A stretch of DNA of 64,000 nucleotides, from contig JABDCA010000001.1 in assembly GCA_013288345.1 (NCBI GenBank), positions 13,417-77,416 on the forward strand, given 5' to 3'. Under the pieces are notes generated by a model. The model ran no database searches. It saw only the letters and a program-made list of their open reading frames with translations, and had not been told where the DNA came from. Below are positions 1 to 64,000 of this stretch, piece by piece. Position 1 is the first letter of the stretch. Each line of letters starts with the position of its first letter. Source of the stretch: Bacteroidota bacterium (lineage in GTDB: Bacteria; Bacteroidota; Bacteroidia; JABEUT01). Both the position numbers and the translations under genes were made by a program.

Positions 1-1191
1 TCTATCCCATTTTGGTTCTATCTCACTAATCGAGGCGATTAACGAGAGGCCTATTCCTGCAATTCCCTCAAGCAGTCCAAATGAATCTTCTAACCTCTCA
101 TTACCACCATTTTCATCTCTTCTTGTTATTTTAAAATGCTTATTCACCCTGTAAAATTGAATTGTTTCCATATACCAATATATTGCAGCTTCTTTAAACT
201 CATACTTACCTGTGTAATTATATAATCTATTAAAAATATGCGCATTCCCTGCTGTTCCGTGACATAAACAAGCATCTTGGATTCCTGAATCCTTAATTTT
301 CCTTTGGGATACATTTATTGCAATTTTTATTGCTTCTTCTCTCCATGAAATATTATTTGTTACTAAACTTGCTTCAAATAAAGAGAGAACAATTCCTAAA
401 TCACCATAACACCACGACACTCTACTATAATACGGTGGATTACTTGGATAAAATGTTGGGAAATAAGAAGTTGTGCTCTTTTTATCAAATTTATTAAGTA
501 TCCAATTTATACATCCACTCATTAAATTCTCCACAGTTATAGAATCTATATTGTTTTCAAGAGCTTTACTTAAAAGTATAATAATACTGGGCATACCGTG
601 TGATAATCCAAGGTTATATCTTTTTATATTCTTCTCAATAAAATAAGACCCTTCAAACCATGCAATTTTATCAAAATCTCTCTCTGCTATATTCTCTAGA
701 AGTACAATCATTTCCTGTATAAAGGCTTTAGACTGTTCATTCTCTATATCTTCCAAGAAGAAAGGTAATGGGCTTAGACCTCCATGTAAATAGTCATAAT
801 TATTTTGAATTAAATCAACTTTGGCAGATTCCATAAGGAATTTCCTTACATCATTACCAATAATATCGCCATCAGATTTAATAGCTCCAGTTTTCATAAG
901 ATGCCTGTATGCCCATAAAACACCAGATATTCCTCCCGATAAATTATATGACATCGGAGTAGTTGTGATACAATCTAAAGAAGAGTTTATTAAACCATTT
1001 GAATAATATCGATATTTTATATTTGAATCATGCAAGTACAAATACTCCCAAAAAAAACTTATACCGGCTGCGCCAACCAATAGCCCTATACCATCAGGGG
1101 AGATTGCATACAAAGATTCAGAAATAATATCAATAGTTTGTAGAATTGAATTTCTTAAATCCGAATCCTCGATTAATGGACTCCATTTCAT
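1..1191 (-). CDS. lanC: Lanthionine synthetase C (class I lanthipeptide cyclase), 3' end cut by the window edge
   Basis: Not in the ORF track; translated by hand from ATG at 1191 (MKWSPLIEDSDLRNS...). Contains YNLGLSHGMPS, RVSWCYGDLG, DACLCHGTAGNAH (Zn ligands Cys/Cys/His) and C-terminal FGLLEGIAGIGLSL...EPKWDR. Confidence 0.93.
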   Translation of the reverse strand, partial: MKWSPLIEDSDLRNSILQTIDIISESLYAISPDGIGLLVGAAGISFFWEYLYLHDSNIKYRYYSNGLINSSLDCITTTPMSYNLSGGISGVLWAYRHLMKTGAIKSDGDIIGNDVRKFLMESAKVDLIQNNYDYLHGGLSPLPFFLEDIENEQSKAFIQEMIVLLENIAERDFDKIAWFEGSYFIEKNIKRYNLGLSHGMPSIIILLSKALENNIDSITVENLMSGCINWILNKFDKKSTTSYFPTFYPSNPPYYSRVSWCYGDLGIVLSLFEASLVTNNISWREEAIKIAINVSQRKIKDSGIQDACLCHGTAGNAHIFNRLYNYTGKYEFKEAAIYWYMETIQFYRVNKHFKITRRDENGGNERLEDSFGLLEGIAGIGLSLIASISEIEPKWDR

Positions 1192-1222
1192 ACACTATTG
1201 TTTTATCAAACTTCCATAAGAA

Positions 1223-2314
1223 TCAACATGGACAAGGGCAACGCGAAAGGCCAATATCAGATAGAGGAAAATTACCTTGTGGAGGGTTCGTGACATGACA
1301 GGCAGTTCCAGCTTGCGTCATTTGACAGGTATGACAAATAGTAGCTGCACAGGTCTGACAGGTCTGACAGGTATTATAACAGGTTAGACAAGTAAGTGTT
1401 TGTGGGTGACATTGGTCTGTTGCCACACAATCCGTAATATTTGCGCAGTGTCGCCCTGGTGCAGAAGTATTCGCACCACCGCCACCACAAGCATGATTTG
1501 CCATAGTCAAGACGCAACCATGTACAGAACAAGGATTCGTAATACTATTGACTGAATAATTAAGTGAAGATACAGTTTCAATATTTAGTGCCAACTTGGA
1601 TTTGCGTTTTCTTGGCTGCCAATCAAATAATGCTCTCCCGAATGTCGATATATATATTCCTATAACAACACTTACCATTATACCATACTGGTCTTGCAGA
1701 GACCTGTTTTCCTTTGTTTTAATTGAAATCGTATCCATACCGAGAACAGCTCCATTAATACACGATATCAACCAGCAAGACATATCATAACCATCACTCT
1801 TAGCAAGTGGAAAGTCTTGCCAACAAGAATGTTTGGAGGAAAATTCATTGAGCCAATAACCAGTAGAAATTTTTACTACTTCAAGCAAAAGTTTTATTCT
1901 AGATTTTTCAGTATCATCTATATTTGATTTTTCGGCAAGTTTATTTAAAGAATTAGTCCAATATGTTACAATATCTGTTTCTATAAAATCATCATATCGT
2001 ATTTCAAATCTTTTGTCATTTAAGGAAATGAAAGGATTATTTATTGAAACTGCTGTAGAAGTATATAGGTTTATTGTATTATATATTAATGAACGTGTTT
2101 GAATTTCGTCTATAAGTATATTTTTTTGACTATACGTTACGATAATGAAATCAACAATAGCACTAACAAAATCATCATTATCTGAAGTGTTGTTTAATTT
2201 TTCTGATAGGAACTTAAAGCCATTTTCTAATAATATTTTTACGTCATAAGAATCATTTAATCCAAAATGTCTTTCAGAATGATCATTGGGGCTTAAAAAG
2301 GTATTTTCCAACAT
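1223..2314 (-). CDS. Putative very large lanthipeptide precursor: about 235-aa N-terminal domain, leader-like motif, Cys/Thr-rich core
   Basis: KSKLALNIETVSSLN resembles the Bacteroidota class I leader motif LxLxKx5L (K replaced by I). The following 111 aa hold 17 Cys by my count, with TC repeats (LTCLTCYNTCQTCQTC). It ends 31 bp upstream of lanC. Confidence 0.68.
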   Translation of the reverse strand: MLENTFLSPNDHSERHFGLNDSYDVKILLENGFKFLSEKLNNTSDNDDFVSAIVDFIIVTYSQKNILIDEIQTRSLIYNTINLYTSTAVSINNPFISLNDKRFEIRYDDFIETDIVTYWTNSLNKLAEKSNIDDTEKSRIKLLLEVVKISTGYWLNEFSSKHSCWQDFPLAKSDGYDMSCWLISCINGAVLGMDTISIKTKENRSLQDQYGIMVSVVIGIYISTFGRALFDWQPRKRKSKLALNIETVSSLNYSVNSITNPCSVHGCVLTMANHACGGGGANTSAPGRHCANITDCVATDQCHPQTLTCLTCYNTCQTCQTCAATICHTCQMTQAGTACHVTNPPQGNFPLSDIGLSRCPCPC

Positions 2315-2361
2315 AAATTTATTTAATATTACCTCTAATTTATAAAAATAAATATTCCATT

Positions 2362-3288
2362 TTACACATAAAATCTTGATTGCATTGCGAATGTCTGAAA
2401 GATATTATATATAAGTAAGGCACCTGCTGCACTCGAAGCACTACATATATATGCCATCGCATAGGTATTACTAGAGAAAGCTGTAAACGTCCCATTATCA
2501 TTAACAGCCATGATAGGTATATTTAAATTTGGAATACTACTTGAATTGGCTGAATACGTTGTGATAAGATTTCCATTCCGATATAAAGCTGTTGTGCTAG
2601 AGTTAATTCTTGTAGCTGAGAATAGACCAGTTACTGGAGATTGTGAAGTACTTAAAACAAGAGAACTCTGTGTAGAATCATTTATATTCCAAGCGTAGTA
2701 ATACTTACCTAAACCAGGAGACCAAACAGGGGTACATAATCTTATATAATTTGAGGGCGATGTTCCTATGTAACCACCCATTGGTGTTGCATATATATCA
2801 GATTCTGTTCCAATAAGATATACCCCCAAACTACCTGAATTAAGTTTGTAACTTACTGCATCGCTTGTTGATGGATTGTAATTACTTAGTAAGTAGGAGC
2901 TTGATCCATTTCCTGTATAACCTCTTAGCCTTGCCCAAGAAGGGCTACTTTGTTCAGTTATATTGCTTGGCCAAGTTGAATTTATTCCCTTAGGGTTTAC
3001 TATGCTTACACGTGCATGTGCTTGTTGTTCGGTTGCAAAAATCCAAAATCTATCCAAAAAGGGCCAAATTCCTGTCGACTTAAATTGCTTTATCAAATAA
3101 TCAACTGAAAGTAAGTAAGTCATTGACGGTTTTGGTAATGTAAGCTGGTTATACCAAGCCATAGTTTCTTGTTGGAAATTATATGAGTTATTACTATACA
3201 GTCCTTTATTAACTCCATAATATGTTCCTTCATTTAGCCCTGAACCTAAACCCTTGAAATTCCCATTAAATAAACCTTTTTCTGGCAT
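2362..3288 (-). CDS. Phage-virion-like protein with a probable LamG/concanavalin-like C-terminal domain
   Basis: YLIKQFKSTGIWPFLDRFWIFA resembles a segment I recall from phage structural or adhesin proteins. The C-terminus is S/T/N/G-rich and beta-strand-like (ATRINSSTTALYRNG). Confidence 0.5.
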   Translation of the reverse strand: MPEKGLFNGNFKGLGSGLNEGTYYGVNKGLYSNNSYNFQQETMAWYNQLTLPKPSMTYLLSVDYLIKQFKSTGIWPFLDRFWIFATEQQAHARVSIVNPKGINSTWPSNITEQSSPSWARLRGYTGNGSSSYLLSNYNPSTSDAVSYKLNSGSLGVYLIGTESDIYATPMGGYIGTSPSNYIRLCTPVWSPGLGKYYYAWNINDSTQSSLVLSTSQSPVTGLFSATRINSSTTALYRNGNLITTYSANSSSIPNLNIPIMAVNDNGTFTAFSSNTYAMAYICSASSAAGALLIYNIFQTFAMQSRFYV

Positions 3289-3299
3289 AATATTTATTT

Positions 3300-3743
3300 T
3301 TAATAATCACTTCCGATTGTATTGGTGTATAACGTTTGTGTAAGATCTATTGTGGAAGCGCAAGATATTTTTAATACGGACCCTGGCGCAAGTTCAACGT
3401 ATGGCTTACCGGTCATATCTAGTGGCAAACCCACACAATGTGCAACACTTAATGCATCAAAAGCCGCACTACCATTCCCAACTCCTGCCGAAGGAATAGT
3501 AACATGCCCTATTGGGTAAACATTCCCTGAATTTACGATATACAGAAAAAAACTTAAACTAACTGTAGTTGTATATGATAGTAAGGCACTATATACACGG
3601 CTTCCATTAGTGCCTGCCGTATATATTGCAACTCCTCCAGAGTCAACACCAAGGGTACCAGCCCCATTGGCATTGGTTAATGTTCCAACATTGACAGTAG
3701 GATTATTTGCGTATATAGGTAGATTGTTTCCTTGTAAACTCAT
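3300..3743 (-). CDS. Small phage-structural-like protein, paralog of 3766-4206
   Basis: Shares MSLQGNNxPxxAxNP, YTAGxNGSRVY, FLYI, PIG, DALS, GLPxDxTGKPYVELA and GxDY with its neighbour. No signal peptide. Confidence 0.55.
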   Translation of the reverse strand: MSLQGNNLPIYANNPTVNVGTLTNANGAGTLGVDSGGVAIYTAGTNGSRVYSALLSYTTTVSLSFFLYIVNSGNVYPIGHVTIPSAGVGNGSAAFDALSVAHCVGLPLDMTGKPYVELAPGSVLKISCASTIDLTQTLYTNTIGSDY

Positions 3744-3765
3744 ATTCTTCTTAGTTTAAGAAATA

Positions 3766-4206
3766 TCAATAATCAGCCCCCATTGAAGAACCAAAAATAG
3801 ATTTGGCAGCTGTAACATTAGCAAATGCAGCCATTTTTAATGTACATCCAGTCGCTAATTCTACATAAGGTTTTCCAGTACCATCAAATGGCAAACCAGG
3901 GCAATTTGCAGGACTAAGTGCATCTACGCATGGAGTATTTGCTAAGTCTCCAGCGGTTGCGGGCACAGCTATAAAACCTATTGGGAATGCTGTTGAGCCA
4001 TTATATATATATAAGAACACACTATTAGCTACATCGTTTGTAGATAAGAATAGTCCATATACTCTACTCCCATTAGAGCCAGCTGTATAAAGAGTTACGC
4101 CATTTGTATTTGAACCAAGTGAACCCGCTGTTGCAGCAGCAAGTGTACCTCCAGAATTTTGTGGGTTTGTTGCAAAGACTGGAATGTTATTTCCTTGTAA
4201 ACTCAT
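3766..4206 (-). CDS. Small phage-structural-like protein, paralog of 3300-3743
   Basis: Tandem paralog; first gene after the repeat-containing promoter. Confidence 0.55.
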   Translation of the reverse strand: MSLQGNNIPVFATNPQNSGGTLAAATAGSLGSNTNGVTLYTAGSNGSRVYGLFLSTNDVANSVFLYIYNGSTAFPIGFIAVPATAGDLANTPCVDALSPANCPGLPFDGTGKPYVELATGCTLKMAAFANVTAAKSIFGSSMGADY

Positions 4207-4244
4207 AGTAATTAGAAATTTAAAAGTTTATTATTAATTTTCAA

Positions 4245-4331
4245 CAAACATACTATATGCGTCACCGATTTTTTTTAATGCCGTACTATGTTACATTTTC
4301 ACAGTACTATTGTTATAGAATATCGTACTAA
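4245..4331 (-). promoter_or_regulatory. Bacteroidota -7 promoter element with three direct repeats at 21-bp period (LytTR-type boxes)
   Basis: TATGTTTG (TAnnTTTG) at 4252-4245 on the minus strand. GTACTA on the plus strand at 4283, 4304 and 4325. No TTTG -33 element at the expected position. Confidence 0.6.
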
Positions 4332-5119
4332 GTTGCACCCTTAACAGAAATTCGTGAAAGGAAATCTTTTCTAAACCATCTGTTTAATGTAACCTGCTTT
4401 AACTTATTGCTATCAAGTAAGCCTTTAAGTGTAATTACATCATACTCTATTTTAGAAACAGCGTCTATGGAGATTAACTCCGATTTATTTATCCTCAATA
4501 GATTAGAAGAAAGCGAAAGAAGTCTTTCAAACGAGCAATTCATTAGAATGTATTTCTCTCCATTATTTAAAATTATTCGCTTATGCCTATGATCAGAGTC
4601 ATCTGTTCTTACAAACAAAATACTTGATAATTGTATTTTTACTTTCCCTCTTTCTCCTGCTACATAGAACAATTCAAAATCATGTATTTTACCCTGTACA
4701 ATATTCTCAATATGCACTTTATGTGCAATACTTATTAGATTATCCAACTTTTCTTTTGTCACAGGCTTAGCAATTATTGTTAATGGGCAAAGGTCAAAAG
4801 CCTCCTTCAAATGTTCGAATGTATTCGTGACTATGACAATTTTCTTGTTCCCGATTTTAGCAACTGATTGAAAACCTGTTTCCTCAAAGAGACTTAGGTC
4901 TAAAAGGCAAAGATCAAATTGAAGTTGTGGTAAGGCTTGGAGAAATTTATTTGGTGAATTAAAACTCCCTAATACTTCTGCTAAAGAAGAGTCACGAAGA
5001 AAATCATACATGGCTTCGCAGTAATACGAATCATTATCAATTAATACACATTTTAGTTTTCGAGTGGTCAATGTATTTACAGGATTGTAATCAACTCTTA
5101 TGTCATATATAAGAATCAA
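4328..5119 (-). CDS. LytTR-family response regulator (start uncertain: TTG at 5119 or 5071)
   Basis: Receiver motifs CVLIDND, DLCLLD, IVIVT and IIAKP; LytTR motifs SSILFVRTD and LLRINKSELISID. Confidence 0.85.
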   Translation of the reverse strand: MILIYDIRVDYNPVNTLTTRKLKCVLIDNDSYYCEAMYDFLRDSSLAEVLGSFNSPNKFLQALPQLQFDLCLLDLSLFEETGFQSVAKIGNKKIVIVTNTFEHLKEAFDLCPLTIIAKPVTKEKLDNLISIAHKVHIENIVQGKIHDFELFYVAGERGKVKIQLSSILFVRTDDSDHRHKRIILNNGEKYILMNCSFERLLSLSSNLLRINKSELISIDAVSKIEYDVITLKGLLDSNKLKQVTLNRWFRKDFLSRISVKGAT

Positions 5120-5366
5120 TTCTTGTTGGTCACCAATGCCTTAATGGGTAATTTATTTTGTTCACCCTTTTACACTCATCCTGTAATGAGATACGCTAAA
5201 AGTATATGTATTTCTTAAATTGACAACAAAAAGAAAAATTAATTTAAAGTTAAATGCAACTTGGTACATCAGATAAGCAACATAGTGCGCTGTGAAGGCA
5301 ACATAGTACGTGTATAAATTGAATAAAGTGGAAAAGCCATAATCTTGTTCCATTAAAAATATAATT

Positions 5367-5705
5367 ATGGCAATATTAACATATTATGCAGTAAGTGCTG
5401 TTGTGTTTTCTAATGCAACTAAACATCATCATTCAATTTCTCACATATTTGTTCATGGCGTTTATGATAACGGAATGGATGCCCCTGGACGCCTTTTTAC
5501 ACGGGTCGAAGCTCTTGATAAAATGAAAACCGTACCATTTTTTACTATAATGTGGAATTATACTGAACCTGCCAAATGGCAAAAAGGAGCTCAAATAATT
5601 CCTGATGAAGTTAATGGAATAACCTATCTCAGAACAAAACCCGATAATACCACAAGAGATAATCTTAAAGATTTAATTGAATATAGGTATTTTGTTAATG
5701 TTTAG
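5367..5705 (+). CDS. DUF3892-like protein
   Basis: C-terminal VNGITYLRTKPDNTTRDNLKDL matches the motif I recall for DUF3892. Confidence 0.65.
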   Translation: MAILTYYAVSAVVFSNATKHHHSISHIFVHGVYDNGMDAPGRLFTRVEALDKMKTVPFFTIMWNYTEPAKWQKGAQIIPDEVNGITYLRTKPDNTTRDNLKDLIEYRYFVNV

Positions 5706-5950
5706 TCGACTCCTTCTGAAGGGACCCCAGAAACAATTTCAGTCCCAGGCATTATGTTTTCAATAAATGTATACCAGACAACCCTAAATCTCCATATCTG
5801 TATTGTTTTGCAAGCGTAAATAGTCTTGGGACTATCTATATCTTTTTTAGTGTAACGCATTTTGATTTTTAATATAAATAGATTGGAAAACTGAATTCCA
5901 AAAATAATTATTAGACAAAGGAAAACAAACAATAAAACAAATAATAAAAT

Positions 5951-6994
5951 ATGAAAATTAAATACCTTATTACCTCATTTTTATTTCTAACGATTATTTC
6001 AGCCTTCGGTCAAACAAATAACACACCTGCGCCAAGTAAACCAGACCCTAAACAAGCTCAAAACCTAGCTGCACCAAACAAGCCGGCAGATCCCAAACAA
6101 GCTAATCAAAATCTACCGAAAGACACTCCTAAGCATTACTATGCTGCTAAAGCTCCATTTACACTGGCAGCAATCTTATATAGTAATTTAACGAGTTCTC
6201 AAGATAATGATCCAAGTGGATTTACTCAGACATACTTGGGTATAACTATTCCCGGAAAAGGCAAAGATTCAGGCGTCATGGTAGACTCAACATCGACAAA
6301 TGATTTAATAATTTTGAGACGAAATACATACATACAACTTTTATATAATGGTTCCTCAAATAACAACTTTGTTGACAATATTTCATCATCAGGTACTCAT
6401 GCTAATGAATTAGATATGCTCCAATATGCATATATCAATGCAAAGGTTTATTATAATATAATTACTTTTGTTAGGAGGAAACAAACTAAAGAATACTATC
6501 ATGCATATGGTGATATATTACTGGGTGGACTTCTCACAAAAGATACCATTAAAAACGTAACTAATAATATAGTTCCTTCGGCTATATACGGTATACATAT
6601 TGGAGTCAAAACTGAAAGTGGGATTAGTAGTGATTGGATATTCGAGGGTGGGCTCTCACTATTTCATTTAAGCACTATTACAAATGATTTTGATGCAGAT
6701 TTAAGTCCGCAGTACAGTAAGATATACGATACATCATTCACTCAAAACAAGAATAATAAATCATTGTTATATAATAAAAACCACATTTTTGCTAATTTTG
6801 AAGGCACTGCTACTTATACTACAACAATTGGTGGTAAAGTTACAGCACAGGAATTCTTTAGAGTAAGCATATACAGCAACCTACTTACCCCTAAATCTGC
6901 ATATAGCAATTTCTATATCCAGCTTCAATTAGGAACTTCAGTTCTAATTTCTGATTTATTCCCAACAAAAAAAGCCACTACAACTCCTAAATAA
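5951..6994 (+). CDS. Secreted hypothetical protein with a Pro/Lys/Gln-rich duplicated linker
   Basis: Signal peptide MKIKYLITSFLFLTIISAFG; linker PSKPDPKQAQNL / PNKPADPKQANQNL; the remainder has alternating beta-strand character. Confidence 0.6.
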   Translation: MKIKYLITSFLFLTIISAFGQTNNTPAPSKPDPKQAQNLAAPNKPADPKQANQNLPKDTPKHYYAAKAPFTLAAILYSNLTSSQDNDPSGFTQTYLGITIPGKGKDSGVMVDSTSTNDLIILRRNTYIQLLYNGSSNNNFVDNISSSGTHANELDMLQYAYINAKVYYNIITFVRRKQTKEYYHAYGDILLGGLLTKDTIKNVTNNIVPSAIYGIHIGVKTESGISSDWIFEGGLSLFHLSTITNDFDADLSPQYSKIYDTSFTQNKNNKSLLYNKNHIFANFEGTATYTTTIGGKVTAQEFFRVSIYSNLLTPKSAYSNFYIQLQLGTSVLISDLFPTKKATTTPK

Positions 6995-7046
6995 AACCGT
7001 TTTAAGGTTCTTTAGTAATGATTGGGATCACATATTATCAAGAATA

Positions 7047-7250
7047 CTAATTTATCTTTTCTGGAATTTCAGAGTTTGGCCTGTTGAGTTTTATCGTCAA
7101 CTGTAGTTTTTCGTCTTGAAGAGATTTGATTTTAGCGGCATTATCAATAGCTACTTTAGATTCCAGTAGTGGCTTAGTTAGAGCTTCATCCATTTCAAAT
7201 GATTCCAGGCTTTCACGAATTATTTTCCTAACGATTTCAAAATTTTCCAT
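7047..7250 (-). CDS. Small helical hypothetical protein
   Basis: ATG with an AT-rich leader and coiled-coil-like composition; divergent from the methylase. Confidence 0.4.
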   Translation of the reverse strand: MENFEIVRKIIRESLESFEMDEALTKPLLESKVAIDNAAKIKSLQDEKLQLTIKLNRPNSEIPEKIN

Positions 7251-7321
7251 AATTATAGGTTTTATATAAATAGTAGATTTTTTTTAATTCTGCAATCGAT
7301 TCTTCATTTTTAACACTATGT

Positions 7322-7351
7322 TTTGAAAATCAAAAACTTCTATTATATTTG
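7322..7351 (+). promoter_or_regulatory. Bacteroidota primary-sigma promoter of the methylase operon
   Basis: TTTG at 7322-7325 and TATATTTG at 7344-7351, 18-nt spacer. Confidence 0.5.
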
Positions 7352-7500
7352 TAATAAGTACATTTGTCGACCATACAGGGGGTAGGCAATAAATTATATT
7401 AATTATTGCTAACTACTTATTCTGCCCCCTTTGCAAAAAATAGAAAATTTATAAGTATTTGTTATTATAAAATATTATCTTATATTTATAAGAAAAAAGT

Positions 7501-8781
7501 ATGTTGATTGAGAGTAATATAGCTGAATTAGACGTCAATAGCCTGAAAGAAACTATTGAGTGGAATAATCCCTTGACCAAAGAGCTTGGGATGCATAAAA
7601 TACATCTGTATCCTGCCAAGTTCCCATCTTTTCTTATTTCCAAATCTTTAGAATACGCCGATAAGAATAATATTAAAATTAATACAATCGGAGATATATT
7701 CTGCGGCTGTGGAACGACTGCTTTAGAAGCAAAAAGAAATCAAAAGAATTTTTGGGGATGTGATATTAATCCGGTGGCCACGCTTATTGCAAAAGTTAAA
7801 AGCGAGAAATATGATTGTTCTGAGCTCGAAACCCATTACAATAAAATTATTGAACGATATGAAAAGTTAAATTATAAGACTCCAAAAAAAATACTAGAAA
7901 AAGAACGTATTGTTTATTGGTTTAAGCTTTCACAGATAGATAATCTATATAAACTATTACGAATTATTAAGAAAGAAGTTCCAAATGGAATATATCAAGA
8001 TTTCTTTCTCGTTGCTTTTTCTAATATACTAAAAGGTGCTTCTAGATGGTTGACCAAATCTATTAAGCCCACTATTGACAAGAATAAAGAAATACGTGAT
8101 GTTAAAAAATTATTTGACAAGCAATTTGCTTTAATGTTAAAAGCGGTTAAAGAAACTAATGGTATTGTGAAAAGTACTACCACCACCACTACTACTATAG
8201 TTAACAAAAATTTCTTAGAAGTGCCGGTTGATAAACCTTTTTTGGATATGCTAATGACAAGTCCTCCGTACGTAACTTCTTATGAATATGCGGATTTACA
8301 TCAACTGTCGACATTGTGGCTTGGCTTTGCAAATGATTTCAGGTCACTCAGAAAAGGGACTATTGGAAGCGTTTATCATAAATCAATAAAGGATGAAGAT
8401 ATCCAAAAGCTAAATGAAGTTGGGTTAAACATCTATGAACAGCTCGTGAAGGCAAAGAAATCAAAGGCCAAATCTGCAGCAAAGTATTTTATTGATATGA
8501 AAAATACAGTAGATAAGACATATTTGATGATTAAGCCTGGTGGCTTGGCAATTTTTGTGATTGGGAACACTAAACATAAAGGTGTTTATATTGACAATGC
8601 AAAATTTATGATAAAATGCATGACGGACAAAGGTTTCACTAATATTGATGTATATAAACGTAGAATTAGCTCCAAGATGTTAGCATCCTATCGAGATAAA
8701 ACGGGAAAATTCTCAAGTGACAAGCGTCATAGAGAAGTTTATAGTTATGAGTTTATAGTAATCGGAAAAAAGATATCATAG
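7501..8781 (+). CDS. DNA amino-methyltransferase (probably N4-cytosine)
   Basis: HKIHLYPAKFP, DIFCGCGTTALEA (motif I), GCDINP and catalytic TSPPY (motif IV). SPPY is typical of m4C enzymes. Confidence 0.88.
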   Translation: MLIESNIAELDVNSLKETIEWNNPLTKELGMHKIHLYPAKFPSFLISKSLEYADKNNIKINTIGDIFCGCGTTALEAKRNQKNFWGCDINPVATLIAKVKSEKYDCSELETHYNKIIERYEKLNYKTPKKILEKERIVYWFKLSQIDNLYKLLRIIKKEVPNGIYQDFFLVAFSNILKGASRWLTKSIKPTIDKNKEIRDVKKLFDKQFALMLKAVKETNGIVKSTTTTTTTIVNKNFLEVPVDKPFLDMLMTSPPYVTSYEYADLHQLSTLWLGFANDFRSLRKGTIGSVYHKSIKDEDIQKLNEVGLNIYEQLVKAKKSKAKSAAKYFIDMKNTVDKTYLMIKPGGLAIFVIGNTKHKGVYIDNAKFMIKCMTDKGFTNIDVYKRRISSKMLASYRDKTGKFSSDKRHREVYSYEFIVIGKKIS

Positions 8782-11018
8782 TGGCAGAGAAAATTAAAAT
8801 TAGACCCTTTGCTCGCCTCTTAACAATGCTTGGTGAGCAGTTGATTAAAAATGAGAAAATCGCACTTGTAGAGCTCATTAAAAATGCTTATGACGCCGAT
8901 GCAAGTTGGGTACAAATTCGCTTTATAAATTTCAAAGGAAAAGAAGGTGAAGACAGCTTAGAATTTGGATCGAATTCTTATATTGAGATAGAAGATAATG
9001 GCGATGGAATGACTTCTACTGTTATAAAGCAACATTGGATGAACCCTGCAACACCAATAAAACTATTAAAGAAGAAAATCAAAGAAAAAACGAATAGAAA
9101 AAACAGAATAATTCAAGGTGAAAAAGGCATAGGCCGTTTTGCTGTTTTTAAATTAGGGTCAACAGTAGAGATTTCTACTAGAAGCATAGAAGACGAGAAA
9201 CACGAAGTTTATATTAAAAGTGATTTTTCAGGATATGACAGTGAGTTTACACAGGAAAAAGGCGAAGAAAAGGATATTTATTTGGACCAGATTGAAATTG
9301 ACTATACTACCAGAACTCGCCCAATTGACATTGTGGAAGGAAAAATTAAAATACGAAATGAAAAAAAAGAACGCCCACCCTATGGAACTCTTATAAAGAT
9401 TTCTAATTTAAAAGGGGACTGGACAATGGAAAAAATTAATTCAGTCTTTGATGATGTGTTGAAATTAGAATTTCCATTTAAAGAGAAAGGTAAAGAAGAT
9501 TTTGTGGTTGATATTTGTGTTAAAGGTAAATCTTTATTTGAAAGTGATGAGGTTCAAAATAAGTTGACCGCCTTATTGTCTACAGCTCCCCTTCGAGTGA
9601 AAGATGGATATTTTAATGATGAGGAGAAAAGTGTCACTATGACCGTCAATGGAAGTAAAGTTGTACTTGATTTAGAAAGGTTGAAGGCGATTAAAGAATT
9701 CAAGAAGCGCTTCTGTAATAAGGACGGCGAGTTTATTAGGGAGCCGGAATGCGGCCCCTTTACTTTTGATTTTTACGTTTTTGATTTAACTTCGAAGGCG
9801 CCTCCTAAACATTTACTTGATAGTAAGACTGAGGTACCTATTGTAAAAGATCATAGAATCTACCTATATAGAGATGATGTAAGAGTTTACCCTTATGGCG
9901 ATCCAGATGATGATTGGTTAGGTATTGACGTACTTCGTGGAACTGGAAGGGCTGGGGACTACCTAAGTAACGACCAAACAGTTGGATACATTGGAATTAC
10001 TCAAAAAAACAATCGAAAATTAAAAGATAAGACTAACAGGGAAGGTCTCATTGAAATTGGCGGTGCTCTTGAGGACTTTAAGAGAATTATACAAGGTATT
10101 CTTGGGTATTTGAGAAAAGAATATCAAAAATATAAAGATGCTAATGATAAAATTAATGCGTCAAAAATATTTAAAGAACAAGAGGTTGAAAAGCAATTAA
10201 AAAAACTTGAAGAATATCTTAAAGAAAAGAAAGATAAAGAAGGAGCTGACGCAATTCGTATCATTTCTGCAAATTATTCAAAGGAAAGAGATTATTTATC
10301 AGAACGAGCTGAAGTAACGGAAGAATTAGCTGCGGTTGGATTAGCGGTAGAAGCTACTTCTCATGATGTTATGGTTATGATAAGTAGGGCCAAAGAAGCT
10401 GTAGATTCGTTAGTAAAAATGAATGAAGCCAAAGAAATTAATGTCACTGATTTTAATAATCATTTACTTACACTTAGGGGACAAATTTCATTTATCGAAG
10501 ACCAACTCAAAGGTATTCAACCTATTTTTCGTTCCAGTAAAAGGTCAAGCAGGGATTACCGGGTTAAAAAAATTATTGAAGATGTTAAAAAGTATTACTC
10601 TACAGTAATTGCAAGAAGAAATATAAAGGTAACGATTGAGGAACATGGGACACCTCTTGTAGTAAAATGTACTGAAGCAGTATTACTGCAAACATTTATT
10701 AATCTATTTGATAATGCATGCTATTGGTTAGATACTCAAGATAGTAACGGTAAAGAAATTCGGATAGTTTTAGACGGAAGTTCTTATAGTGTAATATTTG
10801 CTGATAATGGACCGGGTATTTGGGATGATGATGTACCTTATATTTTCAATGCATTCTTTTCAGCAAAGGGTTTAAAAGGTAGGGGTTTAGGCTTATATAT
10901 TGCTCGCCAATTGTTAGAAAGACATGAATTTGAAATATCGTATATTACTGAACGTAAGAGAAAAATTCTCTCAGGGGCTAATCTATATATTAGCTTTATT
11001 CCAAAAGAAGAAAATTAA
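8781..11018 (+). CDS. MORC/MutL-like GHKL ATPase fused to a C-terminal histidine kinase
   Basis: N-terminal ELIKNAYDADA, DNGDGM, GEKGIGRF. C-terminal H-box ATSHDV, N-box NLFDNA, DNGPGI, FNAFFSAK, GRGLGLY. The GTG start overlaps the methylase stop. Confidence 0.88.
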   Translation: MAEKIKIRPFARLLTMLGEQLIKNEKIALVELIKNAYDADASWVQIRFINFKGKEGEDSLEFGSNSYIEIEDNGDGMTSTVIKQHWMNPATPIKLLKKKIKEKTNRKNRIIQGEKGIGRFAVFKLGSTVEISTRSIEDEKHEVYIKSDFSGYDSEFTQEKGEEKDIYLDQIEIDYTTRTRPIDIVEGKIKIRNEKKERPPYGTLIKISNLKGDWTMEKINSVFDDVLKLEFPFKEKGKEDFVVDICVKGKSLFESDEVQNKLTALLSTAPLRVKDGYFNDEEKSVTMTVNGSKVVLDLERLKAIKEFKKRFCNKDGEFIREPECGPFTFDFYVFDLTSKAPPKHLLDSKTEVPIVKDHRIYLYRDDVRVYPYGDPDDDWLGIDVLRGTGRAGDYLSNDQTVGYIGITQKNNRKLKDKTNREGLIEIGGALEDFKRIIQGILGYLRKEYQKYKDANDKINASKIFKEQEVEKQLKKLEEYLKEKKDKEGADAIRIISANYSKERDYLSERAEVTEELAAVGLAVEATSHDVMVMISRAKEAVDSLVKMNEAKEINVTDFNNHLLTLRGQISFIEDQLKGIQPIFRSSKRSSRDYRVKKIIEDVKKYYSTVIARRNIKVTIEEHGTPLVVKCTEAVLLQTFINLFDNACYWLDTQDSNGKEIRIVLDGSSYSVIFADNGPGIWDDDVPYIFNAFFSAKGLKGRGLGLYIARQLLERHEFEISYITERKRKILSGANLYISFIPKEEN

Positions 11019-11025
11019 CATTACC

Positions 11026-12243
11026 ATGCCTGATTTACATAAAGGTTTTGTTCTTCTAATAGACGACACAATAAACACGCCATTGGAAGCTACTGATGGG
11101 ATCGGTGATATAATAAAGATAATAGAAAAACGTTCAATCCCATGTTGTAAGTATCAGGAAGTGCCTGCTTCAGCTATTTTCGATCATCTACATTCGGTTA
11201 ATTTCATTGTTTTAGATTGGGAATTAATAACCCCAGTCTTAGCAGGAACTGGAGTAAGCTTAGGAGAAACAGTCAAACAGGCAGATGTAGGAAGAAATAT
11301 CGAGTTTTTAAAGAAAGTAAAGGCAAACTGCCTGTGTCCTGTTTTTATATTTACTAATAATAATGTAGCAGATATCATTAATAAGTTGGTAAAAGAGAAA
11401 TTATACGATAAAGATAAAGACTATCGAAATTTTATTTTTATAAAGAATAAAAGCGAACTGAAAGAGGAAGGTAAACTCTTTCAACTCATAGATACTTGGA
11501 TGAATAGCAATCCTGCAATTCACACACTAAAAAACTGGGAAAATGCATTTTTAAAAGCTAAAAGTGGGACATTTTCTAAATTATTTAATATTAATCCTTT
11601 ATGGTCAAAAATACTTTGGGATGCATTTAAAACTGATCAGGTAAATGAGAGTTCGAATTTAAATGAAATTATTTATAGGAATGTTAAATCACAAACTTCT
11701 CATATAGAATTAGATCAGTCAATAATTGCATCCATTACTGATGAAAATTTAGATCTTGAAGAAATCAAGAATGTAATTACTGGTGCAACCTATATTGATA
11801 ATGTCAATATACCAATCGATGATATTCAACCTGGCGATATTTTTAAAATTGAAAAGGATACGTACTATATTAATTTCCGACCAGTTTGTGACACTGTTCC
11901 TAAAAGATCACAGTTTGATGGTTATGTATACTGCTTAAAAGGCGTCAAATTATCATCTGGTCAAGTTGAGGAAAGACATGATGAGGACTATAATATGCTA
12001 ATTGATAAAACTAATGAAGTGATTTTATATGGAGTTGATGGTAAAAATTTTGTTTCCTTCTCTTTAAAGGCAATTTTCCAATTCAAATTTGAGGATATAA
12101 AAGAAAAGAGGATTCAGCGGTTATTGCCTCCTTATGCTAATTATGTACAACAAACTGCTGGTGCATATACTCAAAGAGTTGGGCTTCCAAGGATACCAGT
12201 AGAGATTATTGAAAAGAATAGGAAGACAGGTGTAATAAAATGA
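11026..12243 (+). CDS. Receiver-domain protein with an uncharacterised C-terminal domain (the ORF-track start at 10924 is probably too early)
   Basis: ATG at 11026, 7 bp after the kinase stop. Receiver motifs VLLIDD, IVLDWEL and PVFIFT. No HTH recognised in the C-terminus. Confidence 0.78.
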   Translation: MPDLHKGFVLLIDDTINTPLEATDGIGDIIKIIEKRSIPCCKYQEVPASAIFDHLHSVNFIVLDWELITPVLAGTGVSLGETVKQADVGRNIEFLKKVKANCLCPVFIFTNNNVADIINKLVKEKLYDKDKDYRNFIFIKNKSELKEEGKLFQLIDTWMNSNPAIHTLKNWENAFLKAKSGTFSKLFNINPLWSKILWDAFKTDQVNESSNLNEIIYRNVKSQTSHIELDQSIIASITDENLDLEEIKNVITGATYIDNVNIPIDDIQPGDIFKIEKDTYYINFRPVCDTVPKRSQFDGYVYCLKGVKLSSGQVEERHDEDYNMLIDKTNEVILYGVDGKNFVSFSLKAIFQFKFEDIKEKRIQRLLPPYANYVQQTAGAYTQRVGLPRIPVEIIEKNRKTGVIK

Positions 12244-12954
12244 GTAAAGGCAACTGGTCATTTTTACACGAATGGGTTATTTATGACTACCTTCAAGCAC
12301 GTTCTCAGTCAAAAACCCTCAGGCTCAAACAAGTTATTAGCAAGGGCAACACAATGGGTAGGACTAAATGGGTAAAGGTAAAGGATCTACAACCTAAATA
12401 ATCAAATAAAGAAACATACCGAGACCAAGATATGGATTTTATATCAGGGGCCCAATTTTAATGAAGGCACGGGGATTATTAAGCCAGCACGAGAAAGTAA
12501 GATATGGTGTCCTACTGAGAATTTAACAAGATTTGATTTGACAAAAGGCGACAGGGTATTGTTTATTAAGACAAAAGGAATAGGTCGTATTCAATTACAA
12601 AATAAATTTTTGAAGGAAAAGGTAGTTGACAGTAAGTGGGTTTTAGAAGAATTATACATTGCAGAAGTTAGTTCTAAAATATTCAGTCGAAAAGAGTATT
12701 GCCAATACAAAAAAAATAATTTCAATAAACAGTTTTGGAAGAATGATCCATATCAGAATGAACAATGGAGATGGAATAGAGTCTTTGAATTTGTACATAT
12801 AAAAAGCATACGTATACCAATCAATATGTCAGAACTATACCAAATTGAAAAGGCCAAGAATTTTGTTAATAAATCATGGGAGGCACTTTGTTATGGTAGA
12901 TCAAGAGAACTAAACCTCTCTGATTATCGGAATTTGCTGGAGGTATTGGCGTAA
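12240..12954 (+). pseudogene. Frameshifted or split fourth gene of the methylase operon, possibly with an EVE/PUA-like C-terminal part
   Basis: ATG 12240 overlaps the receiver stop (ATGA) and gives a 53-aa ORF ending at 12401. The +1 frame is open from 12382 to 12954 (IWILYQGPNF...KIWCPTENLTRFDLTKGDRVLFIK). Confidence 0.5.
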
Positions 12955-12974
12955 TAGATCAAATAGAAGAATAA

Positions 12975-13466
12975 TTAAACTTTGTTTCCTTTTTTGGAAA
13001 TGAGCTTACTCTCTTTTATTTTTGCTAAAACAACTTTCGGAAACGCATCTTTACTCATTTTATAGCTAAGTATTCCATCAGCCCCTGTTACCGTATATTC
13101 TTTTCTTTTGCTCCGAGATACTCTAACCCATTCGGTTGTTTTGTGAATTTTATTTACGTCTAATATTTCCTTCAATTCAGTATAATTTAGCGCTACAACT
13201 CCATCCTCTCCGCAAACTAAAACTAAATAGACATCTTTAAATTGTATTTTAATCCGAAGAATTTCCTCCTGATGTATTTTACTTAGGGTAAAAGACCAAG
13301 GAGTCAGTCTTTTTTGTGAATGCTTAATATAAATACCAATAGATTTGTTAATAATATAGGAAGCATTATTTAGGGTCATAAAGCGTGAAAAAGATATTGG
13401 CTCTTTACTATGATCTATTAATTTAGTAAAGACAGTGCCATGGTAAAATTCAAAATTCTTAATCAC
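12975..13466 (-). CDS. Hypothetical protein coupled to the Z1 helicase
   Basis: GTG start overlaps the helicase stop by 8 bp; alpha/beta pattern (GIYIKHSQKRLTPWSFT, VYLVLVCG). Confidence 0.7.
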   Translation of the reverse strand: MIKNFEFYHGTVFTKLIDHSKEPISFSRFMTLNNASYIINKSIGIYIKHSQKRLTPWSFTLSKIHQEEILRIKIQFKDVYLVLVCGEDGVVALNYTELKEILDVNKIHKTTEWVRVSRSKRKEYTVTGADGILSYKMSKDAFPKVVLAKIKESKLISKKGNKV

Positions 13467-15315
13467 TATTTCGGGATATTTTTAAAAATCTTATGCTGCC
13501 CTGGTACTTGTAGAATACACGTGCCTTATTTTGTTCATTAAACATGATATTTATGTGGTGAATCGCATCGGGGAAAATATTTAATTCCAATTCTCTATTA
13601 CCAATAAACCCCCTATTACGAATAATTGTTGCCTTGTTAGTTTCCCCAGATTTGTCATTATAACCGGAAATAGTTTTAGGTAAATGTACAGCCACAGAGA
13701 CATCCCCTAAAGGGCAGAAAGTTTCAATGTAGCTAATTAGGTAGTCAGGAAGAGAATCTTTACCAATAAAACTTGCAAGAATTTTAATCTTTGTAATAGA
13801 ACTGATATTCTGATTAATAATTTCCTCAATCTCTGTCTGTTGAAAATCAAATAGAGCAAAACTCATTTCACCTTTATCAACTACAACATTTGTCTGATCA
13901 ATACTTGAACCTGAAACCACGGCAATTCGATTGCCATCAAGCCAGATAGGTGTTTTATTATTCTGTTTTCTTGATTCAAGAGATAATCTATGAAAAATAA
14001 AACATTTTTGCCAGTCTAAATATAAAGTCCTTGGAATAATAAGTTCAAAGTATTTAAGATATGTTCCACGAGAACCAAACATCCGGGCTCTTTGGATATA
14101 TGTATCTTGCTGTAATTTATGTTTTACATCACGGGTAAAAAACATTGACAGTAAATTATTAAATGTTACTCCCCTTGAGACTATATTACCACCAATAGCG
14201 ATAGTAAAAGGAGCAGTGGGTTGAGTGGCGGTTCTATTGTCGGCCGCATTTACTTCCTTATCACTGTTCATTACTACAATATTATTCCTATCTCTGTTAC
14301 CCATTATATACCTTGTTATTCCATCGGGATGACCAGGGTAGCGTTCATTTGCTATTTCCCATATTCTTTTAAAATAAATTTCATAATTATTATTTTCCCG
14401 ATCCTTTAATGCTTCAAAAATTTTCACAACTTGGGTATAGTCTGTAGAATGATCCACTTTTTTTCCACTTGTATGAATTAGCATGGAATAATTCTGCTCA
14501 CGAGTTTGTATAATAGTATTTAAATATCCAACGTTAACCATAAAACTGAATAAAGCTTCTCTCAGAAATCTTGGATCGTCACCGGTGTCCGGTAAAAATG
14601 TGAGTCTATATGGTAGGTCATCAATGGAAACAGGGAAGAAGATATCTTGTCCAGTATATTCAGAATGGGGAGGAAAATCAATCCAGTATTCCTGTTGGTT
14701 CTGATGGGTTCTATTTAGGTCTAATCTGGCAGGGGTGGCGGTAACACCAATATAAGTACCTGTATCTCCAATTAGTATTTCTGTTAATTCATTGATTCTA
14801 CTTTTTTCACTTTTATTTATTTTAGAATTTGGAGTAGCATAATCAGCTTCATCATCGATTACGACTCTTTTATTATGTCCATCTAATTTTTGGTTTAATT
14901 TTTGCAAGTCCTGGGTATTTTTCTTACAAAAAATAACCCATTGATGGTCACCAATACTCACATCTGGTGATAATATCTCGCTAAACTTTTTAGGAGCTGG
15001 TGCTAAACCAGAACGTTGAAAACGTTCTAAATTTTGATTGAGAAGTTGAACGCTGTCATTTAGTAAAACCACAACAATTTTGAACCCAAAATCCAAAAGT
15101 TTTGCTGTTAAAGCAATCATCATTTCGGTTTTTCCGCTTTGCGGCTCACCATAAATTACGAATGAACGACGGTTATTCTTTATATTTTCAATAGAAGCGC
15201 CAATTACACTCTTTATGCGTTCTATTTCTTGATTATTTTCAATAAGTACTGCTAAACGTCTTTCAAAACGATTGTCATTATGGCTTTCACTTTCTAAATC
15301 TTCAAGATTAAACAT
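13459..15315 (-). CDS. Superfamily 2 helicase with Z1 domain
   Basis: Walker A GEPQSGKT, Walker B DDEAD, motif III TATP, SMLIHTS, GGNIVSRGVTF and DTYIQRARMFGSR. Confidence 0.85.
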   Translation of the reverse strand: MFNLEDLESESHNDNRFERRLAVLIENNQEIERIKSVIGASIENIKNNRRSFVIYGEPQSGKTEMMIALTAKLLDFGFKIVVVLLNDSVQLLNQNLERFQRSGLAPAPKKFSEILSPDVSIGDHQWVIFCKKNTQDLQKLNQKLDGHNKRVVIDDEADYATPNSKINKSEKSRINELTEILIGDTGTYIGVTATPARLDLNRTHQNQQEYWIDFPPHSEYTGQDIFFPVSIDDLPYRLTFLPDTGDDPRFLREALFSFMVNVGYLNTIIQTREQNYSMLIHTSGKKVDHSTDYTQVVKIFEALKDRENNNYEIYFKRIWEIANERYPGHPDGITRYIMGNRDRNNIVVMNSDKEVNAADNRTATQPTAPFTIAIGGNIVSRGVTFNNLLSMFFTRDVKHKLQQDTYIQRARMFGSRGTYLKYFELIIPRTLYLDWQKCFIFHRLSLESRKQNNKTPIWLDGNRIAVVSGSSIDQTNVVVDKGEMSFALFDFQQTEIEEIINQNISSITKIKILASFIGKDSLPDYLISYIETFCPLGDVSVAVHLPKTISGYNDKSGETNKATIIRNRGFIGNRELELNIFPDAIHHINIMFNEQNKARVFYKYQGSIRFLKISRNSD

Positions 15316-15403
15316 ACTTCTAAATGGTATTATATAGAAACCACTAATATAAAGAATACTATGATGTATACAATAAAATCACATCTCTGCATAGAGTATA
15401 TAA

Positions 15404-15437
15404 AGTAAAGAGGCACCATTTTAGGTGCCTCTTTACT
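15404..15437 (-). terminator. Intrinsic terminator hairpin
   Basis: Perfect 14-bp stem AGTAAAGAGGCACC / GGTGCCTCTTTACT with a 6-nt loop, just after the 15458 ORF. Confidence 0.75.
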
Positions 15438-15457
15438 ATTAATTAGACTGAACTCAA

Positions 15458-15619
15458 TTATTTCCTCGTTTTAGCAGGAGGAGGAGTATATTTTGGCGAC
15501 GCAGGGTTATTTGGCTGTTTTTGGAGTTGTTGGTTTTTCTGGTCAGCAGCATGAGCCGGACTGGTAGGATTTTTTTTATCCGAACGATCATTGTTTGCAA
15601 TTTGTTCTTTTGTTGTCAT
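15458..15619 (-). CDS. Small hydrophilic Pro/Lys/Gln-rich peptide (53 aa)
   Basis: ATG 15619 with an AT-rich leader, MTTKEQIANNDRSDKKNPTSPAH...TPPPAKTRK, followed by a terminator. Confidence 0.45.
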   Translation of the reverse strand: MTTKEQIANNDRSDKKNPTSPAHAADQKNQQLQKQPNNPASPKYTPPPAKTRK

Positions 15620-15728
15620 AGTTATAAATTGGTTTTTACTAATCATTATGCGATTATCGAAGGCTTTCTTCTTATTCGCTTCATCATCTGGGTTGCCGGC
15701 CCTTAATAGCCATTTTTAGCTTGTTAAC

Positions 15729-16046
15729 TTATTGTAGAGCCTTTAAATGCTCAATACCCTTTTCTGTAATACAAGCATATACATCAGGTGGATTTATATT
15801 AAATGTTTCATGCTTATTCTTTGGAAAGTACGCCATAAGGTTATTATATGGATCTACGCCAAGCTTTAAATAATCAGTTGAAGTAACTGTTATATACTTA
15901 CCCTCCAATAATTGTTGTATAAGTATTTTTGCCCTATTCAAATCTGTACTATCAATACATGGGTTAACTCTAATCGGAGTGTCCATAGCGTGATTATCAT
16001 TTAAGAAAGTCAGAAGTTTTATTTCCGGTGAGTTATTTTGTTGCAT
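15729..16046 (-). CDS. Hypothetical protein, possibly winged-helix
   Basis: 105-aa ORF with a C-terminal ITEKGIEHL motif. Confidence 0.5.
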   Translation of the reverse strand: MQQNNSPEIKLLTFLNDNHAMDTPIRVNPCIDSTDLNRAKILIQQLLEGKYITVTSTDYLKLGVDPYNNLMAYFPKNKHETFNINPPDVYACITEKGIEHLKALQ

Positions 16047-16400
16047 ATTTTCTATTATTTAGGTTTGTAATTATATCCTGAAACTAAGTTCTGAATTATT
16101 TTGGTGCTTTCCAATATACTTATGGTATATATATATTGGCTAATGGTTATATATCTTATAACCATCTAATTATAGATATTAAAAACTTTATTGTTAAAAA
16201 ACCTAATAGATAGCTATATTTGCGTATTCTTTGTTGGCTGCATTAGCATTCCAGCTAAGTATAGAAACAAAGGAATAAAATATGTCAGAGCATAAATGAC
16301 ACAATGGTACCAATTGGGTATTATGCTACTGAGACTCGTCCGGTCAAATAAAGAGAATTGTGCATTCCAGCCCAACTACCTCCTCTGACGGAAAAAAATG

Positions 16401-16424
16401 GACTCGCCTTCGAAAAAGGGAGTC
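16401..16424 (-). terminator. Intrinsic terminator
   Basis: GACTC-G-CCTT / AAGG-GAGTC hairpin followed by a T7 run on the minus strand. Confidence 0.55.
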
Positions 16425-16614
16425 AAAAAATAATTCAAGAGCCGGAAAGTTCTGAATATAAAAAGCCTACGATTGCAACGTTGGCTTTTTATTTGAAAAT
16501 CAATTACTTAATTACTGTTTCACGGCCAATTTTTGTTGATTTGAGACTTGCGTAATTAAGGAAGTACTATATCAATGCTTGCAGGATTGATATGTATAAT
16601 TGTATTTATTTGGA

Positions 16615-16671
16615 TTACCTTGTAGGCTTTGGTTTTATAGGTGGAGCGCCTTTCTTTTTATAGATATTCAT
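16615..16671 (-). CDS. Candidate micro-ORF (18 aa, MNIYKKKGAPPIKPKPTR)
   Basis: Starts 1 bp after the stop of the 49-aa ORF and has the same Lys/Pro composition. Confidence 0.25.
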   Translation of the reverse strand: MNIYKKKGAPPIKPKPTR

Positions 16672-16672
16672 T

Positions 16673-16822
16673 TTATTTTTTATTAGGTCTAATTATTGGA
16701 TTTGCGCCCTCTTTCTCATCTGGTTTAGGCTCGCTATTCTTCCATTTTTTAATATCAGGATGTGGATTCTGTTTAGGTATAACTACTGGTTTAGTAGGTG
16801 TAATCTTTTTTTCGTCTGCCAT
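16673..16822 (-). CDS. Candidate micro-ORF (49 aa, MADEKKITPTKPVVIPKQNPHPDIKKWKNSEPKPDEKEGANPIIRPNKK)
   Basis: Hand translation; ATG after an AT-rich leader; below the ORF-track length cutoff. Confidence 0.45.
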   Translation of the reverse strand: MADEKKITPTKPVVIPKQNPHPDIKKWKNSEPKPDEKEGANPIIRPNKK

Positions 16823-16880
16823 TAAAAATATGTTTTATCCATCAAATTTAACCATTTTCCTAAATGCAATAGCCTTTAAG

Positions 16881-18056
16881 TTACTTTAAATTTATAAATG
16901 TATCCGCCTTCTCCTTTTGGTGCCTTCTTCCGTAATAAGCCTGTTTAACATTAGGGCACAACTTTTCACAGTTTAAAGTGCGATTCTCTGCAGAACGCCT
17001 GCTTATTGCAAGTTTAACTTCGTAGGCGTCATTAATGTCCTTCTTCTTTTTACCTTTTATAACTTCATTTGGCGTTAGCGTATGTAATACTGGTAAATGC
17101 AGATTATTATTATAATCTATCATCTCTGGTAAAATATCTGCTAGATGTTGAAAGCTCTCAAGCTTATACTTTTTCAGTATTATATGCTTAAATTTATGAT
17201 TCCATCTTTCAATTAGATTGTTGCTCTTCTTTATATAAGTGCCTATTATTTGACTAATTCGTATTCTGTGGTCATTTCTCATTAACTCATGTATAAACCC
17301 ATGGTTTTCGGGTCCGTCATCGCAATAAAGTTTAATGCTTCTATTATAAAGGCGGTTTTTTACAATAACTTGTTTTAGGTTTTGGGCAACGGTTTCAGAT
17401 TTACTTGAGTACGAAGGAACAGCTCCAAGTATATTTCTTGAATAATTATCCATAATAAAATGAATATAACATCTTTCGCCATTACTACATTTGACCATTG
17501 TAGAATCCATATGCAAGATTGTAAATGGCTTCCTAGCGGTTATGGTCTCTCCTTCATGATCTTTATTGCGTTCCTTTGGTTCAATTAGCCCTGCATAGGC
17601 TATTGCATATTTAGAGAAGGTCTGCCGGCTTATATATAAACCTTCTCGTCTTGCCTTAGCCCATATATGATTACGTGGCAGATTACTGTTCTCTGGATCA
17701 GTGAAGTATCTTTTAAATTTCTCTTGTTCTGAAAGTGTAAGTTGTTGAGGAGCGTTCAAAAAACACTTTTTCAAGACGGAGGTTTTACATTTCTTATACG
17801 TAGCCCACTGCTTTATCCTTTTTTCATTTATCCCAATTTTCTCCTCTAATGTTTTTCTGGGAAGAAAATTTCTTGCCAGGAAATAAGCCTGAACTAACTT
17901 TTCCCTGTTTCGTTTTTCCAGGCGGTCTCTTTCACCGGTCGAATCCAGCATCTCATTGAAGCAATTCACCAATACAGTAAGACCCTCACAAATTGCAACA
18001 TAGTCTATCGGATCTGTCTTGGTAGGTTTGATTGTAGAAGTACGTTTTTTCTTCAT
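16881..18056 (-). mobile_element. DDE (integrase-core, IS3/IS481-like) transposase
   Basis: Catalytic triad: ILHMDST (D1) with FIMDNYSRNILG, LYCDDGPEN (D2) and NNLIERWNHKFK (E). Confidence 0.8.
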
Positions 18057-18109
18057 TTGTATAAAAAAGTTTCAAAAATTGAATATATTTGAAATTTACC
18101 ATTTAAAGA

Positions 18110-18346
18110 ATGTTACTTAAAGAATTCAACTCATTATCGTTGGCTGAAAAGACCAGATTGGTGTTTGCTGAAGGGAAACTTGTTGATATTTTCGAGAAAA
18201 AGCATAATTTACAAAAAGCTTTCTATTATAAATTGGAAGAACTTAAAATCGATGTCATATTCGATAAATCTCGAAATACTGTATTGGATGTTTTAGCCTG
18301 GGAACACAATGATGAAAGAGTTGCATTTATTAAACTTCAATCATAG
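18110..18346 (+). CDS. Small hypothetical protein
   Basis: 78-aa ORF preceded by TATATTTG at 18084-18091. Confidence 0.6.
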   Translation: MLLKEFNSLSLAEKTRLVFAEGKLVDIFEKKHNLQKAFYYKLEELKIDVIFDKSRNTVLDVLAWEHNDERVAFIKLQS

Positions 18347-18418
18347 TGTTATTAAACTTGGTTCAATAAGATATACATACAGTCAAATGCTTTTTATTTT
18401 TCTTATAAACTCCTAACC

Positions 18419-19168
18419 TTGAGACACTTACAAGCCTTGGAATCATCCCCGCATTATCTATCTTTAAATGATGTGGCATTGGTGGGAGGCGGTAGTTTTC
18501 CGCAACCGGGAGAAATATCGTTGGCACACAACGGTGTTTTATTTTTAGATGAGTTACCTGAATTTAAAAGGACTGTGTTAGAAGTAATGCGCCAGCCATT
18601 GGAAGATCGTTTTATACGAATATCTCGCGCAAGGTTTACTGTAGAATACCCGGCAGGATTTATGCTGGTAACATCTATGAACCCTTGCCCATGTGGGTTT
18701 TATAACCACCCGCAAAAAGAATGTGTATGCGCGCCGGGTACAGTTCAAAAATATTTAAACCGTATTTCGGGCCCATTGCTCGATAGGATAGACATACATG
18801 TTGAGGTAGTGCCTGTAGCTTACGGAGAATTATCATCGGAACGGGTGAGCGAAAAAAGTGAATCGGTTAGAGAGCGGGTTATAAAAGCCAGAGAGATACA
18901 AGCCAAACGCTTCGAGGGGAGCGGTATTTACTGCAATGCACAAATGAGTTCGAAGCAATTAAAAACATATTGCAAAATAGACGAAGCAGGGCATACACTG
19001 TTAAAGACAGCTATGGAAAAACTAAATCTATCAGCCCGTGCTTATGACAGAATTCTGAAAGTATCGCGCACCATAGCTGATTTGGCAGCTTCTGAAAACA
19101 TAGGCAACCAGCATTTAGCCGAAGCTATAAACTACAGGAGTTTAGACAGGGAGAATTGGGCGGGGTAA
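18419..19168 (+). pseudogene. comM: 3' fragment of ComM/YifB Mg-chelatase-like AAA+ ATPase
   Basis: DVALVGGGSFPQPGEISLAHNGVLFLDELPEF, SMNPCPCG, RISGPLLDRIDIHVEV and LSARAYDRILKVSRTIADL are present; the N-terminal half with Walker A is absent. Confidence 0.92.
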
Positions 19169-19215
19169 TTAGGTAGATTTATTGTAAAAACATCACGCTA
19201 ACTAATAGTATTTTT

Positions 19216-20025
19216 CTATATTTTCAATCGCATCATGTCAAACTTTGTTTCAGAAACTACTGATTGAAAACAGCAAATTTCTTTTTTTGAGCAAAAATCC
19301 GTAACAGTCTTTCTTAATTCATCAGAGGCATTAGCTCCAATTATAATTTCAGTAATAATTGTGTGACTAACTTTAAACAAATACACATGAAATGGAGGTG
19401 CATCAATTTTTCTTAATGCCAAATCAAATTTTGCCAATACCCTTTCCTCTTCTTCGTACGCCCAATCCTTTGACTTCACGTACATCACATCAAAATCAAT
19501 TTGCTTCCCTTTTCCTACTGGAACTTTAATCCTGTCATTTGAATAAATTACATCTCTAATATTAATGTTTCGTCCCTTTGAATCACCTCCTTTAAAAAAC
19601 TCATTCTGTTTATCGAAACCCACACAAAACCCTTTATGCGAATTACAATAATGAGACCACATTAGTGTACTATCCCATCTCTTTGAAAGAGAAAAAATGC
19701 CAATATTAGAGTTGAGTTTTTCCTTTGCTCTTTCATAAAAATATTTTTTTGTTCTTTCAACATGGTATAAATTCTTTTTGCGGTCATGCGCGATTTGTCT
19801 TAAGTATGCCCTTCTTTCTGCCCTTGTTAGTGCCTGATTATTATTAACTTCTTCAATTCTCTCATCTAGAACGGCCTTAAAAACCAAAGTTGCATCTTCT
19901 ATTGTAATTGATGGAATACATTCAAATGGGTCATTAAGTTCAATAGGTGGTGTAAATCTTAGTAATTCATCTTCTAAATAACTAATTCTTTCCGGTGGCA
20001 AATATTTGTATGTAACCTCATCCAT
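19216..20025 (-). CDS. DUF2971 family protein
   Basis: YKYL, ELNDPFE, LMWSHYCNSHKGFCVGF and KSKDWAYEEEER. Confidence 0.85.
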   Translation of the reverse strand: MDEVTYKYLPPERISYLEDELLRFTPPIELNDPFECIPSITIEDATLVFKAVLDERIEEVNNNQALTRAERRAYLRQIAHDRKKNLYHVERTKKYFYERAKEKLNSNIGIFSLSKRWDSTLMWSHYCNSHKGFCVGFDKQNEFFKGGDSKGRNINIRDVIYSNDRIKVPVGKGKQIDFDVMYVKSKDWAYEEEERVLAKFDLALRKIDAPPFHVYLFKVSHTIITEIIIGANASDELRKTVTDFCSKKEICCFQSVVSETKFDMMRLKI

Positions 20026-20393
20026 TACCTAAAATTTAGACTCAAATTTACTATTCTACATCTTTCTATATACACTCATTAAGCCACCTGTTAATAATTT
20101 ATTTACTATTTTATTACACGATATAAACATAAAGGCTATTTTTGTATAGTATTACCATTCTATCAACCAACAAGTGAACCGTATTTGTACCTTTGTTGGA
20201 AATAATTCAATGTTTTCTTATTTCCTTCTCAACCCACATAAAAAGATCTCATTACCGCCAGTTTCCGCCACTTTCCGCCAATTATTAAACATCAATTAAA
20301 ACTATAATAGCTTAATAATCATGAGATGCGATAGAAATTAAATGAGATGCGAATAACATTACCGGGCCACATGCACTTAACATGGAAGAGATA

Positions 20394-20414
20394 CTTCGAC
20401 AGGCTCAGTATGAC
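20394..20414 (+). repeat. REP-like 21-mer, copy 1
   Basis: CTTCGACAGGCTCAGTATGAC; 19/21 identical to copy 2. Confidence 0.6.
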
Positions 20415-20628
20415 AATGAGGGGGTATCAAAATGCAATTATTTTTTAAGTCTATAAAATTGAAAATCAATAAGTTAAGGTGTAACAGTGAGGTATCAGTT
20501 GATACCCCCTTATTTTATTATGTTAACCAAGAAACGTGGCACACGAAAACGCGAACCGTGTGCATAAATGTGCCATTCCTTTGCGGGTATTTCTTTGCGG
20601 TCTTTGCGAGAAAAAGAATTGGAATACA

Positions 20629-20649
20629 CTTCGACAAGCTCAGTGTGAC
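20629..20649 (+). repeat. REP-like 21-mer, copy 2
   Basis: CTTCGACAAGCTCAGTGTGAC, a repeat I recognise from Bacteroidota intergenic DNA. Confidence 0.6.
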
Positions 20650-20677
20650 TATAAAGGATAATGCTACATTTGGTTGA

Positions 20678-22816
20678 ATGAAATTAATCGCAAACAACAA
20701 TACTATGAAATTAATAAGCCTTGCTGCCGGAATACTATTACTTGCATCGTGTAATAATGGAAGCCAACAACTAAAATACCCTGTTGCACGTAAGGTAGAT
20801 ACCATCACCAATTACTTTGGCAATAAAGTGGCTGACCCATACCGTTGGTTAGAGAATGATACATCTGCCGAGACAGCCCAATGGGTAAAGGCTGAGAATG
20901 AGGTGACGCAAAACTACCTGTCCAAAATAACATTCCGCGATTCGCTGAAGAAACGCCTTACACAGCTTTACCATTACGAAAAATACAGTGTACCCTTTAT
21001 AAGAGGCAACTATGTGTTTTTTTATAAGAACAACGGAACACAAAATTTGAGTGTACTATATGTGCAGGAAGGATTAACAGGTACGCCAAGGGCATTGCTT
21101 GACCCTAATACTTTATGGAAAGATGGCACCGCAGCCATATCGGAAATAGGTGTTTCGAATAATCAAAAATACCTGGCTTATGCCGTTAGCCGCTCAGGAT
21201 CTGACTGGAATGATTTTTATGTATTGGATATTGCAAGCGGAAAACCACTGAGCGATACATTGCGTTACAGTAAGTTTTCAGATATTGGCTGGGAAGGTGA
21301 TGGCTTTTATTACACCCGTTATCCTGCCCCATCTAAAAACGCAGCTTTGGTAAACAAAAATGAAAGCCCGAAGATATATTACCATAAGCTGGGCACCCCA
21401 CAAAGTGCAGACAAACTTTTTTATGAAGACAAGGAACACCCTATGCGTACCGTTGGCGCTTACACAACTGATGATGAACAGTACCTGGTAATTCATACGG
21501 AGGATGCATCTGACGGGAATGCAATATTTGTAAAGAGCCTTTCTGCGAATAACGACCTGCTCCTCCCTATTGTCAGCGATTTCAGAAATGATAATACAGT
21601 GCTTGATCACAAAGGAGATTCGCTTTTAGTGCTTACAAACAAAGGCGCATCTAACTACAGGCTGGTTTGGATAAATATGGACAAGCCCGATTCTGCCAAC
21701 TGGATAAATGTTTTGCCTGAGCAGAAAAACTTGCTACAAGGTGTAAGTTTATCTGGCGATAAAATTATTGCATCGTACCTTGACAATGTAAAGACAAAGC
21801 TGTATGTATATGGAATGGATGGCAAACTGATAAATGAAATTAAGTTGCCGGGCCTTGGTAATAGTGAGTTTACTGCCAGTAAAAAAAGCCCGTATGTATT
21901 TTACTCTTTTACTAACTACATAACGCTGCCAACTATTTTCAGTTACGATGTAGCAATGGACAAATCGACCCTTTTTGCCAAACCCGATAATGGATTTAAA
22001 TCAGACGACTTTGAAACCGAACAGGTATTTTACCCAAGCAAAGACGGAACCAAGATACCTATGTACATAGTGCATAAAAAGGGCTTGACCATGGATGGAA
22101 ATAATCCATGCTTTTTATATGCCTACGGAGGGTTTAACATTAGCATTCTGCCTGCCTTTAGCCCAAGCGCTGCCCTGTTTATTGAAAATGGAGGCGTTTA
22201 TGCAGTGGCCAACATACGTGGTGGTGGTGAGTATGGCGAAAAATGGCATGAAGCGGGAACCAAACTACAAAAGCAAAATGTGTTCGATGATTTTTATTAT
22301 GCATCTTCTTACCTTGTAGATAATAAATATACTTCGCGCAGTAAATTGGCTATCCACGGGCGTTCTAATGGTGGGCTGTTGATTGGTGCATCTATAACCG
22401 AACATCCTGACATGGCAAAAGTTGCCATACCTACTGTTGGTGTATTAGATATGTTGCGTTACCACAAGTTCACTATCGGCTGGTCATGGGCAAATGATTA
22501 TGGCACCAGTGATGATTCCGTACAATTCCATAACCTTATTAAATTTTCGCCACTGCATAATGTGCACGATACAGCATACCCTGCAACCTTTATTACCACC
22601 GGAGACCATGATGACAGGGTTGTACCTGCACACTCGTTCAAGTTTGCAGCAACTATGCAGGCACATCAAAAAGGCAATAACCCAGTTTTAATCCGTATAG
22701 ATCATAATGCAGGGCATGGTGGCAATAACTCAAAGCCTATGTTCCAGCAAATTGATGAGTTTACCGATATGTGGAGCTTTGTGTTTTACAACCTCGGAAT
22801 GAAAATGAAAAGCTAG
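20678..22816 (+). CDS. Prolyl oligopeptidase (S9A), probable lipoprotein
   Basis: Lipobox LLASC, DPYRWLE, NIRGGGEYG, nucleophile GRSNGG, GDHDDRV and AGHG. Confidence 0.95.
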   Translation: MKLIANNNTMKLISLAAGILLLASCNNGSQQLKYPVARKVDTITNYFGNKVADPYRWLENDTSAETAQWVKAENEVTQNYLSKITFRDSLKKRLTQLYHYEKYSVPFIRGNYVFFYKNNGTQNLSVLYVQEGLTGTPRALLDPNTLWKDGTAAISEIGVSNNQKYLAYAVSRSGSDWNDFYVLDIASGKPLSDTLRYSKFSDIGWEGDGFYYTRYPAPSKNAALVNKNESPKIYYHKLGTPQSADKLFYEDKEHPMRTVGAYTTDDEQYLVIHTEDASDGNAIFVKSLSANNDLLLPIVSDFRNDNTVLDHKGDSLLVLTNKGASNYRLVWINMDKPDSANWINVLPEQKNLLQGVSLSGDKIIASYLDNVKTKLYVYGMDGKLINEIKLPGLGNSEFTASKKSPYVFYSFTNYITLPTIFSYDVAMDKSTLFAKPDNGFKSDDFETEQVFYPSKDGTKIPMYIVHKKGLTMDGNNPCFLYAYGGFNISILPAFSPSAALFIENGGVYAVANIRGGGEYGEKWHEAGTKLQKQNVFDDFYYASSYLVDNKYTSRSKLAIHGRSNGGLLIGASITEHPDMAKVAIPTVGVLDMLRYHKFTIGWSWANDYGTSDDSVQFHNLIKFSPLHNVHDTAYPATFITTGDHDDRVVPAHSFKFAATMQAHQKGNNPVLIRIDHNAGHGGNNSKPMFQQIDEFTDMWSFVFYNLGMKMKS

Positions 22817-23067
22817 CGGTGCTTGTTCTTTTTAGGTGTAAGGTCTTCAGGCAGGTCTTTACCCGGTTTAAAGTCACCTCGTATAAGGCCTGAAATTACA
22901 AGTACTATTATAGTAACTGATAATATAAATACCACCCACTCTATGAACGGTTTCTTTTTGGTAGTATACCTCCATATTGTTGTCCTGAAAAAATACCCGA
23001 CAATAAGGAATGGAAGGAGTCCCAATCCCAAAATGTATCGTGCAGTATAGCGTTTTTTCTTTGTCAT
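22813..23067 (-). CDS. Small two-TM membrane protein
   Basis: Two hydrophobic stretches; follows kynU on the same strand. Confidence 0.5.
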   Translation of the reverse strand: MTKKKRYTARYILGLGLLPFLIVGYFFRTTIWRYTTKKKPFIEWVVFILSVTIIVLVISGLIRGDFKPGKDLPEDLTPKKNKHR

Positions 23068-23086
23068 TATTTTAATACAACAAATA

Positions 23087-24376
23087 TCACTTTAATTTGA
23101 GCACTTTTTCAACAGTTTGGCCAAATTGCCATACATCTTCAAAGGAGTTGTATAGTGGCACAGGCGCTAATCGGACCACATTCGGGTTACGCCAATCACA
23201 AAAAACTCCATTCTTAGTTAATGTATTATAAAAATCGCGGCCCATACCATGTGCAATAATTGAAAGCTGGCATCCGCGCTGGGCTGGGTCTGCAGGGGTA
23301 ATAATTTCAAGTTTTAATTTTTTACCCTTCATTTTTTTATTGAGTTCATCTATTATAAACTCAAGGTAGCCGGTCAATAGCTTGCTCTTTTTACACAGAG
23401 GCTGCATGCCACCTGCTTCTGTAAATATATCGAGAGATGCCTTATATGCTGCCATAGATAGTACAGGTGCATTACTGAGTTGCCAGCCTTCAGCGGTTTT
23501 CATAGGTACAAACTCCCTGTTCATTTGAAAGCGAGTTTTTTTATCATAGGCCCACCATCCGGCAAAGCGAGGCAATTTCTGGTTCTTTATATGCTTTTGG
23601 TGTATGAAAGCGCCTGCTACTCCACCCGGGCCCGAGTTAAAATATTTATAGGTACACCACACAGCAAAATCAACATCCCAATCGTGCAAACTCAGTTCAA
23701 TATTACCGGCAGCGTGTGCCAGATCAAATGCAGCATACGCACCTACTTTATGGGCAGCTTTTGTAATAGTAGGCATATCTATAACCTGGCCCGTGAGGTA
23801 ATTAACGCCACCTATCATTACAAGGGCCAGTTCTTTACCGTTATCACTAATGGCTTTAAGTATATCTTCCTTTCTCACCAGGTTCTCTCCTTTGCGGGGA
23901 GCTATTTCTATAAGTGTTTTATCAGGGTTCAATCTATGCGACTGTACATGGGTCTGCAAAGCATATTGGTCAGATGGGAAAGCATTCGATTCGCAAAGTA
24001 TCTTATACCGTTTTTTATCGGGCCTGTAAAACGATACCATCATCAAATGCAGGTTTACCGTAAGCTGATTCATAGCCACTACTTCTTCAGGCTTTGCACC
24101 TATAAGCTTAGCCATAGGTTCAGCAAACATTTCGTGGTACGAATACCAGGGATTGCGTGCATCAAAATGTCCTTCCACTGCATACTTCGCCCAGTCTTCC
24201 AGTTCAATATTTACATACTTCTGAACACTTGCAGGTTGTAAGCCGAGTGAGTTACCCGTGAAGTATAAAGCCTCTTTGCCATTGTGTTTAGGAAACAAGA
24301 ACTGCTTCCTGAACTTCTTTAATGGATCCTTGCTGTCAAGTCCGCGGGCAAAATCAAGTGTGTTAAGGTATTTCAT
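23087..24376 (-). CDS. kynU: Kynureninase
   Basis: YFTGNSLGLQP, LTVNLHLMMVSFY, FDLAHAAGN, PLP-lysine WCTYKYFNSGPG, GWW and RLAPVPLYN. Confidence 0.96.
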   Translation of the reverse strand: MKYLNTLDFARGLDSKDPLKKFRKQFLFPKHNGKEALYFTGNSLGLQPASVQKYVNIELEDWAKYAVEGHFDARNPWYSYHEMFAEPMAKLIGAKPEEVVAMNQLTVNLHLMMVSFYRPDKKRYKILCESNAFPSDQYALQTHVQSHRLNPDKTLIEIAPRKGENLVRKEDILKAISDNGKELALVMIGGVNYLTGQVIDMPTITKAAHKVGAYAAFDLAHAAGNIELSLHDWDVDFAVWCTYKYFNSGPGGVAGAFIHQKHIKNQKLPRFAGWWAYDKKTRFQMNREFVPMKTAEGWQLSNAPVLSMAAYKASLDIFTEAGGMQPLCKKSKLLTGYLEFIIDELNKKMKGKKLKLEIITPADPAQRGCQLSIIAHGMGRDFYNTLTKNGVFCDWRNPNVVRLAPVPLYNSFEDVWQFGQTVEKVLKLK

Positions 24377-24383
24377 AGTACTA

Positions 24384-25184
24384 TCAATGGAATTCTACTC
24401 GTTTTATAATTGCCGAAAAGAGTCCGGGGAAAAGGCTTTTCAACCTTGGGGCCAATGTTTCAGAACCTCCTATATATACTTGCTCTTTATTATGTTTTAT
24501 AGCATTAAGTATGCCTGTTGCACACTTTTCAGGCTCAATACCTTTTTCCTGTCCCTTATCCATTTTGCCATGGGCAGCACCTTCCGATGTAACTGCATTA
24601 ACTGACACATTGGTTTTTACATAGCCAGGGCATATAATATGCACTTTTACATTATCCTTAAACACTTCGCCACGCAATGCCTCAAAGAACCCGTGTAATG
24701 CATGCTTCGATGCGCAGTACATAGCACGGAATGGTATGCCCATTTTACCCATAACGCTGCTTATTACAACTATGTTGCCGCTTTTTTGAGATAACATTAT
24801 AGGAAGTACTTTTTTGGTAAGTGCAATAACCGAAAAGAAATTCAATTCCATTATCTGCCTGTCAACCTGCAACAAGCTATCCTTAATAAGAGATCGTTGC
24901 GCAATACCGGCATTACAGATAAGTATATCAATAGCTGAATATTTTTCTTTCACCTTGGCAATGGCGCCATCTAAATCATCAATCTTATAAAGGTCGAATG
25001 GGAGTATTAAACTATTTGAATCATTAAGGCCTGCTTCTTTCTTAACACGTTGCAATTCATCTTCCCGACGTGCAGTAAGAATAACCTTGGCACCTTCCTT
25101 AGCAAAAGCTTTAACCAATGCTTCGCCAATACCTGAAGATGCACCCGTAACCCATACTACCTTACCTGAAAACGAATTCGACAT
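24384..25184 (-). CDS. Short-chain dehydrogenase/reductase
   Basis: TGASSGIG, NAG and YCASK. Confidence 0.92.
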   Translation of the reverse strand: MSNSFSGKVVWVTGASSGIGEALVKAFAKEGAKVILTARREDELQRVKKEAGLNDSNSLILPFDLYKIDDLDGAIAKVKEKYSAIDILICNAGIAQRSLIKDSLLQVDRQIMELNFFSVIALTKKVLPIMLSQKSGNIVVISSVMGKMGIPFRAMYCASKHALHGFFEALRGEVFKDNVKVHIICPGYVKTNVSVNAVTSEGAAHGKMDKGQEKGIEPEKCATGILNAIKHNKEQVYIGGSETLAPRLKSLFPGLFSAIIKRVEFH

Positions 25185-25285
25185 AAAAACGAATATTTTA
25201 AAATTGACCTTGCCAAAACAGAATTACTATCAGCCTCTGTTGGCAATGGCTTTATAAAACGTAAAAGTAAAATATTTTAGCATTT

Positions 25286-25699
25286 ATGCTACATTTGCAG
25301 GTAATGCCATCTGCTATGATTTTCAAGAACAGGTTTATAAAAATATTGCCCTTTGTATTTGCATACTTATTGCTTTCATGTCACAGTAAAAGCTACGTTG
25401 CTATTCCGGCAGGTATTCTTCCACCCGATACTATGATGGCAGTCCTTTCGGATGTACATATTATGCAGGCATCTGCATTGCAAGGCTATAGCCAGAATGA
25501 TAAAGACACCAGCATTGATCAGGCTTATCAGTCGCTATGGAAGAAACACCATATTACAGAAAGCACATATACACAGAGTATGCAATTCTATTGCGATCAT
25601 GCACGATTACTGGATTCTATTTACGAGAAAGTGCTTACTAACCTTAACCAACAAAAGGTAGAGTTGATGGGGCACAAACAAATTCCGGCAAATAAATAA
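25286..25699 (+). CDS. DUF4296-like lipoprotein (start may be downstream)
   Basis: Lipobox LLLSC; LSDVHI...SMQFY...IYEKV pattern. Confidence 0.75.
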   Translation: MLHLQVMPSAMIFKNRFIKILPFVFAYLLLSCHSKSYVAIPAGILPPDTMMAVLSDVHIMQASALQGYSQNDKDTSIDQAYQSLWKKHHITESTYTQSMQFYCDHARLLDSIYEKVLTNLNQQKVELMGHKQIPANK

Positions 25700-25702
25700 A
25701 GA

Positions 25703-26830
25703 ATGCTTGTTGCCTTAAATGTTGCACTCATAGTATTTACTTCAGCGTACACTATTTATATTTCATGGCAGATTATATCCTGGATTAAAACACCGGTTTT
25801 TAAGCCATCCGCGGGTGATTTCAAAACTAAGGTCTCAGTAATCATTCCTTGCAGGAACGAAGAGAACACCATCGGTAATTGCCTTGCATCTATTTTACAG
25901 CAAGGCTATCCCACTTCACTCATCGAAATTATTGTAGCCGATGATCATTCAGAAGATGCTACGGCAAAACATACCAAAGAGATTCTTGGAAACAGTACTA
26001 CAACCTGGAAATATGTATTGGTAACTGACAAGTCGTCGAACAAGAAAAAAGCAATAGAAGCCGGTATTAAAGCATCAACAGGAGAGCTAATAGTAATTAC
26101 AGATGCTGATTGTACTGTTTCAAAAAACTGGCTATCATCTATAGTGTCTTTATATGAAGAGAAGCATTACCAAATGATTTGTGGACCTGTGGCTATTATA
26201 AACGAAAGTAGCATTTGCGAAAAATACCAGGCCTTAGAATTCACCGGGTTATCTATACTGGCAGGTGCAGGCATATTCTCAAAATACCCTTTACTGTCAA
26301 ACGCTGCAAATATTGCCTATACAAGGCAGGCATTTGAAAAGGTTGAAGGCTTTAAGGGCATTGAAAACACACCCTCAGGCGATGATACCTTGCTTCTATT
26401 CAAAATCAATAAGCAGTTTCCAGGGCAAATAGGATATCTTAAAACTACGGAAGCATTAGTATCAACTGCTGCACAGCCTACTTGGAGTAATTTTATACAG
26501 CAGCGTATACGATGGGCATCAAAAGGTTTTCGTTCTAAAAATCAACTAAATAGCCTTATTAGCCTGCTCGTTTTCGTCACTAATTTTTTGTTATTCGTAT
26601 CTGTCATTGGTTCTTTAGTCTATTTTTCACTCAATTTGGTACTCATGTATTGCATAATTGCTAAATTCACCATAGACTTTTTATTGTTAACTTGCGGAAC
26701 CAATTTTTTTAAGAAGCATCATTTATTAGGTTATTTTTTGGCATCAGAAGTAATAACTATGCTTTATGTAAGTTGGATTGGATTAGTGGCAAATTTTTCG
26801 CGTTATCACTGGAAAGGAAGAGATTATTGA
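25703..26830 (+). CDS. Family 2 glycosyltransferase, membrane-bound
   Basis: VIIPCRNEE, ADDHSED, ITDADC, SGDD and QRIRWA. Confidence 0.9.
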   Translation: MLVALNVALIVFTSAYTIYISWQIISWIKTPVFKPSAGDFKTKVSVIIPCRNEENTIGNCLASILQQGYPTSLIEIIVADDHSEDATAKHTKEILGNSTTTWKYVLVTDKSSNKKKAIEAGIKASTGELIVITDADCTVSKNWLSSIVSLYEEKHYQMICGPVAIINESSICEKYQALEFTGLSILAGAGIFSKYPLLSNAANIAYTRQAFEKVEGFKGIENTPSGDDTLLLFKINKQFPGQIGYLKTTEALVSTAAQPTWSNFIQQRIRWASKGFRSKNQLNSLISLLVFVTNFLLFVSVIGSLVYFSLNLVLMYCIIAKFTIDFLLLTCGTNFFKKHHLLGYFLASEVITMLYVSWIGLVANFSRYHWKGRDY

Positions 26831-26851
26831 ATAAAAATACAGGGGTTTATT

Positions 26852-28114
26852 GTGCTGACATTTCGCAGAAAAAAATACGTTGAAATTGACTCTTATTCGT
26901 TGGCTCACCACGCCTGGAAGAGGTTCAAAAAGAACCGCCTTGCCATGTTCAGCCTTTACTTTATTATACTTGCAGTAGTAGTAGCGCTTTTAGGCTACCT
27001 CATCACCCCCGATTCCACTCCAAACGCTAATAACCAGGTATTAGAACTTTCGGTAAAGCCACCGGGTTTTAAAGTACAAATGCTTATTAACAGAGAGAAC
27101 CAGGATATACAGCAAGAATCCTTTATCTCGAAAATGTTATTCGGCCAGCCCAGCTTTTACCACGATATTCCTATTTACAAATATGGCTTCGAAGGGCCTA
27201 ATATTGTTATTGAAGGGTATACAGGCACTGACCCTAATAATGGGCCGATGGTAAAGTATAACATGGCAGATATCATATACTCCCTAGATTACAATAAGCA
27301 CTTTGTTAATGATACAATAAACAATACTACTACCTTTTATATATTCGGGAATGATAAGCCTATTACCCGCACATACAAGGATATGAGCGAGGAAATAAAA
27401 GCAAAAAACATTATATCGAAATCATTTTTGCTTGGTACCGATCAGGAAGGCAGGGACCTGTTGAGCCGCCTTATGATAGGTATAAGGGTATCGCTCGCAG
27501 TAGGTTTTGTTTCAGTACTTATAGCTTTTTCAATTGGTATATTTATGGGAGCCACAGCGGGTTACTACCGTGGTAAGTGGGATGAATTTGTAATGTGGCT
27601 TATCAACGTGGTTTGGTCGTTACCTACCCTATTGCTTGTTATAGCCATTACACTTGCATTGGGCAAAGGGTTCTGGCAGGTATTTATTGCAGTTGGGCTT
27701 ACTATGTGGGTTGATGTGGCTCGTATTGTAAGGGGCCAGGTAATGAGTATACGCGAAGAGAATTTTATTGAAGCCGGCAATGCAATGGGCTTTTCTGACT
27801 TCAGGATCATATTTAAGCATATACTACCCAATATTATGGGAGCCATAATAGTTGTGGCCGCCGACAACTTTGCTTCAGCTATACTTATTGAAGCAGGACT
27901 TAGCTTCTTGGGTATAGGTGCGCAACCGCCAATTGCATCTTGGGGTTCTATGATAAATGCAAACAGAGGTTATATCATAACCGATTCGGCTTATTTGGCC
28001 TTTTTACCCGGTATTTGCATCATGTTTATGGTACTGGCATTCTTCCTGCTGGGCAATGGCTTACGTGATGCCTTAGACAGCAAAACATCAGCCAACCAAT
28101 TGGTTGGTACCTGA
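26852..28114 (+). CDS. OppC/DppC-like ABC transporter permease with a large inserted loop
   Basis: LLGTDQEGRDLLSRL, EAA loop (EENFIEAGNAMG) and EAGLSFLGIG...SWG. Confidence 0.9.
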   Translation: MLTFRRKKYVEIDSYSLAHHAWKRFKKNRLAMFSLYFIILAVVVALLGYLITPDSTPNANNQVLELSVKPPGFKVQMLINRENQDIQQESFISKMLFGQPSFYHDIPIYKYGFEGPNIVIEGYTGTDPNNGPMVKYNMADIIYSLDYNKHFVNDTINNTTTFYIFGNDKPITRTYKDMSEEIKAKNIISKSFLLGTDQEGRDLLSRLMIGIRVSLAVGFVSVLIAFSIGIFMGATAGYYRGKWDEFVMWLINVVWSLPTLLLVIAITLALGKGFWQVFIAVGLTMWVDVARIVRGQVMSIREENFIEAGNAMGFSDFRIIFKHILPNIMGAIIVVAADNFASAILIEAGLSFLGIGAQPPIASWGSMINANRGYIITDSAYLAFLPGICIMFMVLAFFLLGNGLRDALDSKTSANQLVGT

Positions 28115-28154
28115 TGTTTCGTGTTTAATTTATTTTTATTACTAATTCCTGATC

Positions 28155-28532
28155 CTAGAAAGGAAGATCGTCTGTCTCTTCAGCATTTGACAATCCGCCG
28201 CCATTAGCTGATAAAGAAGCAGGAGCCTGAGATTCCTTGCTGTACTCTTTAGTACCACGCTCAACTCTCCAGGCATCTAATGATGTGAAGTATTTTACTC
28301 CGCCACCATCTTTTCCTTGCCATTCGCGGCCTTTGATGAAAAAGCTAACCTTAACCTGGTCGCCCTCATTAATATCGTCGAGCAATTTGCACCTTTCCTG
28401 GGTTAATTGAAAAAGAATATGCTGAGGATAATTTGATGAATTATCTGTAACTACAAATTCGCGTTTTTTAAAAGCATCAGATACTTTTTGCTCGTCTTTT
28501 TTCAGTTTTACTATTCCGTTTAATTCAAACAT
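28155..28532 (-). CDS. DUF3127 (SSB-like OB-fold) protein
   Basis: FKKREFVV, YPQHILFQL, FFIKGREW, YFTSLDAWRV and the acidic tail DDLPF. Confidence 0.85.
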   Translation of the reverse strand: MFELNGIVKLKKDEQKVSDAFKKREFVVTDNSSNYPQHILFQLTQERCKLLDDINEGDQVKVSFFIKGREWQGKDGGGVKYFTSLDAWRVERGTKEYSKESQAPASLSANGGGLSNAEETDDLPF

Positions 28533-28560
28533 GTTGATTGTGTATTTATGATTATTTACT

Positions 28561-29271
28561 CTATTTGCTTTCTACTATTTGTTTTTCAGTTGCCTGGCCT
28601 CCTACTCTAAAGGTCTTTATACGCGGGTTACCATAATAGGTAAGTCCTCCACTACCTTCTAACTTAACATGCATTTCAGGATGAGCATATATTTTAAGGT
28701 CTCCATCGCTGCTGTCATCTAAGGTAAGATTATCCGTTTTCAATTCCGATGCATCAACACTACCTTCGCCTGAATCTTTAAAATTGCTTTGCTTGGCCTT
28801 GCCCTTAAGTACAAGTGCTTTACTTGAGCTTGATGTATAGTTCAATAGTTTTACATCCAGCATAATTGTTCCAGATACGTTGCCGTCAATATTCAATGTA
28901 AGTTCTCCCGGATCAATACTATTAGTAGTAGAAACTGTGCCGTTAATATTTATAGCTATTTGCTGTATATCTTTCAATCCTATATATAGGGTTGCGGTTC
29001 CTGTTGCACCATCTTTTTGATTTATAGTAAGCGCAGTGGGAGTGCTTTTTACATCGATAGATGCCATTGCATCTTTATCGGAGGCAGTTACTTTTAAGCT
29101 CGATGATTTTGCTTCGGTAAATACAACATTAAAGTTACCTTTAATCTTAAGTATGGTAAAAGCATTTATCTTTTTCTCTTCAGTAACACTATCTGCCATA
29201 TTACTGGCAATAGCTACCTGTGTAAAAGCAAAAAACACACTAAAAGCGATGAATTTTATATATATCTTCAT
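28561..29271 (-). CDS. DUF2807 / head GIN domain exported protein
   Basis: Signal peptide, beta-helix-like repeats, GSVDASEL and GSGGLTYYGNP. Confidence 0.8.
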   Translation of the reverse strand: MKIYIKFIAFSVFFAFTQVAIASNMADSVTEEKKINAFTILKIKGNFNVVFTEAKSSSLKVTASDKDAMASIDVKSTPTALTINQKDGATGTATLYIGLKDIQQIAININGTVSTTNSIDPGELTLNIDGNVSGTIMLDVKLLNYTSSSSKALVLKGKAKQSNFKDSGEGSVDASELKTDNLTLDDSSDGDLKIYAHPEMHVKLEGSGGLTYYGNPRIKTFRVGGQATEKQIVESK

Positions 29272-29374
29272 ATAAATCTTTATGTTTCAAATATATAAGA
29301 TTTAAATGGCAAAAAGTCGATAAACTTTTCAGTATTTATCTACATAAATAAGAATGGCTTTGTGTAATAGGTAT

Positions 29375-32300
29375 TTAAACCCTGATACCAATTATCAGTA
29401 CGTCGTCAACCTGTTCGAGGTTGCCCATCCATTTATCAAAGGCAAAGCTAAGATTATCACGCTGCCTCAACATATCAAGGCTTCGTCCTTCCAGTACTTT
29501 CTGTTCCAGCTGCTTGTATTTGAATTTTTTGCCCTTTTCGCCACCAAACTGATCTGCATAACCATCTGTAAATAAATATATTTCATCTCCTTTGGTAAGC
29601 TTCACATTATGTGTTGTGAATGGCCTTGGATTATCAGAATTACCTATCGGTTGCTTATCGGCAGTTATTTCTTTTATTTCGGTACCTTGTATAAACCACA
29701 ATGGATTATTGGCACCCGCCCATTGCACCTCTTTAGTTTTCGTATTAATGGTACACAACGAAATATCCATACCATCCTTTATATCTTCTTTCTCCGATTT
29801 TTCAAATGTCTCAATAACCAAATCCCTTACTTTATCCAATATTTTACCCGGATCAGTTATTCCGAACTCTTTTACTGCTCTGTTGAGCGCATTAGAACAA
29901 ACTACACTCACCATGGCGCCTGGTACACCGTGACCCGTACAGTCGCCGGCAGCAACAAATATCATATCGTTCTTTTCTGTCATCCAGTAAAAGTCACCAC
30001 TTACAATATCCTTGGGCTTGAACAGAATGAAACTATCAGGCAATACCGATTTAAAGCGCTCTCTCGTAGGCAAAATAGCTTCCTGTATACGTTTAGCATA
30101 GTTTATACTATCGGTAATATCTTTATTCTTCATTTCAATCACTTCCTTTTGCTTAACAACCTCAGCGGTTCTTTCACTAATTATATTTCTGAGGCTTCGG
30201 GTAGAAACAGTAACTACGCCATATACAAAAGCTGCAAAGAATAAAACATAGGCTATGTATGCCCAAATAGTACGATACCATGGTGACAGGATAGTAAACT
30301 CATAAATAGCTTCATGGCTTTGGTTACCAAATATATTTTTGGCTTTTACATGAAAGAAGTAATGCCCTTCTGGTAAATATGTATAGGTCGCTTTTGTCTC
30401 ATTTTTCCAAACGCTCCATTGGGCATGCTGTGCATCTGAACCCTCAAGGCGGTAGCTGTAAAGCATAGAAGACTCATCCTCGAAGTTAGGCGCAGCATAC
30501 ATAAATATGAGTGAATTGTCTATATAAGGAAGGCTTGGTTTAAACCTGTCAGGCTGGGTAATTGAAACCACACCACTGTCACCAGAATAAGCACCGTAAA
30601 ATATGGCAGAATCCTTACCCCTACTAATAACAACTTTATGTATCAATGCATAATAATCCTGGGTGTAATCTTTTTTTATACTATTGTCATACCGCGTAAT
30701 TCCATCAGGGCAGCCCATCCATGTTATACCATCTTTCTCATTATAAATACAATAAATGATATTCTTCGACATGCCCATAAAAGGCATGGTTACCCACTGC
30801 TTATCAGCCTTCCCTGGGTTATTTACATAACCCACGTGCAAGGCTCCGTCTTTCAAGCTAATAGCTACTACCCATATTGATCCATCCGGTCCAACATCAA
30901 TCCTAGGTATGTTCATAGTGCTATCTGCAAGTTGTGCACCTAATGAGCTATCGCGCGAAAATTTACCATTACCATTATACTTAAATAAGCCTTTAGGTGT
31001 TGCAAAATAAATATGGCCATTAATATTTCTAGCATATATATTGCTTTCTACAGGTAGTCCTGATGCTTTTTTTTCAAATACAGTTTGTGAGGACCCATCA
31101 ATTTTCTTATCCTTATATACAGGCTTAATCATAATCACACCATTTTTATTATGCCCGCACCAAATAGTGCCATTTTTTTCTTCTGTAATAGCTTGGATAT
31201 TTACACCTGTTATTTCTCCAAGATTTGCGCTTCCCTCATCATTCCATTTTCCATTATCCCAATACATAGAACTGATGGCATATTTTGAAATTCCGCCTCC
31301 AAGCGTCCATCCAATAAAAATTCGGTTTGAATCTATAATTGATCGGTGTAATGTATATGCATTTCCTTTTATAACCAATGTATTCTTATCTCCATCTATC
31401 TGGTATATACCGTCATTACTTGCGACTAAAAGAACAGATTTACTGCCAGTATTAACAGATAACAAATCCCAGCATTCTGTAGCAAGTCCATCAATTTTAT
31501 TGAAATGGGGTTGCTCAATTGCCCCGCCTACAAGTAAATTTTGGTTTGATAAATAAAATATGCCTGTTAATGTAGCGGCATATAGCTTACCGTCGTTTCT
31601 CGCAATGGCTTGTACCAAACCTTCTAATCCATTCTGATCATTAAACGATGTTATGGGAGAGTTAATGTCAACTTTCGAGATTCCATTTTGAGTAGCTAGC
31701 CATAATTTTTGTTGCGAATCCAAATATTGATAGTTTATCGATTCATCCTGTAAGCCATTCTTTTTATTTATAGCACCTACTAAGTGCCCTGAAGAATCGA
31801 CAACAACAATACCACCATCTCGCGTTCCAATAGAATAATCTTTACTGTTTAGCCTTATTCCATTATATATCCTGTTTAGGTTGAAAAACTGATCAATATC
31901 TGTATGGAATGGATTAATTTTTGTTAACTGTGTAGCATCTTGCACATGGGCTGAAAAGTCCGCCGGTACCATGGAAAACAGACCACGTCCCTCCATATTC
32001 ATCAATATTTCATTTTTACGGAAAGGCTGCATAAAATAAACCTTAGTATCCGCAAAAAAATCACCGCCCTGTATAAAATTTAAATTATTGTTAACCATTT
32101 TCATCATGCCCACTTCTCTTTCGCGCACATATAAATTATCATTCAAATGAAACATCAAATGAAAAGTAGCACCCGGCTTAGTTGCAGGCTCGCGGGTTAT
32201 CATTTTTTTTCCATCCCATATAAAAATTTTATTTGATGCCTGGAAATAAACTTTATTATCAGATGCAGCATAGCATGTCCATACATCAGCAAAGTCGCGA

Positions 32301-32752
32301 TTTCTTTTATTCTTAATTGAATCTACTAACGAACGGTATCTCATCCTACCTGTAGCATCTGGCGACAGGTAACCTATCTCGCCAATTCCACCTACATATA
32401 TTACACCTTTCTTATCAACGGTTAATGACCTTACTGTAACCTCATTAGGTGTTTGTATAGTATCCCAGTTATGTCCGTCATACTCCAGTATATCACTGTT
32501 ATTTCCAAAAAACAAAACTCCCCGTGAATCCTGAACTATAGCAAAGTTTTGTGGTGACAGGTTATATTCTTTGGCAGTGTAATTACGAATATTAAACAAG
32601 CCGGTTTCACTTGAGCTTTGCGCAAATGAGTTACTTGTTGTAATAAAGGTAAAAAAAACTACAATGAGATTAAAAACACACTTCTGTGCAGTCTTACTTA
32701 AATATTTTCTACGGTTTACGCTATTCATTCCCTTAAAAAGAGGCAAAAACAT
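29375..32752 (-). CDS. Periplasmic beta-propeller / Y_Y_Y sensor fused to a SpoIIE (PP2C) phosphatase
   Basis: QNFAIVQDSRGVLFFGN propeller repeats, YSYRLEG...YTYLPEGHYFFHVKA, a TM segment, PKDIVSGDFYW, DCTGHGVPGA, DGMD, TDGYADQFGG and DDVLIIG. Confidence 0.92.
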   Translation of the reverse strand: MFLPLFKGMNSVNRRKYLSKTAQKCVFNLIVVFFTFITTSNSFAQSSSETGLFNIRNYTAKEYNLSPQNFAIVQDSRGVLFFGNNSDILEYDGHNWDTIQTPNEVTVRSLTVDKKGVIYVGGIGEIGYLSPDATGRMRYRSLVDSIKNKRNRDFADVWTCYAASDNKVYFQASNKIFIWDGKKMITREPATKPGATFHLMFHLNDNLYVREREVGMMKMVNNNLNFIQGGDFFADTKVYFMQPFRKNEILMNMEGRGLFSMVPADFSAHVQDATQLTKINPFHTDIDQFFNLNRIYNGIRLNSKDYSIGTRDGGIVVVDSSGHLVGAINKKNGLQDESINYQYLDSQQKLWLATQNGISKVDINSPITSFNDQNGLEGLVQAIARNDGKLYAATLTGIFYLSNQNLLVGGAIEQPHFNKIDGLATECWDLLSVNTGSKSVLLVASNDGIYQIDGDKNTLVIKGNAYTLHRSIIDSNRIFIGWTLGGGISKYAISSMYWDNGKWNDEGSANLGEITGVNIQAITEEKNGTIWCGHNKNGVIMIKPVYKDKKIDGSSQTVFEKKASGLPVESNIYARNINGHIYFATPKGLFKYNGNGKFSRDSSLGAQLADSTMNIPRIDVGPDGSIWVVAISLKDGALHVGYVNNPGKADKQWVTMPFMGMSKNIIYCIYNEKDGITWMGCPDGITRYDNSIKKDYTQDYYALIHKVVISRGKDSAIFYGAYSGDSGVVSITQPDRFKPSLPYIDNSLIFMYAAPNFEDESSMLYSYRLEGSDAQHAQWSVWKNETKATYTYLPEGHYFFHVKAKNIFGNQSHEAIYEFTILSPWYRTIWAYIAYVLFFAAFVYGVVTVSTRSLRNIISERTAEVVKQKEVIEMKNKDITDSINYAKRIQEAILPTRERFKSVLPDSFILFKPKDIVSGDFYWMTEKNDMIFVAAGDCTGHGVPGAMVSVVCSNALNRAVKEFGITDPGKILDKVRDLVIETFEKSEKEDIKDGMDISLCTINTKTKEVQWAGANNPLWFIQGTEIKEITADKQPIGNSDNPRPFTTHNVKLTKGDEIYLFTDGYADQFGGEKGKKFKYKQLEQKVLEGRSLDMLRQRDNLSFAFDKWMGNLEQVDDVLIIGIRV

Positions 32753-32825
32753 AAAATTATACTACCAAAGATAGAAAAACTTATTTACCCTGCGAATAAG
32801 GTCGAAAATTGAGCGGTATAAAAAC

Positions 32826-32864
32826 AAAAGACCGCCTTGGGAATACCCCAAAAGGCGGTCTTTT
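32826..32864 (-). terminator. Intrinsic terminator
   Basis: AAAAGACCGCCTT ... AAGGCGGTCTTTT inverted repeat just after the stop at 32881. Confidence 0.85.
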
Positions 32865-32880
32865 AGATGGGTCCATATTT

Positions 32881-35800
32881 TTACTGAAGCACTACTTTTT
32901 TGTAGGTATTTCCGTTATCTCCGGATACCTGTAATATATATACTCCTTTACTTAAGCCAGACAAGTCAATTTCTTTGCTAATGTGGCCGCTAATTTTACC
33001 ATAGTTAGTGGTAGCCATCATCTGTCCAATAGCATTATAAACCTTCATGGTGATATTCTGTTTATTTGCAATATCAAGTGTAAAGTTTACTATACCACGG
33101 CTTGGGTTAGGATACACAATCAATGAATTCAAATCGCCATTTAATACAGCTATTCCGGAAACAGTAATATTGCCCGTATTTGATTTAGATGCATTGTAAT
33201 TGATTGATTCAATAGATGGAGTACAGCCGCCTGGGTTACTTATACCCATGTGATAGAAATAAGGTTTTGAACTTGCTGGTGGCTTATTGCTATATGTATA
33301 AATACCATTATTAAGCGCATAACCTACACTGTCATTGGCAACACCGGCTACAGTATCACGGTAAACTATATAATAATTAAATGGCAGACCCTGATAATTA
33401 TCCCATATAAGGTTAAATGTAGAACCATTCTGACTAATTGTTAAGTGCATGGTTTTATGTGGCGAACTCAGTGGAGATTCAAACCCACACGAATCGACCT
33501 GCGATATTTCGTATCTCCAGCTCTGAACGTCAGGATCAGAGAGGCTATCTACATACGTACCACCATTTTTAACCGGAACACTTCCTATTTTATTAAACAA
33601 CCCTGGTACTGTTGTTTCCTTATATACATTATAGCTAGCAATTGACTTTGCTAAAGACTTATCCCAAACCACATAATTATGATTTGATTTAGGGTCGACA
33701 GTCACCATACAAATAGGCAATTGAGGAGGTGCTTTTTCCTGAACTTTAGCTGTAGCAGTTCCAATGCAACCTACCTGATCTGTAACTATTACGTTATACG
33801 TTCCGGTAGGAACATTGGCAAGATTCTGGTTTGTGCTATTATTAATATCAGACCACACATAACTATCAGTCCCTGTACCACCCGTAACTGTCAATATTAC
33901 ACTACCACTACCCTTATTGCCTGAAGCGCAGGCAGAAGCTATTGTACTATCAACTGTAACAACTGGTCCATTTAAGCTACTTACCGCCGCTTGTGCTGAA
34001 TCCATACAACCATTCGAGTCGGCAACTGTTACAGTATATGTACCTGCAATTAAGCCAAAGGCTGAAGTAGTAGAAGCGCCAGAACTCCAGTTATAGGTAT
34101 ACGGAGATGTACCACCACTTACAACTACACTTGCACTACCCGTAGGTGACGAACAAGCGGATGTTGTGGTTGAAACAGTAAGCGCAACCGGAGCAGAAGG
34201 TTGAGTAACTGTGAAGGTTTTTATTCCCGAGCAACCAGTATTATCAGTTACTGTAACATAATAAGGGCCTGATGAAAGGTTGCTAATGGTTGAAGTGGTT
34301 GCGCCATTAGACCATGCATACGAGTATGGGCTTACACCACCATTAATAGTCGTACTTATAGATCCATTTGCAAGTCCATAGCATGTAACTTCATTAATAA
34401 CATTACTCTTAATTACCGGACCATCTGAGTTTGTTATAGCAATAGATATAAATGTTGAACAACCGTTTTTATCGGTTACCGTAACAATGTAATTACCCGA
34501 ATGCAAACTATCAGCAGTTGATAAGGTATCGCCATTGTTCCAGCCAAATCTATATGGAGCCGTACCACCAGTTACTGAAACAGTAGCAGAACCAATATGC
34601 TGGCCACACTTACTTGGGGTAGTAGAGGCAACTGACATTACAGGTGACGTAGAGGCTGCAACTGTAACTGTAGCTGTATTTGAGCAATTATACTTATCGT
34701 ATGCTGTAACAGTATATGTACCTGGCGAAAGATTTGTTATAGATGTGCCAGTTTGAACAGGAACAGTGCTCCATGCATAGGTGTATGTTGTACCAGTACC
34801 ACCGGTAACTGAGGTAACTGATGCTTGGCCATTATCTTGTCCGCAGGTTGTATTAACCACGCTTGTCTTAATTTTAATTTGGCTTGGCTGGCCTACAACT
34901 ACCGTATTGGTAGCAGGGCACCCTATAGAGTCCATTACAGTAATGGTATATACACCGGCTGTTAATCCGGTAGCTGTAGCTGTTGTTTGAACAGGCACAG
35001 TACTCCATGAATAGGTATATGTCTTCCCTGCACCACCCGATGCAAATGCCGTTGCTGTCCCGTCATTACCACCGAAACAAGAATCCTTTGTTGAACTTGC
35101 ATTCACTATATCCGAACAATTTTGCACTTTAAAAGCCCCGCCCTGGTATAAGCTCCAGTGCCCTGTGCTATCTTCTACGCGTATAAATGCTGCATGCGAG
35201 CCAATAGAAAGCGCAGAAGTATTAAGGCTTTGCGTAAGACTAATTGAATCGGCAGCTACTATACCTGTTATTGCAAATCCTTTACCTTGTCCGGGATCCT
35301 TATCAAAAAAGTATTCACCGGCTACAATTCTTGCTGTTGCTGCAGGAGCAGAAATAGCAGGAGCAACTAAGAAATTACGGCCTTCATATAAACTCCACTG
35401 TCCCGCTGCATTTTCAGCACGCACAAAAACTTTATGGAATCCAACGGTCAAACTTCCTATAGAATAAGCATTATTCATTGTAATTGAATCGGCAGCAGCT
35501 CCTGTTGCTATGGCTATCCCTTTACCTTGTCCGGGATCCTTATCAAAGAAATATTCGGCTGCGACTATTTGAGTTACTGGTGGTATCGTTACCAAAGGCT
35601 GTATATAAAAACTACGGCCTTCATATAAACTCCATTGGCCCGCTGCATTCTCTGAGCGAATGAACATTTTATGGTATCCTGCAGGTAAACTGGAAATTGA
35701 AATAGCTTGGTTTATAATAATACTATCTGCTGCTGCACCTGTGGTTATTGCAGTTCCTTTACCTTGCCCAGGATCAACATCAAAGAAATATTCGGCTGCT

Positions 35801-37557
35801 ACTATTTGAGTTACCGGAGGTATCACTACTAATGGCTGTATGTAAAAACTACGGCCTTCATATAAACTCCATTGGCCCGCTGCATTCTCCGAACGAATGA
35901 ACATTTTATGGTATCCTGCAGGTAAACTGGAAATCGAAACAGCTTGGTTTATAATAATACTATCTGCTGCTGCACCTGTAGTAATAGCAGTTCCTTTACC
36001 TTGGCCGGGATCCTTATCGAAGAAATATTCGGCCGCTACTATTTGAGTTACTGGAGGTATCGTTACCAATGGCTGTATATAAAAACTACGGCCTTCATAT
36101 AAACTCCATTGACCTGCAGCATTCTCTGAGCGAATATACATCTTATGGTATCCTGCAGGTAAACTGGAAATCGAAATAGCTTGGTTTATAATAATGCTAT
36201 CTGCTGCTGCACCTGTGGTTATTGCAGTTCCTTTACCTTGGCCAGGATCTTTATCAAAAAAATACTCGGCGCTAACAATTTGAGCTGCAGGAGAAACACT
36301 TGAAGCAGGCTGAACATAAAACTGTCCTGCAGAATATAAACTCCAATGCCCAACTGAATCTTTTACTCGAACACCAATAACGTGAAATGTTGATGTAAGT
36401 GCAGTAATTGAGATACTTTGATTAACAGTAACTGAATCTCCTCCGGTAAAGGTTATAGGAGTTCCACTGCCAACACCCGGGTCATTATCAAAAAAGTATT
36501 CTGCACTAAGTACTCCATGAGCCATTATGCCCTGCCCTTTAAAATTAACACTTATACTACCTCCGGTTGCTACAACAGCCGAAACAGTCAATAATGTTAT
36601 TTGTGGTATAGCCACATAACCTGTTAAATTAGGCATTGGGTAATTTCCTCCATAAACTCCAATATCGCTACCATCTGTAGCTGCATGGTGTGCAGGCGAA
36701 GCTGGTGTAAATGTCCAATTATAATTCCAAACTGCGTTTAAACTTACTGTAGCTGCAGGAATGGTAGCATCAGTCCAACCCGGTGGCGTTGCAAAAATAT
36801 TGGCTGTACCACCCGAGTTACCGCCATAGGTATTCAAGTTAAGAGCAGAACTTGCAGAAGTAATGTTATTATTAAACACACAAGTAGTACCATTCTCCGG
36901 ATTAGAATAATAGAAAACATTATTACTAATAGTAGCATTAGATATAGCTGTGTACAAAGCATTTCCACTGTATGTAGCAAAAACGTTGTGATCAACAACT
37001 ACTGTAAGCTGGTTGGAGGTTTCTATATCTTCCAGAAAATTGTTCTGTATATAGCAATTGGTGTTGTTCTGTATATAAACATTGTTAATGTCATTATTCC
37101 TGATCGTCCAGGCAGTACCATATACGTATAAGCCCGAAGTCACATAACATCTTTCAACATCTACACTATCAACAACTACGGCTGCGCCACTTTGCTGAAT
37201 ACTATTATTTACAAATAGGCCCTGAATTTTTGTTCCTTTTACAACACCATTCAGATATACATAATCTACAATTGTGTTATAATTATACTGTAAGCCTTTT
37301 ACAGCATATCCAGCACCTATTAAAGTAATGTGCGATTTAGATATGGTAACAGATCCGTAGTCGGTCGGGGAGCCCATCACATAAACCGTATCGCCTGCAC
37401 TGGCTGAATTTACAGCCGTTTGCAAGTTAGCATACATCCCTACACTAATAGGGTTATTGCTTACAGTTATAATATGTGCGCTCAGAGTATCCGGCCTAAA
37501 GAAGCAAAAGGCAAGTATTCCGATTATTATTTTTTTCATTTGGTGAATTTTAAGCAT
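32881..37557 (-). CDS. T9SS type A cargo protein: beta-helix domain, six EYFFDxDPG repeats, SprB repeats, CTD
   Basis: Signal peptide; repeat units; GGTxPYxYxWS...L..G.Y.VTV.D..GC SprB repeats; CTD VYPNPSRG...DLSGLSKGVYILQV...KKVVLQ. Confidence 0.9.
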   Translation of the reverse strand: MLKIHQMKKIIIGILAFCFFRPDTLSAHIITVSNNPISVGMYANLQTAVNSASAGDTVYVMGSPTDYGSVTISKSHITLIGAGYAVKGLQYNYNTIVDYVYLNGVVKGTKIQGLFVNNSIQQSGAAVVVDSVDVERCYVTSGLYVYGTAWTIRNNDINNVYIQNNTNCYIQNNFLEDIETSNQLTVVVDHNVFATYSGNALYTAISNATISNNVFYYSNPENGTTCVFNNNITSASSALNLNTYGGNSGGTANIFATPPGWTDATIPAATVSLNAVWNYNWTFTPASPAHHAATDGSDIGVYGGNYPMPNLTGYVAIPQITLLTVSAVVATGGSISVNFKGQGIMAHGVLSAEYFFDNDPGVGSGTPITFTGGDSVTVNQSISITALTSTFHVIGVRVKDSVGHWSLYSAGQFYVQPASSVSPAAQIVSAEYFFDKDPGQGKGTAITTGAAADSIIINQAISISSLPAGYHKMYIRSENAAGQWSLYEGRSFYIQPLVTIPPVTQIVAAEYFFDKDPGQGKGTAITTGAAADSIIINQAVSISSLPAGYHKMFIRSENAAGQWSLYEGRSFYIQPLVVIPPVTQIVAAEYFFDVDPGQGKGTAITTGAAADSIIINQAISISSLPAGYHKMFIRSENAAGQWSLYEGRSFYIQPLVTIPPVTQIVAAEYFFDKDPGQGKGIAIATGAAADSITMNNAYSIGSLTVGFHKVFVRAENAAGQWSLYEGRNFLVAPAISAPAATARIVAGEYFFDKDPGQGKGFAITGIVAADSISLTQSLNTSALSIGSHAAFIRVEDSTGHWSLYQGGAFKVQNCSDIVNASSTKDSCFGGNDGTATAFASGGAGKTYTYSWSTVPVQTTATATGLTAGVYTITVMDSIGCPATNTVVVGQPSQIKIKTSVVNTTCGQDNGQASVTSVTGGTGTTYTYAWSTVPVQTGTSITNLSPGTYTVTAYDKYNCSNTATVTVAASTSPVMSVASTTPSKCGQHIGSATVSVTGGTAPYRFGWNNGDTLSTADSLHSGNYIVTVTDKNGCSTFISIAITNSDGPVIKSNVINEVTCYGLANGSISTTINGGVSPYSYAWSNGATTSTISNLSSGPYYVTVTDNTGCSGIKTFTVTQPSAPVALTVSTTTSACSSPTGSASVVVSGGTSPYTYNWSSGASTTSAFGLIAGTYTVTVADSNGCMDSAQAAVSSLNGPVVTVDSTIASACASGNKGSGSVILTVTGGTGTDSYVWSDINNSTNQNLANVPTGTYNVIVTDQVGCIGTATAKVQEKAPPQLPICMVTVDPKSNHNYVVWDKSLAKSIASYNVYKETTVPGLFNKIGSVPVKNGGTYVDSLSDPDVQSWRYEISQVDSCGFESPLSSPHKTMHLTISQNGSTFNLIWDNYQGLPFNYYIVYRDTVAGVANDSVGYALNNGIYTYSNKPPASSKPYFYHMGISNPGGCTPSIESINYNASKSNTGNITVSGIAVLNGDLNSLIVYPNPSRGIVNFTLDIANKQNITMKVYNAIGQMMATTNYGKISGHISKEIDLSGLSKGVYILQVSGDNGNTYKKVVLQ
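35110..36520 (-). repeat. Six tandem repeats of about 79 aa (234-240 bp) carrying EYFFDxDPG
   Basis: EYFFD blocks near 36487, 36253, 36016, 35779, 35542 and 35302; the central units are near-identical in DNA. Confidence 0.9.
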
Positions 37558-37649
37558 TTAATCAAAGAATGATTTTTAGCAAAATCTGCCCATTTTATGG
37601 GCTTTTCAGCTTTGTTTCCTATTTCATAAGAAACTAGGCTAAACGCTCT

Positions 37650-38681
37650 TTAATTCTGAATCTTTGCTTTAAAATTCACATTTAAGTTTCCACCTGCTGG
37701 TGCAACACCACTAATATTCATCAAAATCATTTGTGGTATGCGTGTTGCGCCGGTTAAATTTGGCATTGGGTAACTTCCACCATAAGCACCTATATCAGAA
37801 CCATCTGTAGCAGCATTATGAGCAAGTGAACTAGGTTTAAATGTCCATTTGTAATTCCAAATTGAGGTTGCACCAACCGTACTACCCGGAATAGTTGCAT
37901 CTGTCCAACCCGGAGGAGTTGAGAAAATATTGCCTGAACCTGTATTACCTGCATATGCATTTAAATTTATAGCAGCACTTGCTGAAGTAATGTTGTTACT
38001 GAATGTACAATTGGTTTCATTTGTTCCACCAGTAGGGTTACTGTAATAAAAAACATTATTTGTAAAAAGGGCGTTAGAAACCTGATAGCAAATACTACCA
38101 TTTTGAATAACAAAGTTGTTATGGTCAAAAATTACAGTTGTTTGATTTGAATACTGTATTTGCCCAATAAAATTATTTTGTACGTAAATATATCCATTGC
38201 TTTGTACTTGAATTCCTGAGTTAATTATACAATTTCTAACAGTCCAGTTATGTCCATTAACATATATCCAAGAACTTACATAACATCTTTCAATATCAAT
38301 GTTATTTATGTTTCCTGTTCCGGAATAGTCAAGGTTACTTGTAACATCCATACCAAGTACTTTTGTTCCACTTACCGGGTTACCAAAAGAAACAGAATCA
38401 ATGTAAATATTATCGACAATCGAAGCATAATTATATTGAGTTCCTGTTACTGCATAACCAGCACCCATTAAGGTTACCATTGTCCTTAGTGTTACGTTTC
38501 CGTAGTCGGTAGGAGAACCCATTACATAAATGGTGTCGCCAATATTTGCTGAATCGGCTGCTGTTTGTATGGCAGTAAAATGCCCGGCGGTAATAGCATT
38601 ATTGCTCACAGTAATAACGTGAGCGCTAAGCTTGCCAATTGTGAATAAAACAAAAGAAAAGATAAATAGTTTAGTTTTCAT
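37650..38681 (-). CDS. Secreted parallel beta-helix protein, paralog of the N-terminal domain of 32881-37557
   Basis: Shares AHxITVSNN, GDTxYVMGSPTDYG, PPGWTDATIP, ATDGSDIGxYGG and YPMPNLTG. Confidence 0.85.
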   Translation of the reverse strand: MKTKLFIFSFVLFTIGKLSAHVITVSNNAITAGHFTAIQTAADSANIGDTIYVMGSPTDYGNVTLRTMVTLMGAGYAVTGTQYNYASIVDNIYIDSVSFGNPVSGTKVLGMDVTSNLDYSGTGNINNIDIERCYVSSWIYVNGHNWTVRNCIINSGIQVQSNGYIYVQNNFIGQIQYSNQTTVIFDHNNFVIQNGSICYQVSNALFTNNVFYYSNPTGGTNETNCTFSNNITSASAAINLNAYAGNTGSGNIFSTPPGWTDATIPGSTVGATSIWNYKWTFKPSSLAHNAATDGSDIGAYGGSYPMPNLTGATRIPQMILMNISGVAPAGGNLNVNFKAKIQN

Positions 38682-38918
38682 TTGGTTGAGATTTAAAATT
38701 TAAGGTTTGTTTATTTTACGGTTTACTAATTTGCTATTTTCCGGCAAAGATATACCAATTACTCACAAAACCAAGACAAAATGCTGTTAATTTCAGATTA
38801 AATAACATCATTATGTGATGGTCCAGAAAATGAGAATATTAGCCAGTACTTAGTAGATGTAAAATGAACTGTTTTAGTTGCTTAGGGTATAAAAAATAAC
38901 TGTACCCATATGCTTTTA

Positions 38919-41900
38919 TTAGCGAATTAAAGTCAGGTAACCTTTGGTATTAAATGGCTTGCCTTTATTGTCACTAGCGGTAATTATATAATAGTATGTA
39001 CCGGCTGAAACAAGTTCACCCGCCATTGTCCTTCCTGTCCAATCGTTATTTGGGCCTGTTCCTTCAAAGATCAAAAGACCCCACCGATCGTAAATATCTA
39101 TCTTATAATTACTTAGGCCAAAAGCGTTCACATGGAATACATCATTTATTCCATCGCCATTTGGGGTAAATACATTAGGTGCAATTACACCTTCTTTCAC
39201 AAAAATACTTTCTGTTATAGAGTCTTTGCAACCAAGGGAATTACTGATATATAATGTAACATCATACGTTCCTCCGAAGTTATATATGTGATATGGCATT
39301 GAATCGGCTGAATTTCCGCCATCGCCAAAAGTCCACCAATTTGATGCACCACCACCAGTACTTAAATTCACAAACTCAACTGAGTCGCCTGATGCAATAG
39401 TATCTGGGATAGCACTGAAATTAGCTATAGGGTCGGTAAATGGAGCAATAAGTGTAACTGTATTTACGCAACCATGTGCATCGGTTACTGTCAATGTATA
39501 ACTACCAGAAGTAATAGTCGCCACTGAAGCATTTCCGCCTACCGGGTTCCAATTATATAAATACGGAGGTACGCCGCCTTTCGTACTATCTGTCGCTATA
39601 ACTATGTTACTGCACTCTAAACTATCGGTTACTTTCGAAATAAGCGCCGGTGGTTGGGTAATTGTATCATTTACTTTAACCTGGCATCCATCGGCAATAT
39701 AGGTTACAGTAACAGTATAAAAACCGGCAGTTAAGCCTATGCCTGTTGCATTATTACCGCCAATAGGGCTCCAATTATAACCATACAATGAAGTATCGCC
39801 TCCTATTACGCTTACTGTTGCACTTCCATTATTTCCTCCAAAACACAATACGTTTGTACTTGCCTTTATAGTAGCTGTCTGACCTATAGTATCAACGTAA
39901 GTACTTACGGTATCTTTACATCCATTAGCATCTGTAACAGTAACAGTATATGTTCCTTTACCCAGGTTATAAACTGTTGCTCCGTTTCCGGCACCACCAC
40001 TCCAGCTATAGGTATACGCGGGTGTACCTCCAACAACAACAACATCTGCGGTTCCATTATTTCCGCAGGTAGCAGAACTATTCCCTGCTACTGCAGCTAT
40101 TGCAAGCGGCTGTCCCACCACATCAGAAGTTGTAACGGTACATCCATTCTTATCTTTTATTGTTACAGTATAGGAGTTAGCCTGCAAGCCGGTAGCTGTA
40201 TCCCCGGTTTCTCCATTGCTCCAGTTATAGGTATACGATGGTACCCCACCCGATGCAATAACTGACATTGCCCCATTACTTCCACCAAAACAATTTGCGT
40301 TTACAATATTAGCAGGTGTTATTTGCCCTACCAAAACTGTTGGTTGATTGATATTAATTGTATCAATAAGTGTACAGTTATGAATATCGCTAACGACAAC
40401 TGTAAACTGACCTATTGTAAGATTATTAACTGAAGCTGTTGTTTCGCCTAATGGGCTCCAAGTATAAGTATATGGATTTGTGCCCCCTGTCATAACAACT
40501 GTTGCACCACCATCACTTCCGCCAAAGCAACTCACATTATTGCGGGCACTAAATGCTATAGTTGCCCCTGTATCTTCAATAATGGTAATGGCTGTAGCTA
40601 CACAACCATTTTTATCTGATATAAATACCTTATATATACCTGCGCCCAATCCTTTGGCAATACTGGTATTGCCTCCGCTAGGGCTCCAAAAATATGAATA
40701 TGGAGGTGTTCCACCGGTCACACTTGCTATAGCTTTTCCATTTGTACTATCACATGTAGCAACGGCGGAAGTTGCTGTAACAGTTGGAGAAGCTGTTACA
40801 TTTACTGTTCCTGTTTGCATAGTTGTACAACCGTTGGTATCTGTTACTGTAATGGTATAAGTGCCTGCAGCTAAACCAGTGGCCGCAGTAGTACTTCCGC
40901 CCTTAGGCGACCATGAATACGTATACGGCTCTGAGCCGCTAACTGTTGCGGTTGCTGTGCCATTAAAACTATCACAAGCTGTTGGTGTTGTTACTATCTT
41001 TATTGTTGGTATGGTATATGCACGTACAGTTACCTTTGTGGTATCAGTACATCCACCTAAAGTTCCTATTACCTTATAGGTTATTACACCTCCTGAAGCC
41101 GAAATTGTAGAAATAACATTACTACAGCTATCACAGTTCAAGCTGGCACCCGGGCTCCAAAAATAACTTGTAGCGCCACTGGCAGAAAGGTTTATGGGTG
41201 TAAAAGGGCATACCGGTATAGCAGGACCACTTATAACTACGTTTGGTTTAGGATTAACCTTAACAATAATAACTGAACTGTCTTTGCACCCTGTGCCCGT
41301 AACCCCAACAACGGTATAGGTAGTAGTTATTAATGGATTGGCTGTAACTACTGCATTATTCGTTGAGCTTAATCCGGTAGCAGGTTGCCAGGTATATGTT
41401 TGTCCTCCGCTTGCTGTTAAGCTTATTCCGTTTGCCCCTGCGCAAATAACCGGCGATGGATTATTTACAGTTATAAAATGAGGGGAAATAACAACAGTAT
41501 CGCTGAATATTGCTGAGCATCCATACAAAATAGATACTGAATATGTGGCAGCGCACAAATTTGTGGCGGTTTGGGTAGTTTGTCCATTGCTCCATACATA
41601 GGACAAGCTTGTTGAATCAATTTTGCCACATGACGAAAGGCTAACTTTTGCAGAACCATTACAGGCACATGAGGCAGAAGTGACTGTTTTAGATATTGAA
41701 AGTGCAGTAGATACATTAAACGAAGAAACAAAGGCTCTACCGGCTGCATATAATATTTTTTCGTTAGGGCCCAGCACTACATCGTACACAACGCCGGGTA
41801 GTTTAATGGTGCTCTTTAATGCAAGGGCTGAATTATATACGTTTATTGAAGTATTATTACCTGCATACAAATTATCGCATACATCTACATCAAGCCCGCC

Positions 41901-43505
41901 CCATGCAAAAGACGTACCCGATATTAGAATAGAACTAACAATTGCACCCGTAGTTTTATTTACTTTCTCTAACGAACTTCCATCGCTCATGTATAACCAG
42001 TTGCGGCTCACCGCCAAACCGTTCATTCCGTTTGTTGTACCAATTCCGGGGCCAGCATAGTTTACACTTGCCAGTTCAACAAATTTGTACCCGTCAGGCA
42101 CTATATATGAAGTTGGAGAGAGAGAAGGTAATGCCATTTTAAGCAACACATTTTTAAACTTAGCAGTATCAACTGCTGCTGCTTTAGCGGTAGCCATATA
42201 ACATGTGTCGCCTAAAGGATCAATTGCTGTAAACACCATACCATGGCCGGGGGCAGATGCTCCCAGCACATTTACATAGGTAAGTTTTGTCATGTTTGTA
42301 TCTAACGTACATGCCTGGTAAATATGGTTATTATCTCCGGCACCTATAACTAATGTATGGTTGCATGGGTTTATAACTGCCCTCCACATTTCGAGCACAT
42401 TGGTATCGCCTGGGAAGGTGGCTTTAAGGGCTCCTAATGTATTAACCTTTAATGCCCTGGCACCCGTAGCATGAGCACTTTCTAAAATATAACTTGTACC
42501 CGTAAATTTATCTACAGCAAAATCGCCATATATTAAACCGTCAATAGTAGATGCATTAAAGGTCCACTTAATTTTACCTATACTATCAATTTTAACTAAT
42601 TGAAACGGGTTATAACCACCATAGGCATATACGTTGCCCTTATCATCATAGTCTATATCATATGCCTTGTTATATGCCGCAGTAAATATGGGGTTGGTTG
42701 TCCAGGGATCAATAACTACTGTTGCCGATTGGTTATATATTTTACTTTCAGTAAATGACTCAACCGTTCCTTTGAGTGAATAGGAAATAGCAATACTTCC
42801 GCCTTTTTTATAAAAACTAACGGGAGCATGGTCAGTAAATTCCCCTATGCTTGTTTTTACAACTACGTTCCCTTCCTTATCGATGTGAGCACTTTGGGCA
42901 CCTGCATACTTCAATTTCACCAACGAAAGATCGGCACCCGGATGTAATACAATATTATATTTTATACCATCTTTATCTTTAGGGAAGCTGTATTCAATAT
43001 CTATACCGGGGTAAATGTTTCTGTAAATAATTTTTTTATAAACCAAAGCCTTTATAAATCCACTTTCACCAGTTGGGTATGTGTAATAATACTCTTGTTC
43101 CTCTTCAGCATCTATTGATACATTAGGGCTTGCGTTTTCCCATTCAACTGGTAAATATTGTGTAACCGGCTTCTCTAAACCCTTTGGGGAGTTATCTAAA
43201 TACTTATCATACCTGTATATAACTCCATGGGCAGTAAAGTATGCTTTTGCATCACCCAATTTAGCCTGAAAAAGTATTTTGTCGCTGCTGTTGGCCTCAC
43301 CATCAAACTGGCTGTTATTCTGAACAAATATTTGGTGATCAAGCGGGTTCACCTGCCATTTGGCCCTGGTACTTACTGAGGTATTATTAGTTGCACTTGT
43401 TGTTTTTGAATTTGTGCTTTGTCCAAATGTATTTTCGGTTATGAACAAACCCGCCACGAAAAGACCACAAAAAGAAATAATTTTAAAAGAGTACGATTTG
43501 TACAT
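38919..43505 (-). CDS. T9SS type B (gliding-motility CTD) large protein with SprB repeats and PKD domain
   Basis: N-terminal FVQNNSQF / IYPGIDIEY / TVVIDPW, SprB repeats, PKD WTFGDG...PYHIY, and CTD PNVFTPNGDGIND...IYDRWG...GTYYY. Confidence 0.9.
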   Translation of the reverse strand: MYKSYSFKIISFCGLFVAGLFITENTFGQSTNSKTTSATNNTSVSTRAKWQVNPLDHQIFVQNNSQFDGEANSSDKILFQAKLGDAKAYFTAHGVIYRYDKYLDNSPKGLEKPVTQYLPVEWENASPNVSIDAEEEQEYYYTYPTGESGFIKALVYKKIIYRNIYPGIDIEYSFPKDKDGIKYNIVLHPGADLSLVKLKYAGAQSAHIDKEGNVVVKTSIGEFTDHAPVSFYKKGGSIAISYSLKGTVESFTESKIYNQSATVVIDPWTTNPIFTAAYNKAYDIDYDDKGNVYAYGGYNPFQLVKIDSIGKIKWTFNASTIDGLIYGDFAVDKFTGTSYILESAHATGARALKVNTLGALKATFPGDTNVLEMWRAVINPCNHTLVIGAGDNNHIYQACTLDTNMTKLTYVNVLGASAPGHGMVFTAIDPLGDTCYMATAKAAAVDTAKFKNVLLKMALPSLSPTSYIVPDGYKFVELASVNYAGPGIGTTNGMNGLAVSRNWLYMSDGSSLEKVNKTTGAIVSSILISGTSFAWGGLDVDVCDNLYAGNNTSINVYNSALALKSTIKLPGVVYDVVLGPNEKILYAAGRAFVSSFNVSTALSISKTVTSASCACNGSAKVSLSSCGKIDSTSLSYVWSNGQTTQTATNLCAATYSVSILYGCSAIFSDTVVISPHFITVNNPSPVICAGANGISLTASGGQTYTWQPATGLSSTNNAVVTANPLITTTYTVVGVTGTGCKDSSVIIVKVNPKPNVVISGPAIPVCPFTPINLSASGATSYFWSPGASLNCDSCSNVISTISASGGVITYKVIGTLGGCTDTTKVTVRAYTIPTIKIVTTPTACDSFNGTATATVSGSEPYTYSWSPKGGSTTAATGLAAGTYTITVTDTNGCTTMQTGTVNVTASPTVTATSAVATCDSTNGKAIASVTGGTPPYSYFWSPSGGNTSIAKGLGAGIYKVFISDKNGCVATAITIIEDTGATIAFSARNNVSCFGGSDGGATVVMTGGTNPYTYTWSPLGETTASVNNLTIGQFTVVVSDIHNCTLIDTININQPTVLVGQITPANIVNANCFGGSNGAMSVIASGGVPSYTYNWSNGETGDTATGLQANSYTVTIKDKNGCTVTTSDVVGQPLAIAAVAGNSSATCGNNGTADVVVVGGTPAYTYSWSGGAGNGATVYNLGKGTYTVTVTDANGCKDTVSTYVDTIGQTATIKASTNVLCFGGNNGSATVSVIGGDTSLYGYNWSPIGGNNATGIGLTAGFYTVTVTYIADGCQVKVNDTITQPPALISKVTDSLECSNIVIATDSTKGGVPPYLYNWNPVGGNASVATITSGSYTLTVTDAHGCVNTVTLIAPFTDPIANFSAIPDTIASGDSVEFVNLSTGGGASNWWTFGDGGNSADSMPYHIYNFGGTYDVTLYISNSLGCKDSITESIFVKEGVIAPNVFTPNGDGINDVFHVNAFGLSNYKIDIYDRWGLLIFEGTGPNNDWTGRTMAGELVSAGTYYYIITASDNKGKPFNTKGYLTLIR

Positions 43506-43710
43506 TCTTATTTTTTAATTAACCCGAAATTACCAATATCGCTTGCCTCACTTGGGTTTCAATACCCCTAATATAGTGATTCTTACAAAGATAAAGGGTT
43601 TATTTCAATAGCTTACCGGCTGAAAACCAAAAAGAATTAACACCTAATAGTTAGTAGCGGAGTCTTTTTCACCAAAATAGTCTTCATAAAGGGTATGTCC
43701 GAAATTAAAA

Positions 43711-43731
43711 AAGCCTTAACAAATAAGGCTT
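43711..43731 (-). terminator. Intrinsic terminator of the RRM gene
   Basis: AAGCCTTA / TAAGGCTT stem followed by a T run on the minus strand. Confidence 0.6.
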
Positions 43732-43869
43732 AATCTTGGTAAAAGTTTGCTGCAATTTTATGTATACAAATCATATTGAATATGCTATAAAAAAACAGAG
43801 CATTGGCTATTCCCCAAACAATTGTTCAGAAAATAACCAATGCTTTATAAGAAAATGGGAAACCGAGGA

Positions 43870-44187
43870 CTATCTGTCCCTGTTGAAATCCCTTCTGTCC
43901 CTACCACCATCTCTGCCTCCGCCTGAGCTCCTGTTGGAACCTTCAGTTCTTGGCTTAGCAATAGATACAGAAATATTTCTGCCTTCGTGGTCACTCTCAT
44001 TGAGGCCATCAATAGCGCTTTGACCTTCGTCATCGCTTTTCATTTCAACGAAACCAAATCCCCTGGAACGACCAGTAAATTTATCGGTAACAATTTTACA
44101 TGAAGTAACTTCACCGTAGTTTTGAAACAACTGTTTTAAGGATTCTTCATCAACCTTAAAGCTTAAATTAGATACAAAAATGTTCAT
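43870..44187 (-). CDS. RRM RNA-binding protein
   Basis: RNP2 IFVSNL, RNP1 RGFGFVEM and a Gly/Arg tail. Confidence 0.95.
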   Translation of the reverse strand: MNIFVSNLSFKVDEESLKQLFQNYGEVTSCKIVTDKFTGRSRGFGFVEMKSDDEGQSAIDGLNESDHEGRNISVSIAKPRTEGSNRSSGGGRDGGRDRRDFNRDR

Positions 44188-44290
44188 GATTAAATTTGAA
44201 TAAATTATTAAGCTACAAATGTAATATTATATCTCATCATTATGAAATAAATAGCAAAAAAACACCAAATTAATTATTTAGGGCTATTTA

Positions 44291-44536
44291 TTACGAAATT
44301 TTGGTCCATATATGGTTAGGGGCCTTACGGCAACCCTGAACAACAGGTACTGTATGTGTATTAACCTTAACTCCACAGGCATCGCACACATATTTATCCA
44401 ATCCTTTTTCACCCATTGTTATCCAACGGTGAAACGATGCACTTTTGCAGCCTCTTATCTTGGGGGTAGTGGTTTTAACCTCTACTTCAGCACATTCGGC
44501 ACAGCAATATACTTTTAATAACTTGGTTTTATTCAT
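44291..44536 (-). CDS. Small protein with two C-x2-C...P-x3-GC...H-x-W repeats (putative Zn binding)
   Basis: YCCAEC...PKIRGC...FHRW and YVCDAC...PVVQGC...NHIW. Confidence 0.7.
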   Translation of the reverse strand: MNKTKLLKVYCCAECAEVEVKTTTPKIRGCKSASFHRWITMGEKGLDKYVCDACGVKVNTHTVPVVQGCRKAPNHIWTKIS

Positions 44537-44664
44537 TATAGGGGCGGTAATAGATTTTTGTAAATATACCCCCTTTTCCGTTCTACAGTTAAAAGATATT
44601 TATAACCTGTATGAATAGACAGGATTGAAGGGTCGAATTATTTCGCCTTAAAATAGAAAAGACG

Positions 44665-45543
44665 TTAGGCCATTGCCCGGCTGCTCTCCCTCATTCTGTG
44701 AAGGCGCTTTGTTTTGGTTCGAAACTTTGGTATAAATAATGCCAAAATATAAACCCTTAGTATATACCACCAAAAGTTATTTTCAATTAGGGCAGGGTCA
44801 ATCAGATGTACAATTTTTTTATGCTCTGCAGGCACTTTGCTCCAATGTATGCCTGCTTTATCGTGATGCACTGTATGAAGGCCGTTATTGAGCAGGAAAA
44901 AATTAATAAAGAACCCAACAAAATTGCGTGAATGGTTTATTTCCGACTCTTCATCGGCATGCACATGCTGAACATAATTAAATATAAGCACACTAAAGCC
45001 CGACATTTGCTGTGGTATAATAACAAACAACAAAGCCTTTTTCCAGTCCAGAAGCAGCGCCGCACCAACAAACAGTATAAGTACTGCAAGTTGTACATAG
45101 CATAAATAATACTGGCTCTTTGATTTTACTTTCACATCTTTAAGGTAGCCCCTGAGCACAACTTGCTGAGAATACAAACTTACAGCAGGGTATGTAAGCA
45201 AGGTAAGCAGGTTATTCCTTTCGCTTATGCGATATGTAATTGTATAGTCGCCTTCTTTATTGTTCAGGGTATGGTGGTTCTTATTATGAGTGGGAATCCA
45301 TGCCCATACCGGGAAGCCATAAAAGCAACTAAGCCACCAGTCGGTAAGTATATTAAGTGTTTTGTTCCTCCATATTGGTAAGTGGTTATGGTTGTGCGCC
45401 ATTACAGCAACAATAACAGCCATAAACAAGCACCACACATATAAGTAAGGATTTACCGATTTCAAATTCCATTGAACAATAAGCAATGCAGTTGTTATTG
45501 CCATGTATATGATCGACTTGATATCTGCTTTATATCTTAACAT
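44665..45543 (-). CDS. Membrane fatty acid desaturase family protein
   Basis: His boxes HNHNH, HNKNHH and HTVHH; NYVQH. Confidence 0.9.
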   Translation of the reverse strand: MLRYKADIKSIIYMAITTALLIVQWNLKSVNPYLYVWCLFMAVIVAVMAHNHNHLPIWRNKTLNILTDWWLSCFYGFPVWAWIPTHNKNHHTLNNKEGDYTITYRISERNNLLTLLTYPAVSLYSQQVVLRGYLKDVKVKSKSQYYLCYVQLAVLILFVGAALLLDWKKALLFVIIPQQMSGFSVLIFNYVQHVHADEESEINHSRNFVGFFINFFLLNNGLHTVHHDKAGIHWSKVPAEHKKIVHLIDPALIENNFWWYILRVYILALFIPKFRTKTKRLHRMRESSRAMA

Positions 45544-45620
45544 CTTACTAATTTATTACAGTTTTTAAAAATACGTTTTTATTTACAAATGAAGCGTTTT
45601 CATTTACAAATTCGCATTAT

Positions 45621-45935
45621 TTAAATGTGCAAAGGCATTACAAATTCAATGCTTATTACATCATCGCCATTAATAATAATGCTGTGTTTAGCACTATATA
45701 CGCCTTTTTTATTGTGCTCATCTCTAAATGCTTTAAAATTATTACGCGGTATAAACCTGTATTGGTTCTTTTCTTTTAGTTCGGTATAATCGCCAAAAGA
45801 ATTAAAGTAACCGTAATGGTTAACATCGTCCTTGCACATTACCCTGGTAACGGTAGGGTTTAGGCCCACTGCATACCTATCATCTATAAGGCGGGTAATT
45901 TCTTCTTTACTCATTGGTGCAAATGTCTCTGTCAT
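45621..45935 (-). CDS. Hypothetical protein
   Basis: 104-aa ORF with ATG and protein-like composition. Confidence 0.65.
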   Translation of the reverse strand: MTETFAPMSKEEITRLIDDRYAVGLNPTVTRVMCKDDVNHYGYFNSFGDYTELKEKNQYRFIPRNNFKAFRDEHNKKGVYSAKHSIIINGDDVISIEFVMPLHI

Positions 45936-45972
45936 GGTATTTCGTTTTAATGATTATTAAATAAGTTAAAAA

Positions 45973-45994
45973 GGGGCATCATAAATGATGCCCC
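45973..45994 (-). terminator. Intrinsic terminator of the DEAD-box gene
   Basis: GGGGCATCAT / ATGATGCCCC stem followed by TTTTT on the minus strand. Confidence 0.8.
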
Positions 45995-46006
45995 AATAAT
46001 GCTCGT

Positions 46007-47140
46007 TTAGGAAAAAGGATGAGATTTTATAACATCAATATCTTTTTTAATAAGCTTATGTATGTTTTTCAGGTATATCCTTTCTTCTGAATTACAAAAT
46101 GACCATGCAGTACCTGATTCACCAGCTCTGCCTGTACGGCCAATACGGTGAACGTAGGTTTCTGCCTGTTCAGGTATTTCGAAGTTAATTACGTGGGTAA
46201 GTTTATCCACATCAATACCACGAGATGCTATATCGGTTGCAACCAATACACGAATGGCTTTGCTCTTAAAGCCTTTCAGTGCTCTTTCGCGTGCATTCTG
46301 CGATTTGTTACCATGTATAGCTTCAGCTTTTATTCCGTTGCGGTTAAGGTCTTTTACTACCTTATCGGCTCCGTGCTTGGTACGTGTAAATACCAATGCA
46401 TTAGCTATTGAATCATCCTTAAGCAAATGGCTTAACAATGGTTTCTTTTTTTCCTGGCTTACATAGTAAACAGCCTGCTTTATTAAATTAGCTGTAGCTG
46501 TAACCGGAGTTATATTTACATTAACCGGATTACGCAACATTGAATCGGCAAGCCTTTTTATTTCAACCGGTGCTGTGGCCGAAAAGAAAACCGTTTGGCG
46601 TTTTGCAGGTAGCCTGGCAATTATCTTTTTAATGTCGTTAATAAAGCCCATGTCCAGCATCTGGTCTGCTTCATCTAATACAAGGTATTCAACTGCATTC
46701 AGTCGAACATGGCCCTGGTTCATTAAATCGAGCAAACGGCCGGGGGTAGCTACAACTATATCAACCCCTTTACGAAGTGCATTGATTTGTGAATGTTGCG
46801 ATACGCCACCAAATATTACCATGTGCCTGATCTGTAAATTAGACCCATACGCGCTGAAGCTTTCGTTTATTTGCAGAGCCAGTTCGCGGGTTGGAGCCAG
46901 TATAAGGGCCTTTATGCCTGTATTGTTATTACCACTTGCCTTTTTTGCATGTAAAAACTGAAGTATTGGCAGTGCAAAAGCTGCTGTTTTACCTGTTCCT
47001 GTTTGTGCACATCCAAAAATGTCGTTTCCTTGTAATATACTCGGAATAGCTTTTTCCTGGATGGGTGTAGGTTCGGAATAACCTTGTTTACTTAAAGCAC
47101 TGAGTAGGGGAGCTATAAGATTTAAGTCTTGAAATGTCAT
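46007..47140 (-). CDS. DEAD-box RNA helicase (RhlE-like)
   Basis: Q motif PTPIQ, AQTGTGKT, PTRELA, TPGRLLD, DEAD, SAT, SRGIDV and HRIGRTGR. Confidence 0.96.
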   Translation of the reverse strand: MTFQDLNLIAPLLSALSKQGYSEPTPIQEKAIPSILQGNDIFGCAQTGTGKTAAFALPILQFLHAKKASGNNNTGIKALILAPTRELALQINESFSAYGSNLQIRHMVIFGGVSQHSQINALRKGVDIVVATPGRLLDLMNQGHVRLNAVEYLVLDEADQMLDMGFINDIKKIIARLPAKRQTVFFSATAPVEIKRLADSMLRNPVNVNITPVTATANLIKQAVYYVSQEKKKPLLSHLLKDDSIANALVFTRTKHGADKVVKDLNRNGIKAEAIHGNKSQNARERALKGFKSKAIRVLVATDIASRGIDVDKLTHVINFEIPEQAETYVHRIGRTGRAGESGTAWSFCNSEERIYLKNIHKLIKKDIDVIKSHPFS

Positions 47141-47477
47141 TGAATTATATAATTATTAAATTAAAAATAGGGCACGCCGAAAAAACGGCTTACCGTTGTT
47201 ACCTTTAATGAAAAGCGTAAAATCTATTGAATTGAATGGGTGAGAACCACCAACAGATAAAGATACAATCTTCGTTAAGAAGTTATACAAATATACGATA
47301 ATTATCGAAGCACCGACAACTCATGCTGTAAATACCAGCTTGCTGTGTATCAAAAACACTCACAGGGTTGCATCATTTTTATTGATAATAACAATAAATA
47401 ACAATAGATTTTTTTGATAATATTTTTAGTAAATACACAACAATTAATTGACAATCAAATACTTACATTAAATTAGG

Positions 47478-48932
47478 CTATTTTACCCTCTTATTGTTCT
47501 TATAAAGGCAAAATATGGTGGTTTGGTATACCAAAGTCGTAGAATCAATTATCAGAGGATTTCTTGAAAGGAAGTAATCATTATATAATTTGCCATGTGT
47601 TTTAAATGCATCCTTATACTGCATTTCATCCATCGGGTATCGGGTAATTTTATTTACCACATAGGTTATCGGTAACTTATCGGTAGTTGAAAACGGTAAG
47701 TGCGTATATAAATAAATAAGGGGAGCATAGTTTATATCGTCGAGCACCATTAACACATGCCTTGGCTTACCCGGTTCAATCTTATCTTTTATCTGTTCAA
47801 CTTGCGTATTTAATAATGATAGTTTTTCATTTACCGTGTAATTATCTTTACGAAGTTTAATTTGGGCCGCAGCCTTTAAATAGGTTATGGGAGCAAATAG
47901 CAGCAATATGGCAATGGTCAGCCTTTTAATATTGGTAATGCCCGTATAAAATAGGGGTACAATTAATAAAGGATAAAAATAGGCCGTCTGCTTATTTAGG
48001 AACGAACTGAGTGGCACATAAAAAACCAATAAGCCCAGCAGCGAAAGAGCTGAAATTATACAAGCGCTGAGTACCAGTTTATTTTTTGTTACCACATAAT
48101 TATATAAAGCTAATACCATTAGCAATACATATAGCAGGTCGTAAAACGAATTACTATTTGTGGCAAAGGAATATATATTTCCAAAAGAAGTTTTAATTGC
48201 AAGAGCAATATTATGGAACGATATTCCGTCGTGCATAAGATCGGGTATAATACCTGCAACATAAGGAGCATTGAAATAATGCATGTACATTATTACAATA
48301 AAAAGTACCCCTATGCAAATACTTGCAATTCTAATCCAATCCTTTTTTGTAACAGCAAATGCAAGCAAGCCAAATACCCATAACACAGTTGTTACCCTGA
48401 ATAAAGAAAAGAATAATATCAGCAGAACATATACCCCTATATCTGTTGAATATGGTTTTCCTTGTAAATCTTTATCATATATTTTCTTCAGCTTGAGTAT
48501 TAGTATTGTATCAAAAAAAAGATGAAGTGGCTCTGGATAGAATTGGAATATATATACCACAAACACATAGCAGGACAAAAATGCAGTGGAGATTAAAAGT
48601 TTGGTTTGTAATTCAAAATTGGACCTGTAAATAACTAGAATAGCACCCAGAAAACATAAAATATTCAGTACCAAAAAATTATAGACATGGAATCCAAAAA
48701 CTTTTGTAATAAGGCCATATAATAAAGGATACATAGGGCCATACCAGTTACATTGCCCTATAGGCGAAACATCTTCATTTACTGCAATGGGAGCAGATAT
48801 GGAGCCTGCTTCATTAAATAATCTGGCTGAATTATAATACGTGCACTCATCGGGCTCGGCAACAAAATAGCGCCCACCCCAACAGGCATAACCAATAAGC
48901 ACTATAAGCGCAGCAAAAAAAACAAGCTGCAA
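47478..48932 (-). CDS. Multi-TM membrane protein, GT-C-like glycosyltransferase candidate
   Basis: Acidic EPDECTYY loop after the first TM, about 10-12 TM segments and a soluble C-terminus. Confidence 0.55.
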   Translation of the reverse strand: MQLVFFAALIVLIGYACWGGRYFVAEPDECTYYNSARLFNEAGSISAPIAVNEDVSPIGQCNWYGPMYPLLYGLITKVFGFHVYNFLVLNILCFLGAILVIYRSNFELQTKLLISTAFLSCYVFVVYIFQFYPEPLHLFFDTILILKLKKIYDKDLQGKPYSTDIGVYVLLILFFSLFRVTTVLWVFGLLAFAVTKKDWIRIASICIGVLFIVIMYMHYFNAPYVAGIIPDLMHDGISFHNIALAIKTSFGNIYSFATNSNSFYDLLYVLLMVLALYNYVVTKNKLVLSACIISALSLLGLLVFYVPLSSFLNKQTAYFYPLLIVPLFYTGITNIKRLTIAILLLFAPITYLKAAAQIKLRKDNYTVNEKLSLLNTQVEQIKDKIEPGKPRHVLMVLDDINYAPLIYLYTHLPFSTTDKLPITYVVNKITRYPMDEMQYKDAFKTHGKLYNDYFLSRNPLIIDSTTLVYQTTIFCLYKNNKRVK

Positions 48933-49009
48933 TGCAATTAAAATCTTTTTATGATCAACAGCTAAATTAATATGGAAATATATTTAACCCTTTATAGATA
49001 CTGAAACTC

Positions 49010-50419
49010 TTACTCCTTAACGAACTTAAATGCTTCTTTGCTTTTATTAGTCACCACTTCTGCAAAATACATTCCATTGGCTATAGCACTTATATCTATT
49101 GATAATTGGCCATTACTTATGTTTACGTTCTTACTCAGCACTTCTTTGCCGGTAATATCAATGATCTTTATTACTCCTGTATTTGATGTGGCTTGTATAT
49201 CTATCAATACATTTAAGGTATTACTTGCTGGATTAGGGTATACCAGAGTTTTAGAAGTGGTAGAGATGGTATTGATTCCCAATACCGGATTCACTTCTAA
49301 TAAATTTCCATATTGACGAACAGGGCTGCAAGCAAAAATTGCGCCAATTAACCTGTCCAATACAGTAAAGTTACCCGATGGGGTATATTGAAAAACTGTA
49401 CCCGAACCCGATCTGCCACCACCTGATGAAGTCATTCCATAAAAATTACTGTCGGAAGCCTGCATAAGGCTGCCAAGTGGGTTTTGCCCTGTTGTATCAT
49501 TCAAATCAACAATGGCTTTAAATACACCTGTTGTTGAACATTTAAAAATGGTTCCGCCATTATAAGCACCTCCTGTTTCAGTCATTCCGTATAGGTTTCC
49601 GTCAAATGCTTGTATTAAATTACCATAAGGATAACATCCTGTACTTCCGTTTAAATTGACCAGTGTTGTTAGTACGCCTGATGTTGTGCATTTGAAAATC
49701 GTACCTGAGTCAGATGCGCCACCATAAAGTGTCATTCCGTATAAATTACCATCGGTACCCTGTATAAGGCTGCCATACGGGAATCCACCATTACGGCTAT
49801 TGAAATTAACAAGTGTTGTAAGTACGCCTGAAGTAGTACACTTAAAAATGGTACCCGAATCTGCCTCTCCACCTCCATACATGGTCATACCATACAAATT
49901 GCCATCGGCACCTTGTATAAGATTACCGTAAGGATATATTCCTCCCTCTCCGTTGAAATAAACAATAGGATTAATTATGCCTGAAGGTGTGCACTGAAAA
50001 ATTTCTCCTGAATCAAATGGGCCGCCATTTACAGTCATTCCATATAAATTACCATCGGTACCCTGCACAAGGCTACCATAAGGAGAACTTCCGTTTTTAC
50101 CATTAAAGCTGGCCATAGTAGTAAGGCTACCCGAAGCAGTACATTTGAATATAGCTCCGTCGTTCGATGTACCGCCCGATAAGGTCATGCCATACATATA
50201 TCCATCAGCGCCTTGTATTAAACTACCAAAAGGCCTTGCACCACTATCTGAACCAAAACTAAGAACGGTACTGATTGATGAAACTGAAGGTGTGCATTTA
50301 AAAATAACACCCTCACTTGATGCCCCTCCACCTCCACTCATTCCCCATAGCTGAATTTGAGCTTTGGATGCTAAAGACAGTGTCAGAAAAAAAGAGAAGA
50401 GAAGTACAGCTTTCTTCAT
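49010..50419 (-). CDS. T9SS type A cargo with tandem GloVer-type (choice-of-anchor) repeats
   Basis: Likely start MKKAVLLFSFF (ATG 50419). Six GxxPxGxLxQxxDGxxYGMT repeats of about 49 aa; CTD VYPNPASN...DISAIANGMYF. Confidence 0.85.
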   Translation of the reverse strand: MKKAVLLFSFFLTLSLASKAQIQLWGMSGGGGASSEGVIFKCTPSVSSISTVLSFGSDSGARPFGSLIQGADGYMYGMTLSGGTSNDGAIFKCTASGSLTTMASFNGKNGSSPYGSLVQGTDGNLYGMTVNGGPFDSGEIFQCTPSGIINPIVYFNGEGGIYPYGNLIQGADGNLYGMTMYGGGEADSGTIFKCTTSGVLTTLVNFNSRNGGFPYGSLIQGTDGNLYGMTLYGGASDSGTIFKCTTSGVLTTLVNLNGSTGCYPYGNLIQAFDGNLYGMTETGGAYNGGTIFKCSTTGVFKAIVDLNDTTGQNPLGSLMQASDSNFYGMTSSGGGRSGSGTVFQYTPSGNFTVLDRLIGAIFACSPVRQYGNLLEVNPVLGINTISTTSKTLVYPNPASNTLNVLIDIQATSNTGVIKIIDITGKEVLSKNVNISNGQLSIDISAIANGMYFAEVVTNKSKEAFKFVKE

Positions 50420-50586
50420 ATTAGCTTTATTTTTTCCAGGAGGACATTTAATTACTTCTGTAAATGTAATTAAAACTTCCATTCATGGCTATATACCTGC
50501 AATACAATTGAATTAATCTCATTATCCTATTTTTGTAATATTCGTTCTATCTATTTTAAGGCATAATACAATAGATTTCTGTTTTC

Positions 50587-52062
50587 ATGAATACATCCTG
50601 TAAAAAAATAGTCGAGAATGAGCCAGCAGGTTCTGCTATTGCTAAGGTTGTATTACCTCTTTTATTAGTACTTACCATTCTGCCTCTGTTTATTCTTTCG
50701 TTTTACAATCACCCTTGTAATGAAGACTTTTGGGAAACTAATATTGCCATACAAAAAGGTTTTTTTGCAGCACAAAAATGGTGGTTCATAACCTGGGAAG
50801 GGCGTTATTTTGCCAATATGTTACGCAGCCTTAACCCCATGGTATTTGGTGCTTATTGGGATTATAAGTTGAACACCGTTGTATTATTATTGTTACTGTT
50901 AACTGCAACTTATTGGCTCAGTGGCAAATTGTTTAAAGGTTTGGGTAAAAACAACAAATTAGGAATAACTGCCATTTTCATTTCTTCGTTTATAGTAATA
51001 ATGCCATCTATTGCTGAGGGCATTTTCTGGCAATCGAGCATTTATGCAACACTTACAGCTAATATCATGACCCTTTTCCTGCTTGGGTGCATTATAAGCT
51101 ATTATAATTCGGGGCATAAAAAAGGCTATCTGATCTTTTCGGCCTTATTGGCCATTGTCATTATTGGTTGCTACGAAATAAATATGGTATTTATCGACCT
51201 TGCAATTCTAATACTCACTTTTTATAGCGTAGCGAAAAAGAAAGAACTATTCTTCCCATTAACTTTATTAGCAGTATGTATCATCTTTACCCTTATTGAA
51301 ATAACTGCACCGGGTAACAGTATGCGTGGTGTAGAGTTGCACTACTCTGCTTCCCACAACTTACTCTTCTCTTTAAAAAGGTCATTTGCATGGGGGGCAT
51401 ACTTATTAAGCCATTGGCTCCCTATCGCTTTCTTTATTTTCATAGTAGTGTTCGACCTTCTCTTTAAAAGCACAATTTGGAATAAAGAAACAGATTCTGT
51501 TTTTATAGTTCCTCCCTGGCTTAGTTTAATTGCCTGCGTGGCAATACCTGTTATTGGCCCCTTTATTCTCTTTTGGGCAACAGGGCTCAAACCACCCTTG
51601 CGGACAATGAACATTTTTTGTTTTTACTTTATAGCAGGTATACTATATTTTTCGTTTTCGTGCCTGGTACGTATTAAAGAAAACAAACCCGATTTTAGCA
51701 TACCTGTGTACATTAAAATTCCCGTGTACTCTATACTATTCCTTCTGTTTATTTTCAGAACAAATAACGTTACTAATGCTTATAAAGATATTATTTCAGG
51801 CACGGCCTCTGCTTATAATGCAGAACGAAATGAAAGAGATGCTTACTTAAGAAACTTTAAAGGCGATAGTTGTGTAATAGACTCAATTAAAGATATTCCG
51901 CATTCGCTCTATTTTAAGGAAATACCTAAGAACATAAATAGCCTTGGTATAAATAGTGTTGATGAGAACACAAATGCAAGGAGAAATGAAGTTTTAAAGA
52001 TATACAGAACTGCGCTTGATGATTATTACCACAAAAAATACATAGGCATAAAAGGGTGGTAA
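50587..52062 (+). CDS. DUF6056-like multi-TM protein (GT-C-like)
   Basis: YNHPCNEDF, WEGRYF, APGNSMR and many TM segments; paralog of 60488-61915. Confidence 0.7.
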   Translation: MNTSCKKIVENEPAGSAIAKVVLPLLLVLTILPLFILSFYNHPCNEDFWETNIAIQKGFFAAQKWWFITWEGRYFANMLRSLNPMVFGAYWDYKLNTVVLLLLLLTATYWLSGKLFKGLGKNNKLGITAIFISSFIVIMPSIAEGIFWQSSIYATLTANIMTLFLLGCIISYYNSGHKKGYLIFSALLAIVIIGCYEINMVFIDLAILILTFYSVAKKKELFFPLTLLAVCIIFTLIEITAPGNSMRGVELHYSASHNLLFSLKRSFAWGAYLLSHWLPIAFFIFIVVFDLLFKSTIWNKETDSVFIVPPWLSLIACVAIPVIGPFILFWATGLKPPLRTMNIFCFYFIAGILYFSFSCLVRIKENKPDFSIPVYIKIPVYSILFLLFIFRTNNVTNAYKDIISGTASAYNAERNERDAYLRNFKGDSCVIDSIKDIPHSLYFKEIPKNINSLGINSVDENTNARRNEVLKIYRTALDDYYHKKYIGIKGW

Positions 52063-52160
52063 ATAAAGAACTAACCTATCGGCAAATTTCTCATACGAGC
52101 ATCTCATTTATATATAATCGTTATAGATGCAATGTCTTTTCACCAACAACAAAGCTAAGC

Positions 52161-52361
52161 TCAAAAACAAACGAGCCTTTGTTCTAATATCGCTTTCTTA
52201 TTAGCACGCGCTTCTTGCTTTGCTGCTTTCACCGCTACCCTCTTCTCTTTCCTCACTTGTCTTTTTGTTTCGTTTGGTTTTTGTTGAGCACTAATAGATG
52301 CAGGCAAACAGGCTCCTGCCATTATCATCATCACCATTAATATGTTCAAATGTGTTTTCAT
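52161..52361 (-). CDS. Small secreted basic helical protein
   Basis: Signal-peptide-like N-terminus ending ISA-QQ, then a Lys/Arg-rich helix. Confidence 0.45.
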   Translation of the reverse strand: MKTHLNILMVMMIMAGACLPASISAQQKPNETKRQVRKEKRVAVKAAKQEARANKKAILEQRLVCF

Positions 52362-52519
52362 GATACATTTTCATATTTTGTTTCTTTTACGTGTAAACCC
52401 CTACTATTGTTGCAGTTAGTTCTGAACAAGGGCTGTTGATAACAGTTGGCTTCTTGTTTTTACACAATTAACTCCACAAAAACAGCGATTATCCGGTAAA
52501 CTATTGAGATATAAAAAGA

Positions 52520-52543
52520 AAGCCCTGCAATAATGCAGGGCTT
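52520..52543 (-). terminator. Terminator downstream of tRNA-Lys
   Basis: AAGCCCTGCA / TGCAGGGCTT stem followed by a T-rich tail on the minus strand. Confidence 0.8.
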
Positions 52544-52553
52544 CTATTTTTTG

Positions 52554-52626
52554 TGATCCCGATGGGACTCGAACCCATGACCCATACATTAAAAGTGTAT
52601 TGCTCTACCAACTGAGCTACGGAATC
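52554..52626 (-). tRNA. tRNA-Lys (anticodon UUU)
   Basis: GATTCCGTAGCTCAGTTGGTAGAGCAATACACTTTTAATGTATGGGTCATGGGTTCGAGTCCCATCGGGATCA: acceptor stem, D loop, TTCGA loop; CCA not encoded. Confidence 0.97.
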
Positions 52627-52739
52627 AACAAAGCTTTCCTTAAAAAGGTGGGCAAAGATAACAGCATTTTACAAATACCAAATCTATTCTTGCAAAAGTT
52701 TTGGATGATTTTTTTTATTCCCGGCTTTACGCTGAGGAA

Positions 52740-53870
52740 TTAAAACACCTTGCGGTAGGTGATAAATTTTTTGTAGGGAACCACTTGCAGCAATGCTACC
52801 AATAGGTGTATCATTTTTTCGTTAAAACTTCCTATCCAATTAATGAGTATATTCTCGTACACTTTTTTAGGCTGTATAACTTTGCCTAATTCATTAAAAA
52901 TAGCTGCTTCTATACCTTTTCCCTGAAATTCGGGAATTATACCAAAAACTATACCCATCATAGTATGGCAGCCCTTAGTTTTTTTATACCACAGGAATTT
53001 GAGCTTACCCACCAGGTTTAAATTACCATGCACGTACTTAAATATCTCATTCAGCTCGGGTATGGCAATAAAAACACCTACAGGTATATCTTTATGGTAA
53101 GCAAACCAGCATATATCCTCATCGAGCACAGGTTTTAGCTTACGCATAATCTCTCTTGCTCTTTCTTTAGTCAGCTCCTCAAAGTCCGTTCTTTCAGCTT
53201 TCCAGGCTTTGTTATATATATTCCTGAAATCTTCAGCATATTTCTCTCCCTGGTTCTTCTTCAAGGTTTCAAAGCGGTAATTGGTATCGCGCATTACACG
53301 ATCTGCCAGGCCCACCAAACGAGGATGTGGCGGATCCTGCACTTTGCGGTAATAAACTATCTGTTCATAGTTATTTGCAAACCCATAGTCCTTGAAGAGT
53401 GCGTGATAATAGTCCGGATGGTGGTTCATTGTATATATAGCAGGCCTCTCTCGTCCATCCGAAAGGAGGCCCCAGTAACGGTCCTTCTCACCAAAGTTAA
53501 TGGGCCCGTCCATAGCCTTCATTCCCTTTCCGGTAAGCCAGTTCTTGCAGGCCTCAAAAAGCACTAAAGCCGCTTCTTTATTGTCAATACATTCAAAAAA
53601 GCCCATACCGCCCGTAGGTTGCTCAAAAGTATGTGCGGTTTTATCATTAATAAATGCAGCTACCCGCCCAATCGGGTTATTTTTATCGTCGTACAGTACC
53701 CAGCGTATACAATCGCCATGCTTAAAATACGGGTTCCTCTTACGGTCGAATACCTCTTCTATCTCTTGCGTAATATGCGGCACCCAGTTTGGGTCGTTTT
53801 TATAGATAAAGAACGGAATCTTAGTAAAATCCTTTACACCTTTCTTATCTCTTACCTCTACTAATTTCAT
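52740..53870 (-). CDS. YghO-like GNAT-fold protein
   Basis: GRVAAFIN, GGMGFFEC, MDGPINFGEKDRYWGLL and IIPEFQGKGIEA. Confidence 0.75.
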   Translation of the reverse strand: MKLVEVRDKKGVKDFTKIPFFIYKNDPNWVPHITQEIEEVFDRKRNPYFKHGDCIRWVLYDDKNNPIGRVAAFINDKTAHTFEQPTGGMGFFECIDNKEAALVLFEACKNWLTGKGMKAMDGPINFGEKDRYWGLLSDGRERPAIYTMNHHPDYYHALFKDYGFANNYEQIVYYRKVQDPPHPRLVGLADRVMRDTNYRFETLKKNQGEKYAEDFRNIYNKAWKAERTDFEELTKERAREIMRKLKPVLDEDICWFAYHKDIPVGVFIAIPELNEIFKYVHGNLNLVGKLKFLWYKKTKGCHTMMGIVFGIIPEFQGKGIEAAIFNELGKVIQPKKVYENILINWIGSFNEKMIHLLVALLQVVPYKKFITYRKVF

Positions 53871-53877
53871 AACCCTG

Positions 53878-54381
53878 TTAATCTTTAAGTACTACTGACT
53901 CTTTTCCTTTTGTTTCGAGGTTAACTGTAATATGTTCCTGTACTGTAGTAGCTATTGATATACCTGAATAATCGGCCTTAATAGGAAACAGAGCATGATT
54001 ACGGTTTACCAGTACAGCTACTCTTATTGACTTAACAGGCGATTGCAGGAATATTTTCATACTATATGAAAGTATCTTACCGGTATTCAATACATCATCT
54101 ACCAATACAATTGTTTTACCTGAAACATTTTCCTTTTTATCAACTGATACAGCCGTTTCGCCTGAAGGAGTTTTTTTATCAATGTTGATCTTAAGCATGG
54201 TGGTTTTAAGTGGCGATATTTTCTTTAATGCCTTGTCTATTTTCTGTGCAAGGGCATAACCACCTCCTGCAACACCTGCCAGTACTATTTCCTTATCATG
54301 GGCATGCTCCTCATATATCTCGTAAGCTATGCGGGTAATTTTCTTTTCTATCTGGCTTGCATCCAGTATTAATGTTTGCAT
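53878..54381 (-). CDS. Phosphoribosyltransferase (PyrR-like)
   Basis: ITRIAYEIYE, PRPP loop VLVDDVLNTGK and PIKADY. Confidence 0.9.
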   Translation of the reverse strand: MQTLILDASQIEKKITRIAYEIYEEHAHDKEIVLAGVAGGGYALAQKIDKALKKISPLKTTMLKINIDKKTPSGETAVSVDKKENVSGKTIVLVDDVLNTGKILSYSMKIFLQSPVKSIRVAVLVNRNHALFPIKADYSGISIATTVQEHITVNLETKGKESVVLKD

Positions 54382-54482
54382 TGCAATTAATTTTTCTCAA
54401 AGGTAAAAAAGCCGAGGAAATAGTCGCTCACCGCTTTGTAAATATTGTATCAGAAATACTAACTTTGTAAAAAAGCCGTAAA

Positions 54483-55484
54483 GTGAGTGCTCATATTAAA
54501 GCTATAAGCTATTATTTACCTGAAAAAATTCTTACAAATGAAGAACTTTCAGTGATATTTCCTCAATATACACCCGAAGAAATTTACAAACGGACAGGAG
54601 TACTGGAAAGGCATATATCAGGAGACTCCGAATTACCTTCTGATATGGCTATACATGCATTTGATAAGCTTATAAGTGAACATGGCATAAAGCCTGAAGA
54701 GATTGATTTCCTAATATTCTGTTCTATGATACCGGATAGAATGGGGCCTGCAACGTCCTCAATTCTGCAGGAAAAGCTACAATTACCCAAACATAGCGGA
54801 GGTATTGATTTGCCAATGGGATGTTCAGGTTATGTGTATGCGCTGGCCCTTGCCAACTCCTTAATAGTTGCGGGCACGGCAACTAATGTGCTTATTCTTG
54901 CCGGTGATTGCACAACTAAAACTGTTGAAGAGTCTGATCATACATTCAGGTTTATACTAGGTGATGCTATGTCGGCAAGTGTTATTAGCCGCAGCCCCGA
55001 CAATCAAATAGGCGCATTTTTATTTGGAACCGACGGAAGCGGTGCCGACGCACTTATTATAAGGGGCGAAAATGCAAAAGAGAAGGTAAATGCGGAATTA
55101 AAGCACGATAGTAGCTTAAACAAAACAATGCCCTTTGGCAAGTTTTATATGGACGGAACAGGCGTACTTTCACTTACCCTTAAAAACATCCCTCCAATGA
55201 TAAACGAAATGCTGGTTAAAGAAGGTTTGTCTATTGATGATATTGATATGTTTGTTTTTCATCAGGCCGGAAGTTTTATGCTTGAAAAGCTACGGAAGAA
55301 ACTGGAAATACCAACTGAGAAATTTTTCAGCAATAATGAAACCAAAGGCAATACATCATCGGCAACTATACCTATTGCCTTATACGATGCATTAAAAGCC
55401 GGTTCTATAAAAAAAGGAAGTAAAGTGCTTTTGGCAGGTTACGGTATTGGATTTTCGTGGGGTTGTACAATAGTTACCATTTAA
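54483..55484 (+). CDS. Beta-ketoacyl-ACP synthase III family protein
   Basis: Catalytic MGCSGY, FHQA, GNTSSATIP and GYGIGFSWG. Confidence 0.92.
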   Translation: MSAHIKAISYYLPEKILTNEELSVIFPQYTPEEIYKRTGVLERHISGDSELPSDMAIHAFDKLISEHGIKPEEIDFLIFCSMIPDRMGPATSSILQEKLQLPKHSGGIDLPMGCSGYVYALALANSLIVAGTATNVLILAGDCTTKTVEESDHTFRFILGDAMSASVISRSPDNQIGAFLFGTDGSGADALIIRGENAKEKVNAELKHDSSLNKTMPFGKFYMDGTGVLSLTLKNIPPMINEMLVKEGLSIDDIDMFVFHQAGSFMLEKLRKKLEIPTEKFFSNNETKGNTSSATIPIALYDALKAGSIKKGSKVLLAGYGIGFSWGCTIVTI

Positions 55485-56636
55485 CTATTCCCTCGTTTCT
55501 ATTACGGTATGTTTTCGCTTTAATTTCAAAAACGGTTTTTCGAGAAACTGATATGAAATAACTGCAGCAAGTGCGGTTGTCAAAAAAGTTGAACCATATA
55601 ATAAAACATTCATCTGCCATAATTTAAGCTGAGTCCCGTACAGCTTTATAAAATTGATGCACAAAAGAATCATCAGGGGATGATACAAATACAATCCGTA
55701 TGTGCGTTTGCCAAAATAATTCATCCACTTATAATCAAGGTTTATTATACATGCCGGGTTATTACCAAGATTCATAATAATTATGGTAAACAGGGCCGAA
55801 TAAAACTCATGATGAATAAAGGGAATATGAACCCTTGCCATTAAGCAAACTATGGTTGAAATGTACGTTACCAGCTGAACATCCTTCCGGTACAAAAAAG
55901 GCAATATTTTATTATCTTTTACAACAATTAAATAAGCTCCAATACCACCAATGGCCATGCAGCTTATTCTATATTGCATAATAATAGAACTAGGGCCAAG
56001 GAATATCGAATTATAGGGTGAGTTACTGAAATAGTGATCTAAAATATAGAAACTGGAGCCTCGCACTACTATAGTTCCTATAATGATTATCAAGCACGTT
56101 TTTATGAAATTCTTTGTTCTTTTTATTAAATGTGGCCAGAAAAAGTAAAAAAGCTCTTCTACCCTAACCGTCCAGCTTACCCGCATTGTATCGGGCAAAT
56201 CGTTCCGGGTAAATAATGTTGCAGGTAAAAACAAAATACAGCCTAAAAGCGTTAACCACCATGTACCAATATGCTTTGTGTAGTCATTCATCAGCCTTTC
56301 ATTTATATGAGGTAACACAAAAAAACCTAAAAATATAACCGCAAAGTAAAGCGGCCATATCCTTAATATCCTTCGTATATAATAGCCCTTCATATTTATA
56401 GTGCCTGTACTTTCCTTCTCCTTCAATAACAAATATGAAATAAGAAAGCCGCTAAGGACAAAGAATAAAGACACCGACAGAACACCCAGTCCGTCATAAT
56501 AATATATCCATTTAATAACAGGCAAGCCATCTTCCACCTTCAGTGCATCAATATGGACAAGTATAATAGAAAGACAACTGATAAGGCGCATTGCATCAAG
56601 CCCGGGGAAATAAACTTTATTTTCAGTGTTTTTCAT
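55485..56636 (-). CDS. Acyltransferase family 3 (OafA-like) membrane O-acyltransferase
   Basis: FPGLDAMR, FFVLSGFLI, RRILRIWPLY, WTVRVEELFY and YGLYLYHP. Confidence 0.92.
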   Translation of the reverse strand: MKNTENKVYFPGLDAMRLISCLSIILVHIDALKVEDGLPVIKWIYYYDGLGVLSVSLFFVLSGFLISYLLLKEKESTGTINMKGYYIRRILRIWPLYFAVIFLGFFVLPHINERLMNDYTKHIGTWWLTLLGCILFLPATLFTRNDLPDTMRVSWTVRVEELFYFFWPHLIKRTKNFIKTCLIIIIGTIVVRGSSFYILDHYFSNSPYNSIFLGPSSIIMQYRISCMAIGGIGAYLIVVKDNKILPFLYRKDVQLVTYISTIVCLMARVHIPFIHHEFYSALFTIIIMNLGNNPACIINLDYKWMNYFGKRTYGLYLYHPLMILLCINFIKLYGTQLKLWQMNVLLYGSTFLTTALAAVISYQFLEKPFLKLKRKHTVIETRE

Positions 56637-56787
56637 TAAAATGGCTCTTCCTGTCTTGCTTTTAACTATTTATAGTTATCAAATATAATAAAAACTGCTC
56701 CCTCAATTCCTTATATTTATTGAGTAATGCACATTGGTTATTGGTTAAATAAGTTATTTTTGTAGTAATCATACGTCTAATTAAATT

Positions 56788-57030
56788 ATGGACATTACAG
56801 CGTTTATTCAAAAATTCGAAGCAGAATTTGAAGACATTGCTCCGGGGTCAATTACACCATCAACCAAAATCAGAGAAATTGAAGGTTGGGGGTCTATGCA
56901 TGCGCTTATAGTTGTTGCATTAGCCGATACCGAATATGATGTTACCATTATGGGTGAAGAATTAAAGAAAGTGGATACGATACAGGATCTTTTTAACCTT
57001 ATTGTATCTAAGAGAACATCCGGTAAATAA
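56788..57030 (+). CDS. Acyl carrier protein
   Basis: Acidic 80-aa protein with WGSMHAL (variant of the W-D-S phosphopantetheine site). Confidence 0.85.
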   Translation: MDITAFIQKFEAEFEDIAPGSITPSTKIREIEGWGSMHALIVVALADTEYDVTIMGEELKKVDTIQDLFNLIVSKRTSGK

Positions 57031-57046
57031 ATCAGACTAGTACAGC

Positions 57047-58102
57047 ATGGCTTTTTTCCCTATTTCAAATATTAATTTAGTAGGAATAGCAGGAGCAGTT
57101 CCTGCGTGCGAAGTTTCTAACTGGGATTATGACTATATAACTCCACAGGAAAGAAAGCTATTAATAAAAACTACCGGCATAGAAAAAAGAAGAGCAGTAA
57201 ACGATAGTGGCATTACCACATCTGACCTGTGTATGGCTGCTGCTGAAAAATTATTGCGCGAAACTGCAACATCAAAAGCAGATATTGAAATACTTGTGTT
57301 TGTTTCGCAAACCCCCGATTATTTTTTACCCGCTACAAGTATTTTATTGCAAAACAAATTGGGATTAACTAAAACCTGTATGGCATTTGATATTAACCTG
57401 GGTTGCTCGGGTTATGTATACGGGCTGTCTGCTATAAGTTCGTTAATGAGCAGCGCTAAAATGAAAAAAGGGCTTTTGCTCACTGGTGATGTATCTACCT
57501 TTAGTACACCTAAAGAAGACAAAAGCATTTACCCGCTTTTTGGCGACGGCGGCACGGCAACACTGTTGGAGTATAATGAAACTGCAGATAAAATGACATT
57601 CAGCCTGCAAAGCGACGGAGCAGGATACGAAGCAATAATAGTACGTGAAGGAGGCATGAGAAAACCTTTTACTAAAACCTCGTTCGATTTGCTGCCACAT
57701 GAGGGAGGAATTGTAAAAGCATCAAGAAATTTAGAGTTGAACGGAATGGATGTATTTAATTTTTCGGTAACAGAAGTACCCTGGAACATTCAAGATTTTT
57801 TTAAAAGAACAAATACCGGTACCGAATCGTATGATTATTTTGTAATGCACCAGGCAAATCTTTTAATGAATGAAACTATCCGGAAAAAACTGAAGTTTCC
57901 GCCGGAAAAAATACCTTACACGCTTTCTAAGTACGGCAATACCAGCTCAGCATCTATTCCGCTTACAATAGTTTCAGAATTACGCAATAAGGTATCACAA
58001 CCTGTTTCTTTCCTTTTGTCGGGCTTTGGAGTGGGCCTATCGTGGGCAACAGTTTCTCTTAAAACCCATAATTTAGTATGTCCCGAAATAATTGAAATGT
58101 AA
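57047..58102 (+). CDS. Beta-ketoacyl-ACP synthase III family protein
   Basis: LGCSGYVYG, MHQAN, YGNTSSASIP and GFGVGLSWA. Confidence 0.92.
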   Translation: MAFFPISNINLVGIAGAVPACEVSNWDYDYITPQERKLLIKTTGIEKRRAVNDSGITTSDLCMAAAEKLLRETATSKADIEILVFVSQTPDYFLPATSILLQNKLGLTKTCMAFDINLGCSGYVYGLSAISSLMSSAKMKKGLLLTGDVSTFSTPKEDKSIYPLFGDGGTATLLEYNETADKMTFSLQSDGAGYEAIIVREGGMRKPFTKTSFDLLPHEGGIVKASRNLELNGMDVFNFSVTEVPWNIQDFFKRTNTGTESYDYFVMHQANLLMNETIRKKLKFPPEKIPYTLSKYGNTSSASIPLTIVSELRNKVSQPVSFLLSGFGVGLSWATVSLKTHNLVCPEIIEM

Positions 58103-58854
58103 TGACGACACCTTTCCAACTGCAAAATAAAACTATACTTATTACCGGGGCATCTTCCGGAATTGGTGAACAGGTAGCTATTTCGTGCAGCAAAATGGGC
58201 GCAAAAGTTATTATTACCGGAAGAAGTACCGAAAGGCTTAGTAAAACGTTCTCTTTGCTTCAGGGCAGTGGCCATTCTCAGTTTGCTTGCGACCTGATGG
58301 ATGAAGAGAAGAGAAATGAATTTATAGATTCTTGCAATGCACTTGACGGGTTAGTTCATTCTGCCGGAATAGTAGTGCCTGTTCCTGTAAAGTTTATAGC
58401 CGAGAAACATATACGCCAGGCTTTGGGTATTAATTTTGAATCAGCAATGCTTATTGTTACGCGCTTGCTCAAAAACAAAAAGCTCAATGCAAATGCTTCT
58501 CTTATTTTCTTTTCTTCGGTTTCAGTAAATTACCCTTATTCAGGCGGTTCTTTATATTCAGCATCAAAAGCTGCTATAGAAGCATACAGTAAAAATCTGG
58601 CCCTTGAAATATCACCAAAAAAAATGCGGTCGAACTGCATTAAGCCAGCCATGGTAAGTACTCCTTTGTACGAGGAAACCAAAAACCAGGTAATGTATCA
58701 GGATACCGCAACGTACGAAAAAAAATACCCATTAGGAATAGGCACCCCCGAAGACATAGCCAATGCTGCAATCTATCTTCTTTCAGATGCATCGCGCTGG
58801 GTTACCGGGACCGATTTAATTATAGATGGAGGATTTTCAATAGGCAGTAAATAA
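58102..58854 (+). CDS. SDR ketoreductase (FabG-like)
   Basis: TGASSGIG, YSASK and VTGTDLIIDGG; coupled to KAS III by a 1-bp overlap. Confidence 0.9.
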   Translation: MTTPFQLQNKTILITGASSGIGEQVAISCSKMGAKVIITGRSTERLSKTFSLLQGSGHSQFACDLMDEEKRNEFIDSCNALDGLVHSAGIVVPVPVKFIAEKHIRQALGINFESAMLIVTRLLKNKKLNANASLIFFSSVSVNYPYSGGSLYSASKAAIEAYSKNLALEISPKKMRSNCIKPAMVSTPLYEETKNQVMYQDTATYEKKYPLGIGTPEDIANAAIYLLSDASRWVTGTDLIIDGGFSIGSK

Positions 58855-58871
58855 ACTTTTTAACACGCACA

Positions 58872-59786
58872 ATGAAAATATCTGTAGTAATACCTGTTTA
58901 TAATTCTTCCGAGGTGCTTTTTAAATTATTCGAAAGTATCGACAAGGTATTCTCAGACCTTACAATTGCATACCAAATTGTTTTTGTAGATGATTACTCT
59001 GACGATAATAGCTGGGAAAAGATACGGGCCATTAAAAACCAAAATCCGGGTAAAATAGTTGCTATAAGGCTTGCTAAAAATTTTGGGCAGCATAATGCTA
59101 TTTTTTGCGGGCTGCAATATTGCACAGGCGATTTTATTATTACAATGGATGATGATATGCAGCATCCTCCCACTGAAATACCAAAACTGATTGAATGCCA
59201 AAAGTCAACACAGTCCGATCTGGTTTATGGCATATCGAAAGATTATAAAAGGCCCCTTTTCAGAAGAATAACAAGTCATGGATTTAAATTCACAACTAAG
59301 CATACCTCTTCAAGTACTGCCGAAGGTTCTTCCTTCAGGATGATGAAACTGGATCTTGCAAAGAAAATTATAGCCCATAAGCAAAGCTTTGTTTTTATAG
59401 ATGAACTGATATCGTGGTACACAAAAAATATTGAATTCGTTTACGTTGAACACGATCATTCATTATTAAAAAAATCGCGTTATAGCGCTTCAAAACTGAT
59501 CAAGTTATATTTCAACCTTGTATTTGGGTATAATGCTACTTTACTAAGATTAATAACCTTTTTGGGTATATCTTCTTCATTTATATCATTCCTGGTTGGT
59601 GTCCTGTTTATCCTTAAAAAAATATTCTTTCATATCCGTATTGGGTTTACCGGCATAATTGTAAGCATTACATTTTCATCGGGCGTAATTTTATTGAGCA
59701 TTGGTATAATTGGTGAGTACCTGAGAAGAATGTACACCATTTTAAACGCACACCCGCAATATTACATCAGCGAAATATTAGAATAA
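58872..59786 (+). CDS. GT2 polyprenyl-phosphate glycosyltransferase (ArnC/GtrB-like)
   Basis: VVIPVYN, DDYSDD, KNFGQHNA, MDDDMQHPP, two C-terminal TM segments and IGEYL. Confidence 0.9.
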   Translation: MKISVVIPVYNSSEVLFKLFESIDKVFSDLTIAYQIVFVDDYSDDNSWEKIRAIKNQNPGKIVAIRLAKNFGQHNAIFCGLQYCTGDFIITMDDDMQHPPTEIPKLIECQKSTQSDLVYGISKDYKRPLFRRITSHGFKFTTKHTSSSTAEGSSFRMMKLDLAKKIIAHKQSFVFIDELISWYTKNIEFVYVEHDHSLLKKSRYSASKLIKLYFNLVFGYNATLLRLITFLGISSSFISFLVGVLFILKKIFFHIRIGFTGIIVSITFSSGVILLSIGIIGEYLRRMYTILNAHPQYYISEILE

Positions 59787-59787
59787 G

Positions 59788-60462
59788 ATGATTATTCGTA
59801 AATATGGCATAACGCTGAAAAGGCTTAAAGAGGAAGACATAGAGCTGGTGCGGCAAATGCGAAACTCGGAAGGTATAAGCAGAACCATGTTTTACCGGGA
59901 GCATATTTCCACTGAAATGCAGGCAAAGTGGTTTCATTCTATCAATAATAAAAACAACGGCTATTATATCATCATCTATCAAGGCCAGAAGATTGGACTG
60001 ATACATGGCAAGAATATTGATTTTGAAAAAAGAACCTGCGAAGGAGGAATTTTTATTTGGGACCCTGCCTATATAGGTACGCTAATTCCTTCGCTGGCTT
60101 CAGTTATTATGAACGACTGGACCTTTTACATTATGAACTTCAATGCTATTTTCGCAAAAGTGCTGAGCGGAAACAAAATTGCATTGAACTATAACCTTTT
60201 GATGGGTTATAAGCTTTGTGAACCTGTGAATAATGATACAGGAGTTCAATGGCTGAAGCTTACCAAAGAGAAGTATTTTGCACGAATGAAGAGCTTCCGT
60301 AAAAATATGGTGCATTATACAAAAGATAGTGAACTGATTTCGATAAATGATATTGACGCCTCTGATGAATCTGCCAACGAAATTGAATTGTTCTACAAAG
60401 GCCTGCCAGCTGATATTCAGGAAAAGGCTGATGCGATACTTGCCCAAACCGGGCCGAAATAG
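59788..60462 (+). CDS. GNAT N-acyltransferase (PseH-like)
   Basis: DIELVRQMRN, ISTEMQAKWF and NKIALNYNLLMGY. Confidence 0.75.
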   Translation: MIIRKYGITLKRLKEEDIELVRQMRNSEGISRTMFYREHISTEMQAKWFHSINNKNNGYYIIIYQGQKIGLIHGKNIDFEKRTCEGGIFIWDPAYIGTLIPSLASVIMNDWTFYIMNFNAIFAKVLSGNKIALNYNLLMGYKLCEPVNNDTGVQWLKLTKEKYFARMKSFRKNMVHYTKDSELISINDIDASDESANEIELFYKGLPADIQEKADAILAQTGPK

Positions 60463-60487
60463 TATCTATAGATAAGGTACACTGTCT

Positions 60488-61915
60488 TTATCTTTTCTTA
60501 ATCCCTATATACTTCTTATTATAGTAATTATAATAGCCATCATTTAACCATTTTATTGCAATGCCCAATCCTTCCGAACCCTTTGCATCCTGTGGAATTT
60601 CGCTAAAAAAAACAGAATGAGGAATATGTTTTATGGAATCAACCATGCAACTGTCTCCTTTAAATGTCCGCAAATAATTATCCCTTTCTATTCTCTCTTG
60701 ATTATAGGCGGAAGCATTACCCGAAAACAAGTCATTGTATGAAGTGGTAATATTATTTGTTCTGAAAACGATAGCAACTAAAAATATTAGGTATAGCGGG
60801 ATTTTGACATACCCTGCTATATTAAAATTGGGGTAACGCTTTCTAATAACCACAACAGCAGAAAGGAAGAAGTACATGGTGATGGTTACAAAGTAAAAAT
60901 ATATGCCATTTAAATACCACTGGCTGGGTGCAATTCCGGTCGACCAGAAATAAATGAATACATTAACCAGAGGTATAGCAAGGCATGCCACGAAACTGAG
61001 CCCAAGAGGAATTATTAAAATTGATTTTATTTGAGACTCCTCAAATTTCCATTTAGAAAAAAGATCAAATAGCAAAAGGAGAACAAAACCCATGGGCAGA
61101 AGCCATCGGCTTAATAAAAACGCCTCCCACTTAATTGATTTTTCTATTGAAAAAACCAATCTATGAGCATTCGGAAACATCATTGATCCACGTGCAGTAT
61201 TGCCCGGTGCAGCAATTTCAACTATTGTAAACAGAATACAAATTGCTAGTAGAATGAGTGGAAAACTCATACTCCATTTTTTTTGCCTGGCAAGCCAAAT
61301 AAGAACCAAAACAAATACATCAATAAATACCATGCTTATTTCGTAAGAACCAATAATGGCAATTGTAAGCAGGCAGGCTAAAGCAGCAAACAAGCCTTTG
61401 CTTGCAGATTGGTAATAGCCTAAAACAGAAGCCAATAGTAGCAAAGTGAATATGCAAGGCGTAAGTATAGTATAAACGCTGCATTGCCAAAACAACCCAA
61501 AGCCAATATTGGGCATAAATGCCACAAAAGCAAAAATAAACAGGGCGCTTATGCCAATTTTATACGTTTTTAAATAACCCACAAGCAGTTTACCGGCGAG
61601 CCAGTAAGCTGAACCCATTAAGCCAAGTAAAAAAACTACAGTGTTTAGTTTATATCCCCAAGAAGCATTAAACACCAAAGGATTAAGACTTAATAGAGCC
61701 GAAACAAAGTAGCGGCCCGACCAGTTATAATACCACCACTTTTGCGCCCCTATAAAACCTTTTTGCTGTACCAGGGTAGTATCGAAATAAACATCCCAGC
61801 AAGGGTGGTTATAAAATGAGAGGATGAACAAGGGGAGAATGGTGGCAACTAACAAAATAGCAAGCAAACCGGCAACCAGGTTACTATAATCTTTTTTAGG
61901 GGCTATTTCCATCAA
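60488..61915 (-). CDS. DUF6056-like multi-TM protein (GT-C-like)
   Basis: YNHPCWD, WSGRYF and APGNTAR; paralog of 50587-52062. Confidence 0.7.
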   Translation of the reverse strand: MMEIAPKKDYSNLVAGLLAILLVATILPLFILSFYNHPCWDVYFDTTLVQQKGFIGAQKWWYYNWSGRYFVSALLSLNPLVFNASWGYKLNTVVFLLGLMGSAYWLAGKLLVGYLKTYKIGISALFIFAFVAFMPNIGFGLFWQCSVYTILTPCIFTLLLLASVLGYYQSASKGLFAALACLLTIAIIGSYEISMVFIDVFVLVLIWLARQKKWSMSFPLILLAICILFTIVEIAAPGNTARGSMMFPNAHRLVFSIEKSIKWEAFLLSRWLLPMGFVLLLLFDLFSKWKFEESQIKSILIIPLGLSFVACLAIPLVNVFIYFWSTGIAPSQWYLNGIYFYFVTITMYFFLSAVVVIRKRYPNFNIAGYVKIPLYLIFLVAIVFRTNNITTSYNDLFSGNASAYNQERIERDNYLRTFKGDSCMVDSIKHIPHSVFFSEIPQDAKGSEGLGIAIKWLNDGYYNYYNKKYIGIKKR

Positions 61916-62071
61916 AAATCAAATCGGTTTATAGGGCATTCAGCAATGCAAGTTAGCCAGTTGTTGCTGACTAATTTACTTATTTATTGCATAATGAAAT
62001 ACTTATTGCTGTTCTATTCGGAATTTTCGTTGATTTTTCTACCTTTGTTGCTGTAACTATTACAGCATATT

Positions 62072-64000
62072 ATGCCTTCTGCTATCACTGCTAAAGAAGA
62101 ATCTATCGGTTCGGTACCTGTGCATATTGTATTAAAAGCTTTCGAGCTTATGTGTACTGCCAAAGCTATGACCGAGATATATGAGAAGAATGCTGCTGTT
62201 ACCAGCAAATATGTGCATGCAACATCACGCGGGCACGAAGCTATACAGATAGCACTGGGCCTGCAATTAAAACCACAAGATTTCCTGAGCGCTTATTACC
62301 GCGACGATAGTATTTTGCTTTCTATAGGCATGACTCCTTATGAGCTTATGCTGCAATTAATGGCTAAGGCCGATGACCCGTTTTCAGGTGGAAGGACCTA
62401 CTACTCTCACCCCAGCCTGAAGCGCGATAATATGCCCAAGATACCACACCAGTCATCTGCTACAGGTATGCAGGCTATTCCGTCTACAGGCGTAGCAATG
62501 GGCATTCAGTATTTAGAAAAACGTGGTTTGGCAAAAGTTCATCCCGATGGTAAAGGCATTATGACCTGCTCTTTAGGCGATGGCTCTGTTACCGAAGGTG
62601 AAGTTTCGGAAGCTTTTCAAATGGCTGTATTAAAAAAACTGCCTATATTATATTTAGTACAGGATAACGAATGGGATATATCGGCCACAGCCAAGGAAAC
62701 CCGTGCTATGGATGCCATAGAATATGCCAAAGGATTTAAAGGATTAGAAACCCGAAGCATTGATGGCACTGATTTTATGCGTTGCTACCAAACCCTGAAC
62801 GAGGTAATTGGTATTATGCGCGAAGAAAGAAGGCCATTCCTTGTACATGCAAGGGTGCCTTTGCTCAACCACCATACATCAGGTGTGCGCAAAGAATGGT
62901 ACCGTGCCGATCTGGAGGAAGCCGCAAAGCGTGATCCGTTCCCAAAGTTACGCAACCAGTTAAGTATTGCAGGCTTTAATAATGATAAGCTCAACCAAAT
63001 TGAAAAGAGCGCTAATGAAGCTGTACAACAAGATTATGATAAAGCCTTAAAAGCCGCCGACCCAAAACCGGAAGATGCTTTTAAATATGACTATGCCCCT
63101 ACCCCTATTACTGAAGAAAAAGGAATACGTGAGCCCAAAGGGAAAGAAAAGACCGTAATGGTCGACTGTGCCCTTTTTGCTATACAAGAGTTGATGGAGA
63201 AACACCCTGAGTGTTTATTTTATGGGCAAGATGTGGGTGGACGCTTAGGCGGAGTTTTCCGCGAAGCGGCAACACTGGCACAAAAATTTGGTGACGACCG
63301 TGTATTCAACACTCCTATACAGGAAGCATTTATAGTAGGTAGCACAGTAGGTATGTCTGCTGTAGGCTGCAAGCCTATTGTAGAGATACAGTTTGCGGAT
63401 TATATATGGCCGGGCTTAAACCAGTTATTTACTGAGGTTAGCCGCTCTTATTATTTATCGAATGGCAAATGGCCTGTAAGTTGCGTTATACGTGTACCTA
63501 TTGGCGCTTATGGCAGTGGTGGGCCTTACCACTCATCCAGTATTGAATCGGTACTCACTAATATTCGCGGTGTAAAAATTGCATACCCAAGCACCGGGGC
63601 CGATTTAAAAGGATTACTGAAAGCTGCATATTACGACCCGAACCCTGTTATTATGCTCGAGCATAAAGGCTTATACTGGTCGAAGATAAAAGGTACCGAA
63701 GATGCTAAGACAGTAGAACCTGATGCCGATTATGTAATACCATTTGGCAAAGGCAGGATGGTACAGGAAACACCTGCAACCGGAAAGACCGTTACACTTA
63801 TAGCTTATGGCATGGGTGTTTACTGGGCCAAGAACGCTGCCAAAAAATTCCCGGGCCAGGTAGAAATAATCGACTTACGTACACTCGTTCCACTTGATGA
63901 AGAGATGATATATACATCGGTTAGGAAACATAGCCGTTGCCTTGTAATAACCGAAGAGCCCGTAAATAATACATTCGCACAATCTATTGCATCACGCATA
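62072..64000 (+). CDS. Fused alpha/beta E1 subunit of a 2-oxoacid (branched-chain-type) dehydrogenase, 3' end outside the window
   Basis: Hand translation from ATG 62072: ATSRGHEAIQ, YYRDD, TPP motif GDGSVTEG...DN, HHTSG, GQDVG, VFNTPIQE, EIQFADY and GGPYHS. Confidence 0.92.
   Translation, partial: MPSAITAKEESIGSVPVHIVLKAFELMCTAKAMTEIYEKNAAVTSKYVHATSRGHEAIQIALGLQLKPQDFLSAYYRDDSILLSIGMTPYELMLQLMAKADDPFSGGRTYYSHPSLKRDNMPKIPHQSSATGMQAIPSTGVAMGIQYLEKRGLAKVHPDGKGIMTCSLGDGSVTEGEVSEAFQMAVLKKLPILYLVQDNEWDISATAKETRAMDAIEYAKGFKGLETRSIDGTDFMRCYQTLNEVIGIMREERRPFLVHARVPLLNHHTSGVRKEWYRADLEEAAKRDPFPKLRNQLSIAGFNNDKLNQIEKSANEAVQQDYDKALKAADPKPEDAFKYDYAPTPITEEKGIREPKGKEKTVMVDCALFAIQELMEKHPECLFYGQDVGGRLGGVFREAATLAQKFGDDRVFNTPIQEAFIVGSTVGMSAVGCKPIVEIQFADYIWPGLNQLFTEVSRSYYLSNGKWPVSCVIRVPIGAYGSGGPYHSSSIESVLTNIRGVKIAYPSTGADLKGLLKAAYYDPNPVIMLEHKGLYWSKIKGTEDAKTVEPDADYVIPFGKGRMVQETPATGKTVTLIAYGMGVYWAKNAAKKFPGQVEIIDLRTLVPLDEEMIYTSVRKHSRCLVITEEPVNNTFAQSIASRI

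What the first reader, a model, noticed from the sequence alone, without database searches (positions are those of the whole stretch)
2362..4206. Three phage-virion-like genes apparently co-transcribed with the lanthipeptide genes
Seen: two paralogous proteins of about 146 aa and a 308-aa LamG-like protein lie in a tight minus-strand run (gaps of 22, 11, 47 and 31 bp through to lanC). I found no hairpin terminator or -7 promoter between them, and no capsid, portal, terminase or tape-measure genes in the window. Inference: virion-type modules have been recruited into a RiPP operon, as a display, delivery or receptor-binding scaffold, a phage decoy, or immunity. This combination is not part of the lanthipeptide clusters I know. 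Anti-phage lanthipeptide systems are known from Actinobacteria, so a defence role is plausible given the neighbouring defence-like cargo.
Basis: partly seen in the sequence, partly recalled or inferred. Interest (0 to 1): 0.72.

Follow-up and report, generated by a model that had tools for sequence, protein, structure and literature searches.

The report
Phage receptor-binding genes inside peptide-antibiotic operons
Three genes that descend from the tip of a phage tail (two small jelly-roll proteins and a lectin-like protein) are a conserved, intact part of a family of mobile Bacteroidota operons that make modified peptides. This association does not appear in the literature I searched, and its purpose is still unknown.

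Summary
Three minus-strand ORFs (146, 147 and 308 aa) sit at the stated coordinates. They run head-to-tail, with gaps of 22, 11, 47 and 31 bp, into a 363-aa Cys/Thr-rich precursor and LanC. LanB and a T9SS beta-propeller gene follow beyond the window edge.

- **Transcription signals:** the gaps hold no terminator-like hairpin. The only intergenic Bacteroidota -7 promoter box lies 39 bp upstream of the first gene, behind three TAGTAC boxes spaced 21 bp apart, next to a LytTR regulator.
- **Folds:** the 146/147-aa proteins are confident jelly rolls (pLDDT 94) that resemble uncharacterised tailed-phage virion proteins. The 308-aa protein has a ConA/LamG-like fold.
- **Phage context:** in phage contigs, and in a prophage of this same genome, the homologous pair lies between the tail-fibre gene and the lysis genes.
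- **RiPP context:** a separate clade of the pair lies directly upstream of RiPP precursors in six independent loci. Four are class I lanthipeptide loci, one is grasp-with-spasm and one has a YydG-like radical SAM enzyme. None of six phage loci shows this.

Recruitment into RiPP operons is therefore supported. Function is inferred only. My best guess is a ligand-binding carrier or targeting module; an anti-phage decoy or sensor is the main rival.

The parts
4328..5119 (-). LytTR-family response regulator (263 aa), directly upstream of the operon promoter
   Evidence: PF00072 at E 3.8e-9 and PF04397 at E 7e-4. L003 has a LytTR regulator in the same position.
4245..4330 (-). Putative operon promoter: three TAGTAC boxes at 4283, 4304 and 4325 (21-bp period), then a Bacteroidota -7 box TATGTTTG at 4245-4252, 39 bp before the ATG at 4206
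   Evidence: L009 has a similar TAGTAC/CAGTAC pair 21 bp apart plus TATGTTTG upstream of its first gene. Function was not tested.
3766..4206 (-). p146: small jelly-roll protein of phage virion type, first gene of the operon
   Evidence: AF2 pLDDT 94.4. BFVD matches to Caudovirales proteins, TM 0.6-0.7, best E 2.4e-10. 587 family representatives. Falls in the RiPP-linked clade.
3300..3743 (-). p147: paralog of p146
   Evidence: 49% identity, E 8e-44. Groups with the second copy of L007.
2362..3288 (-). p308: Gly-periodic N-terminus, helical region and ConA/LamG-like lectin jelly roll
   Evidence: AF2 pLDDT 74, pTM 0.76. Foldseek hits to ConA-like lectin domains. phrog_18498 at E 5e-12. Phage homologs. 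36% identical to the copy in this genome's own prophage.
1223..2314 (-). p363: precursor with an N-terminal carrier domain, a hydrophobic helix, a leader-like segment and a Cys/Thr-rich core
   Evidence: Sequence. Homologous in architecture to the 335-aa protein at the same position in L019, E 1e-7. No other homolog was found.
1..1191 (-). LanC cyclase (runs off the window). LanB and a T9SS BNR beta-propeller gene follow on the contig.
   Evidence: PF05147 at E 1.7e-50. LanB at L002:10249-13383 and the Por_Secre_tail protein at L002:8731-10119.

Best explanation
The three genes are a domesticated copy of a two-component module that tailed phages encode at the distal end of the tail gene block: a small jelly-roll protein followed by a ConA-like lectin protein. 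In phages the pair sits after the tail-fibre gene and before the lysis genes. One lineage of this pair has become the leading, promoter-proximal part of a family of mobile Bacteroidota RiPP operons. Here it is transcribed from a LytTR-type promoter together with the precursor, LanC and LanB. All of that is shown or strongly supported.

The rest is inference. The proteins retain their ancestral job of binding a surface ligand, most likely a glycan. They would form a stoichiometric p146/p147/p308 complex that carries or targets the modified peptide to a cell surface. On this reading the module would work like the receptor-binding component of a phage-tail-like or lectin-like bacteriocin, independent of the peptide's chemistry.
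For: **Operon membership**
- The genes share one strand with 11-47 bp gaps, no terminators, and a single intergenic -7 box upstream of p146.
- The order p146(x1-2), p300, precursor is kept in the window, L003, L007/L008, L019, L009 and L005. Flanks differ and identity is 40-66%.
- All ORFs stay intact at that divergence.

**Phage origin**
- The pair is adjacent in phage contigs L011/L012, L013 and L040, and in this genome's own prophage (L017). It lies after tail-fibre genes and before holin/endolysin genes.
- p146 resembles Caudovirales virion proteins.
- p308-type domains occur inside large phage virion proteins.

**Single recruitment is compatible with the data**
- All 12 RiPP-linked p146 sequences fall in one clade (SH-aLRT 84), sister to a phage-containing clade.

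**Independence of RiPP class**
- Four loci carry LanB/LanC. One carries a grasp-with-spasm ATP-grasp enzyme (TIGR04192, E 3.8e-19). One carries a YydG-like radical SAM enzyme (E 5.8e-14).

**Hints for a binding or extracellular role**
- Both folds are lectin/TNF-like.
- The genes precede the precursor, a position that I take, from general knowledge, to suit abundant structural partners.
- T9SS-secreted beta-propellers are conserved in three lanthipeptide loci.
- A Cys pair nine residues apart is almost specific to the RiPP clade (first Cys in 11/17 clade rows against 3/119 elsewhere), as expected for a disulfide outside the cytoplasm.
- LytTR regulators typically control bacteriocin operons (general knowledge).
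Against: - None of the three proteins has a signal peptide or a T9SS C-terminal domain, so no export route is evident.
- The island holds no exporter, leader protease or lysis gene. No C39 peptidase was found in the genome, which is 87% complete.
- No physical interaction, localisation or ligand has been shown.
- The p300 tree is unresolved, so single recruitment is not demonstrated for that gene.
- Several loci lie among defence genes, which also fits the anti-phage rival.
- Co-transcription was not tested.
Confidence: 0.4

Rival explanations
1. Anti-phage system. The phage-derived proteins stay in the cytoplasm and act as a decoy or sensor. They could co-assemble with the tail components of an infecting phage and poison assembly, or they could detect those components and release a RiPP effector that acts inside the cell. 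This would be a Bacteroidota counterpart of the actinobacterial lanthiphages.
For: - The proteins have no signal peptides. There is no exporter, protease or immunity gene in the island, and no C39 peptidase in the genome.
- L003 lies beside AbiV, a dCTP-deaminase-like gene and other defence-type genes.
- The window's island carries methylase/GHKL and Z1-helicase modules, according to unverified notes.
- The N-terminal motif and overall architecture are shared with phage homologs, including a prophage in the same genome.
- Independence of RiPP class fits an interchangeable effector.
- Class I lanthipeptide clusters with anti-phage function exist (10.1101/2024.06.26.600839).
Against: - No PADLOC model matches any gene of the operon.
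- Lanthiphages are reported only from Actinobacteria and carry LphD/E/F accessories that are absent here.
- The conserved T9SS-secreted proteins and the LytTR/direct-repeat regulation point to an extracellular, competition-type function.
- Mobile islands carry bacteriocins as well as defence genes.
Confidence: 0.27
2. Biosynthetic or self-protection partner. The jelly-roll and lectin proteins bind the shared Bacteroidota leader, the carrier domain or the mature peptide inside the producer. They would act as a scaffold or chaperone for maturation, or as a sequestering immunity factor.
For: - They sit next to the precursor in every locus and are independent of the maturase class.
- No dedicated immunity gene is present.
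- Partner-protein-dependent RiPP biosynthesis has precedent (PMC13097080).
- The proteins look cytoplasmic.
Against: - Known RiPP recognition elements are winged-helix PqqD-like domains, not jelly rolls (general knowledge).
- Class I LanB/LanC enzymes recognise their leaders without such partners (general knowledge).
- Keeping two or three abundant phage-type proteins for this purpose has no precedent.
Confidence: 0.15
3. No functional link. The pair is the conserved backbone, or a prophage or satellite remnant, of a family of integrative elements that tend to pick up RiPP cargo downstream. Alternatively, it supplies host-range determinants for particles that mobilise the element.
For: - The loci lie in mobile contexts: serine recombinases, a tyrosine integrase, and excisionase/Rep-like genes in L007.
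- The downstream cargo varies between loci.
Against: - No other phage gene survives in any of the six loci, yet these ORFs stay intact at 40-66% identity.
- They share gaps of 11 to about 70 bp and a promoter with the precursor.
- The downstream genes are RiPP genes in 6 of 6 RiPP-clade loci that have enough sequence, against 0 of 6 phage-context loci. By my own arithmetic, not a tool result, that split has a Fisher two-sided p of about 0.002.
- No RiPP-clade member was found in IMG/VR; the best viral hits are 44-47% identical.
Confidence: 0.12

Closest known systems
Distal tail / receptor-binding gene pairs of tailed phages (last structural genes before the lysis cassette, e.g. the BppA/BppL-type arrangement of lactococcal siphophages; comparison from general knowledge)
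   Same: The pair has homologs in phage contigs and in a prophage of the same genome, at exactly that gene position. The folds are a small jelly-roll knob and a ConA-like carbohydrate-binding fold.
   Different: None of the RiPP loci holds a tail, baseplate, capsid or lysis gene. The genes sit instead in front of a RiPP precursor and its maturases. No sequence similarity to BppA/BppL was tested.
Bacteroidota class I lanthipeptide clusters (pinensin group; Walker et al. 2020, 10.1101/2020.03.13.990614)
   Same: Separate LanB and LanC genes and a Cys/Ser/Thr-rich core behind an L-x-L-type leader. In L007 the leader ends in GG.
   Different: Those clusters are described as often having a C39 protease/ABC exporter, and that paper does not contain the word 'phage'. 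Here no exporter is present and no C39 peptidase was found in the genome. Three phage-type genes lead the operon.
Lanthiphages (anti-phage class I lanthipeptide clusters of Actinobacteria; Shomar et al., 10.1101/2024.06.26.600839)
   Same: A class I LanB/LanC cluster located among defence-type genes on a mobile island.
   Different: Lanthiphages were found only in Actinobacteria. They are defined by LphD/E/F accessories and a TxDxCxxxCxxxC core, none of which was seen here. They contain no phage structural homologs.
Phage-tail-like bacteriocins and lectin-like bacteriocins
   Same: The proposed working principle is the same: a phage-type or lectin-type surface-binding part sets the target of a killing function.
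   Different: Here there is no sheath, tube or baseplate, and the putative killing part is a separate modified peptide. The resemblance is functional speculation, not homology.
C1q/TNF-like jelly-roll proteins (ExsFA/BclA of the Bacillus exosporium; phage cement proteins)
   Same: These are the weak best PDB fold matches for p146 (E 5e-4 to 4e-3, TM 0.35-0.5).
   Different: There is no sequence similarity. The gene position beside the tail fibre, not beside the capsid gene, argues against a cement role.

Membership tests
Class I lanthipeptide biosynthetic gene cluster | Separate LanB dehydratase (PF04738 + PF14028) | tested here: met
   L002:10249-13383 matches at E 1.4e-131 and 6.9e-65.
Class I lanthipeptide biosynthetic gene cluster | LanC cyclase (PF05147) | tested here: met
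   Window 1-1191 matches at E 1.7e-50.
Class I lanthipeptide biosynthetic gene cluster | Precursor with a leader and a Ser/Thr/Cys-rich core next to the enzymes | tested here: met
   p363 has a C-terminal core rich in Cys and Thr. Short precursors sit at the same position in L003 and L007. The modification itself was not tested.
Class I lanthipeptide biosynthetic gene cluster | Dedicated exporter and/or leader protease (usual, not strictly defining) | tested here: not met
   None is present in the operon or island. PF03412 is absent from the 87%-complete genome.
Tailed-phage virion (tail-distal) protein | Homologs encoded in phage genomes within the structural gene block | tested here: met
   L010-L013, L040 and the genome's own prophage L017 carry homologs after the tail-fibre gene and before the lysis genes.
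Tailed-phage virion (tail-distal) protein | Encoded together with other virion genes at this locus | tested here: not met
   There are no phage structural genes around the locus or among the window's largest ORFs.
Tailed-phage virion (tail-distal) protein | Physically present in virions or binds a host receptor | not testable with these tools
   This needs virion proteomics or binding assays.
Concanavalin A-like lectin / LamG fold (p308) | Fold match to ConA-like lectin domains | tested here: met
   Foldseek against PDB gives E 1e-6 to 1e-4 and TM up to 0.58 (normalised to target). Matches include CBM40, sialidase lectin domains, collagen NC4 and the lectin-like subdomain of clostridial neurotoxin binding domains, all generic fold matches. 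The model has pLDDT 74.
Concanavalin A-like lectin / LamG fold (p308) | Match to a Pfam LamG/Laminin_G profile | tested here: not met
   p308 has no Pfam hit at E <= 1. The PF13385 hit of homolog P0018 probably lies in its extra N-terminal domain.
Lanthiphage (anti-phage lanthipeptide cluster) | LphD/LphE/LphF accessory genes; actinobacterial host | tested here: not met
   No stand-alone PF14028 or PF01135 gene was seen in the operon. The host is a T9SS-bearing Bacteroidota member.
Known or candidate anti-phage defence systems (PADLOC) | Match to any PADLOC model | tested here: not met
   Ten proteins of the operon and its flanks gave zero hits.

The most novel reading that the evidence does not exclude
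A phage receptor-binding pair has been domesticated as a chemistry-independent accessory of mobile Bacteroidota RiPP operons and gives the peptide a function it could not have alone. In one form, it makes a minimal 'lectin-guided RiPP' that is targeted to particular cell surfaces without any tail machinery. In the other, it acts as a phage-tail decoy or sensor that couples phage assembly to an intracellular RiPP effector, which would be the first RiPP-based anti-phage system outside Actinobacteria.
Probability: 0.3. Interest if true: 0.85.

Novelty: new variant of a known kind. Interest (0 to 1): 0.62.

Why it matters
RiPP gene clusters are mined by their enzymes and precursors, and accessory genes of unknown family are usually ignored. 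Here a phage-derived two-protein module is kept at the head of operons that make three chemically different RiPP classes. Those operons lack the usual exporter, protease and immunity genes. If the module delivers, targets or triggers the peptide, it would be a new way of giving small modified peptides specificity. It would also be a clear case of phage receptor-binding proteins being reused without a tail. It would then offer a handle for engineering peptide targeting, or reveal a new kind of anti-phage system in Bacteroidota. The family is rare and absent from Pfam, NCBIfam and PADLOC, and the small jelly-roll protein has no PHROG match either, so standard annotation does not show it.

Tried and rejected
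- **Family libraries:** Pfam and NCBIfam gave nothing for any of the three proteins. PHROGs gave nothing for p146/p147 and only two families of unknown function for p308. None of 128 p146 family members matched a PHROG. Profile searches of PDB sequences found nothing.
- **Phage records:** tblastn of p146 and p308 against 50,697 GenBank phage records gave no match.
- **Locus searches:** alignment A3 was too diverse for the search for related loci. The genome-contig scan with A1 found no relative. A LanC scan of viral contigs found nothing, but it used near-exact patterns only, so it says little.
- **Genome census:** among 401 sampled genomes of the phylum, only this genome has clear p146 homologs. 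A genome-based synteny census was therefore not possible.
- **Other dead ends:** p363 has no homolog by word-indexed search. No PADLOC hits.
- **Unresolved:** the p300 tree is unresolved.
- **Rejected, capsid or cement role for p146:** the gene sits beside the tail fibre, not beside the capsid gene, and it occurs in tailed phages.
- **Rejected, p146 as a LanBC substrate:** the clade-specific Cys pair is also present in the loci without Lan enzymes.
- **Rejected, toxin relatedness of p308:** the neurotoxin-domain hits are generic ConA-like fold matches at about 12% identity.
Full report
**1. The observation**

The window is G000:C1:13417-77416. The minus strand carries, in order of transcription:
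- a LytTR response regulator (4328-5119);
- a 146-aa ORF (3766-4206);
- a 147-aa ORF (3300-3743);
- a 308-aa ORF (2362-3288);
- a 363-aa ORF with a Cys/Thr-rich C-terminus (1223-2314);
- LanC, starting at 1191.

Past the window edge the contig continues with LanB (1044 aa) and a 462-aa BNR protein with a T9SS sorting domain. DUF2779 and DUF2130 genes and three serine recombinases follow.

The two small proteins are 49% identical.

There is no terminator-like site on the minus strand between 1191 and 4330. The intergenic RNAs fold no better than shuffled sequence.

The Bacteroidota -7 motif TAnnTTTG occurs on this strand only at 4245-4252, 39 bp before the first ATG, and at 3792-3799, inside the 146-aa gene. 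Three TAGTAC boxes precede the first site at an exact 21-bp spacing. L009 has a TAGTAC/CAGTAC pair 21 bp apart and the same TATGTTTG box before its first gene.

**2. What the proteins are**

No curated library names them. p308 hits only two PHROGs of unknown function (phrog_18498, E 5e-12).

An exhaustive phmmer search with p146 found 587 cluster representatives. Most are about 140 aa, and a few are tandem fusions of 281-283 aa.

With 128 of these as the alignment, AlphaFold2 gives a confident all-beta model for p146 (pLDDT 94.4).
- Matches to solved structures are weak (E about 1e-3, TM 0.35-0.5). They are jelly rolls of the C1q/TNF kind: the exosporium protein ExsFA, phage cement proteins and phage tail-fibre domains.
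- Matches to predicted viral structures are much better. They are uncharacterised Caudovirales proteins at TM 0.6-0.7, best E 2.4e-10 with 29% identity, and several are labelled virion structural proteins.

The p308 model is of moderate confidence (pLDDT 74, pTM 0.76). It has a disordered N-terminus with Gly at a four-residue period, a helical region and a beta-sandwich.

That sandwich matches ConA-like lectin domains: CBM40, sialidase lectin domains, collagen NC4, the lectin-like subdomain of clostridial neurotoxin binding domains and a cyanophage tailspike. These are generic fold matches at about 12% identity. They imply a lectin-type fold and nothing about toxicity.

**3. Phage context**

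Four IMG/VR contigs encode p146 homologs at 44-47% identity, and five encode p308 relatives.

In L013 the order is tape-measure-like protein, protease, virion protein, portal, tail fibre, a 73-aa ORF, p149, then p272. The p272 matches 'virion structural protein' PHROGs. Holin-like and peptidase-like genes follow. L012, L010 and L040 show the same layout.

This genome has a third pair on contig C3, inside a prophage. The order there is head-tail adaptor, tail-fibre protein (425 aa), p150, p304, endolysin. That p304 is 36% identical to p308 over its full length, including the Gly-periodic N-terminus.

A profile scan of all fetched loci shows that the p146 and p300 genes are adjacent nearly everywhere. 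It also shows that the p300 domain occurs inside larger phage proteins of 435-830 aa.

So the ancestral setting is the distal end of the tail gene block, where receptor-binding proteins are usually encoded. That last point is general knowledge.

**4. RiPP context**

The close relatives of p146 and p308 are very few: ten each among 5.8 billion clusters. Every one whose surroundings I could read lies in front of RiPP genes.

| Locus | Gene order |
|---|---|
| L003 | LytTR regulator, p151, p289, 78-aa Cys-rich precursor, LanC, lipoprotein, LanB |
| L007/L008 | p148, p153, p293, 89-aa precursor with GG-ending leader, T9SS NHL propeller, LanC, LanB |
| L019 | p163, p150, p312, 335-aa protein, LanB, LanC, T9SS BNR propeller |
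| L009 | p146, p147, p306, two GG-leader peptides, ATP-grasp enzyme (best hit: grasp-with-spasm maturase, TIGR04192, E 3.8e-19) |
| L005 | integrase, HTH, p149, p293, 216-aa membrane protein, radical SAM enzyme (best hit: YydG peptide epimerases, E 5.8e-14, near full length) |

The 335-aa protein of L019 has the same architecture as p363 (E 1e-7). A seventh contig shows p151, p145, p295 and a 342-aa protein, but no DNA was available for it.

The flanks, the gene order of the enzymes and the sequence identities (40-66%) all differ, so these are independent loci. RiPP genes follow the pair in 6 of 6 such loci, against 0 of 6 phage-context loci.

In a tree of 136 p146 sequences, all 12 RiPP-linked copies fall in one clade (SH-aLRT 84). 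This clade is sister to one that holds the IMG/VR copies, and the genome's own prophage copy is more distant.

The p300 tree is unresolved, though p308 pairs with the copy from the graspetide locus L009 (96/96). This suggests that the RiPP chemistry was exchanged behind a stable module.

No RiPP-clade member was found in IMG/VR.

**5. How it may work**

Shown:
- the module is phage-derived and intact;
- it is promoter-proximal;
- its association with RiPP genes is independent of the maturase class.

Not shown: any activity.

Features that bear on function:
- None of the three proteins has a signal peptide or a T9SS domain.
- The island has no exporter, protease or immunity gene, and the 87%-complete genome has no C39 peptidase.
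- T9SS-secreted beta-propellers recur in three lanthipeptide loci.
- Regulation appears to be by a LytTR regulator.
- The RiPP clade has an almost clade-specific Cys pair nine residues apart in a loop. The first Cys is present in 11/17 clade rows against 3/119 elsewhere.
- L003 lies among defence-type genes such as AbiV and a dCTP-deaminase-like gene. The window's island carries methylase, GHKL and helicase modules according to earlier, unverified notes.

I favour a ligand-binding carrier or targeting complex that accompanies the peptide, at about 0.4. The rivals are:
- a cytoplasmic phage decoy or sensor in a RiPP-based anti-phage system, about 0.27;
- a biosynthetic or immunity partner, about 0.15;
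- a functionally unlinked element backbone, about 0.12.

**6. Comparison with what is known**

The enzymes define a class I lanthipeptide cluster of the Bacteroidota type. However, those clusters are described with C39/ABC exporters and without phage-type genes.

Lanthiphages share the defence-island setting. They are restricted to Actinobacteria and have different accessory genes.

A neighbourhood survey of graspetide loci lists no such family. My literature searches found no description of phage receptor-binding homologs in RiPP clusters. That is absence in the searched library only.

I rate this a new variant of a known kind: a known class of gene cluster with an undescribed, conserved, phage-derived accessory module.

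**7. Limits**

- There are few loci, most from short metagenomic contigs.
- The genomic context of the other 575 or so family representatives is unknown.
- The p308 model is only moderately confident.
- There are no transcript, interaction or phenotype data.

Noticed in passing
G000:C3:~30400-37500 (L017:3447-10456): A prophage in the same genome has a head-tail adaptor, a 425-aa tail-fibre protein, its own p150/p304 pair and an endolysin. It is a possible partner or evolutionary source for the RiPP-linked copies.
   Followed up: partly
window 4245-4330 (-); L009:680-770: Three TAGTAC boxes at a 21-bp period sit before a TATGTTTG -7 box. L009 has a similar TAGTAC/CAGTAC pair plus the same -7 box. 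This is a likely LytTR-controlled promoter.
   Followed up: partly
window 3766-4206 (p146 residues 93 and 102) and homologs: A Cys pair nine residues apart (TPCVDALSxxNCPGLP) is nearly specific to the RiPP-linked clade and absent from the phage copies. It is present whichever maturase class follows. It could be a disulfide.
   Followed up: partly
L002:8731-10119; L007:5377-6762; L019:7953-9383: A T9SS-secreted beta-propeller (BNR or NHL type, with Por_Secre_tail) is encoded inside three of the four lanthipeptide loci. Its role is unknown.
   Followed up: no
whole genome G000: No Peptidase_C39 domain was found anywhere in the 87%-complete assembly, and there is no exporter in the island. This is odd for a cluster whose relatives have GG-type leaders.
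   Followed up: partly
window 1223-2314; L019:2088-3095; L005:11499-12149: The protein just after the pair can be long: an N-terminal domain, a hydrophobic helix and then the peptide part. p363 and the L019 protein are homologous (E 1e-7).
   Followed up: partly
P0050, P0081, P0098 (representatives, no context): Some family members are tandem fusions of two p146 domains (281-283 aa). This echoes the adjacent paralog pairs in the RiPP loci and suggests that the two domains work together.
   Followed up: no
L010:11260-11580: In one phage contig the pair is followed by a 106-aa ORF with 7 Cys. No Lan enzyme is nearby.
   Followed up: no
L003:1098-8535: Next to the L003 RiPP operon lie an AbiV-type HEPN protein, an HTH/M78 regulator, a dCTP-deaminase-like gene, a radical SAM gene and an AAA_18 gene. 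This looks like a defence island.
   Followed up: no
I did not verify the comM junction.
   Followed up: no
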